DNA from: a virus
Virus record (IMG/VR): IMGVR_UViG_3300001846_000239
Location: 78,281 to 112,994 of that record
Reading direction: 5' to 3' (one strand)
Length of the DNA stretch: 34,714 nucleotides
The notes below the pieces were generated by a model. That model worked only from the letters and a program-made list of their open reading frames with translations. It made no database searches and was not told where the DNA came from. Each line of letters begins with the position of its first letter. Position 1 is the first letter of the stretch. A program made the position numbers and the translations under genes. Shown here piece after piece: positions 1-34,714 of the stretch.

Positions 1-2
1 AG

Positions 3-371
3 GAATATGGAGATACCTTTGTACATATAAATGTTACAGGCGATGATAATACTATTCTCATGACACAAAGAACAAATAGTAGCTCCTCAGGTCATGAATA
101 TTGGCTACACCTCGAAGGAGACGATAATGATGTATATACTGTTCAAAGAGAAGGTGGAAGTCAATACATTAATTTAGATATTTACACCGATGGTAATGAT
201 GTTGACCTTATTCAAAAGAATGATGGTGATCATTACATGAGCGTTATATTAAGAGGAACAGAACCAACAGATATTGATGTTACTCAAAACAGCATTAATA
301 ATCAATCTTATAGTATTACGAATTATTGTTATACGGTTGGAGGTTGTGTTGTGTCGGTAACTCAACAATGA
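3..371 (+). CDS. Curlin-like (CsgA/CsgB-type) beta-solenoid repeat protein, C-terminal part; 5' truncated by the window edge
   Basis: The frame is open from base 3 (EYGDTFVHINVTGDDNTILMTQ...). It has ~23-aa repeats of the form x-[GD]-x-N-x-[VI]-x-x-x-Q (TGDDNTILMTQ, EGDDNDVYTVQ, TDGNDVDLIQ, PTDIDVTQ). The TGA stop overlaps the next ATG. Confidence 0.6.
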   Translation, partial: EYGDTFVHINVTGDDNTILMTQRTNSSSSGHEYWLHLEGDDNDVYTVQREGGSQYINLDIYTDGNDVDLIQKNDGDHYMSVILRGTEPTDIDVTQNSINNQSYSITNYCYTVGGCVVSVTQQ

Positions 372-2203
372 AATATATAACGTCAATATGGGCAACACTA
401 TTATTTGGCGTTGCTCTTATCGGACTTAGGGTTATAGATCCTCCAATGGTAGAGCAACTCAGGCTCAATACCTTTGATTCATATATTCGTAGCATTCCTT
501 CAAAGGAATCAAATATAGTATTATTGAATATTTCTGAAGATTCACTTGCTACACTCGGCCAATATCCATTTCCAAGACAAACTTATGCTCAAATGATATC
601 TGATCTCAGGAATGCGAACGCTGGTATTATTGGCTTTACTATTATGTTTCCAGAAGCTGATAGATTCGGTGGAGATGAAGTGTTTGCTTCATGGGTAAAA
701 GATAATGGTATCATATTGGCACAAGATGCGGATGAGGATGGTAGATCTACTTCAGCTCCTTATGTTGGTACAGCGGTATTTGGAACAGGAGATCCTTTAA
801 CCTATACAATCCGATATAAAGGTTTAGTCACTAATATACCACAAATAGAAGAAGGTGCGTGGGGACACGGTCTTATTAATGGTATGCCAGAAGTAGACGG
901 ATTAGTCAGAAGAATCCCGCTCATATCACAAATCAATGGACAACTATATCCATCATTTGCTTTAGAAACTATAAGAGTACTTAATGAAAAAATATCTTAT
1001 ACGGTAAAAGTGAATGAAGTCGGAATCGAAGAAATAATACTTAGACCATTTAGAATACCAACTGATGCCAATGGTTCTATGTGGATTAATCCGAATTACA
1101 CTTTTAAGGAAATAGACTACGTGTCCAATGAGTCACTACCCGATCTTCAGGGTGCAACTGTATTGGTGGGTCTGACGGCCAAAGGTCTAGCTGCACAGAT
1201 TGCAACGCCTGCTGGGATGAGGTCTGCGCATCATCTACAAGCCTCTGTAATTCAGACCTTAATGGAGCAAGAAACTCTTCGTCGTCCCGTGTGGGCGGAT
1301 CTTCTTGAGATTGTGGGAATGGTAGTTGGAGCTGTACTTCTTGTTTGTGCAGTTTATTATCTGCCAATTTGGATTTCATTTTCTATATTCTTCGCTATTG
1401 TTGGATTAAATAGTTATGGAGTCTATTACTTGTGGGACAAATCACAGATACTCCTCGACCTTAGCTATTCACTAATATTATATATACTTTTACTAACTTC
1501 AGCAAGCTTTAATAATTTCTACAAACAGTTCATGCTGAGACAACAGATCAAGAAACAATTCGAAACATATCTTGATCCGAGACAAGTTTATTTATTACAA
1601 AAGAATCCAGACTTATTAAAGCTCGGGGGTGAACGTAAAGAAATGACGTTCCTCTTTATGGATATATGTGGATTCACACCAGTTTCTGAATACTATAAAA
1701 ACAATGATGATCCGGAAGGATTAGTATTACTCATTAATGATTTCTTAGATAATATGACGAAGATCATACTAAAGAATGGTGGAACGATTGACAAATATAT
1801 GGGTGATTGTATTATGGCGTTTTGGAATGCACCAATAGATTGTCCAAATCATGCGGATATGGCAGTTCAAGCAGCAATTGAAATAGAGGAAAAGACGAAT
1901 GAACTTCGAAAAATTTACAAAGAAAGAGGTCTTCCTGACATTAAAGTCGGCACTGGCATTAATACCGGTGATTGCATTGTGGGGAATATGGGAAGCGAAT
2001 CAAGATTTGACTATTCAGTCATTGGAGATGCGGTTAACCTCGCAGCAAGACTTGAGGCTACAGCGGCAAGGGGAGATTATATTGATTGCCCAACCATTAT
2101 CTCAAGTTATACCGCAGATCAGTTAACAAGCGTAAAACCTAGACTGGTAGGTAATATCACGGTAAAGGGTAAAGAAGAACTCATAAAAATTTATTCCTTA
2201 TAA
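368..2203 (+). CDS. CHASE2-domain membrane adenylate cyclase (class III)
   Basis: The ATG at 368 forms an ATGA overlap with the upstream stop. There is an N-terminal TM helix, CHASE2-like motifs (LGQYPFPR, FPEADRFGGD, DGLVRRIPL) and 3 further TM helices. Cyclase motifs are FMDICGFT, DKYMGDCIMAFW and DYSVIGDAVNLAARLE, with the ATP-specifying Lys and Asp. Confidence 0.92.
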   Translation: MKYITSIWATLLFGVALIGLRVIDPPMVEQLRLNTFDSYIRSIPSKESNIVLLNISEDSLATLGQYPFPRQTYAQMISDLRNANAGIIGFTIMFPEADRFGGDEVFASWVKDNGIILAQDADEDGRSTSAPYVGTAVFGTGDPLTYTIRYKGLVTNIPQIEEGAWGHGLINGMPEVDGLVRRIPLISQINGQLYPSFALETIRVLNEKISYTVKVNEVGIEEIILRPFRIPTDANGSMWINPNYTFKEIDYVSNESLPDLQGATVLVGLTAKGLAAQIATPAGMRSAHHLQASVIQTLMEQETLRRPVWADLLEIVGMVVGAVLLVCAVYYLPIWISFSIFFAIVGLNSYGVYYLWDKSQILLDLSYSLILYILLLTSASFNNFYKQFMLRQQIKKQFETYLDPRQVYLLQKNPDLLKLGGERKEMTFLFMDICGFTPVSEYYKNNDDPEGLVLLINDFLDNMTKIILKNGGTIDKYMGDCIMAFWNAPIDCPNHADMAVQAAIEIEEKTNELRKIYKERGLPDIKVGTGINTGDCIVGNMGSESRFDYSVIGDAVNLAARLEATAARGDYIDCPTIISSYTADQLTSVKPRLVGNITVKGKEELIKIYSL

Positions 2204-2218
2204 CAAAAAGTTATAAGC

Positions 2219-2325
2219 TTATAACAAAAAAGTTTAAAAAAAGTGAAAAAAAGTGTGTACAAACCTTAAAAACCGCTGTATAATATGCATATATTAACCA
2301 AATTGATAAGGACTTACATTATGAA
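2219..2325 (+). repeat. Promoter/leader cassette, copy 1
   Basis: Highly similar to 3085-3202: TTATAACAAAAAAGT...AAAAAAAGTGTGTACAAACCTTAAAAAC(C/T)GCTGTATAATAT...TTGATAAGGA...TACATTATGAA. Confidence 0.85.
2256..2284 (+). promoter_or_regulatory. Early (sigma70-type) promoter P1
   Basis: TGTACA (2256-2261), 17 nt, TATAAT (2279-2284), with upstream A-tracts. Resembles the T4 early promoter GTTTAC-N17-TATAAT type. Confidence 0.85.
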
Positions 2326-2674
2326 GACTTTTAACGAAGCAACAAATGAGCTACTAGATTTTATCTCTAGTGATTATGCTAACTGGTACAGTCGTACTGA
2401 ATATTGTGACAGTCGTGACGAAGCAAACGAACGTGGTCAAGAGTTTCGTGAGCAGCTTGAAATTCGCGAAGGTCGTAAATATCTGAAGGTTGTTCGTGTT
2501 GATAATCAACAATCTGTATGGGGTTTTGTCGTGAAAGAAGATGACAAAAAATTCAAGAAAGGTGATATCCTTCTTGCGGCTGGTTTTAATGCACCAGCTC
2601 GAAACAAAGCTCGTGGTAATATCTTCGACGATGCTTTGAATGTTCGTTGGAGTGGTCCAGGATACTTATTTTAA
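2321..2674 (+). CDS. Conserved-looking phage early hypothetical protein (117 aa)
   Basis: The ATG at 2321 follows TAAGGA. The C-terminal motif GDILLAAGFNAPARNKARGNIF...WSGPGYL is one I recognise from marine phage hypotheticals. Confidence 0.75.
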   Translation: MKTFNEATNELLDFISSDYANWYSRTEYCDSRDEANERGQEFREQLEIREGRKYLKVVRVDNQQSVWGFVVKEDDKKFKKGDILLAAGFNAPARNKARGNIFDDALNVRWSGPGYLF

Positions 2675-3090
2675 TGCCAATCATTTTAATCAAAGGTCGA
2701 ATCAAAAACAAAGCAAAGGTCCGGACTTATGTCGAGGACCTTTGCCGCGAACTAAAGATCAATCGAATGTGGTCTAAAGTGATCTTTCTACGATTCCATA
2801 CTTCATTGAAAAATGAAGCTCAAGGATTGTGTTGGGGAGATAAGCGTGAAGGTTATGTCGAGATCGATATAGCACGTAGGTCTGAAGGTAAAGATATTGA
2901 CTATGATACAATCATGCAGACACTTGCTCACGAAATGGTACATGCAAAGCAATATCTTCGTGGTGAACTGAATGGTTGGACTAATTCGTGGAAAGGTAAG
3001 AAACCACGTAATTACAAATATGAGAATGCTCCATGGGAACGTGAGGCATATAAACTTGAAGAAAAGTTATATAAAAAGTGTTGGTTATAA
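2674..3090 (+). CDS. Putative zinc metallopeptidase (HExxH)
   Basis: TAATG overlap with the upstream stop. Motif TLAHEMVHAKQY plus a downstream PWEREAY that could supply the third ligand Glu. Confidence 0.75.
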   Translation: MPIILIKGRIKNKAKVRTYVEDLCRELKINRMWSKVIFLRFHTSLKNEAQGLCWGDKREGYVEIDIARRSEGKDIDYDTIMQTLAHEMVHAKQYLRGELNGWTNSWKGKKPRNYKYENAPWEREAYKLEEKLYKKCWL

Positions 3091-3202
3091 CAAAAAAGTC
3101 TAAAAAAAGCGCATTTTTTTTAAAAAAAGTGTGTACAAACCTTAAAAACTGCTGTATAATATACACATATTAAACAATTTGATAAGGAATCTACATTATG
3201 AA
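3085..3202 (+). repeat. Promoter/leader cassette, copy 2
   Basis: Near-duplicate of 2219-2325. Confidence 0.85.
3132..3160 (+). promoter_or_regulatory. Early promoter P2
   Basis: TGTACA (3132-3137), N17, TATAAT (3155-3160). Confidence 0.85.
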
Positions 3203-3470
3203 AAAATCTATTTTGAATGCAATTAACTCAATCAGTTCAACGGACGAAATGAATGAAGTTATCGAACTAATTAAAATCAAACAAAAGCAGTTGAGGGCTT
3301 TTAAAGCGCAAAGCGTCAAGTCTTCTCTTTTTGTTGGTGCTCAAGTAAAGATCAATAGTAAATCTGGTGTTGAGCATGGTGAAGTGACTAAAATCAACAG
3401 GACTAAAGCTGTCGTGAAGATTAACGGTCAACTTTGGAACTGTCCACTCGGAATGTTGGAGGTAGCGTAA
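3198..3470 (+). CDS. Hypothetical protein (90 aa; helical N-terminus, SH3/KOW-like beta C-terminus)
   Basis: The ATG follows TAAGGA. C-terminal VGAQVKI...GEVTKINRTKAVV pattern. Confidence 0.7.
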   Translation: MKKSILNAINSISSTDEMNEVIELIKIKQKQLRAFKAQSVKSSLFVGAQVKINSKSGVEHGEVTKINRTKAVVKINGQLWNCPLGMLEVA

Positions 3471-3691
3471 TGTTAACTACAAAAGAAAAAGTTCAATCAG
3501 TGTTAGCAGGTCTTGGACTTGCTTTCATCTTGGCTCTCTTCATTAATGCGGTAGAAAACGCAGTGAATATGCCTGATGTTTACGTCAGCTATTCTACTGG
3601 AGAGTGTGTAAAAGTTTTAAACTATGTCGAGGAAGATCAATACTCTTGTGAGAATCTTCCATCAAAATACAATCAAGTTTGGGTAAAATAA
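3470..3691 (+). CDS. Small membrane-anchored hypothetical protein
   Basis: TAATG coupling at 3470 with GGAGG upstream. Hydrophobic stretch VLAGLGLAFILALFINAV and two Cys in the soluble part. Confidence 0.7.
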   Translation: MLTTKEKVQSVLAGLGLAFILALFINAVENAVNMPDVYVSYSTGECVKVLNYVEEDQYSCENLPSKYNQVWVK

Positions 3692-3692
3692 A

Positions 3693-3908
3693 ATGGCAAA
3701 TCAAATCATCGCAGTTCGTACCTCACCTGTAACCGGTAAGGAAAACCAAATGGTAATCAATGCTACGAATGAGGAATTCATCGCGTGGCATGAAGGTGCT
3801 CTTATTCAAGACGCTATGCCAAATGCAACGGTGGATCAGCGTGAGTTTCTGATCTCAGGATGTACTCCTGATTGTTGGAACGCGATGTCTTCATCGTGGG
3901 AAGACTGA
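3693..3908 (+). CDS. Phage hypothetical protein (71 aa)
   Basis: Tightly packed ORF with motif LIQDAMPN...QREFLISGCTP. Confidence 0.7.
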   Translation: MANQIIAVRTSPVTGKENQMVINATNEEFIAWHEGALIQDAMPNATVDQREFLISGCTPDCWNAMSSSWED

Positions 3909-4063
3909 TGGATTACTATGTATGGTGCGTCAGTTGGTATGACAAGAATAACGAACGTCATATTGAATGGAACGTACCAGACCCAGAGTTTTTGAAAAAG
4001 AAGTTAATCAAAGATGGAATCGACGCAGAAACCATCGATATTTATGAGAAGGATGTATCATGA
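3908..4063 (+). CDS. Hypothetical protein (51 aa)
   Basis: TGATG overlap at 3906-3910 and ATGA overlap with the next gene. Confidence 0.6.
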   Translation: MDYYVWCVSWYDKNNERHIEWNVPDPEFLKKKLIKDGIDAETIDIYEKDVS

Positions 4064-4275
4064 AAGGTATGGCATATTGTGACTATATAGCTTATACTCT
4101 CGTTAAACCAGCGATCGGTGCTGATGCCGAATCACTAGATGGTTTAATCGAAAGCGTTAGCGGCGTTAAAATGGACCTTCATAAAGAGGAAGGTTACATG
4201 CTCAGTACAAAAAAGACAATTGAATGTACTGACAAGAACGGTAAAAAATATAAAATTACTATTGAAGAAATTTAA
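4060..4275 (+). CDS. Hypothetical protein (71 aa)
   Basis: ATGA overlap, AAGGA upstream; ends just before promoter P3. Confidence 0.65.
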   Translation: MKGMAYCDYIAYTLVKPAIGADAESLDGLIESVSGVKMDLHKEEGYMLSTKKTIECTDKNGKKYKITIEEI

Positions 4276-4283
4276 AAAAAGTG

Positions 4284-4312
4284 TGTACAACAGTGTAAAA
4301 CTGTGATATAAT
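4284..4312 (+). promoter_or_regulatory. Early promoter P3
   Basis: Preceded by AAAAAAAGTG; TGTACA (4284-4289), N17, TATAAT (4307-4312). Confidence 0.85.
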
Positions 4313-4343
4313 GGTACCCACAAAATGAGAAAAGGAGTATATT

Positions 4344-4613
4344 ATGGATCGTATGGCTATGATCAAAGCAGCCGCTGAAAAACAGCGAGCTCAAAAAGAA
4401 TTTGACGAAACTGTAAAGAAGGTTTACAGTCGTCCAAAAAATGCGTATAGCAAACTAACGGCATCTGTCAAGAAAGCCGCACCTCAAGCACCAGGTAATC
4501 TGGACTGCTTCAAAGAAGAAAATATGTACTATTCAGATCGCGAGACTCAAGACTATCTTGCTGGTTCTTCCTATATGGATACGTACAATGCAATGAAAAA
4601 CGATTGGGATTAA
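4344..4613 (+). CDS. Hypothetical protein (89 aa)
   Basis: Strong RBS AAGGAG upstream; first gene after P3. Confidence 0.7.
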   Translation: MDRMAMIKAAAEKQRAQKEFDETVKKVYSRPKNAYSKLTASVKKAAPQAPGNLDCFKEENMYYSDRETQDYLAGSSYMDTYNAMKNDWD

Positions 4614-4616
4614 GTT

Positions 4617-4835
4617 ATGACACAATATACTGATCAAGTAGCATATCAACAACGTAAAATGCAAGTCGAAGAATGGGCTGGCAAAATCGCCTACATTTTA
4701 GGACAAAATGGCTATGTTGAAAAAGGCTACAATAGTGGATTGGTTACTCGTGAATATCGCGATGGTAGATTCGAAGTGATAGAAGAGTCTAAAGATATCG
4801 CTACATTGTTAACTGAAGCTCCGAGTAATTTATGA
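4617..4835 (+). CDS. Hypothetical protein (72 aa)
   Basis: Packed ORF with an ATGA overlap to the next gene. Confidence 0.65.
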   Translation: MTQYTDQVAYQQRKMQVEEWAGKIAYILGQNGYVEKGYNSGLVTREYRDGRFEVIEESKDIATLLTEAPSNL

Positions 4836-5137
4836 ATTATACAAACTCACTGAGATACGATCAACACGGTCGTAAACGTAAGACAAAGGCTTTATCGACA
4901 AAACGTAAAGTCCAACCGGAATTTAAGCCGCTAAAAGCACCAAAGACTTTTGCGCAACAGCAGATAGATGATCATCGAGAGAAGTATCCATCTGCGCCAC
5001 TGACTAGTACATATAGTCCATCACGCGATGACTCATGGAAAGCAGAGGCCTCAAAGAATTTTACAGTTGCTCCCGCGTATAACAAGGGTGCATACCAAGT
5101 CATACCACGTAAAGACGTGGAACATATAGGAAAATAG
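4832..5137 (+). CDS. Basic phage hypothetical protein (101 aa)
   Basis: K/R-rich N-terminus. The C-terminal APAYNKGAYQVI motif is one I recognise from T4-like phages. Confidence 0.7.
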   Translation: MNYTNSLRYDQHGRKRKTKALSTKRKVQPEFKPLKAPKTFAQQQIDDHREKYPSAPLTSTYSPSRDDSWKAEASKNFTVAPAYNKGAYQVIPRKDVEHIGK

Positions 5138-5139
5138 CA

Positions 5140-5295
5140 ATGTTGGAAGATTTATTAGGAATAGTTATCCTTGTCTTTGTCGGTATTTTTGCTATTGTTG
5201 GTTCAATTGCAGCCGATCAAGAACGACAAATTCGTAGGAAAAATTATAAAGCTGGAACCCATGACTACTATGGGAATAAGATTAAGAATGACTAA
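5140..5295 (+). CDS. Small single-TM protein (51 aa; not in the ORF track)
   Basis: Translates as MLEDLLGIVILVFVGIFAIVGSIAADQERQIRRKNYKAGTHDYYGNKIKND*. It fills the gap between 5137 and 5288, with TAGGA upstream. Confidence 0.65.
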   Translation: MLEDLLGIVILVFVGIFAIVGSIAADQERQIRRKNYKAGTHDYYGNKIKND

Positions 5296-5713
5296 CTTAG
5301 ATGTGTTATTCGAAAGATTAAGAGAGGAGGGTTGGTACTGTGGATGGGCCCACATGTGTTGTTCTAACTGCGCATGGATGGATGTTCCTACCTATCATGA
5401 AGAAGGTCCCTTTAAAGGAGAGGAAGTAGATCTGGATAAGTGTCTGTTTAATCATGAACAAGACTGTGAAGACGAAGATGCTTATGAAGATATGGACGAA
5501 GATGCTTATGAAGAAATGCTCGATGAACAAGATGGAGCATGCTTCATAACTCTGAGTCCTGATCAACTCGGTGAAAGTTGTTTTAATTTTTCACCGAATA
5601 AAACTGGTGTTGCTAATTTGAAAGCAATCCTACCAATAATTGAAGAGTGCGGTTGCACATATAATTGGAATGGAAAAGGCGACACAAGAATATCAATCAA
5701 TTGGGAGAAGTAA
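5288..5713 (+). CDS. Cys-rich acidic hypothetical protein (141 aa)
   Basis: Probable start is the ATG at 5288, overlapping the upstream ORF. Contains a CCSNCAW motif and an acidic DEDAYE repeat. Confidence 0.7.
   Translation: MTNLDVLFERLREEGWYCGWAHMCCSNCAWMDVPTYHEEGPFKGEEVDLDKCLFNHEQDCEDEDAYEDMDEDAYEEMLDEQDGACFITLSPDQLGESCFNFSPNKTGVANLKAILPIIEECGCTYNWNGKGDTRISINWEK
5471..5514 (+). repeat. In-frame tandem duplication, 24-bp period
   Basis: GACGAAGATGCTTATGAAGA occurs at 5471-5490 and 5495-5514. Confidence 0.9.
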
Positions 5714-5714
5714 G

Positions 5715-5939
5715 ATGTCAAATTATATGTTACTCAGTGAGTATTCAGGATCTGACAAATATTCGAATCGTAAAGCAGAAGTTCTACGATGCGTAGAAAA
5801 TAATAACTTTGGCATACGTATGTATATTGAAGGAGAGTCGTTAGGTATTGAATGGTACGAAGGTCATAGTGAAGCTTATGCGGAAAGCGCAGCTGAAAAC
5901 TATGTCGTAGGTATCAAAGATTACGAACGAACTATTTAG
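5715..5939 (+). CDS. Hypothetical protein (74 aa)
   Basis: The ATG at 5715 follows GGAG, immediately after the upstream stop. Confidence 0.7.
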   Translation: MSNYMLLSEYSGSDKYSNRKAEVLRCVENNNFGIRMYIEGESLGIEWYEGHSEAYAESAAENYVVGIKDYERTI

Positions 5940-5944
5940 TTTAT

Positions 5945-5998
5945 GGCGGGGTGCACTTTTATCTACTCCTTATCAATTGAAAAAAAGTGCATCCTGCC
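5945..5998 (+). other. 16-bp RNA hairpin with a 22-nt anti-Shine-Dalgarno loop (possible terminator or regulatory RNA)
   Basis: GGCGGGGTGCACTTTT (5945-5960) pairs with AAAAGTGCATCCTGCC (5983-5998) using two G-U pairs. The loop is ATCTACTCCTTATCAATTGAAA. Confidence 0.7.
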
Positions 5999-6000
5999 TG

Positions 6001-6029
6001 TTTACAAACGTAAAAAATCGTGTTATAAT
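6001..6029 (+). promoter_or_regulatory. Early promoter P4
   Basis: (G)TTTACA (6001-6006), N17, TATAAT (6024-6029); matches the T4 early -35 GTTTAC. Confidence 0.85.
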
Positions 6030-6057
6030 ACACATTATATTATGAAAGGAGTAAACT

Positions 6058-7209
6058 ATGGCAGAAAATAAAGTAAGAACAAAGATGAGGAAAAACAGGG
6101 TAACCCTTGATGATAAGCACATGGGTCCAGAACCTGCATTTTCTCCAGGCGAAACATCCGCTAACGTAGAAAACCGACTATCCATCTGGACAGGCGCGGC
6201 TCATTGGTATAACTATTTCCTAAAAGCAAAAGACTACGTTCCATCTGTTCTTGCGTTTGCCAAAGATGTTTACGGTTATGATAAGGATAAAATCAAAACA
6301 CTCAAAAAGTTAAAAGACTATGATCTTTCACCACTCGGTAAAGTTGCTAAGATACATTACCGTGGTTATGAGTATACTGAACAAGAATTTGAAAGGTTCG
6401 GACTTCAACTCGAAGAGATGTATAAAAAGGCATTAGTCACTGTAGAAGACATCGAAGAGAAAGCCGAAAAGAAACCTGTTATTACGATACAGCAAAGACA
6501 AAAAGCTAAAGTACTTGATACTATTATGGACGACTGGGATGCAGTGGTCGATGGTTGGATCTATGGAGACTTTAAAGTCAAATTTGATGCGTATAAACTG
6601 TTTAAACATTATGATCTAAAAGGTTCAGCTATTAACATGTTCAAAGACATGGTTATGAAAGAATACGAACCTTTGAAAGATGCGTATGAAAAGAAGTGTG
6701 ATCAAGCAGTAGAAGCATTCTCACACGTCAAGAAAACGAATCAGAAAAAGATGTTAGTACTCATGGAAACCATCTTCGAAGATTTAGATAAGTTAAAAGC
6801 TGCTACTAAAGCGGCAAGAGTTCCAAGAGTCAAGAAGCCTAAAGCTTCGGATATACAGGTCAAAAACCTTAAGTTCAAGGTTGAAGATATCGATGCTAAG
6901 TTAGCTTCGATTAATCCTGTGATGATTCCTGGTAAAGAGGTTTTATATGTTTATAATACTAAGACAAGGAAACTTACTCAGTATAAAACAAATTCAACCA
7001 AAGGGTTTGAGGTCAGCGGTACTACCATTAAGAATATCTGTACTAGTAGTAGAACAGCAACACTAAGGAAACCGGATGATATACTTCCATTGATCTTAAA
7101 CAAAACTATTAAACAAATCGACAAGCAAGTATGGGATACTTTGACTACAAAGATCAGTGTGCCGAATGGTAGAATCAATGCCGATTGTATACTACTTAGG
7201 GTATTATGA
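6058..7209 (+). CDS. Conserved T4-like phage hypothetical protein (383 aa)
   Basis: AAGGAG RBS; Lys-rich. C-terminal YNTKTRKL...GFEVSGTTI...TLRKP pattern, with an ATGA overlap into gp33. Confidence 0.8.
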   Translation: MAENKVRTKMRKNRVTLDDKHMGPEPAFSPGETSANVENRLSIWTGAAHWYNYFLKAKDYVPSVLAFAKDVYGYDKDKIKTLKKLKDYDLSPLGKVAKIHYRGYEYTEQEFERFGLQLEEMYKKALVTVEDIEEKAEKKPVITIQQRQKAKVLDTIMDDWDAVVDGWIYGDFKVKFDAYKLFKHYDLKGSAINMFKDMVMKEYEPLKDAYEKKCDQAVEAFSHVKKTNQKKMLVLMETIFEDLDKLKAATKAARVPRVKKPKASDIQVKNLKFKVEDIDAKLASINPVMIPGKEVLYVYNTKTRKLTQYKTNSTKGFEVSGTTIKNICTSSRTATLRKPDDILPLILNKTIKQIDKQVWDTLTTKISVPNGRINADCILLRVL

Positions 7210-7448
7210 GTATAGATATAGAGCAAAAAATCATGACGAGAAAACGGTTCTCCACTGCCGTCGAACAATTAGTGGCAAGAGGAAATATGTCGTACATTGA
7301 TGCAGCAACTTATATTATTGAAGAGAGAGGTATGGACTATAGTAACTTAAAGAAGCTATTGACAGACTCACTTAAAGATAAGATGGAAGCTGAAGCAATG
7401 AGGCTTAATTTAATCAGAGGCAAGAAAGGTAATAAACTACCAATTTAA
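7206..7448 (+). CDS. gp33: Late-transcription coactivator
   Basis: Motifs FSTAVEQLV...SYIDA...LKDKMEAEAMRLNLI; lies near genes 59 and 32. Confidence 0.85.
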   Translation: MSIDIEQKIMTRKRFSTAVEQLVARGNMSYIDAATYIIEERGMDYSNLKKLLTDSLKDKMEAEAMRLNLIRGKKGNKLPI

Positions 7449-7461
7449 TAAGGAAAAATAT

Positions 7462-7722
7462 ATGAGTAATGTGATTATACCATCATCCGATGCAGATAAG
7501 CAACGTGTCAAAGACTGTATTATTGAGATCAGTAATGCTCTGACTTTGATAGATGCGCAGCGTGACTTCATTAAAGAAGCCATTGCATCGTGTTGTGATG
7601 AGGTTGATGTTGATAAAAAATACTTGCGTAAAATGGCTAAGATTTATCATAAACAAAACCTACATGAAGTTGTTGGTGAAGTTGAAGATGTTGAAGCACT
7701 TTACGAAGGAGTAATGGTGTAA
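7462..7722 (+). CDS. dsbA: T4 DsbA-like dsDNA-binding protein
   Basis: IKEAI...VDKKYLRKMAKIYHKQN...VEALYE resembles T4 DsbA, and the gene is syntenic with 33/59/32. Confidence 0.75.
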   Translation: MSNVIIPSSDADKQRVKDCIIEISNALTLIDAQRDFIKEAIASCCDEVDVDKKYLRKMAKIYHKQNLHEVVGEVEDVEALYEGVMV

Positions 7723-7829
7723 TGTTTAAATTGCTAACAGCAATAGTTGAGGGATCATTTAAACTTGCAGGTTGGATCATTCTATCATCAGTAGTTCTAT
7801 TGATATATATGACCTGGGTTGGAGTGTAA
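7722..7829 (+). CDS. 35-aa hydrophobic peptide (not in the ORF track)
   Basis: Translates as MFKLLTAIVEGSFKLAGWIILSSVVLLIYMTWVGV*. It has TAATG overlaps at both ends and AAGGAG upstream. Confidence 0.6.
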   Translation: MFKLLTAIVEGSFKLAGWIILSSVVLLIYMTWVGV

Positions 7830-8416
7830 TGGATCCGTTTGAATCTTATAAATTGTACAATGCACTTAAGTTGCATTTTGAATCTGGGTATGATGCTGTT
7901 AAATACAACTTTAAATCTAATGTAACACCTGCGTCTTTTTTTAAGAGACGCGACAAATATTTTTTCGCTAAATTGGCGAAGAAACATAATAATAATTTGA
8001 AAGACTATTATATCTCAAACTTCAAAGTCGGACTAAGTTATGTCGGTGACATGATAGATGAAGAAGGTGAGAACAACTACAAAGAGCACAAAAGAATACA
8101 AGAAAGTATTCATCGAGTGTTCGCAGTTGATATAAATAGATTAGATGACCACAATATAGGTGTCGAGTTCAACAAACTCTTTGAGAGTTCTGACGGACAA
8201 CTACCTGAGGTCATAAAGTTATGGATGCAAGAAGAAATATCATTGGAAACTGTGGTCATTCTTAATTCCATATTGGGGTTCGTACCTCGTGAATCTAAAC
8301 GGATAACAGATACCATCATCTGGCCTGATATCCAACGGAAGATCGAAAAGTACACTCCATTTGTAAACTTTAATGTTAACAAGTGTAAGACAATGTTAAC
8401 AAATAAGTTTACTTAA
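7829..8416 (+). CDS. gp59: Helicase loader
   Basis: Start at ATG 7829 (GGAG upstream). Motifs YKLYNALKLHF...YDAVKYN...FFKRRDKYFFAKL and ISLETVVIL; directly upstream of gene 32. Confidence 0.88.
   Translation: MDPFESYKLYNALKLHFESGYDAVKYNFKSNVTPASFFKRRDKYFFAKLAKKHNNNLKDYYISNFKVGLSYVGDMIDEEGENNYKEHKRIQESIHRVFAVDINRLDDHNIGVEFNKLFESSDGQLPEVIKLWMQEEISLETVVILNSILGFVPRESKRITDTIIWPDIQRKIEKYTPFVNFNVNKCKTMLTNKFT
8131..8138 (+). promoter_or_regulatory. Possible late promoter for gene 32, inside gene 59
   Basis: Exact TATAAATA match. Confidence 0.4.
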
Positions 8417-8442
8417 TGTAAAGATGGTATATCATTTAATTA

Positions 8443-8471
8443 TGTACAAACCATCAAAAGTGTGTTATAAT
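8443..8471 (+). promoter_or_regulatory. Early promoter P5 (gene 32)
   Basis: TGTACA (8443-8448), N17, TATAAT (8466-8471). Confidence 0.8.
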
Positions 8472-8563
8472 ATACGGTATATCTGTATTAAATAATACAA
8501 AATTTAGATTATGTATTAAGTGGATAATTCAGAAAATACAATGCAATACAAGGAGAATATACA

Positions 8564-9463
8564 ATGTCATTTGCAAATTTAAAGAGCTCACGAGGCTCGT
8601 CAATCGACAAACTCGTAAAAGCAGCTGAAGCTGTATCTACTAAAACTGAAACTAAATCATATGATGATGATAGGTTTTGGAAACCCTCGAAGGATAAAGC
8701 AGGTAATGGTTATGCCGTTATTAGATTCCTACCCGCTCAAGAAGGTGAAGATCTTCCATGGGTAAGGTATTGGGATCACGGATTTAAAGGTCCAACTGGT
8801 TTATGGTATATCGAGAATAGTCTAACTACAATCGGTCAAGATGATCCAGTATCTGAAGCTAATTCAGTACTGTGGAATAGTGGTCGTGATGAAGATAAGG
8901 CTATCGCACGGGAAAGAAAAAGACGTCTACACTATGTATCAAACATCTTAGTCGTTTCTGATCCTGCAAATCCACAAAACGAAGGTAAGGTATTCCTTTA
9001 CAAATTTGGTAAAAAGATCTTTGACAAAATCATGGATGTAATGCAGCCACAATTTGCAGATGAAGATCCTGTGAATCCTTATGATTTTTGGGAAGGTGCG
9101 GACTTTAAAATTAAGATCCGTAAAGTTGAAGGTTGGGTGAACTATGATAAATCAGAGTTTGCTAGTGCTGCGCCACTATACAATGGTGACGAGGCTCGAC
9201 TAGAAGAAGTATACAACAAGCTATACTCACTTAACGACTTTGTTGATCCTAAAAACTATAAGTCTTATGATGAACTCAAAGCTAAGTTGAATAAAGTATT
9301 GGGTGTTGATGCCGGTCATGCGGCTGTTGAAGCTCCAATGGTTGAAGCGCCAGTAGTTGAACAACCTACTATTGCTTCGGCTGATTCAGCTCCGTTTAGT
9401 ACAAGCGATGAGGCTGAAGAAGATACACTGTCTTACTTCGACAAACTAGCCCAACAGGGATAA
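8564..9463 (+). CDS. gp32: Single-stranded DNA-binding protein
   Basis: Motifs DDRFWKP..DKAGNGYAVIRFLP, HGFKGPTGLWYIENSLTT, GKVFLYKFGKKIFDKI and NYDKSEF, plus an acidic tail ending LSYFDKLA. Confidence 0.97.
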   Translation: MSFANLKSSRGSSIDKLVKAAEAVSTKTETKSYDDDRFWKPSKDKAGNGYAVIRFLPAQEGEDLPWVRYWDHGFKGPTGLWYIENSLTTIGQDDPVSEANSVLWNSGRDEDKAIARERKRRLHYVSNILVVSDPANPQNEGKVFLYKFGKKIFDKIMDVMQPQFADEDPVNPYDFWEGADFKIKIRKVEGWVNYDKSEFASAAPLYNGDEARLEEVYNKLYSLNDFVDPKNYKSYDELKAKLNKVLGVDAGHAAVEAPMVEAPVVEQPTIASADSAPFSTSDEAEEDTLSYFDKLAQQG

Positions 9464-9487
9464 CAATAAGATCCTCATGAGAGGGCA

Positions 9488-9507
9488 GGGGAGATTTCGG
9501 TCTCCCC
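9488..9507 (+). terminator. UUCG-tetraloop hairpin after gene 32 (terminator or stabiliser)
   Basis: GGGGAGAT-TTCG-GTCTCCCC; the following U-tract (ACTTATTGT) is weak. Confidence 0.6.
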
Positions 9508-9517
9508 ACTTATTGTA

Positions 9518-9567
9518 AAGCGTGATCCGCTTGGTAGATCCGCATTGGTTCATGCGTTAAAAGAATC
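9518..9567 (+). ncRNA. Candidate cis-regulatory RNA: two tandem H-type pseudoknot-like units
   Basis: AAGCG-TGATC-CGCTT-GGTA-GATC followed by CGCAT-TGGTTC-ATGCG-TTAAAA-GAATC. In each unit the loop can pair with the 3' segment. Confidence 0.4.
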
Positions 9568-9593
9568 GTATAATCCAGAATAGGAGAATTACG

Positions 9594-9680
9594 ATGACTG
9601 TAGAACTAACTTACAGAGGCGTATCGTACACCAAAAAAGTTGCTAAAAAAGCATCAGGTGTTGAAAAAGCCTCTAAATAA
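9594..9680 (+). CDS. 28-aa basic YRG peptide (DUF4278-like; not in the ORF track)
   Basis: TAGGAGA RBS; translates as MTVELTYRGVSYTKKVAKKASGVEKASK*. LTYRGVxY is the DUF4278 signature. Confidence 0.75.
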   Translation: MTVELTYRGVSYTKKVAKKASGVEKASK

Positions 9681-9755
9681 CTAAACTAGGAGAAACAATA
9701 AAAACCGGAAGGTATATGACTCGTAAAAAAGCTTATGCTGAGATGGTAATGTTTG

Positions 9756-9784
9756 AGGGTCCCTGCAAAAGGGACCCTTTTTTT
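9756..9784 (+). terminator. Rho-independent terminator between convergent operons
   Basis: AGGGTCCC-TGCAAAA-GGGACCCT followed by a T-run. Confidence 0.85.
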
Positions 9785-9786
9785 AT

Positions 9787-11694
9787 TTAGAAGGATACTG
9801 TTTGAGATACTCTGTTGACTGGAGTTTGGTTGATAATACTAATATTTTGCTTAGTACTACTATCAGAGCTTGCTACTGTGACTGGAGCACTTGTTTCAAC
9901 CGGTCTTTCTGGCATTCTTAATTCAATATTTTCAGCTGATAGATTGATTACCGCATCACCCTGTATGCTAGGAGAATTTTGTACTGCCGCAGATGGGGTT
10001 GAAGGGTTTTGAATAAGCTGTAACATTTCGTTTGCTTTTTTGATTGTCGCAACGGCTGCTTCAGCATCATCACCAAGGTTAGCAAGACCTTTTGTCTTAA
10101 AGTCTCTACCTTCATAGATTGTTCCACCCGACATAATGACTTCTAATACCTTCATGTATTCGGCCAGATCTTCAACCATATCGTCAAGATCTAATGTCAA
10201 TCCATCCATCTTGGTAAGTTTAGCAAATGACTCAGCAAAGTGATCAAACGCAGTGGCACCGTCCTCGATAAGTTGTGCATTCTCACCAACCTTCATAGCG
10301 GCTTCAATAGGACTTTCACCACCTACAAAGAATTTAACAATACCTGCACCAAGATCAGCAATCGCATTTAGACCTTTACTTGCAGCAAATGTTGATAAGC
10401 CTGCACTCAAACTTAGCAATGCATCGTTAGCTCGTGATGTTCTTTCATAGTCTGCATCTTCACCGATAGACAATAAGGTATTTACCTGTTCTTTAATTGT
10501 ATCAGCAAAATCACCTTCGGTAAATTTATCAATAGCATCTGCAGTACTATTAGCACCTTTACCTATCGCAAATGCGACAAGACCAAGTGACAATCCACTC
10601 ATTGTTTTACGGAATGCAGTTGTATCACCAGCCTTACCTAAATCAATCGATAAAAGTGTTTCAACCTCACGCTTAATATCTTCGGCAAAGTTTTCGCCAG
10701 AGAATTTAGTTATCGCATCACCAACGCCAGAACCAGTTTTACCTATGGCAAAGGCTACAAGACCAAGAGCTAAACCGCCCATAGTCAATGCGAAGTCACC
10801 AACTTGACCAGCAGTACCAGTATCGATAGAGATTAATGTTTCTACTTCTCTCTTGATATTGTCTGCAAAGTTTTCACCTGATGTAAATTTGGTTACTGCG
10901 TCAGCAACACCGGATCCAGCTTTACCTACTGCGAATGCAGCAAGACCAAGACCCAATGCACCCAGTGTAAGAGATACTCCAGCCACACGCTCGGGTGTCA
11001 TATTTTCTAGATCAGCAATGGCTAGCAAATCATCAATATTACCTCTGATGTTTTGAATCCAATCGCCATTACCTTCGAATCTACTTACGGCTTTACTTGC
11101 TACTTCACCTAATGAGAATGCGGCAAGGCCTAAACCGAGAGCACCCATTGTAGCAGAAACAGAGGCTACATTTGCTACGGTCATTCGGTCAGATTCGGCT
11201 ATACTTAAAAGCTCATCAACGTTTTCTTTAATCTTTTCTGTATCTAATTCACCAAATTGTTCCATGGCATAGGTCAAACCAGCTGCACCAACACCAAGAC
11301 CAGCAAGTAATGCACCTGCACCCATTGCAATTGGTCCCATCATACCGCCTAGTTTACTTAATATGCCACTACTCTTCCTGGCTTCTGCACTATCTGGAGA
11401 AGCTTTTGTAGTAATACCATCGGCCAATAGATCTTTAATCTCTTCGAATATAAGACCTGATTCTCTATTCTTTTCGATCTCTGCAAGGCGACTATTATCC
11501 ATTGACTCAAAGAAGTCATTAAATACAACATTCAGGCTTGCACTTGTTTCTAGTGCAACCTGTTGCATTTTCTTTAATTCCAAAAGATGCCGACGGGTAT
11601 TTCTGCCATCACGTTCAATCTCGCCAGTGGCGCGATTGTTTTCTGACATTAAATCAATTAATTCTCTTATATCGTTTCGATTTTCGTCGGCCAT
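9787..11694 (-). CDS. Tape-measure / baseplate-hub protein (gp29-like)
   Basis: 635 aa, helical and Ala/Gly-rich with ~60-aa repeats and an S/T/N/P-rich C-terminus. Last gene of the gp54-gp26-gp51 operon. Confidence 0.65.
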   Translation of the reverse strand: MADENRNDIRELIDLMSENNRATGEIERDGRNTRRHLLELKKMQQVALETSASLNVVFNDFFESMDNSRLAEIEKNRESGLIFEEIKDLLADGITTKASPDSAEARKSSGILSKLGGMMGPIAMGAGALLAGLGVGAAGLTYAMEQFGELDTEKIKENVDELLSIAESDRMTVANVASVSATMGALGLGLAAFSLGEVASKAVSRFEGNGDWIQNIRGNIDDLLAIADLENMTPERVAGVSLTLGALGLGLAAFAVGKAGSGVADAVTKFTSGENFADNIKREVETLISIDTGTAGQVGDFALTMGGLALGLVAFAIGKTGSGVGDAITKFSGENFAEDIKREVETLLSIDLGKAGDTTAFRKTMSGLSLGLVAFAIGKGANSTADAIDKFTEGDFADTIKEQVNTLLSIGEDADYERTSRANDALLSLSAGLSTFAASKGLNAIADLGAGIVKFFVGGESPIEAAMKVGENAQLIEDGATAFDHFAESFAKLTKMDGLTLDLDDMVEDLAEYMKVLEVIMSGGTIYEGRDFKTKGLANLGDDAEAAVATIKKANEMLQLIQNPSTPSAAVQNSPSIQGDAVINLSAENIELRMPERPVETSAPVTVASSDSSTKQNISIINQTPVNRVSQTVSF

Positions 11695-11704
11695 ATCTTA
11701 CTTC

Positions 11705-12028
11705 CTACTTTTTACCAAAGTTTTGTGTTCCAAAGAAAGCTGCTACAATACCAGCAACTGCAACAAAATATGTTGGAGCCATATCACCCAGTACTTCCAT
11801 TGCCTGATCTAAACCAACCAGGGATGCAACTACAACTGCGAATGGATATAGTAATAGTCCACCTAATGCAAACCATGTCATTTTACGTTGCGCATCACGC
11901 ATTGCATCTGCATCATCGAGTTCTTTACGTTTGAACTCAAGATACATCGCATGTTCTTCGTCAGATACTTTACCATCACCGTTTGTATCTGCTGGATGGT
12001 CAGGCTTCATTTTTACTTCTTCTGTCAT
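11705..12028 (-). CDS. Small membrane protein with an EF-hand-like loop and 2 TM helices
   Basis: DTNGDGKVSDEE fits DxxxDGxxxxxE. TM segments are WFALGGLLLYPFAVVVASLVGL and TYFVAVAGIVAAFFG, followed by a basic C-terminus. Confidence 0.75.
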   Translation of the reverse strand: MTEEVKMKPDHPADTNGDGKVSDEEHAMYLEFKRKELDDADAMRDAQRKMTWFALGGLLLYPFAVVVASLVGLDQAMEVLGDMAPTYFVAVAGIVAAFFGTQNFGKK

Positions 12029-12213
12029 CGTCTTGTCCTTTGTTTAATTTTTTCGTTTTCGTCTTCAATATGTTGCTGCAATAGGCTAACATATATCTGC
12101 CTCTCCCATGGTAACATATTATCAAGCTCTGTTAAACTATACTTGTGATGTTGAACTAATGCGAAGTTTGTCTTATAATGATTGGTCAAACTCTCATGTG
12201 AGAGGCCTATGAA
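12025..12213 (-). CDS. gp51: gp51-like baseplate hub assembly reading frame; no good start codon, probably reached by -1 frameshift from gp26
   Basis: Translates as FIGLSHESLTNHYKTNFALVQHHKYSLTELDNMLPWERQIYVSLLQQHIEDENEKIKQRTRR*. The NFAL.QHHKYSL.E..NM.PWER motif is typical of marine T4-like gp51. Confidence 0.75.
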   Translation of the reverse strand, partial: FIGLSHESLTNHYKTNFALVQHHKYSLTELDNMLPWERQIYVSLLQQHIEDENEKIKQRTRR

Positions 12214-12908
12214 AAAAAACTTTGTAGACCTCTTAGCTCTACGTTAGATTTCTCTCCACACTTATGGCAAGTGATTTCATCTTTATATTCAACAGCCGGT
12301 ATAGCTTGGAAGAATGTTTGCAATTTCTTGAATTGCGTAGAGTTTAAGTTTTCAATAAACTCTTGTACCTCTTCCTTACTGGTCTGACTTCTGTCATATA
12401 CCGCATCTTCATCAAATATACAATCAACACAACTTACTAGTAAGTCCATCACACCTTCAACGCTGTCAAGTTTTTCTATATCTAATTCACCAAATGTTGC
12501 AACAGATGGATAAGACATCTTGACACCAATATCATCAGTTAACATGATAACGTTATCATCTTTTACATTTGCCATTTTTACATCATCAACGTTGATAGTC
12601 AGTGGATTAAGTTCTTCACAGTGTTCGCACTTAATCTGTAGGTTCATTTCTTCGCCAACTGACTTGCCTCGCAATTGCAAGAACATATATTCAATGTCAA
12701 ATGTAGTTAATTTAGTGACATCATCCAAACCATAACATGATTGGATAACATCTTTTACCGCGTTGGAAATCTGCAGAGGATCCGCTGATTCCATTGCGAC
12801 CATCAATACCTTCTCTTCTTTCACAAGATAAGGTCTCATCTTGAGCGTTTCGCCGGTAGACGGCAACTTAATGTCGTACCTTGGTACGCTCATCTTGGGT
12901 AAAGCCAT
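12207..12908 (-). CDS. gp26: Baseplate hub subunit / assembly chaperone
   Basis: Motifs MALPK...LPSTG...RPYLVKEEKVL and FDIEYMFLQLRGKSVGE, two CxxC pairs, and a GLQSFFS end. Confidence 0.88.
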   Translation of the reverse strand: MALPKMSVPRYDIKLPSTGETLKMRPYLVKEEKVLMVAMESADPLQISNAVKDVIQSCYGLDDVTKLTTFDIEYMFLQLRGKSVGEEMNLQIKCEHCEELNPLTINVDDVKMANVKDDNVIMLTDDIGVKMSYPSVATFGELDIEKLDSVEGVMDLLVSCVDCIFDEDAVYDRSQTSKEEVQEFIENLNSTQFKKLQTFFQAIPAVEYKDEITCHKCGEKSNVELRGLQSFFS

Positions 12909-12933
12909 TATATTCTCCTATTGTAATAATATC

Positions 12934-13584
12934 TTAATTAAATATTGTACCAACCGCAGACAATGTAGATTGAACCGGCCCTTCTGGTACATAGTTTTCG
13001 TAACTCAAAGTCACACTCATTTTCTGAACAGTATTTTCAGCATTACTGTCCAGGTTTACCGCATTCACAGTGATTGGAAATGCACCTTCCAATCTAACCG
13101 CATATACTGGTACGTTATCCTGATTTAGCTGTTGTATAACTATATCAGTCTGAAAATCTTTTTTATAACCTGCTCTGTATGTATTCATATCAATGATACC
13201 ACTCATCCATGTGTCAAACATTTTCTTGACATAGTAATCATTGGTAAGCAGGAATGTCATTGTCACATCTTCATTGATTACTGTATATGGCACCTTGATC
13301 GTTTGTTTATCGGCAGTGTAATCAATCGTTGCAATCTGTCTTCCAGGCAATTGTACTGACTCGCATAGAATAGAGATATCTCTTGGGTCAGGTATAATAT
13401 TAGTAGGCGACGCACCTGCAATTGCATTTCTTGCAAGATCACCAACAAGAGAACCAATACTCGAGTTCAAGAGTGACTTGAATGAATTGGATGTCGGGGG
13501 TGTAAAGAACACATTAAAACGGTTTTGCATTGCAATACCGCCCTTCTTAGCAATTGTTGATTTAAGATCGTCTATACTGTTCAT
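12934..13584 (-). CDS. gp54: Baseplate tail-tube initiator (gp54/gp19 fold)
   Basis: Tube-fold motifs NRFNVFF, LCESVQLPG, LEGAFPITV and SVTLSY; lies between gp2 and gp26. Confidence 0.65.
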   Translation of the reverse strand: MNSIDDLKSTIAKKGGIAMQNRFNVFFTPPTSNSFKSLLNSSIGSLVGDLARNAIAGASPTNIIPDPRDISILCESVQLPGRQIATIDYTADKQTIKVPYTVINEDVTMTFLLTNDYYVKKMFDTWMSGIIDMNTYRAGYKKDFQTDIVIQQLNQDNVPVYAVRLEGAFPITVNAVNLDSNAENTVQKMSVTLSYENYVPEGPVQSTLSAVGTIFN

Positions 13585-14168
13585 TGTGCGTATGCCTTCC
13601 TAGAGTATCGCCACACAGATTGTGCTTTGACCTTTCTAAATTCTTCTGTTGGTAAAAAGATTGCAATTTCCCATTCAGTCATAGGTACTCTTACGATCTT
13701 CGACTTAACATGATCCATCAGGTAATGCTTGAAGCAAGGCTCAAATTCTCTATACTTCTTGACACCTTTCAATGTTTTGTATCTCATTCGCTGCAGACGT
13801 GTCGTGTCTGTCATATTCTTTGGGGCTAACTTCATTAGCTCATCAAGGAATCTTGCACGTACACCAGGCGATAGGTAATGTAGATTCAATCCATAGAAAC
13901 CGCCTGGAGCAGGTTCGACCATAATGGTCAATGGGAATCTATCATAGTATGGTAACTCTGCCTTATACTTGGGATCATAGAAATACATCATCATGTCACC
14001 AATACGTGGCTTCGTAGTAGTCACCAATGCCTCATCTTTCAGCAATGAACGGTTGTTAATATCGCCAAGCTTCTTCACATTACGTTGAAACCAACGCTGT
14101 GATTCCTTCGTTCTTGGAGAGACGCCTGCCCTAAATGCCTGTGCTTGTAGTGTATCGAATAAACTCAT
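13581..14168 (-). CDS. gp2: DNA end protector protein
   Basis: Motifs YFYDPKYKAELPYYDRFPL, GLNLHYL, CFKHYL and AIFLPTE. Confidence 0.92.
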   Translation of the reverse strand: MSLFDTLQAQAFRAGVSPRTKESQRWFQRNVKKLGDINNRSLLKDEALVTTTKPRIGDMMMYFYDPKYKAELPYYDRFPLTIMVEPAPGGFYGLNLHYLSPGVRARFLDELMKLAPKNMTDTTRLQRMRYKTLKGVKKYREFEPCFKHYLMDHVKSKIVRVPMTEWEIAIFLPTEEFRKVKAQSVWRYSRKAYAQ

Positions 14169-14173
14169 ATCTT

Positions 14174-14181
14174 TATTTATA
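14174..14181 (-). promoter_or_regulatory. Late promoter (gene 2)
   Basis: TATAAATA on the minus strand, 5 nt before the gp2 ATG. Confidence 0.75.
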
Positions 14182-14625
14182 CTATCCTTTCAACACTTTG
14201 ATACCTAAATTGCGTAAAGTATCTTCGGTCCAGATCTGAAACTTCCATCCCTTATGGTGTGCGAACTGCTGAGCCGCTTCCCACTTGGATGTATTCTTGA
14301 TATATGTGGTCACCTCATTCAAATGCTTCTTCGTCTTACGTTTACCTTTGGGAGGTTGGGTCTGTTTCTTTGGCTTGATTTCAACCAATATCACATCACC
14401 ATTACTCATCTCAAGTAACATATCAACGAAATAACGATGCAGCTTATTATCCGTCTTACACTTGTATGGTATAACAATCTCTTCACTGTTCCATGCACGT
14501 ACCTGTGGATTTGTCTCTGCCCAACGAAATGCATTGCGTTCCCATAGCGATCTGTATGTCACCTTGGACCAATCGCCCGCATATTTGCTCTTATTCTTGA
14601 CTGTGTATTTACCTTTGTATGCCAA
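14182..14625 (-). CDS. gp4: Head completion nuclease (TnsA-like), TTG start
   Basis: Motifs YRSLWE, WNSEEIVIPY, HRYFVD, EIKPKKQT, KWEAA and WTED, with GGAG upstream of the TTG. Confidence 0.92.
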   Translation of the reverse strand: MAYKGKYTVKNKSKYAGDWSKVTYRSLWERNAFRWAETNPQVRAWNSEEIVIPYKCKTDNKLHRYFVDMLLEMSNGDVILVEIKPKKQTQPPKGKRKTKKHLNEVTTYIKNTSKWEAAQQFAHHKGWKFQIWTEDTLRNLGIKVLKG

Positions 14626-14642
14626 AACTCATCTCCAAAACA

Positions 14643-14650
14643 TATAAATA
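14643..14650 (+). promoter_or_regulatory. Late promoter (gp48 operon)
   Basis: TATAAATA in the divergent intergenic region. Confidence 0.8.
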
Positions 14651-14677
14651 GTTGTAATAAAGTAATTAATCTATCAC

Positions 14678-14685
14678 TATTTATA
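14678..14685 (-). promoter_or_regulatory. Late promoter (gp4 operon)
   Basis: TATTTATA on the plus strand, i.e. TATAAATA on the minus strand. Confidence 0.8.
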
Positions 14686-14700
14686 TAGGTAAAAAGAAGC

Positions 14701-15537
14701 ATGAAAATATTAACATTTCCGGAATCACTGAGGGATAAGGTCACAAACGAAGGTTTTCCTTATGTGTCATTCACGATGGCTCGCCAAGGGGCTCCTGAAT
14801 TTCAACAGATCTGCCTATTCATACCTGCAGGTATGGGATCTGCCGATGGAATGAATTATAACCAATCAGAGCTAGGTATGTTCGGTATGGGTGCGGCCCA
14901 GTTGGCGCAAGGCAAGAATGTCAATATGGCAGATATCGCCTCTAATGTCATCAAAGAAGTAGGTAAACACGTCGCACCCGGTCTTACAACTGCGGCAACA
15001 CTCAAGTCTGGCCTTGTGGTCAATCCATATATGGCGACGACATTCGAGGGTGCCACAGTTCGCCAATTCGGATTCGAGTTCAAGCTTGTACCTACCTCAA
15101 AAGAAGAATCATTGACTGCCCATCAGATCGAGAATGCATTCCGCAAATACATGTATCCAAAAGAGAGGGGTGCCGGTTCGCTGGAATATCCACCCACGTT
15201 TCGTATCAAATTCATGGCCGGAACAGGAATCAACAAGTATATGCCAAGAATCATTGACTCATATCTGACTGCAATGACGGCGACATATAATGCGACCGGC
15301 AATTCGTTTCATTCTAATGATGGTAACCTGGGTGCTGCACCTGTAGAGATAGATATTAACCTGACATTCCAAGAAGTACGGGCGATCACACGTGATGATC
15401 TGTATAACGAATCCGGACTCACATACAAAGATGGATACGAGTCTGCCGGGCATGTGGTTGGAGCACCGGTCGATAATGAAGGGGATAACCCATTCCTTGG
15501 TATCGAGACAACAACCAATCCAGAGGGAGGACAATAA
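14701..15537 (+). CDS. gp48: Baseplate tail-tube cap
   Basis: Motifs NPYMATTFEG..VRQFGFEFKLVP.SKEE, YPPTFRI and INLTFQE; upstream of gp53. Confidence 0.8.
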   Translation: MKILTFPESLRDKVTNEGFPYVSFTMARQGAPEFQQICLFIPAGMGSADGMNYNQSELGMFGMGAAQLAQGKNVNMADIASNVIKEVGKHVAPGLTTAATLKSGLVVNPYMATTFEGATVRQFGFEFKLVPTSKEESLTAHQIENAFRKYMYPKERGAGSLEYPPTFRIKFMAGTGINKYMPRIIDSYLTAMTATYNATGNSFHSNDGNLGAAPVEIDINLTFQEVRAITRDDLYNESGLTYKDGYESAGHVVGAPVDNEGDNPFLGIETTTNPEGGQ

Positions 15538-15540
15538 ACC

Positions 15541-16362
15541 GTGAGCTATTTCAAACAATTCCCATCGGCGAACTATGACTTCGATCGCAATGGTATCATA
15601 CAAAAGGTGGTCGATATCTATCGTTCTGCCAGACCCCTGGATACCTACCTGGATGATCTCAATGCATATTCATTCTATCAGGTCAAGAACGGAGAGCGAC
15701 CTGATATCGTTTCGCAAAGACTGTATGGCACACCTGCATTCTATTGGACATTCTTCATCGTGAATGACTTCCTGCATGATGGACTCGCCGCCTGGCCTAT
15801 GTCCCAGGAAAAGCTGCATGACTATATGGCCCAGGAGTTCGAAGGAGTGGTGATCACGACCAATCCAAGTGTGGATGAGACCGGCGACCCGGGTGTCATA
15901 TCCTCATATCCGAATAGTCTGGCCGGAAGATTCGAGTTAGATGAACAAATCGTAGGCCTGACCTCATTTGCAGAGGGTACCCTGACAAAGAAAATCGTTG
16001 ATATGAACCAACTGGTGATCCAAAACGTCACTGGGTCATTCATTGGCAACTCCTCCCCAGGCCCCCTAAACAGTACAGAAAAGGTGACAGGCTCAAAAAC
16101 AGAAGATACAGTAGATACCTATGACGTATATCAGTATATAGACGCCCCACATTCATATTATCGCACAGACGATCCAGAAAAAAGAGTAGTCACGAACGGT
16201 GTATTCATAACTGGAGGAGAGCCAGCCGGACAACTATCATTCCGCACCAATAGAGAGTATCTATTCGATACAAATGAGGCAAGATCACAAATAAGAGTAG
16301 TAGATCCTAAGTATATCACACAATTTGCAGACAAATATGAGGCAATAATCAATAATGAGTAA
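15541..16362 (+). CDS. gp53: Baseplate wedge subunit (LysM-like), GTG start
   Basis: Motifs MSYFKQFP, GERPDIVSQRLYG...YWTFFIVN, WPMS and NEARSQIRV. Confidence 0.88.
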   Translation: MSYFKQFPSANYDFDRNGIIQKVVDIYRSARPLDTYLDDLNAYSFYQVKNGERPDIVSQRLYGTPAFYWTFFIVNDFLHDGLAAWPMSQEKLHDYMAQEFEGVVITTNPSVDETGDPGVISSYPNSLAGRFELDEQIVGLTSFAEGTLTKKIVDMNQLVIQNVTGSFIGNSSPGPLNSTEKVTGSKTEDTVDTYDVYQYIDAPHSYYRTDDPEKRVVTNGVFITGGEPAGQLSFRTNREYLFDTNEARSQIRVVDPKYITQFADKYEAIINNE

Positions 16363-17665
16363 GGTGAATAGTAAACTGGTCAATGGTTCTGACGCTATTG
16401 TACCATCATCATATGAGGTAGAGAGTATAATACTGACTGCCAGTAATGGAGATGAGTATGATATAAAGGCAGTCGTGGCGACAATTTCAGTCACTGAATC
16501 ACTGTATGCAGGATCCTTGCAGGCAGAGTTCGGTATACTAGATGCTGCAAATATGCTCGAAAAACTAAAAGTCGTGAGTGGAGAGGTACTGCACCTCAGA
16601 GTGACGCGAAGACTAACCGGCGAACAAAAAGACACTTACGATCACACATTCAGGATAGCAGAGGTCCACAGTTACAGTAAACTGAGCCCAGGCACACAGA
16701 CATATTACTTCAGGTGTGTATCAGAACATGCCATGGTGAGCCAAACCAAGACGATTTCGAAGCGGTTCAATGATGTACCTGGTGCGCTCATAGAACGCCT
16801 CTGTACTGACGAGCTCAATATAGACCCAGAAGAGCTTTCTATTAACACAGAGACGAAACAGACAGTCAAGGGTGTGTATCCACGCATGAGGCCAATGGTG
16901 TTGATTAATTGGTTAAAGAATAAGGCCTATGATAATGGATCACCGTTCTTCTTCTATGAGACATTGGGACAGGGTATTATATTTGATTCCTATGAGAATA
17001 TGATCAATAAGGACACATATAAAGAGTATATGCACAGTCCTATACACAATCACAATGTGGGTAGTAAAGAGAACATTACTCATTTAGCCTCGAAGGTGTT
17101 GACGTTGTCCTCAGAGATGAATATGAGCAAGTATATCAACACTGGTAATGGTGCCTACAGCTCTACTCTACACACTCTTGATACAAGTACTAAGTCATAT
17201 AATGTGAAAGCCTATGACTATAATCGCGATAATAAGTATACACTGAATAAGAATGGAGTGCTTCCTACTGGGGTAAAAGTCAATGATATTTCCCTGGGAG
17301 AACATAGCGGTTCGACTAACTTTTATGTGAGTTTAAACGCGCTGGCCCATAACGGTGGGTCTAACATCCATGCACCAAATGATAGTGATATACTCGCGGC
17401 AAATGCCTATATGGAGAATATGGATACCCTCTCTCTGACTGTAGAGATCTATGGTGATTTTAAGTTATGTGTGGGTACTCCTATTGATATATCAGTGGTC
17501 AAGTCTGTGGAGACCGATGAGGATAAACGTGGTAATGATAAGTTGCTCTCTGGTAGATATCTTGTTACATCCATTGAGCATATCTTTGGAGAAGAGTATA
17601 AGATGAAAATGTTGTGTAAGAAAGACTCATTCACAGAGTCATTAGATAATATAATAAAGGTATAA
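16355..17665 (+). CDS. Baseplate hub protein (gp27-like)
   Basis: Lies between gp53 and gp5. Motifs ISVTESLY, FFFYET, GDFKLCVG and LSGRYLVTSIEHIF. Confidence 0.65.
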   Translation: MSKVNSKLVNGSDAIVPSSYEVESIILTASNGDEYDIKAVVATISVTESLYAGSLQAEFGILDAANMLEKLKVVSGEVLHLRVTRRLTGEQKDTYDHTFRIAEVHSYSKLSPGTQTYYFRCVSEHAMVSQTKTISKRFNDVPGALIERLCTDELNIDPEELSINTETKQTVKGVYPRMRPMVLINWLKNKAYDNGSPFFFYETLGQGIIFDSYENMINKDTYKEYMHSPIHNHNVGSKENITHLASKVLTLSSEMNMSKYINTGNGAYSSTLHTLDTSTKSYNVKAYDYNRDNKYTLNKNGVLPTGVKVNDISLGEHSGSTNFYVSLNALAHNGGSNIHAPNDSDILAANAYMENMDTLSLTVEIYGDFKLCVGTPIDISVVKSVETDEDKRGNDKLLSGRYLVTSIEHIFGEEYKMKMLCKKDSFTESLDNIIKV

Positions 17666-17669
17666 GAAT

Positions 17670-18971
17670 ATGGATAGAATGGATCAATTTGTTGGTGGAC
17701 AGTTTGCCTGGTTTACGGGTGTAGTAGAGGATCGTTTTGATCCAGAAGAGATGAATCGTGTCAAGGTACGTTGCTTTGGTTATCATACAGAGAATATGGC
17801 ATTGGTTGATACTGATGATCTACCTTGGGCCACTGTATTGTTACCTACTACCTCTGCTGGTACCTCAGGTATAGGGGATACGCCTCATGGTCTGATGGAA
17901 GGATCATGGGTCGTCGGATTCTTTCGTGACGGGCCTTCTGCACAGGATCCAATCATTCTGGGCGCCATCGCATCCAAGAATGAGGAGACCCCACGGTCCA
18001 AGGCGCTGGGCTTCACCGGTGATCATTATCCTTCCCATGAATATGATGGTGAGTCTGATGTGAACTTTGGTGGCCGGGTTTCCAGATATACAGAGTCCGA
18101 TCAGATGGAGACACGTTCCCAGGGCGCTTCTCCTTCCGATATACAGGTGGCGGTGCCACCACAGATTCCTTCCGTGGCCGAGAATAAGGCGGATGCCTAT
18201 TATGCAGAGGCTCCCTGGCGCGAACTCCCCCCAATGAATGACCACGTCCCTGACTATCCATATAATAAGGTGACACAGTCTGAGGGTGGCCACGTATCCG
18301 AGATCGATGATACTCCGGGGAATGAAAGGTTGCTCAGAATGCATACCAGTGGGTCCTATGAAGAGATCTATACAGACGGGACAAGACAGATTAAAATCGT
18401 CGGATCCGACTATGAGGTGGTCTTCGGTAATAAGAATATCCATATTAAGGGTAACTGTAGTATGACGGTGGACGGAGATCTACGTCAGATGGTCTATGGT
18501 AACTATCATCTACAGGTCGAAAAGGATATGACAATGAATATCAAAGGTTCGCAACAGACCAAGATCGGGGGTAACCAAGAATGTGAGGTGGTCCGTAGCC
18601 GTTCTACCAATATAGGTGTAGACGATAACCTGACCGTGATCAATAATATGACAGAGAATGTCCTGAACGATAAGTTATCCAATATAGGGAATAACTCTAC
18701 GTATGCGATTACCAATGATATGTCCATGACGGTATTGAATGATTTATCGATACTGAATGCGGCAGAATATAGTCATACTAGTTTGGGTAACTTTGTGCTG
18801 AGTATAGACGCTAACCAGACAATCGGGGTCGTTGGCACCCTGGGTGAAACTGTGGATGGTAGTGTTACGGAAACATATAATAATAATCAGACGACAAATA
18901 TTACAGGTACATTAGATCTAGATGCTTCTACTGAAGTTGATATTGATGCCGGTACAATTAACTTAAATTAG
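17670..18971 (+). CDS. gp5: Baseplate central spike (OB-fold plus beta-helix; no lysozyme domain)
   Basis: N-terminal WFTGVVEDRFDP...RVKVRCFGYH...LPWA...GSWVVGFFRDG, then YPYNKV..SEGGH..EIDDTPG.ER and C-terminal beta-helix repeats. Confidence 0.92.
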   Translation: MDRMDQFVGGQFAWFTGVVEDRFDPEEMNRVKVRCFGYHTENMALVDTDDLPWATVLLPTTSAGTSGIGDTPHGLMEGSWVVGFFRDGPSAQDPIILGAIASKNEETPRSKALGFTGDHYPSHEYDGESDVNFGGRVSRYTESDQMETRSQGASPSDIQVAVPPQIPSVAENKADAYYAEAPWRELPPMNDHVPDYPYNKVTQSEGGHVSEIDDTPGNERLLRMHTSGSYEEIYTDGTRQIKIVGSDYEVVFGNKNIHIKGNCSMTVDGDLRQMVYGNYHLQVEKDMTMNIKGSQQTKIGGNQECEVVRSRSTNIGVDDNLTVINNMTENVLNDKLSNIGNNSTYAITNDMSMTVLNDLSILNAAEYSHTSLGNFVLSIDANQTIGVVGTLGETVDGSVTETYNNNQTTNITGTLDLDASTEVDIDAGTINLN

Positions 18972-18979
18972 AGGACATT

Positions 18980-19240
18980 ATGCCAGGTGTAACAAGAAAC
19001 GGTGATACAGCAGGGGGAACTATTTCGAGTAGTCAATCCACTGTCAAGGCCAACAGTAAAAATATTATTGTCAATGGAGACAGCGTGGCCGGTCATGGTA
19101 GTGGTCCACATGCTGCTCCGACAATGACGGCCGGGAGTAATAACGTTTTTATCGGTGGTACGGCTGTCGTGAATGCGGGTGATTCTGCTACTTGTGGACA
19201 TACGTCTAACGGTAGTAGTAATGTAAATGTAGGAGACTAA
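18980..19240 (+). CDS. gp5.4: PAAR-domain spike tip protein
   Basis: Motifs RNGDTAGG, GDSVAGHG...H, GSNNVFIGG and GDSATCGH...GSSNVNVG; directly after gp5. Confidence 0.88.
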   Translation: MPGVTRNGDTAGGTISSSQSTVKANSKNIIVNGDSVAGHGSGPHAAPTMTAGSNNVFIGGTAVVNAGDSATCGHTSNGSSNVNVGD

Positions 19241-19241
19241 T

Positions 19242-20150
19242 ATGAGTTGCGGTAGTAATACAGCATTAGATGCATTAAAGAATAAACAAAACGAATTGAA
19301 TGCCAAGTTGAAAGGGGGTAAGGATGCCCTTGGTGATATACAAGGTAAATTAAATGAGATCAAGGCGGAGCTAGATGCGTTTAAGCCGACACTACCACAA
19401 ACGCAGAGTCTACAGGATAAGATTAATGAATTATCCGGGACGACGAATCCAATTGATATTACCAGTAAGATTCAGGAAATGAAAGATAAGTTCGGCGCTG
19501 CGGTTCCTAACCTGGATCAGATCTTGGCCGACCTACAACTTGATCAGGAGAGTATGATAAAGAAACTGACCGGGGGTCTTCCCGCTACCAGTAAGTCTGA
19601 TATCTGTGCTCTTGTCCCGAATGTAGAGGCCAGTGAAGATGGTACAGTCAAAGAACAACCAACTGAACCAAAGGTTCCGGAAGAACCACCTGCCGCCCCT
19701 GAACCTACTCCGGTGATTGAAAAAGATTTAGAAGAATTAAACAGAACACTTTTACAACAGGCATATAGTAATAATTTAAAATATATTGCTCATCGTGCAA
19801 ATAGTATATTTGATGGATTTGGATCAAGGAAAAAGAATCAGAAGTTTTATGATTCTACCTGGGAAGAACAATGGATAGAACTTCATGAGGCTGCCGGTGC
19901 TGACTATAATACCTATAGAAAAAATAGTAGAACAAAAGAAGAATTAAGACTGGCCCAAAAGAAATTAAGTTCGAAATATCCAAAGGCAAAATGGGATTTC
20001 CAAAAGGAAGGACAAATATTAAAAGAAACTTATAATCTTGTAAAAGAGGCTAATCCACATTTATATGCGCAGGCTCAAGATTTTAATACGGCTGCAGCCG
20101 AATGGTTCGTAAGAAGAAAGGCTAAAATGGCTGAGAAAACAGCAACATAA
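19242..20150 (+). CDS. Hypothetical protein (coiled-coil N-terminus, Pro/Glu linker, basic helical C-terminus)
   Basis: 302-aa ORF with a TAGGAG RBS and a PTEPKVPEEPPAAPEPTP linker. Confidence 0.75.
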   Translation: MSCGSNTALDALKNKQNELNAKLKGGKDALGDIQGKLNEIKAELDAFKPTLPQTQSLQDKINELSGTTNPIDITSKIQEMKDKFGAAVPNLDQILADLQLDQESMIKKLTGGLPATSKSDICALVPNVEASEDGTVKEQPTEPKVPEEPPAAPEPTPVIEKDLEELNRTLLQQAYSNNLKYIAHRANSIFDGFGSRKKNQKFYDSTWEEQWIELHEAAGADYNTYRKNSRTKEELRLAQKKLSSKYPKAKWDFQKEGQILKETYNLVKEANPHLYAQAQDFNTAAAEWFVRRKAKMAEKTAT

Positions 20151-20154
20151 GAGG

Positions 20155-20162
20155 TATAAATA
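20155..20162 (+). promoter_or_regulatory. Late promoter (gene 25)
   Basis: TATAAATA 5 nt before the ATG at 20168. Confidence 0.75.
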
Positions 20163-20167
20163 GTATC

Positions 20168-20617
20168 ATGTCTACAGTAATTTTATCAGATAAATCAGTC
20201 ATTGGGGACCTTAAAAAGGCATCTAAGTCTTCTCGTAAGAAAGAATGGACAGACCTAGATCTTAATTTAACGTTACACCCAATACGAAAAGACATTGTCC
20301 CATTAAGAGATGATGCCGCAATTCGTTATGCGGTTAAAAATCTTCTCTTGACTAACTTTTATGAGAGACCATTTAATCTGGCAGTTGGCGCTAACTTAAG
20401 AGGCCTACTATTTGAACCAGCTGATAGTATTACAAAAGCAGCATTAAAGGAAAATATAGAAAGAACAATCGCGGAGCACGAGCAAAGAGTACAACTAGTT
20501 TTTATTGATGTTCAAGATGATCCGGATAATTACTCATATAGAATATTAGTAAAATTTAGAATCAAAGAATTCGATGCCACCGATCAGGTGGAAATCGTTT
20601 TAAAACGTTTAAGGTAA
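20168..20617 (+). CDS. gp25: Baseplate wedge subunit
   Basis: Motifs DLDLNL..HP, AVKNLLLTNFYERPF...GANLRGLLFEP and EHEQRV. Confidence 0.92.
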   Translation: MSTVILSDKSVIGDLKKASKSSRKKEWTDLDLNLTLHPIRKDIVPLRDDAAIRYAVKNLLLTNFYERPFNLAVGANLRGLLFEPADSITKAALKENIERTIAEHEQRVQLVFIDVQDDPDNYSYRILVKFRIKEFDATDQVEIVLKRLR

Positions 20618-20623
20618 AATAAT

Positions 20624-22486
20624 ATGGCAACTAATTTAAATGTAACAGAGCTTGATTTTGATCAAATCAAAAACAACCTAAAAAATTATCTGAAGACTCA
20701 GAGCGAATTTAGTTCATACGATTTCGAGGGTTCTGGTCTATCAGCGCTTTTAGATGTGTTGGCATATAATACACACTATAATGCAATGACTGCACACTTT
20801 GCGTTGAATGAAGCATTTTTAGATTCAGCTCAGATACGTGGTAATATTGTAACACGAGCAAAGTTGTTGGGTTATATTCCAAGGTCAGTCTTAGCACCTA
20901 GAGCGACAGTAACTATTACAGTTGATGCGTCAGCAGAATCCGGTATTTTACCAACTACATTGACTCTTCCTCGAGGTGCTAAGCTTACAACTGAAGTCGA
21001 TAGAAGAAACTTTAGATATGTAGTTCTAGAAGAACAATCAGCTACTCTTGATGGTAACCAACATTATGTTTTCGAAAATGTTGTTATTGCAGAAGGTACA
21101 AGAAAGAAACTTTTATACAGAGTCGATAATGATATTGAAAACCAGAAGTATCAAATATCAGATGATGATGCAGATACAACAACGCTTAGAGTACTAGTCC
21201 AGGCAAATGAAGCTTCATCATCTTATGATAACTATACTAAGTTTGAATCACTGATCAATGTGGATTCAGCAAGTAGAGTATATTATCTTCAAGAAAATTC
21301 GAATGAATATTTTGAAGTTTACTTTGGTGATGGGGTAACTGGTAAGAAACCACTAAATAATAATATCGTCACACTAGACTATGTATTTACTCATGGTCCA
21401 GAATCTAATGGTGCGAATGCATTTACCATGGTAGATAATATTGGCGGATATTCTAATGTAACGATTCAAACTATTCAGGCTGCGTCTGGTGGTACGGAAA
21501 AAGAAACAAACGAATCAATTCGATTTAATGCTCCACTTACTTTTACTTCACAGAATAGAGCGGTAACCTCTGATGATTATAGAGCAATTATCCAAAAAGA
21601 ATTTACTAATATTAATTCTATTTCTACTTGGGGTGGTGAAGATAATGATCCACCTGATTATGGGTCAATCTATATTTCTATTAAACCTCTTGTCGCAGAA
21701 ACATTGACCGAAGCAGAAAAGAACGAGATTAAGAATACTATTTTGAAAGGTAAGAGTGTAGTATCTATTACTCCATATATTGTAGATCCTAACTTTACAT
21801 ATTTAGAATTAGATGTTAACTTTAAATATAATCCGAACCTTACTGATAGAACGTCTGTTGAATTGCAGGCTGTTGTAAGAGATACTATTTCAGATTATAA
21901 CTTTAACGAACTAAATAAATTTGATGGTGTATTCAGACATTCTAGATTATTAAGAGCTATTGATAACGCGGATCCTGCTATTCAAAATAGTAATGTTCGT
22001 CCATATATGTTTATGAATATCACACCTAATACTTCAAGCGATAACAAAGATAATAACTTTAGACTGGAGTTTACTGCACCGTTCTTTAATTCGGGTTCTT
22101 CTACTAACTTTATTATCAGCTCTACTCCATTTTTAGTAAATGGCGAAACTGTATACTTTGGTGATATTCCAATTTCGGGATCAACTAATAGACAAGTTAT
22201 CGTATATAAAATATTAAACGGTGAGAATGTAACCGTAATTAATAATGCTGGAACTGTAGAAGTTGAAAAAGGTGTAATTACACTTAACAACTTTATTCCT
22301 GATGATGCGTCACCTGAACAAATTAGAATTACTGTTGTACCTAATTCACTTGACCTTGCTCCTAAGAGAGATCAGCTAATTGCTATTGATCCTCTACGTG
22401 TAGTAATTACTCCAAGTGTTGATACTATTTCAGTATCGGGGTCTTCTGGTACAATCGATTATTCAACGACCTCAAGGCTAAGATAA
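20624..22486 (+). CDS. gp6: Baseplate wedge subunit
   Basis: Motifs LDFDQIKNNLKNYL, DFEGSGLSALLDVLAYNTHY, NEAFLDSA, FGDGVTGK, QNRAVT..DY and WGGED. Confidence 0.96.
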   Translation: MATNLNVTELDFDQIKNNLKNYLKTQSEFSSYDFEGSGLSALLDVLAYNTHYNAMTAHFALNEAFLDSAQIRGNIVTRAKLLGYIPRSVLAPRATVTITVDASAESGILPTTLTLPRGAKLTTEVDRRNFRYVVLEEQSATLDGNQHYVFENVVIAEGTRKKLLYRVDNDIENQKYQISDDDADTTTLRVLVQANEASSSYDNYTKFESLINVDSASRVYYLQENSNEYFEVYFGDGVTGKKPLNNNIVTLDYVFTHGPESNGANAFTMVDNIGGYSNVTIQTIQAASGGTEKETNESIRFNAPLTFTSQNRAVTSDDYRAIIQKEFTNINSISTWGGEDNDPPDYGSIYISIKPLVAETLTEAEKNEIKNTILKGKSVVSITPYIVDPNFTYLELDVNFKYNPNLTDRTSVELQAVVRDTISDYNFNELNKFDGVFRHSRLLRAIDNADPAIQNSNVRPYMFMNITPNTSSDNKDNNFRLEFTAPFFNSGSSTNFIISSTPFLVNGETVYFGDIPISGSTNRQVIVYKILNGENVTVINNAGTVEVEKGVITLNNFIPDDASPEQIRITVVPNSLDLAPKRDQLIAIDPLRVVITPSVDTISVSGSSGTIDYSTTSRLR

Positions 22487-22487
22487 T

Positions 22488-24971
22488 ATGGCAGGAACAC
22501 ATAACCCTACTAACGCTCATTTTACTTCTGATATAACTTCACCAGGTTATATTCAGTCAGTAGCTTCTTCTAAATCAAAAACTAAGGAGAATCTTAGAAC
22601 TCAAGAGTTAATGCCGGCCGAGATATTAGAAAACTCAGGCGGCATACAAATGCTGTTAGAAGCGTATTATACTTTCATGAATATGGAAGAATTTATCTAT
22701 ACGCAAAATGAAACTTATACGGATATTGTATTAGATGACAAAGCAGTATTTAGGGTTGATGATCCTAATAATGCTAATGATCATTTTTTCGTAGATGCGG
22801 ATGGCGGTGCTTCGACGCTAACTTTAACAGATAACGCTGGCACAGTCACTTCTTATACTTTAACATCTACTGAAGTTAATATTACTAATGGTAATAATTT
22901 ACCTGGTTCACTTGCGACTGCAACTACTCCGACCGGTAAAACTTTTAATGTCCAATTTAAAAGACCAACTGAAAGTGGTTATGTAAATTATAATACTCAG
23001 ACTGCCGTACTTACAACGCCCGTAAAATATTGGGCAGGCCCTGGTGCTTCATACGCTCTTAATACAATTGAAGAGTCTATGGATATTGATAGCACAGCCG
23101 CAGCTTATTTAGAATTAATTCAAAAAGAGATTGCGGCTGTTATCCCAAGAAGTATTCCGGTAAATAAAAGAAACCTATATAAAGCAATTATTCAGTATTA
23201 CCGAATAAGAGGTTCGGCTGATTCTATTGAGGTATTCTTTAGACTATTATTTGATGATGAGGTTGAAGTAAAATATCCGTGGGATGAAACTTTAATCCCT
23301 TCTTCAGGTAATTGGGAAGTAAACCCAGCATTACCTAAGGGTGGTATTTACTTGGATAAAAAAGGTTTCCTATCCGATACAATTAAAATACAAGATAGTT
23401 TGAGATATCAAAAATTCTCGTATCTGATTAGAACTGGTCAAAACCTTTCTTCATGGGATTATTTCTATGAGAGATTAGTACACCCTGCAGGCTTCAAATA
23501 TTTTGCTGAGATTCTGATTCAACTTATGATGACGAGAGAAGCACTTGGTGATGATCAAAAACTTTTAAGAGAACTAACATACGTTGGCGGTCCAAAGCAT
23601 GGACAATTAACGGGTGAAAGTTTCTTTGGCTATGGAAGAACAAATAGATTTACATTATCGTCAATGCCTGACATTCAGCCAGGTGTTATTGGTATTGAAG
23701 ATATTCCGTTATTAGTTGAAATATTTACGGCTATGTTCTTACCAGATACATCGGTACAGATACATGAATCAGCAAGACTATCTTTAACAGTAGAAACTAC
23801 TCCTTCGGATCCTAATTATGGTGAAGTTGTAGCAGTTGAAATTGTTGAACCAGGTTACGGATACCAGTCTGCACCTACAGTAACAGTAAATGGTATCGCT
23901 CAGTCAGGACAAACAATTACCGATGCTGTTATTACATTGTCGATCGATTCGAATGGTAAAGTTGATGGTGCAACTATTACTAATGGCGGTGCTAATTATC
24001 AATCAGCATTTGCTTCGGTAACAGCTAACCCGAACATATCTAAGATTGCTAATATTGATGTGGTGCCTGATCAGAATAAAAAATATTCTACTACACCAAA
24101 TATTATATTCGATGCTCCTACTTCGAAAGATTCTTTCGGTGTACTTTTACCGACAAACGTAACTGCTACCGGTAAATACCTATTAGAATCTACTTCTATT
24201 GATAGAATTGAAGTTACTAATGGCGGTTCTGGATATACATCAAGACCTCTAGTAATTATTACTCCACAAGCCGGTGGACCTGGTAGTGGTGCTTCAGCGA
24301 TTGCGCATATTGAAAATGGTCAAGTATCATATGTCGAAGTTGTTAACGGCGGATCTGGATATATTGAAAATCCTACTATTACAATTATTGGTAGTGCAAC
24401 AGCTGTTTCGCAGTTAGTACCTTCAAGAATTGCCTCAGCACAGATTATAAATCCTGGATTTGGATATGTACTTCCACCAAACGTATACATATCTTCTAAA
24501 GCTAAAAATGAAGATAGAGCTAAGACAACTCCAGTTAAAAGATTAGTAGAATGTAATTTCTCGGACGTAGATCCAGCATATACTAAAATCACAAATCCGG
24601 TTCAGACTAGTGGATCGGTAAGAGGAAGAACTCTTTTTGCGGCCCCATCCGGTACGGCCGAACCTTTAAGAGTTGGTGTACTTACTTCTGGTCAAGATTG
24701 GACTATATCACAGACTGGTACATCTAATGATAAATCTATGGGAGGTTACGAAGTAACTGCAGTAGCTTCAGGTTATAGATCTAGACCGGAAAACAATTAC
24801 TATAATTTAAAAAGTAATATATTAAACAATCACCAGTTGTACGGTTTTAACGCAACTTTAGAAGAATTAGGTGACGTAGAATTACAAAGTACTTCTATAA
24901 GTGATATAAATAAACATAACGTTAACAGTTTTGAAGATTCATATAATTATCCAATGGATTTGAATCCTTAA
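22488..24971 (+). CDS. gp7: Baseplate wedge initiator (gp7-like) with NGGSGY beta-repeats
   Basis: Motifs YYRIRGS..SIEVFFRLLF, IQDSLRYQKFSYLI and LVHPAGFKYF, with repeated I.V.NGGSGY...P; lies between gp6 and gp8. Confidence 0.7.
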   Translation: MAGTHNPTNAHFTSDITSPGYIQSVASSKSKTKENLRTQELMPAEILENSGGIQMLLEAYYTFMNMEEFIYTQNETYTDIVLDDKAVFRVDDPNNANDHFFVDADGGASTLTLTDNAGTVTSYTLTSTEVNITNGNNLPGSLATATTPTGKTFNVQFKRPTESGYVNYNTQTAVLTTPVKYWAGPGASYALNTIEESMDIDSTAAAYLELIQKEIAAVIPRSIPVNKRNLYKAIIQYYRIRGSADSIEVFFRLLFDDEVEVKYPWDETLIPSSGNWEVNPALPKGGIYLDKKGFLSDTIKIQDSLRYQKFSYLIRTGQNLSSWDYFYERLVHPAGFKYFAEILIQLMMTREALGDDQKLLRELTYVGGPKHGQLTGESFFGYGRTNRFTLSSMPDIQPGVIGIEDIPLLVEIFTAMFLPDTSVQIHESARLSLTVETTPSDPNYGEVVAVEIVEPGYGYQSAPTVTVNGIAQSGQTITDAVITLSIDSNGKVDGATITNGGANYQSAFASVTANPNISKIANIDVVPDQNKKYSTTPNIIFDAPTSKDSFGVLLPTNVTATGKYLLESTSIDRIEVTNGGSGYTSRPLVIITPQAGGPGSGASAIAHIENGQVSYVEVVNGGSGYIENPTITIIGSATAVSQLVPSRIASAQIINPGFGYVLPPNVYISSKAKNEDRAKTTPVKRLVECNFSDVDPAYTKITNPVQTSGSVRGRTLFAAPSGTAEPLRVGVLTSGQDWTISQTGTSNDKSMGGYEVTAVASGYRSRPENNYYNLKSNILNNHQLYGFNATLEELGDVELQSTSISDINKHNVNSFEDSYNYPMDLNP
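24905..24912 (+). promoter_or_regulatory. Late promoter (gene 8)
   Basis: TATAAATA about 90 nt upstream of the gp8 ATG. Confidence 0.6.
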
Positions 24972-25002
24972 TTCAATAACATAAATTTAATAGGAAAGAA
25001 AA

Positions 25003-26388
25003 ATGACGGCAATAGTAACTTCGAAATTCAGAACTCTGAATGCAGAAAATTTTAAAGAGGACATCGCAAACGATAGCGTGTATGTAGCTATCGGTAAATC
25101 TGATGCATGGTCAACTCAAACGGGTGATACTTCAGATGCGGAACCATTCACACCATACGATACATTAGACACTCTAACAGAAGCTAGAGAGCAAATCTTC
25201 GGTTTAAAGAAACTTGCTGCTGGTGATGCATCGCATGTTATTCCAAGACATACTTGGACTACTGGTACAAGATATTACGCTTGGGATTCTAATGATCCTG
25301 ACATTTTCGATAAGCCTTTCTATGTAATTACTTCTGAGTTTAAAGTATACAAGTGTATCTTTTCTCCAGTAACTGGATCTACTCAAGAGCCTTCACAAAC
25401 ATTGACTAATCCAACAGCCGAATCAGATGGTTATATTTGGAAATACATGTATACGGTTTCCGTCGCCGATGCAGAAAAGTTCCTTACAACCTCTTATATG
25501 CCTGTTAAAACTATTGATATTGATTCTTATGCTAATGATGCAGCTGCAGAGCTTGCTTTATCAGAGGGTGATTATGCACAATACCTAAACCAAAAAGCTT
25601 CAAGAGATTCTACTACAGCAGGTGGTATTGAAAGAATTGAAGTAACAGCTGGTGGTTCTGGCTATAATAATCCTTTTGATGGTGACGTTATAATTACTGG
25701 TTCAGGAACTGGAGCTACAGTTGCTGATGCGAACGTTACAGTTGATGGTTCTGGTGTTATTACTGGCATCGCACTTACAAATAAGGGAACAGATTATTCT
25801 GTTGCGCATATTCAAATTAAAGATGGCGGTGGTACTAGTGCGGCTGCTCGAGCTGTACTTTCTCCAGAAAATGGTCATGGTACAGATCCTGTTAAAGAAC
25901 TTGGTGGTTTCTTTGCAGCAGTTAATACACTTCTAAGTGGTACAGATGGTGGTGATCTTACTGTCGGTAACGATTTTAGACAAATTACACTTGTTAAAAA
26001 TCCATTTAATTTTGGTACAAGTACTGTTTCTACTGCGACAACATTACAAGCTAATGGCGCTTTGAACTTTGCTTCTACTACAAGTGCTTTCCAAGCAGAC
26101 GAACTTATTGAGCAAGGTGATACAAAAGCTTTTGTTGTTCATGTTGATTCGGCCACTGGATATGTTTATTATACTCAAAATTCAAAAACTGGATACGGTA
26201 GTTTTGTGACTGGATCAAACGTTTTAGGATTAACCTCTGGTGCTCAAGGTACGCCACCTAGTTCTGGATTCTTGATTGATCCAGAAGTTGATGTTCATAG
26301 TGGTGATATTATTTTCTTAGAGAATAGAAACCCAATTGATAGAACTGCATCACAGATTGAAGACATTAAAATTATTATTGAATTCTAA
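25003..26388 (+). CDS. gp8: Baseplate wedge subunit
   Basis: Motifs VIPRHTW, VYKCI, DGYIWKYMY, GHGTDPVKELG, DFRQI.L..NP and SGDIIFLENR.PI.R...QIEDIKIIIEF. Confidence 0.9.
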   Translation: MTAIVTSKFRTLNAENFKEDIANDSVYVAIGKSDAWSTQTGDTSDAEPFTPYDTLDTLTEAREQIFGLKKLAAGDASHVIPRHTWTTGTRYYAWDSNDPDIFDKPFYVITSEFKVYKCIFSPVTGSTQEPSQTLTNPTAESDGYIWKYMYTVSVADAEKFLTTSYMPVKTIDIDSYANDAAAELALSEGDYAQYLNQKASRDSTTAGGIERIEVTAGGSGYNNPFDGDVIITGSGTGATVADANVTVDGSGVITGIALTNKGTDYSVAHIQIKDGGGTSAAARAVLSPENGHGTDPVKELGGFFAAVNTLLSGTDGGDLTVGNDFRQITLVKNPFNFGTSTVSTATTLQANGALNFASTTSAFQADELIEQGDTKAFVVHVDSATGYVYYTQNSKTGYGSFVTGSNVLGLTSGAQGTPPSSGFLIDPEVDVHSGDIIFLENRNPIDRTASQIEDIKIIIEF

Positions 26389-26391
26389 TAA

Positions 26392-26399
26392 TATAAATA
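26392..26399 (+). promoter_or_regulatory. Late promoter
   Basis: Intergenic TATAAATA before 26419. Confidence 0.8.
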
Positions 26400-26418
26400 T
26401 TAGTTAAAGAGAGAACTT

Positions 26419-29400
26419 ATGACAACTACTAACATAAAAGCATATAACGACGGCCCATACTTTGATGATTACTTCAGAGATTATAATGGTGAAAATGTCG
26501 AAACTAAAGGATACCATAGAATCTTGTTTCGTCCTGGATTTGCTGTACAAGCTAGAGAGCTTACGCAAATGCAGACTATGTTACAAGCACAAATTGATAG
26601 ACACGGTCAATACGCTTTCAAAGATGGTTCTAGGGTTGTTAATGGTGAACTGTCTCTTAATATCGAATATGATTACATTAAAGTAGAGCCGTTATTTACG
26701 TACGGCGGAAATAATTATAATGCTAATAATTTAAATTTATTCGAGGGTACAACAATTACTGGTACATCAAATACCGGTAACCAAGTTACTGCTTTAGTTC
26801 TAAAAGCAGTTGTCACTGAAAACGGTGATCCAGATACTCTATACATCAAATATCAAAAGTCAGGTGATACTGATAATAGTGTAGAAACTTTTGCTCCAGG
26901 TGAAGCTTTCATTTCAAACGGCGATCCTAATAAGTATGGTATGGTCGGCGGAGGTACTAATCCTCAAGGCGATGGTCAAGCTTCTACGATTTCAAATCCA
27001 GTTGGTAAAGGATCTGCAGTTTCTATTACAGAAGGTGTTTACTTTATTTCAGGATGTTTTATACAAGTTCCTGCGAATACTATTATTCTAGACAAGTATA
27101 CAAATAGTCCTTCATATATTATTGGTATGAAAGTTACTGAAAGTGTTATTACTTCAGCGAATGATTCTACACTTGTTGATAATGCTCAGAATGTTCCAAA
27201 TACTTCAGCTCCTGGTGCCAATAGATATCAGATCTCCACTGAAATTATTAAAGAACCACTTAATATTGATAGCCGATCTGAAAATAGTTACATTACACTT
27301 TTGACTATTGAAAATGGTGTAGTTCAGGTTGATAAAACAGATAAAACAAGTGATACTGGTCTTACACTAAGATTAGCGCAAAGAACTTTCGATGAGTCTG
27401 GCGATTATATTGTCAAACCATTTGAATTAGAAATTTTAGAGCATCTAAACACAGGTACTAACTTTGGTAAGTATACCGCTGCGGACGGTGGTGATGCAGA
27501 TAAGATTGCAATCGGCATTGAACCTTCTACTGCTTATGTTCAGGGTTTTAGAAACCATAAAGTAGGAACTACTTATATCGACGTTGATAAGCCAAGAGGA
27601 AGCGATGCTACTGGATTCTTTAATGGATCTACTACTCAAATTAATATTGGTAATTACATTAAGCTAAGTAAAACCGGCCTTCAAGGTATTCCTGATCTTG
27701 ATACTTTTGAGCCTATTGAATTAAAAACTGCAGGCGGTTCTAAGATTGGTACAGCTAGAGTTCGAGGTATGGAATCACTTGCTACTCATGTAAGGTTATA
27801 CCTATTTGATATTAAGATGGACGGTTCAAACGTATTTGGTAGCGTTCATAAAGTTGCTTCCGCAGCTGGTGCAAGTATTGCATTCCAAGGTGATTTCCTA
27901 GCAGGTGAAGAAGGCACAAGATTTGATGTAGGTAATAATACTGCAATCTTCCAGCTACCATTTGCTGCAGTTAAAACTTTAGCGGATCCACAAAGAGACA
28001 CGATCTATAAAATCAAAAGAGAGTTTACTGGTACTGTTACTGGTACATCAGGCAATGAACAACTTTCAATTACAACTTCTGTAGGTGAATTTTCAGATGT
28101 AACTGATATTATTATTGCTCCTGTTGGTGCCGACATTAAAACTGAAAACTTGCAATATATAACATCAGGTGGTAATACTGATACTTCGATAGTATGGAAC
28201 GCAAGTGCTTCTGGCTTGAATATTTCTAGTGGAACAGTATGTAATGTTATTGCTACTATTCAGAAAAATATACAACCAAAGTCTAAGACTGATACAACTC
28301 AAACGCTTCCTATTACAGTGACTAATGGTAATCAATTGTCATACGATTTAGGAAAAGCTGACGTATATGAAATTGTGTCTATCACTGATGCTAATAATAT
28401 TGACCATACTGCAGACTTTACTCTTGACGACGGACAACGAGATAATTTCTACGAAGAAGCTAAAATGCTTAAATTGCCTGGAACAGCACCACTTCCATTA
28501 GGAAATCTAACTGTAGTATTTAAGTATTACAGCCACGGTTCTGGTGACTATTTCTGTGTTGACTCATATCCGACCGGCAATTATGCAAAGATTCCATCAT
28601 ACTCTGGTTCAGGCGGTACGTTCGAGCTTAGAGATTGTATCGACTTTAGGCCTGTTAAATCAGAACTTTCTGATGATTTTACAACTGGTAATGCTAGCTT
28701 ATCTGGTGCACCTAAAATTGGACATGGTCTACTTGCTGATGTTAACTATTACTTACCAAGGGTTGATAAATTAATCATTAAACGTGACGGTTCATTTGAA
28801 ATAATTAAAGGTGTGCCTTCAGATAATCCTCAACCTCCAGAAGATAAAAAAGATGGATTGACTTTATATCAATTGAGACTATTGCCTTATGTGTTTACGC
28901 TGAATGATATTACTCCGGTAATAAAAGATAACAAGCGTTATACTATGCGCGATATTGGTAAGCTAGAAAAAAGAATTAAGAATCTTGAATATTATACTTC
29001 GCTATCTTTGCTCGAACAATCTGCAGCAGATGTTCACATGGTAGATACAGCAGGCTTACCTAGATTTAAAAATGGTATTCTAGTAGATTCATTTAAAGAC
29101 CAATCAGTGGCTGATATGTCTCACCCAGAATGTAGCGAGTCGATTGATAAAGCAAATGGTGTTTTGAGACCAGAGTGTCCTACATCAAATGTAAACTTGA
29201 TCACTTCCGCAACTATTCCAGGAACTGCTCAAAAATCAGGTTCTGTTTGGACTATGCCTTTTACACAGGTAACTCACGTTAAACAGCCTTATGCTTCGGT
29301 TGCAATCAATGTTAACCCATATAACGTATTTACTTGGAACGGTAGAGTTCAACTATCTCCTGAGTCTGATGAGTGGAAAGAAACCGACGTAAGACCTGAT

Positions 29401-31707
29401 ATTATTATCGATGACGATGGTCAATACCAACAGTTTGTACAAAGAGCTAAAGAAGATGGTATCCTCGGTACTGTTTGGAATGAATGGGAAACTAACTGGA
29501 CCGGTCAACAGGTTGAAGTTGAAACTACAAGAAGAACAAGAGATCGTGGCGGTCAATGGTGGAACCGAATGGGTGGAAACCGCTGGTGGCAACGTCCTGG
29601 TAGAATCGGAAGAACAACAACTACAACTACAACTCTTACTCATAATCAGTCAAGATCTGGTTTAAGAACTGATGTTGCATTTGATACAGTAACGAGAGAA
29701 TCGGCTAACAGAGTTGTTGAAGTTAATTTTGTTCCATTCATGAGATCAAGAAAGATTTACTTTAAAGCGTCTAGAATGAAGCCTAATACTAAGCTTTATG
29801 CATTCTTTAATGACGTGAATGTTACAGCATTTTGTAAACAGGAAAGTTATCAGGAATGGTCAGAGACTTCTAATGTAGTAAATTATGCAAATGCCACTTC
29901 TCATCCGGATAGTGGTAGCGGCACGCTTACAACTGACGAAAGAGGCGCAATCGAAGGAACATTTATTATTCCTAGGAATAGTACTACGAAATTCAAGACT
30001 GGTACAAAGGAATTTAGATTATCTGATTCATCAGTTAATGATAAAACGACTGAAGGTACAGGTGCTGAAACTTTGTTCCATGCATCAGGTCTTATTGAAT
30101 CAACTCAAAGAACTATTACTAATACTAAAGTTCCTAGACTAGAAACAACTAGACTAAATCAAAATAGAGTTATAAGTGAAACCTTTACAAGAACAAGAAC
30201 TACTTGGTCTGATCCATTGGCGCAAACAATCTTGATTGAAAAAACTGGTGGTATTTTCGCAACCTCTATTGATCTGTTCTTCAAAACTAAATATCAAATT
30301 AAGACTGATGATAACGTAGAAATTCCAGTTTCAGTAAGTATTGTTACAAGTGAAAATGGTATTCCTACGCAAAATGTTGTACCTGGTACTGAGGTTGAGT
30401 TATATCCTGGTAGTGTTAATACTTCGGCTAATGCTACTTCAAGTACAAGATTTAATTTTGAGTTTCCAGTATATTTACAGCAAGACCAAGAATACGCGAT
30501 TGTTATTCAATCAGATTGTGATGAATATGAATGTTGGGTTGCTGAAATGGGTAAACAAGATGTTACAAATAACAACTTTAGAATTAATAAACAGCCACAC
30601 GGCGGTTCGTTCTTTACTTCTCAAAACGCTTCTACTTGGACTCCTGATCAAAGTAAAGATCTTAAGTTTACTCTTAACAGAGCACAGTTTAGTACCTCGG
30701 TATCTAAGAATGTTACATTCGTAAATGATGTTATTCCGGCTAAAGCTCTTAAAGCAGATCCTCTATCAACAACTAATGGTTCTGGAGTAATTACTGTTCA
30801 GCATCCTAACCATGGTATGTATGAATCAGGTTCCCAAGTTGTAATTGCTGGAGCAGTTGCTACTAATGGGATTGCGGCTAATAATATCAATGGTACACAT
30901 AGTATTTCAAATATAACACAGGATAGCTATACTATTACTGCTAAAAATAGTGATACAGCAAATGCTGATGGCTCGGGTGGTGATGTTGCAGTAACTGCAA
31001 CTGAAAATAAACACATGGATGTATGTCACTTGATTGCGGAACAAGTTATTCTTCCTGGCACTGACATTAGATATTACTTAACTACTGTTACCGGTCAGGG
31101 CGCTGATGGAAATGAACAAGCATATCAAGTTTCTGATGAGATTGAGATTCTACCTAACATGAATGAGTTCTTCTCGGCTCCTAAGTTGATTGCATCAGCC
31201 ATTAATGAAAACTCGAATAATAAGACGTTTATACTGAGAACAGTATTTACAAGTGAACAAGACCACTTAAGTCCAGTCCTTGATGCCAATAGATTGTCTG
31301 TTATTACTGTTCAAAACAGAATTGGTAATAACGGAAGTGTTGCTGAAACTAATGCATTTGGTGGTTCAGAACTATGTAAGTATATTACTAAGAAAGTTGA
31401 TTTGGCTGAAGAAGCTGATGTAATCGATGTATATATTTCTGCTAACAGGCCTGCAGGTACTGACATTGATGTATATTACAAAACAATGCCGGCTGGTTCT
31501 GATGACGATTTTGTTAATTTAGATTGGGTACTAGCTCAGCCTAATACTGTGATTCCAACTAATGATCAAGGTACATATAGCGAAGTGAAATATTCAATAG
31601 ATCCACCTGCAACATTTGGTTCAATGGCGTTTAAGGTTGTTCTAAAATCATTTAATACATGTACGCCTCCGACACTTAAAGACTTTAGGGCGATTGCAGC
31701 TACATAA
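26419..31707 (+). CDS. Large virion structural protein, VrlC/DUF4815-like
   Basis: Motifs PYFDDY, ILFRPGFAVQARELTQMQ, APGANRY, RTFDESGDY, YTMRDIGKLEKRI.NLEYYTSLSLLE, DPLAQT and SQNASTWT; follows gp8. Confidence 0.85.
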   Translation: MTTTNIKAYNDGPYFDDYFRDYNGENVETKGYHRILFRPGFAVQARELTQMQTMLQAQIDRHGQYAFKDGSRVVNGELSLNIEYDYIKVEPLFTYGGNNYNANNLNLFEGTTITGTSNTGNQVTALVLKAVVTENGDPDTLYIKYQKSGDTDNSVETFAPGEAFISNGDPNKYGMVGGGTNPQGDGQASTISNPVGKGSAVSITEGVYFISGCFIQVPANTIILDKYTNSPSYIIGMKVTESVITSANDSTLVDNAQNVPNTSAPGANRYQISTEIIKEPLNIDSRSENSYITLLTIENGVVQVDKTDKTSDTGLTLRLAQRTFDESGDYIVKPFELEILEHLNTGTNFGKYTAADGGDADKIAIGIEPSTAYVQGFRNHKVGTTYIDVDKPRGSDATGFFNGSTTQINIGNYIKLSKTGLQGIPDLDTFEPIELKTAGGSKIGTARVRGMESLATHVRLYLFDIKMDGSNVFGSVHKVASAAGASIAFQGDFLAGEEGTRFDVGNNTAIFQLPFAAVKTLADPQRDTIYKIKREFTGTVTGTSGNEQLSITTSVGEFSDVTDIIIAPVGADIKTENLQYITSGGNTDTSIVWNASASGLNISSGTVCNVIATIQKNIQPKSKTDTTQTLPITVTNGNQLSYDLGKADVYEIVSITDANNIDHTADFTLDDGQRDNFYEEAKMLKLPGTAPLPLGNLTVVFKYYSHGSGDYFCVDSYPTGNYAKIPSYSGSGGTFELRDCIDFRPVKSELSDDFTTGNASLSGAPKIGHGLLADVNYYLPRVDKLIIKRDGSFEIIKGVPSDNPQPPEDKKDGLTLYQLRLLPYVFTLNDITPVIKDNKRYTMRDIGKLEKRIKNLEYYTSLSLLEQSAADVHMVDTAGLPRFKNGILVDSFKDQSVADMSHPECSESIDKANGVLRPECPTSNVNLITSATIPGTAQKSGSVWTMPFTQVTHVKQPYASVAINVNPYNVFTWNGRVQLSPESDEWKETDVRPDIIIDDDGQYQQFVQRAKEDGILGTVWNEWETNWTGQQVEVETTRRTRDRGGQWWNRMGGNRWWQRPGRIGRTTTTTTTLTHNQSRSGLRTDVAFDTVTRESANRVVEVNFVPFMRSRKIYFKASRMKPNTKLYAFFNDVNVTAFCKQESYQEWSETSNVVNYANATSHPDSGSGTLTTDERGAIEGTFIIPRNSTTKFKTGTKEFRLSDSSVNDKTTEGTGAETLFHASGLIESTQRTITNTKVPRLETTRLNQNRVISETFTRTRTTWSDPLAQTILIEKTGGIFATSIDLFFKTKYQIKTDDNVEIPVSVSIVTSENGIPTQNVVPGTEVELYPGSVNTSANATSSTRFNFEFPVYLQQDQEYAIVIQSDCDEYECWVAEMGKQDVTNNNFRINKQPHGGSFFTSQNASTWTPDQSKDLKFTLNRAQFSTSVSKNVTFVNDVIPAKALKADPLSTTNGSGVITVQHPNHGMYESGSQVVIAGAVATNGIAANNINGTHSISNITQDSYTITAKNSDTANADGSGGDVAVTATENKHMDVCHLIAEQVILPGTDIRYYLTTVTGQGADGNEQAYQVSDEIEILPNMNEFFSAPKLIASAINENSNNKTFILRTVFTSEQDHLSPVLDANRLSVITVQNRIGNNGSVAETNAFGGSELCKYITKKVDLAEEADVIDVYISANRPAGTDIDVYYKTMPAGSDDDFVNLDWVLAQPNTVIPTNDQGTYSEVKYSIDPPATFGSMAFKVVLKSFNTCTPPTLKDFRAIAAT

Positions 31708-31721
31708 TAAGGAATATATAA

Positions 31722-31952
31722 ATGGCCGCTAAAAAAGTAAAAGTAAAAGATAATCCTTCATTAGAAAGGGATACCGCATCTTCAGCTATTATAAATACTA
31801 ATAGCGATGCATATTCTGCACGAAGGTTACAAATTAAACTTACAAAAGAAAAACAAATTCTTGATGCGCAGCAGACTGAGGATATAAATAATCTAAAGAA
31901 CGATGTAGCTGAGATTAAGAAGATGCTACAGCAATTAACTGGTGGAAAATAA
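31722..31952 (+). CDS. Small coiled-coil hypothetical protein
   Basis: TAAGGA RBS; LERD..S.AIIN...INNLKNDVAEIKKML pattern. Confidence 0.75.
   Translation: MAAKKVKVKDNPSLERDTASSAIINTNSDAYSARRLQIKLTKEKQILDAQQTEDINNLKNDVAEIKKMLQQLTGGK
31790..31890 (+). promoter_or_regulatory. Two late promoter boxes upstream of the fibre gene
   Basis: TATAAATA at 31790-31797 and 31883-31890. Confidence 0.55.
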
Positions 31953-34714
31953 TGGCTAATAAAGAAACTAGAATTTATAAAACGGATACATTAGAAAAAC
32001 TCAGACAAAAGTCTAATGAGATTTCTTTACACTTAGGTGATAATGAGCAACTGAATGCTTTAATGGCCGATAAGACTTATGTATACTCTGCATCGGCGGG
32101 GGATACTTTGTTTGATGGTCCTGACACTTCTAGTCCGGCTAAAACATCTAGATTCGAAATAAGTCCTGCGCATACTGTTGATAATACTGGTGGTACTATC
32201 ATCTTAAGCGGTGCAACTATTACTAGTGAGTATGTCGCAAACGCAGTCATTTATCAAGGATCTAATTCAGCTCCAAGTTGGCAAGCATATATTGTATCTG
32301 CTTCAAACGATAAGCTTGTTGTAAGAGATTCATCTGGTACTTTTGATAGTGGTGAAACATTAAAAGTTGGTACTGATGTTGCAGACCAAATCACGTCTGA
32401 TAAAATCTCTAGAATCATTATTGAATCATATCCAGTTGGTATCGTAAGAGTATATAAAAATAATACTGAGTTGACTCAGGATATTTCACCTAATGGTTTC
32501 CATGTAGTAAATATTAAAGCTACAATTTCACAAACTGGATCACCAACACTTACCGATTATACTGAAGGTGTTACAATTTACCAGGGCGATTCTCAAACCA
32601 CTCAGTCTGGTGTTGAATCAAATGCCACTTGGTATGGTACTCTACATTCTGTTTCAAATGGTGTTATCCGAGTAAAAACATATAATGGAACCTTCAATGC
32701 AGGTACATTGATTAGAGCTTTAGGAAGTAGTGATACAATTATCGGTGCTAACCATGGTAATCTAGTACCAGTCGATGATACTTACGGATCTTATATTGAG
32801 TTAGTTACTCCTGCTTCGGCTTCAGATGAAATCAAAATCTTTTCACTAGATCTTGTAGCTGCAATTAATGAGTTACAAGATGACATTGGTACTGTTGAGA
32901 GTTTAACAACAGCGGCTAATGATTTGGTTCTTGCTATCAACGAACATGATGCAGAACTTGGAACAATCACTGCAGGAGCAATGGGAACATCTGCTTCAAC
33001 AGTGAGTACTGCTATTAGAGAGCATGAAGATCAAATTGGTAATGTAAATATTACTAGCATTGATTCAGCTACTGATACCATTACTGGCGCACTCGTACAA
33101 TTACACGATGAAGTAGGTGATGTTACTTCCGGAAATCTTGGAACATCTGCTTCAAACTTAACATCAGCAATTAGAGAACATGAGGATCAGATTGGTAATC
33201 ATACTGCTTTCCACTCCATCTCTTCTACTGATAATACTATTTCAGAAGCACTTGGTCAACTTCATATAGAAGTTGGTGATCTTGCTCTTCATACAACGGC
33301 TACTGATTTAACCGAAGCCATTAATGAATTAGAAGAAGATCTATTTAATGCTGAAGGTGGTACAAAGAGAAATAGAAATGACCTTTTAACCACAGATAAA
33401 ACTTCTATCCTAGATGCTATTAACGAATTGCATACAGAATTATATACTTCTGGTGTAACATTTAGCGGATTGTCTTCCACAAATTTCCAAGATGGTCTTG
33501 AGGAATTAAGAACTGAACTTGGCAATCATAACAATCTTGGAACTAATGTAACTTCAAATGCAGTTGCGGCTATTACAGAATTAGAACAAGTAATCAGAGA
33601 TGATAGTACAGCAAGAACCGGTTATTCATTTGGAACAAACGCCAAAAATATTATTGCTGCGATTAACGAATTAGAAAACGTTTTAAGAGGTGCAAATACT
33701 AATTACACAGTAAATACTGCAGCTCAAAACTATCGTGATGCTATCAATGAACATGAAAGCCAAATTGGTAACATGACATTTGGCGCACTTGGTCCTGTAG
33801 ATGATGCTAATTCAACTACATTAACAGGTGCAGTAAATGTTCTAGATGCAGAGATTGGTAATACTGATTACTCAGCCCAAGGTGCTGATGTTTCAACTGC
33901 GTTGAAAAATCTGTATGACGATATTAATACTGCTGGATCTTTGACAACTCTTAATACTGCTAATCAATATATTGTTGGTGCGATTAACGAATTAGAATCT
34001 GATTTGTTTAATCCTGAAGGTGGTGATAAGAGATCACTGGCTGATCTTAGTACCACAGATAAAACTTCTATCCTAGATGCTATTAATGAGATCTACGCAG
34101 ATATTCATACGGCAGGTTCTGTTACTCTTGACACACAAGCTAATTACTTAGTTGGTGCTATTAATGAAATTGAAGGAGTCTTCGACGCTTCAACTTATGA
34201 AATTAGTGCTGGTGCTAATGCGTTTGATGTAACTTCAGGCACATTTACGGTTAATTCATCTGCTGATATTATATTAGATGCTGATGGTGCTGATGTTATC
34301 CTTAAAGATAATAATGTAGAATTTGGTAGATTTACTCAGACCGGAAATCAATTAGTAATCTCATCTGGTGCTAATAACACTTTCCTAACTGCAAGTGATA
34401 CAAATGCAACATTCGCTAATGATGTAACTGTAACAACCAACTTCTCTGTTGGTGGTACGGCCGGTGTTACTGGTGACGTTACATTAAGTAGTGCTACTCA
34501 ATCTGGAGCGACTACTACTGGTGCATTAACTGTTGCGGGTGGAGTTGGTATAGTAAAAAATCTTAATGTCGGTGGTAATGCTGATATTGATGGAACATTA
34601 TATGTAAATGCTGCGACTACCCTTGCACAGACTTTATCTGTGACAGGTGATGTTGCTATTGGATCAAACAAGTTTAATGTTACTGCTGCAACTGGTAATA
34701 CTCAAATCGATGGT
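31952..34714 (+). CDS. Long tail/neck fibre-like protein, 3' truncated (at least 921 aa; not in the ORF track)
   Basis: TAATG coupling; the frame is open to the window end (MANKETRIYKTDTLEKLRQKSNEI...). It has many AINE/AIRE short coiled-coil repeats followed by G/T/V-rich beta repeats (GALTVAGGVGIVKNLNVGG). Confidence 0.85.
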   Translation, partial: MANKETRIYKTDTLEKLRQKSNEISLHLGDNEQLNALMADKTYVYSASAGDTLFDGPDTSSPAKTSRFEISPAHTVDNTGGTIILSGATITSEYVANAVIYQGSNSAPSWQAYIVSASNDKLVVRDSSGTFDSGETLKVGTDVADQITSDKISRIIIESYPVGIVRVYKNNTELTQDISPNGFHVVNIKATISQTGSPTLTDYTEGVTIYQGDSQTTQSGVESNATWYGTLHSVSNGVIRVKTYNGTFNAGTLIRALGSSDTIIGANHGNLVPVDDTYGSYIELVTPASASDEIKIFSLDLVAAINELQDDIGTVESLTTAANDLVLAINEHDAELGTITAGAMGTSASTVSTAIREHEDQIGNVNITSIDSATDTITGALVQLHDEVGDVTSGNLGTSASNLTSAIREHEDQIGNHTAFHSISSTDNTISEALGQLHIEVGDLALHTTATDLTEAINELEEDLFNAEGGTKRNRNDLLTTDKTSILDAINELHTELYTSGVTFSGLSSTNFQDGLEELRTELGNHNNLGTNVTSNAVAAITELEQVIRDDSTARTGYSFGTNAKNIIAAINELENVLRGANTNYTVNTAAQNYRDAINEHESQIGNMTFGALGPVDDANSTTLTGAVNVLDAEIGNTDYSAQGADVSTALKNLYDDINTAGSLTTLNTANQYIVGAINELESDLFNPEGGDKRSLADLSTTDKTSILDAINEIYADIHTAGSVTLDTQANYLVGAINEIEGVFDASTYEISAGANAFDVTSGTFTVNSSADIILDADGADVILKDNNVEFGRFTQTGNQLVISSGANNTFLTASDTNATFANDVTVTTNFSVGGTAGVTGDVTLSSATQSGATTTGALTVAGGVGIVKNLNVGGNADIDGTLYVNAATTLAQTLSVTGDVAIGSNKFNVTAATGNTQIDG
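33389..34086 (+). repeat. Exact 35-bp direct repeat inside the fibre gene
   Basis: ACCACAGATAAAACTTCTATCCTAGATGCTATTAA at 33389-33423 and 34052-34086. Confidence 0.9.

Follow-up and report, generated by a model that had tools for sequence, protein, structure and literature searches.

What function is served by a stable hairpin placed between two early genes of a marine phage, and why does its loop resemble the complement of a ribosome-binding site (RBS)? The window, meaning the whole stretch of DNA analysed here, is the 34.7-kb end of a 113-kb IMG/VR virus contig (36% GC, approximately 63% complete) from an uncultured marine T4-like myovirus. The nearest isolates are myophages of the OM43/SAR11 type; by gp32 they are phage C48C1 and the OM43 myophage Melnitz, a Methylophilales phage, at approximately 57% identity. 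The gene set is of the T4 type, with baseplate genes further along the window. Table 1 presents the positions of the features under discussion. Between 2200 and 6060, small plus-strand open reading frames (ORFs) are organized into runs, every one of which opens with a sigma70-type promoter (TGTACA or TTTACA, 17 nt and TATAAT) that is preceded by an A-rich block. By consensus matching, about 20 such early promoters are present in the whole contig. The original prediction had recognized four copies, P1 to P4, and these were found again in both the consensus and the repeat comparison; the positions that it gave for the hairpin, the promoters and the leader matches all proved correct on recheck.

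Table 1. Positions of the hairpin, the early promoters and leaders, and the neighbouring genes in the window.
Feature	Position	Strand	Remarks
P1 cassette	2246-2323	+	promoter 2256-2284; leader motif AATTGATAAGGA at 2301-2312; ATG at 2321
P2 cassette	3122-3200	+	promoter 3132-3160; leader TTGATAAGGA at 3179-3188; ATG at 3198
P3	4284-4346	+	promoter 4284-4312; RBS AAGGAGTA at 4332-4339; ATG at 4344
74-aa ORF upstream of hairpin	5715-5939	+	TAG stop 5 nt before hairpin; C-terminus conserved in relatives
Hairpin, 5' arm	5945-5960	+	GGCGGGGTGCACTTTT; covaries with 3' arm in relatives
Hairpin, 22-nt apical loop	5961-5982	+	ATCTACTCCTTATCAATTGAAA / AUCUACUCCUUAUCAAUUGAAA; predicted opening cost about 1 kcal/mol
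Hairpin, loop core	5965-5975	+	ACUCCUUAUCA; complement of early-leader RBS motif UGAUAAGGAGU
Hairpin, 3' arm	5983-5998	+	AAAAGTGCATCCTGCC; includes AAAAGTG block
Early promoter P4	6001-6029	+	TTTACA, 17 nt, TG-TATAAT; consensus match
P4 leader	6046-6060	+	RBS AAGGAGTA at 6046-6053; 8-nt complement to loop
383-aa gene (phrog_11903)	6058-7209	+	ATG at 6058; RBS AAGGAGTA from 6046
gp33, late-transcription coactivator	7206-7448
DsbA	7462-7722
gp59	7772-8416
gp32	8564-9463

Several other features of the region were recorded. A 625-aa protein encoded at 326-2203 (+) combines a CHASE2 sensor with an adenylate/guanylate cyclase catalytic domain (Pfam E-values of 1e-39 and 6e-18), and a similar cyclase adjoins a curli module in Melnitz. 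Weak AU hairpins of the form TTATAAC-A5/6-GTTATAA/GTYTAA lie upstream of P1 (2186-2243) and P2 (3073-3109) within a duplicated cassette. At 5471-5518 (+), inside the ORF at 5171-5713, a tandem 24-nt repeat, GACGAAGATGCTTATGAAGA(T/A)ATG, encodes an acidic DEDAYEDM repeat. On the 3' side of gene 32, a canonical intrinsic terminator is found at 9755-9779 (+), consisting of a 10-bp stem, a 5-nt loop and a T-run. The 383-aa protein encoded immediately downstream of the hairpin has no Pfam assignment and no PDB match below an E-value of 0.01, and the protein atlas held no usable match. In its AlphaFold model (mean pLDDT 67.8), a helical N-terminal domain is predicted with confidence and the C-terminus is modelled poorly; the C-terminal third of the protein is rich in invariant residues, and the protein is kept in both of the clades described below.

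The hairpin folds as had been proposed, with a 16-bp stem that contains two G.U pairs, and it lies just upstream of P4, as proposed, behind the 74-aa ORF and with its 3' arm abutting the -35 element of the promoter (6001-6006). Its minimum free energy is -26.5 kcal/mol (z-score -5.87), a value that none of 200 shuffled sequences could equal. The AAAAGTG block of the 3' arm is found elsewhere as the A-rich upstream element of early promoters. In the promoter scan, no promoter-like site was called just upstream of the hairpin. Since no such site was called and the hairpin starts directly behind the stop codon of the 74-aa ORF, a small RNA (sRNA) that contained it would be derived from a 3' end. 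A permissive cmscan of positions 5850-6100 against Rfam returned unrelated best matches, all far below gathering scores and none of them C4, and megablast of the locus against phage records gave no match.

The loop is exactly complementary to RBS sequences behind the early promoters, and each of the individual matches on which the original prediction was built could be reproduced. Loop positions 5967-5978 are the complement of the P1 leader over 12 nt, positions 5967-5976 are the complement of the P2 leader over 10 nt, and positions 5964-5971 are the complement of AAGGAGTA over 8 nt behind both P3 and P4. The broader claim, that leader-specific bases are paired behind each of the four promoters, applies to the P1/P2 cassette family and not to P3 and P4, where the match amounts to a generic Shine-Dalgarno (SD) sequence plus UA. 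The P1 and P2 cassettes are 93% identical over 67 nt, and as a paralogous pair their loop matches should be counted as one event, not two. When the CTCCTT core was held fixed and the flanks were shuffled, four leaders with complementarity of at least 10 nt arose in 0.28% of cases and a 12-nt match in 1.4%, which places the complementarity beyond the CUCCUU core at p values of about 0.003-0.014. A genome-wide duplex scan ranked the P1 and P2 leaders within the top 25 of 22,594 scanned segments, with several coding sites scoring as well or better. With the loop open, the predicted net pairing energies with the P1-P4 leaders are -11 to -12 kcal/mol, and seven of the 20 early transcripts of this genome, P1-P4 included, reach -11 to -13 kcal/mol at the RBS.

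Relatives of the locus were retrieved mostly through the neighbouring protein and not through the loop. The 383-aa gene as query yielded 43 loci, to which a scan with the loop pattern added L046 and L055, and the L055 homologue of the 383-aa gene, used as query in turn, gave access to a second, deeper clade with 44-47% protein identity to the window. When metagenomes were scanned with the loop pattern, already known variants came back and no new ones; the other matches were due to chance, including a perfect palindrome in a bacterial coding gene (L288) that was dismissed as a coincidence. Altogether there are 29 distinct hairpin variants in four classes whose stem sequences are unrelated to one another. 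Class A, with a stem of the GGCGGGGTGCAC type, comprises the window and its close relatives. Classes B and C belong to clade 2, the former with a GGGGG-nnn-GGG / CCC-tga-CCCCC stem and the latter with an 11-bp GGCUGrGUCUC stem, a 5-nt bulge and a 3-bp apical helix. Class D has a stem of the UCGGGGAUUUCUUUG type and is found in two loci (L021 and L022), approximately 0.9 kb further upstream. In class A, 94.7% of cells are paired and compensatory changes occur in seven of 13 pairs; in class C, 99.1% of cells are paired, with compensatory changes in eight of 14 pairs. No shuffle attained either pairing value, and slid registers fall to 28-54% paired. The class A stems contain 18 G.U or U.G cells versus a single C.A cell, and hence the folded strand is the plus-strand RNA. 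The covariance model scores 83.4 bits on the plus strand and 13.9 on the minus strand. Stem covariation and the direction of the G.U bias thus bear out the suggestion that the stem operates as plus-strand RNA.

These same observations weigh against a reading in which the segment is a neutral remnant of an inverted leader cassette, or else serves a minus-strand gene or mini-ORF as its RBS. Its reverse complement, CAATTGATAAGGAGTAGATAAAAGTG, is indeed leader-like and includes a start codon at the distance usual for an RBS, and a start-like codon sits at the top of the stem in all class A variants. The 6-codon minus-strand GTG ORF that had been noted in the window is real (MHPAIN*), but an ORF of other length and sequence takes its place elsewhere, and all of the neighbouring genes are on the plus strand. 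On the minus strand the 18 G.U cells become C.A mismatches. A minus-strand RBS or gene was rejected because of the plus-sense G.U bias, the short and variable ORF and the covariance score. A neutral remnant is unlikely in view of a loop that is invariant across four stem classes that have been replaced wholesale, although the loop may still have originated from an inverted leader. Taken together, this reading is very improbable.

The loop behaves differently from the stem. Conservation of the loop had been put forward as a test of the original prediction, and it held: the core ACUCCUUAUCA is identical in 28 of the 29 variants, and the remaining one, class D, differs by a single C-to-U change (AUUA in place of AUCA). 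Around the core, loop length ranges from 15 to 26 nt and shifts by single bases, and the reading frame across the core differs among variants, both of which indicate that the element is non-coding; a peptide reading was rejected on account of the differing frames. Among the loci examined, no hairpin of the same kind with a different loop was found. Given that most variants were retrieved through the protein and that no other loop type turned up, the loop is the selected part and the stem only a scaffold. The data support strong purifying selection on the loop. The hairpin is best explained as a plus-strand RNA structure, conserved and non-coding, that is carried within the early transcripts of a marine T4-like clade.

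Within that clade the distribution of the hairpin is uneven. At the same gene junction, relatives may have the hairpin and a promoter, a promoter only, or neither. The covariance model found a single copy of the hairpin in each contig to which it was applied, and in the sampled parts of contigs that lack it at the junction the only copies elsewhere were those of class D. Neither Melnitz nor C48C1 has the hairpin, and in both the leader motif occurs only at chance level.

In both clades, one class of promoter-proximal early leaders has the complement of the loop core, UGAUAAGGAG(U), as its RBS motif, which takes the form UGAUAAGGA(A/G) in clade 1 and (U)GAUAAGGAGUU in clade 2. This motif exceeds what is needed for pairing with 16S rRNA by UGA on its upstream side and U(U) on its downstream side. 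The genome of the window has three UGAUAAGGA(A/G) leaders, GAUAAGGAGUU at a fourth and a near-match, UUGAUGAAGGAGUU, at a fifth, while another genome (G001) has four copies of the UGAUAAGGA(A/G) motif. In clade 2, at least one leader is an exact 12-nt complement of the loop core of that clade, AACUCCUUAUCA. In several genomes, the orthologue of the P2 gene retains a motif leader, at a distance of approximately 2.4-2.8 kb upstream from the hairpin. Among loci ascertained by protein only, a complement of at least 9 nt was present in 21 of 114 distinct early leaders and in five of 411 other gene starts (odds ratio 18, p = 6e-11, a value that overstates independence, since orthologues and paralogues make up many of the 21). 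In five hairpin-less contigs, all eight occurrences of the motif are early leaders. These contigs without a sampled hairpin are 10-39% complete, and the presence of the motif in them indicates that it does not depend on the hairpin.

The match has imperfections. Loops of the L002 and L044 types agree with the consensus leader over only 9 nt, and clade-1 leaders with GGAA meet the CUCC of the loop with an A.C mismatch. Covariation between the flanks of the loop and those of the leaders, which the original prediction had proposed as a check, was not seen. Within the core, covariation between loop and leader cannot be scored since both partners are invariant there. The loop was also considered as a mimic of the extended 3' tail of host 16S rRNA (CCUCCUUAUCA). 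This idea was abandoned as uninformative: matches were mostly to non-rRNA sequence, with a few scattered Gammaproteobacteria MAGs, the scan of genome contigs gave no host signal, and the loop differs from 16S upstream of CUCC.

An invariant 11-mer that occurs in leaders and, in the opposite orientation, in the hairpin could also be a site in double-stranded DNA. In such a scheme, TGATAAGGAGT would be bound by a DNA-binding regulator, its orientation upstream of P4 being the reverse of that in the leaders, where it stands at about +20 to +30. Such a site is highly unlikely. In four independent stem classes the sequence is enclosed, as a loop, by an RNA stem that covaries, it is also present where no promoter follows, and no candidate regulator is known. 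In the leaders, moreover, the motif coincides with the SD, which already accounts for part of its conservation.

A partner closer at hand is the RBS of the next gene. In T4, the genes e, soc, 49 and I-TevI are the paradigm of RBS occlusion in read-through transcripts, and by the same logic the loop could mask the RBS of the 383-aa gene in read-through RNA so that the gene would be translated only from mRNAs initiated at P4. The arrangement is suitable: in the window, and in most variants of classes A and C, the anti-SD and the SD are separated by a promoter, and the P4 leader can form 8 contiguous base pairs with the loop, or 11 with one bulge, at a net -11.0 kcal/mol. The downstream RBS contexts vary, however, and the loop core does not. 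No covariation was detected between the 5' flank of the loop and the flank of the downstream RBS, there are no compensatory changes, and the L002 loop loses a pair. The conserved UAUCA part of the loop has no partner in the downstream leaders. The loop core is unchanged even in three variants (L356, L357 and L360) where a GGAG SD is missing from the next ORF. Occlusion of the adjacent RBS is therefore not the general role of the element, and its constancy points to a partner that is invariant and distant instead of local. As an explanation for the family, occlusion in cis of the next RBS is distinctly unlikely.

The surroundings of the hairpin call to mind the promoter-early stem-loop (PeSL) cassettes of T4-like phages (Arbiol et al. 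2010, PMC2839356; Comeau et al. 2014, PMC4122927). The published stem-loops have short stems made of G/C runs or A/T runs, occur as many repeats, have no conserved loop and are called terminators, and the cassettes behave as indels between related genomes (PMC2839356, PMC4122927). The order of parts in the window is the same: a stem-loop (5945-5998), a sigma70-type promoter with an A-rich upstream block, an SD and an ATG. The hyperplastic early region of small ORFans, the presence or absence of the cassette between close relatives, and the repetition of promoter/leader cassettes in P1 and P2 are likewise shared. In contrast, the hairpin is not a repeated element, it presents a loop of 15-26 nt, the conserved part is the loop and not the stem, and in some relatives no promoter is adjacent. 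The architecture is PeSL-like with these differences.

It could be argued on this basis that the hairpin is an ordinary PeSL stem-loop serving as a terminator, attenuator or 3'-end stabilizer, whose loop is kept for a protein (a phage or host RNA-binding factor or a nuclease) or for some other RNA-level reason, and whose likeness to leaders stems from its origin as an inverted leader. PeSL stem-loops of RB49 terminate efficiently in vivo (PMC2839356), the hairpin stands beside a strong early promoter and shows the same indels between relatives, and class C hairpins that have a downstream promoter are followed by runs of T6-T8. Although the stem is GC-rich, a 22-nt loop is far from the 3-8 nt of an intrinsic terminator, and the consensus scan called the terminator behind gene 32, with its 5-nt loop and strong T-run, and not the hairpin. 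What follows the stem in the window is only UGUUUAC, which doubles as the -35 element, and the promoterless variants mostly have no T-run. Nine clade-2 variants have an RBS 6-10 nt behind the hairpin and no intervening promoter, so that the hairpin cannot be an efficient terminator there; in L055 a promoter is located upstream of the hairpin. A candidate protein for the loop is lacking, and coincidence or history would have to account for a loop that is the exact complement of a conserved leader motif. An ordinary PeSL stem-loop is on the unlikely side as an account of the whole, though less so than any of the readings weighed above.

A stem that changes and a loop that is frozen, complementary to an invariant leader motif present in multiple copies, are most simply read as RNA-RNA recognition of the leaders. 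The reading tentatively preferred here is that of an anti-RBS loop, either embedded in mRNA or derived from its 3' end, that may pair with early leaders. The stable, freely evolving stem would hold out the invariant single-stranded loop, and the loop would pair with the RBS motif of promoter-proximal early leaders, namely those of P1 and P2, and more weakly, through SD+UA, with those of P3 and P4. At least three further leaders elsewhere in the genome may be targets. Pairing would occlude the SD region, with early translation being damped or timed as a result. Two routes can be envisaged. In trans, a 3' fragment of the upstream early mRNAs, protected by the hairpin, could accumulate and act upon other messages; in cis, a long-range 5'-3' contact could form within the same operon transcript. 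Two further points count against the anti-RBS loop. A single hairpin copy faces many strong early leaders, which poses a problem of stoichiometry, and a 12-bp helix within the 15-nt loop of class C would be sterically strained.

An experimentally proven parallel to such pairing is the icaR mRNA of Staphylococcus aureus, whose 3'-UTR carries a UCCCCUG motif that pairs with its own SD (Ruiz de los Mozos et al. 2013, PMC3868564). The outcome for this monocistronic message is blocked initiation and cleavage by RNase III (PMC3868564). As with icaR, a pyrimidine-rich anti-SD motif is found on the 3' side of a message, and the loop of the hairpin is complementary to the upstream P1 and P2 leaders over 10-12 nt. 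Unlike in icaR, the partners in the phage are 2.4-3.7 kb apart in a polycistronic early region, several leaders share the motif, and the pairing is predicted from sequence. Phages also provide the precedent of c4, an RNA that is processed from the transcript it regulates and whose loops pair with RBS-proximal targets to block translation. The c4 antisense RNA is that of phages P1 and P7 (Citron & Schuster 1990, as cited in PMC12197685). The proposed function is similar, as a phage-encoded RNA would direct a loop against RBS-proximal sequence. The two share no similarity of sequence or structure, however, and c4 acts in the immunity of temperate phages whereas the phage element is a single hairpin of a lytic T4-like phage. 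Hairpins 13 and 14 of RNAIII from S. aureus, OxyS and LhrC display anti-SD seeds in their loops, including those of terminator hairpins, and each addresses several mRNA targets. They share the loop-displayed anti-SD with the phage hairpin but are independent sRNA genes with their own promoters, and no dedicated promoter was seen for the hairpin. The hairpin is a member of none of these three systems.

Nearly everything known of post-transcriptional control in T4-like phages concerns proteins (RegA, RegB, gp32 and gp43), and to our knowledge a conserved riboregulator acting on their early translation is yet to be described. It is conceivable, though doubtful, that a widespread marine T4-like clade uses the mRNA-embedded hairpin as a shut-off of early genes, with the loop directed against a private RBS tag, UGAUAAGGAGU. 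If so, the hairpin would achieve by RNA what T4 achieves by the proteins RegB and RegA. A search of the contig for RegB (PF10715) was silent, as was its control, which makes the search uninformative. The PeSL concept is also refined, since at least one stem-loop of the PeSL type carries sequence information in its loop. What is new is a conserved plus-strand RNA family with a putative anti-RBS loop, which is a good candidate for tuning early protein synthesis. Rfam has no family for this hairpin, which has kept an 11-nt loop while its stem was rewritten four times. A 55-nt RNA and a 40-nt leader offer a candidate pair for RNA-based timing of early genes that would be cheap to test, in abundant marine phages with hosts that are difficult to grow in culture.

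Two observations were made on gene order in the relatives. The class D hairpin (L021:990-1046, and also in L022) has a different stem, the loop AACUCCUUAUUA and a U-rich run after it; it is located directly before a P2-like gene (MKSL...), where other genomes have a promoter and a UGAUAAGGA leader. In clade 2 (L353-L376), a conserved ORF encoding a single-pass membrane peptide of approximately 40-70 aa (for example, MDILIGIILVTLSFLFAY...) precedes the homologue of the 383-aa gene, and the hairpin comes before this ORF in some genomes and after it in others.

What the first reader, a model, noticed from the sequence alone, without database searches (positions are those of the whole stretch)
12025..12246. 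Probable programmed -1 frameshift fusing gp26 to gp51: a lambda G/GT-like chaperone pair in a T4-like phage
Seen: on the minus strand gp26 ends ...AGA GGU CUA CAA AGU UUU UUU UCA UAG, containing a run of 8 U (A8 at 12212-12219). The gp51-like sequence (HESLTNHYKTNFALVQHHKYSL...PWER) lies in the -1 frame, which is open across the U-run and bounded by a UAA at about 12244-12246. That frame has no AUG before the conserved motif, only a UUG at 12189 without a well-spaced SD. An SD-like GAGGU sits 8 nt 5' of the U-run, and a hairpin CUCUC-ACAU-GAGAG (12204-12191) starts 7 nt 3' of it. Established: a slippery heptamer with an upstream internal SD and a downstream hairpin is the dnaX-type -1 frameshift layout. 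Frameshifted tail chaperone pairs (lambda gpG/gpGT) sit upstream of tape-measure genes, as this pair does, whereas T4 genes 26 and 51 are treated as separate genes. Inference: the phage makes gp26 (233 aa) and a gp26-gp51 fusion of about 294 aa at a fixed ratio.
Basis: partly seen in the sequence, partly recalled or inferred. Interest (0 to 1): 0.85.

Follow-up and report, generated by a model that had tools for sequence, protein, structure and literature searches.

The report
Frameshift in T4-like tail chaperone gene
One tail-assembly gene of this uncultured marine T4-like phage very probably makes a 233-residue and a 294-residue protein because some ribosomes slip back one base on a conserved run of U's; phage T4 makes the same pair from two genes (26 and 51), and the idea was published in 2022, so this is one more example.

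Summary
gp26 (233 aa, Pfam T4_baseplate) ends AGU UUU UUU UCA UAG. The gp51-like sequence lies in the -1 frame, open from 12243, with no AUG or GUG before its conserved motif.

In 227 of 227 related loci (40 clusters at 70% identity) the gp51 piece is in the -1 frame behind an in-phase T_TTT_TTN heptamer. Codon usage alone would give this with P of about 1e-10 to 1e-19. 28 of 40 clusters have no start codon for the piece.

T4 and Aes508 gp51 carry the same gp26-type domain plus this extension in one frame. They align without a gap across the junction and have no T-run there.

AlphaFold models of the window's gp26 and of a natural single-frame fusion both place the three solved phage tail assembly chaperones as the top 3 of 48,161 PDB chains.

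The upstream SD-like element has comparative support. The downstream hairpin does not.

This is not new. Vladimirov, Gautam & Davidson (Virology 2022) identified gp26/gp51 as the T4-like tail assembly chaperones, and this scan has reported the same signal in more than 100 other genomes.

Whether the slip is ribosomal or transcriptional is untested. No product was observed.

The parts
12207..12908 (-). gp26-type ORF, the short (0-frame) product of 233 aa, stop TAG at 12209-12207. It has an N-terminal tail-assembly-chaperone fold, a beta/Zn-ribbon middle part and a C-terminal ...GLQSFFS.
   Evidence: Pfam PF12322 T4_baseplate, E 3e-63. phrog_150 baseplate hub, E 6e-69. AF2 model pLDDT 87. The top 3 structural neighbours are the TACs 3fgx, 2ob9 and 3klu, Z 7.4-7.7.
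12228..12233 (-). Internal Shine-Dalgarno-like AGAGGU, 8-9 nt 5' of the slippery heptamer. It is a candidate upstream stimulator.
   Evidence: Anti-SD pairing of -6.5 kcal/mol, in the top 2% of positions in this ORF. The equivalent element is in the top 10% in 29 of 40 clusters. The Glu codon before the conserved Gly is GAG in 9 of 10 clusters, against a 26% GAG background.
12213..12219 (-). Slippery heptamer U_UUU_UUU in the gp26 frame (X_XXY_YYZ). It is part of the T8 run at 12212-12219.
   Evidence: Sequence. An in-phase T_TTT_TTN is present in 227 of 227 related loci. The codon before it varies (AGT, AAT, GAT, TCT, GCT) but always ends in T. T4-type single-frame gp51 genes have no T-run at the aligned site.
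12028..12213 (-). -1 frame extension of 62 codons (FIGLSHESLTNHYKTNFALVQHHKYSLTELDNMLPWER...), the 'gp51' piece. It would be added to gp26 residues 1-232 to give a 294-aa long form.
   Evidence: phrog_634 hub assembly catalyst, E 3e-28. It also matches positions 229-280 of phrog_150, the same profile that gp26 matches at 5-232. It aligns with T4 gp51 residues 204-246. Pfam PF28602 is precomputed on its relatives. It forms helices in the AF2 model of P0004.
12191..12204 (-). Small hairpin CUCUC-ACAU-GAGAG, 7-8 nt 3' of the shift site. It is present, but there is no good evidence that it is functional.
   Evidence: MFE -6.1 kcal/mol, 35th percentile of local 40-nt windows. The central pair is unpaired in 20 of 36 distinct relatives and compensated in only 3.
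12934..13584 (-). Upstream neighbour: a tail-tube-family protein of 216 aa (gp48/gp54-like tube initiator).
   Evidence: Pfam Phage_T4_gp19, E 8e-10. phrog_45 tail tube, E 2e-38.
11705..12028 (-). Downstream neighbour: a 107-aa protein with a C-terminal hydrophobic stretch. Its ATG overlaps the gp51-frame stop (ATGA).
   Evidence: ORF list and sequence. The only Pfam hit is a sub-threshold EF-hand_5 match.
9787..11694 (-). Downstream 635-aa repeat protein, a probable tape-measure (gp29) analogue. This is inferred.
   Evidence: Position and size. About five repeats containing GALGLGLAAFA.GK. The Atlas gives a lead to a PF25671 T4_Tape_measure cluster at 0.91. There is no Pfam, PHROG or tblastn match. 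The equivalent gene in Caulobacter phage Cr30 is annotated as tail tape measure.

Best explanation
The gp26-type gene is the tail assembly chaperone (TAC) gene of this T4-like phage, and it is decoded in two ways.

Most ribosomes terminate at UAG and release a 233-aa short form. A minority slip back one base while decoding UUU_UUU in the heptamer U_UUU_UUU (12219-12213). They continue in the -1 frame for 62 codons and produce a 294-aa long form with a C-terminal helical extension, the so-called gp51.

An AGAGGU 8-9 nt upstream probably pairs with 16S rRNA and promotes the slip. The small downstream hairpin probably contributes little.

By analogy with lambda gpG/gpGT and P2 E/E+E', the shared N-terminal TAC domain would coat the tape-measure protein encoded just downstream. 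The extension on the rare long form would recruit a tube or hub partner.

What is shown: the sequence anatomy, its conservation, the homology to T4 gp26 and gp51, and the TAC-like fold. What is inferred: that the long form is made, the ratio of the two forms, the ribosomal mechanism, and the binding partners. The confidence given is for the long fusion being made by slippage on the U-run with ribosomes as the main route. That a fusion is made by some slippage mechanism I put at about 0.9.
For: 1. Frame and heptamer. In 227 of 227 related loci, from pelagiphage/OM43-phage-like, cyanophage, rhizobiophage, Cr30, KVP40/nt-1-like, Aeromonas and freshwater groups, the gp51 piece is in the -1 frame behind an in-phase T_TTT_TTN ending 0, 1 or 8 codons before the gp26 stop.

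2. Selection at the nucleotide level. The preceding codon changes amino acid (S, N, D, A) but always ends in T, and the first Phe codon is always TTT. From codon usage alone P is about 1e-10 at 20 clusters and 1e-19 at 40 clusters.

3. No independent start. 28 of 40 clusters have no ATG, GTG or TTG from the upstream -1 stop to 5 codons past the shift. Where an ATG exists it sits at codon +1, +2 or +3, and at the +3 position other clusters have S, G, I, V, A, T, C or N. Gene callers leave the piece unannotated in S-CAM4, S-SSM4 and S-H9-1.

4. A hard-coded equivalent. T4 gp51 and Aes508 gp51 are PF12322 domain plus this extension in one frame, and T4 gp26 is the same domain without it. Virtual -1 fusions align gap-free with T4-type gp51 through the junction. 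T4-type genes have no T-run there.

5. Fold. Two AF2 models (pLDDT 92.7 and 87.0) each have HK97 gp13 (2ob9), YqbN (3klu) and Rbstp2171 (3fgx) as the top 3 of 48,161 chains, at Z 7.0-7.7 over 80-85 residues. Unrelated chains start at Z 4.4-5.3. PMC9603447 states that all three are TACs.

6. Precedent. P2 E/E+E' shifts -1 at TTTTTTG without a hairpin (PMC3091744).

7. Ribosomal rather than transcriptional. A third of the clusters have only T6 and none has more than T8. The SD-like element shows synonymous-site bias, with GAG in 9 of 10 clusters against a 26% background.
Against: No protein, peptide or reporter datum exists here; everything is comparative.

The FF dipeptide is partly a protein constraint, so the phase of the run cannot be separated fully from coding. 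The SD-like element overlaps a conserved [EKR]-G dipeptide.

The downstream hairpin is weak and not conserved, so a classical three-part signal is not established.

The window's run is T8, long enough for some RNA-polymerase slippage. [quoted passage not shown] I could not read it, so I cannot say whether it argues against ribosomal slippage in phages like this one.

Structural Z scores of 7-8 are in a range where unrelated best hits also occur (tool note).
Confidence: 0.75

Rival explanations
1. Transcriptional slippage. RNA polymerase stutters on the T8 template run and adds one U to a fraction of the mRNAs, and ordinary translation of those mRNAs gives the same 294-aa fusion. This could act alone or together with ribosomal slippage.
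For: The window and 13 of 40 clusters have T8, and homopolymer runs of this length can support some polymerase slippage (Atkins et al. 2016, PMC5009743, reviews such cases). The weak, non-conserved hairpin is what one expects if no ribosomal stimulator is needed. [quoted passage not shown]
Against: 13 of 40 clusters keep only T6 and 14 keep T7, and no lineage has extended the run beyond 8. Selection for polymerase slippage would favour longer runs. The upstream SD-like element with synonymous GAG bias has no role in transcriptional slippage. P2 shifts ribosomally on TTTTTTG (PMC3091744).
Confidence: 0.15
2. No recoding. gp51 is a separate small protein made by termination-reinitiation or by a non-canonical start (AUA overlapping the UAG, or the UUG at 12189). 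The -1 relation is just the usual 1- or 4-nt gene overlap, and the U-run only encodes a conserved Phe-Phe.
For: Overlaps of the TAATG, TGATG and ATGA type all give the same -1 relation. Several clades (phiM9, Cr30, nt-1, P-SSM2) do have an ATG at or next to the gp26 stop, and databases annotate gp51 as a separate gene. T4 itself uses a rare internal start in gene 26 (the 26' CDS).
Against: 28 of 40 clusters have no start codon. The window's UUG lies inside the conserved motif and would delete its first residues. The 0-frame stop moves (0, 1 or 8 codons after the heptamer) while the heptamer does not. Conservation in the -1 frame starts at the heptamer and is colinear with single-frame T4 gp51. 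The T of the preceding codon is invariant across five codon types. T4-type gp51 genes lack both the FF and the T-run.
Confidence: 0.06
3. Artefact. The homopolymer length is an assembly error, and the real gene is a single in-frame ORF (T9) or a pseudogene.
For: Homopolymers are error-prone. Four singleton single-frame fusions (P0001, P0003, P0004, P0005) exist in the protein database.
Against: The same two-frame arrangement occurs with T6, T7 and T8 in 227 independent loci, including isolate genomes from several laboratories such as P-SSM2, S-CAM4, phiM9, nt-1 and Cr30.
Confidence: 0.02

Closest known systems
T4-like tail assembly chaperones gp26 (short) and gp51 (long), as identified by Vladimirov, Gautam & Davidson 2022, Virology 566:9-15 (PMID 34826709)
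   Same: Same protein family (PF12322 plus the gp51 C-terminal extension) and the same short/long logic. Citing papers say the work covers both the two-gene solution of some T4-like phages (PMC10274946) and poly-T slippery sequences in the TAC-N genes of T4-like phages (PMC12846349).
   Different: The window is an uncultured marine phage whose closest cultured relatives are Pelagibacter phage Mosig and the Methylophilales phage Melnitz. It has a T8 run instead of the commoner T6 or T7. I could not read the paper, so I cannot say whether the SD-like element, the codon-level statistics or the T4-type no-T-run control are in it.
Phage T4 genes 26 (208 aa) and 51 (249 aa), 'hub assembly chaperones' (Leiman et al. 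2010, PMC3004832)
   Same: Both are PF12322 (E 9e-64 and 4e-52). gp51 residues 204-246 align with the window's -1 piece. Neither is reported as a certain virion component.
   Different: T4 encodes the two forms as divergently transcribed paralogous genes, with no T-run at the junction. The window has one gene and needs recoding.
Lambda gpG/gpGT and the conserved -1 frameshift of tail assembly chaperone genes (Xu, Hendrix & Duda 2004, as reviewed in PMC5009743)
   Same: Two products share an N-terminus, and the long one comes from a -1 shift near the 3' end. The gene sits after a tube-family gene and before a probable tape measure. The N-domain has the TAC fold.
   Different: The protein is about twice the size of typical TACs, with an extra beta/Zn-ribbon region. 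The heptamer is U-rich, not G_GGA_AAG. There is no sequence-level similarity. The review lists T4 as the exception.
Phage P2 E/E+E' (-1 shift at TTTTTTG; Christie et al. 2002, cited in PMC3091744)
   Same: A myophage tail chaperone with a U-run heptamer and no conserved downstream hairpin. The phiM9 and P9VFCI relatives use the identical TTTTTTG.
   Different: E is 91 aa and unrelated in sequence. The P2 shift is experimentally proven, and this one is not.
E. coli dnaX -1 frameshift (SD-like element, heptamer, hairpin)
   Same: An internal SD-like element about 9-10 nt upstream of an in-phase heptamer.
   Different: The heptamer is U_UUU_UUU, not A_AAA_AAG. The strong downstream stem-loop of dnaX has no conserved counterpart here. 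The shift extends the protein rather than truncating it.

Membership tests
T4 gp26/gp51 family (Pfam PF12322 T4_baseplate) | Significant match to the family profile over its full length | tested here: met
   Window gp26: E 3.2e-63, profile positions 2-218 of 219. T4 gp26 and gp51 match the same profile.
T4 gp26/gp51 family (Pfam PF12322 T4_baseplate) | A long form carrying the gp51 C-terminal extension | tested here: met
   The -1 piece matches phrog_634 (E 3e-28) and positions 229-280 of phrog_150. It aligns with T4 gp51 residues 204-246 (E 4e-5). The alignment with T4-type gp51 is gap-free across the junction.
Frameshifted tail assembly chaperone pair (lambda G/GT type) | Second ORF in the -1 frame, overlapping the end of the first and lacking its own start | tested here: met
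   The window has no ATG or GTG, and its only TTG lies inside the motif. 227 of 227 loci are in the -1 frame, and 28 of 40 clusters have no start codon.
Frameshifted tail assembly chaperone pair (lambda G/GT type) | [quoted passage not shown] | tested here: met
   U_UUU_UUU at 12219-12213. T_TTT_TTN is found in 227 of 227 loci, with P of 1e-10 or less from codon usage.
Frameshifted tail assembly chaperone pair (lambda G/GT type) | Located between the tail tube gene and the tape measure gene | tested here: inconclusive
   A tube-family gene lies directly upstream. The downstream 635-aa repeat protein is a tape measure only by position, size and an Atlas lead (0.91). It has no PF25671 match.
Frameshifted tail assembly chaperone pair (lambda G/GT type) | TAC fold of the shared N-terminal part | tested here: met
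   2ob9, 3fgx and 3klu are the top 3 of 48,161 chains for two independent models, at Z 7.0-7.7 over 80-85 residues, with the next unrelated chain at Z 4.4-5.3. Caveat: Z below 8 alone is not decisive. Profile searches find no sequence link.
Frameshifted tail assembly chaperone pair (lambda G/GT type) | Both products made in a fixed ratio; both required for tail assembly; absent from virions | not testable with these tools
   This needs proteomics, reporters and genetics.
dnaX-type tripartite -1 signal | Upstream SD-like element at about 10 nt | tested here: met
   AGAGGU ends 8 nt before the run. It is in the top 2% of the ORF for anti-SD pairing, and the equivalent is in the top 10% in 29 of 40 clusters. 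GAG is used in 9 of 10 clusters against a 26% background.
dnaX-type tripartite -1 signal | Stable, conserved downstream stem-loop | tested here: not met
   The window hairpin is -6.1 kcal/mol, at the 35th percentile. The median percentile over 40 clusters is 0.38. The central pair is broken in 20 of 36 relatives. Strong stems occur only in the P-SSM2 group and in Cr30.
Transcriptional slippage sites | Homopolymer long enough for efficient polymerase stuttering (usually 9 or more), with no phase requirement | tested here: inconclusive
   Runs are T6, T7 or T8 in 13, 14 and 13 of 40 clusters and never longer. The window's T8 is borderline. No RNA data are available.

The most novel reading that the evidence does not exclude
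The most novel reading not excluded is as follows. In the one-gene T4-like phages the long chaperone is made by true ribosomal -1 slippage, driven by an internal Shine-Dalgarno-like element that is itself under synonymous-site selection. The signal is tuned by keeping the U-run between 6 and 8. This would be a defined two-part signal (SD plus U-heptamer, no hairpin), conserved from pelagiphages to cyanophages and rhizobiophages. If the 2022 paper favours a non-ribosomal route for these phages, this reading would revise it.
Probability: 0.45. Interest if true: 0.4.

Novelty: new member of a known kind. Interest (0 to 1): 0.25.

Why it matters
The G/GT-type frameshift was long described as conserved in long-tailed phages "except T4" (PMC5009743). 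The gp26/gp51 pair closes that gap, and this window is a clean example of the one-gene form.

Practically, thousands of T4-like genomes, including RefSeq cyanophage records, annotate gp51 as a free 50-60-aa ORF or leave it as an "intergenic" gap. A joined CDS with ribosomal slippage would be the better annotation.

[quoted passage not shown] Because the idea is already published, and this scan has met it more than 100 times, this instance adds little.

Tried and rejected
- **Hairpin as a conserved stimulator: rejected.**
- **T8 run as a statistical oddity of the window: rejected.** There are 2 runs of 8 or more against 4.4 expected.
- **Sequence-level link between gp26 and known TAC families: none found.** A profile of 109 sequences against PDB sequences gave no hit at E 10 or below. 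A Pfam scan of all members at E 5 or below showed no Phage_TAC family. phmmer against PDB gave only chance hits.
- **Foldseek against PDB: nothing at E 0.001 or below**. Only the exhaustive VIA-align search found the TACs.
- **Rfam: no family at gathering score in the whole window**.
- **Tape-measure identity of the 635-aa protein: not established.** There is no Pfam match even at E 10 or below, no PHROG match, no tblastn match in phages, and no BLASTP similarity to the Mosig counterpart.
- **The 2022 Virology paper: not read.** It is not held in the library, and only its title and two citing summaries were used.
- **Literature searches before the scan-note lead found nothing relevant**.
Full report
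**1. The observation**

On the minus strand, an ORF of 233 codons (12908..12207) ends AGA GGT CTA CAA AGT TTT TTT TCA TAG, with a T8 run at 12219-12212. The -1 frame is closed by TAA at 12246-12244 and then open to 12028. It reads ...KFFFIGLSHESLTNHYKTNFALVQHHKYSLTELDNMLPWERQIY.... Its only potential start before the motif is TTG at 12189, which lies inside the conserved motif. GAGGT lies 8 nt upstream of the run, and CTCTC-ACAT-GAGAG (12204-12191) starts 7 nt downstream. A T8 run is not in itself surprising in this 38% GC window: there are 2 runs of 8 or more, against 4.4 expected.

**2. What the two ORFs are**

The 233-aa protein is a full-length Pfam T4_baseplate (PF12322) protein, E 3e-63. 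The -1 piece matches phrog_634, "baseplate hub assembly catalyst", at E 3e-28. It also matches positions 229-280 of phrog_150, the same profile that gp26 matches at positions 5-232. Some family members are therefore contiguous.

Those members are the T4-type gp51 proteins. Aes508 gp51 (249 aa) and T4 gp51 (249 aa) consist of a PF12322 domain (E 2e-45 and 4e-52) followed by about 50 residues that align with the window's -1 piece. T4 and Aes508 gp26 are the same domain without the extension. About 1,380 phage records, mostly Straboviridae infecting enterobacteria, Acinetobacter and Aeromonas, hold such a single-frame gp51. About 600 records hold the small piece behind a gp26-type gene. These are cyanophages, a pelagiphage, OM43 phages, rhizobiophages, Cr30, KVP40/nt-1-like vibriophages and some Aeromonas phages.

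**3. Comparative test of the frameshift**

I collected 232 loci and located the gp26 stop and the gp51 piece in each. All 227 loci that contain both have the piece in the -1 frame. All 227 also have an in-phase T_TTT_TTN heptamer (Z = T, C or, rarely, G) ending 0, 1 or 8 codons before the gp26 stop.

The -1 relation alone would also follow from ordinary TAATG or ATGA overlaps. The informative features are these:

- **Nucleotide-level selection.** The codon before the run codes for S, N, D or A (AGT, AAT, GAT, TCT, GCT) but always ends in T, and the first Phe codon is always TTT. From each ORF's own codon usage, the joint probability is about 1e-10 for 20 clusters at 50% identity, 1e-19 for 40 clusters at 70%, and 1e-39 for 90 clusters at 90%.
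- **No start codon.** 28 of 40 clusters have no ATG, GTG or TTG in the -1 frame from its upstream stop to five codons past the shift point. Where an ATG exists it sits at codon +1, +2 or +3. At the +3 position other clusters carry S, G, I, V, A, T, C or N, and the listed junctions show ATG exchanged for ATA at the same codon between sister loci.
- **Moving stop, fixed heptamer.** The 0-frame stop moves while the heptamer does not.
- **Tight window for the shift.** In several loci a -1 frame stop lies immediately 5' of the run, so only the run itself can join the frames.
- **Colinearity with T4-type gp51.** Virtual -1 fusions align without a gap with T4-type gp51 through the junction...GLQSFF|FIGLSHESL... 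against ...NMLDLFEVLVNPDEI....
- **Control.** T4-type single-frame genes have neither FF nor a T-run at that site: GAC GTG TTT AAG, GAT TTG TTT GAG, CCA TTA TTC AAA. The run is therefore not demanded by the protein.

Gene callers often fail to call the piece, leaving a gap of about 180 nt in S-CAM4, S-SSM4 and S-H9-1.

**4. Stimulators**

*Upstream.* A purine-rich element (AGAGG, GGAGGG or AAGGG) sits at a fixed place with its G-core about 9-10 nt before the heptamer. In 29 of 40 clusters its predicted pairing to the anti-SD is in the top 10% of the ORF; in the window it is -6.5 kcal/mol, in the top 2%. It overlaps a conserved [EKR]-G dipeptide. However, the Glu codon there is GAG in 9 of 10 clusters, against 26% GAG elsewhere in the same ORFs. 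That bias points to selection on the RNA.

*Downstream.* The window's 5-bp hairpin is real but ordinary, at -6.1 kcal/mol and the 35th percentile of local windows. Its central pair is broken in 20 of 36 distinct close relatives and compensated in only 3. Across 40 clusters the median percentile is 0.38. Strong stems exist only in the P-SSM2 group (-15.6 kcal/mol) and in Cr30 (-11.6 kcal/mol). P2 E/E+E', which shifts at TTTTTTG, also lacks a hairpin (PMC3091744).

**5. Ribosomal or transcriptional slippage**

Runs are T6, T7 or T8 in 13, 14 and 13 of 40 clusters, never shorter than 6 and never longer than 8. T6 is poor for polymerase stuttering, and selection for stuttering should lengthen the run. 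The SD-like element makes sense only for ribosomes. I therefore favour ribosomal slippage, but the window's T8 could add a transcriptional contribution. No RNA or protein data were available.

**6. What it works like**

An AlphaFold2 model of P0004, a natural single-frame fusion from a Tara contig, has pLDDT 92.7 and pTM 0.87. A model of the window's own gp26 has pLDDT 87.0. Both were searched against 48,161 PDB representatives.

In both searches the top three chains are the three solved tail assembly chaperones: HK97 gp13 (2ob9), Rbstp2171 (3fgx) and YqbN (3klu). Scores are Z 7.0-7.7 with 80-85 aligned residues, covering model residues 1-94. Unrelated chains start at Z 4.4-5.3. PMC9603447 confirms that these three are TACs. 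Z below 8 is not decisive alone, but the same three functionally specific hits appearing twice is hard to ascribe to chance.

In the fusion model, a helix is predicted at residues 233-240, about where the junction falls, and three more helices complete the extension.

The gene order also fits the TAC position. A tube-family gene (12934-13584) is followed by gp26/gp51, then a 107-aa hydrophobic protein, then a 635-aa repeat protein. The tape-measure identity of the last one rests only on position, size, repeats, a language-model lead (0.91 to a PF25671 cluster) and the annotation of its Cr30 counterpart. It has no Pfam, PHROG or tblastn match.

**7. Prior knowledge**

My own literature searches found nothing. 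They did turn up the statement that G-T frameshifting is conserved "except T4" (PMC5009743) and the listing of gp26 and gp51 as hub assembly chaperones (PMC3004832).

The scan's earlier notes show the same finding in more than 100 other genomes. One of them names Vladimirov, Gautam & Davidson 2022, Virology 566:9-15. The paper is not held. Two citing papers summarise it. One says that some T4-like phages carry a short gene and a longer fusion gene instead of frameshifting (PMC10274946). The other says that poly-T sequences are -1 signals in TAC-N genes of T4-like phages (PMC12846349). The core idea is therefore published.

**8. Verdict**

The mechanism is most likely ribosomal -1 slippage at U_UUU_UUU helped by an internal SD-like element. 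Novelty: a new member of a known kind. Interest is low to moderate. The residual value lies in the codon-level statistics, the SD-like synonymous bias, the T4-type no-T-run control, and the annotation problem in public records.

Noticed in passing
L002 3017-3194 (S-CAM4), L232 1238-1424 (S-SSM4), L233 1223-1397 (S-H9-1): In several GenBank and RefSeq cyanophage records the gp51 piece is not annotated at all. This leaves an apparent intergenic gap of about 180 nt after the baseplate hub gene. None of the records examined annotates a joined (ribosomal slippage) CDS.
   Followed up: partly
window 9787-11694 (-): A 635-aa protein with about five tandem repeats of about 60 aa, each holding a glycine-zipper-like hydrophobic stretch (GALGLGLAAFA.GK) and an 'ENFA.[DN]IKREVETL.SID' segment. 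It has no Pfam, PHROG or tblastn match and no BLASTP similarity to the equally placed 655-aa protein of Pelagibacter phage Mosig. The only lead is a 0.91 Atlas score to a T4_Tape_measure cluster.
   Followed up: partly
window 11705-12028 (-): A 107-aa protein whose ATG overlaps the stop of the gp51 frame (ATGA). It has an N-terminal DTNGDGKVSDEE stretch (sub-threshold EF-hand_5, E 0.009) and a C-terminal hydrophobic half. A small ORF sits at the same place in Mosig, phiM9, Cr30 and P9VFCI.
   Followed up: no
L003 3007-3050 and the P-SSM2-like loci L090-L169: The P-SSM2 group has a much stronger stem-loop starting in the first few nt after its T_TTT_TTC (-15.6 kcal/mol, the lowest of all local windows), and Cr30 has one of -11.6 kcal/mol. 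Downstream stimulators therefore look lineage-specific rather than ancestral.
   Followed up: partly
proteins P0001, P0003, P0004, P0005: Four singleton database proteins join the gp26 domain and the gp51 piece in one frame. P0004 reads exactly like the predicted -1 product of a Mosig-like phage.
   Followed up: partly
fold searches: The fourth structural neighbour of the gp26 N-domain is ORF19 of the Vibrio cholerae PICI-like element (5ir0, Z 4.9-5.5, about 80 residues). It may be another TAC-fold protein in a phage satellite.
   Followed up: no
Pfam column: A Pfam family PF28602 is precomputed on the gp51 piece of relatives but is absent from the local Pfam copy. This is why the piece gave no Pfam hit.
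   Followed up: no
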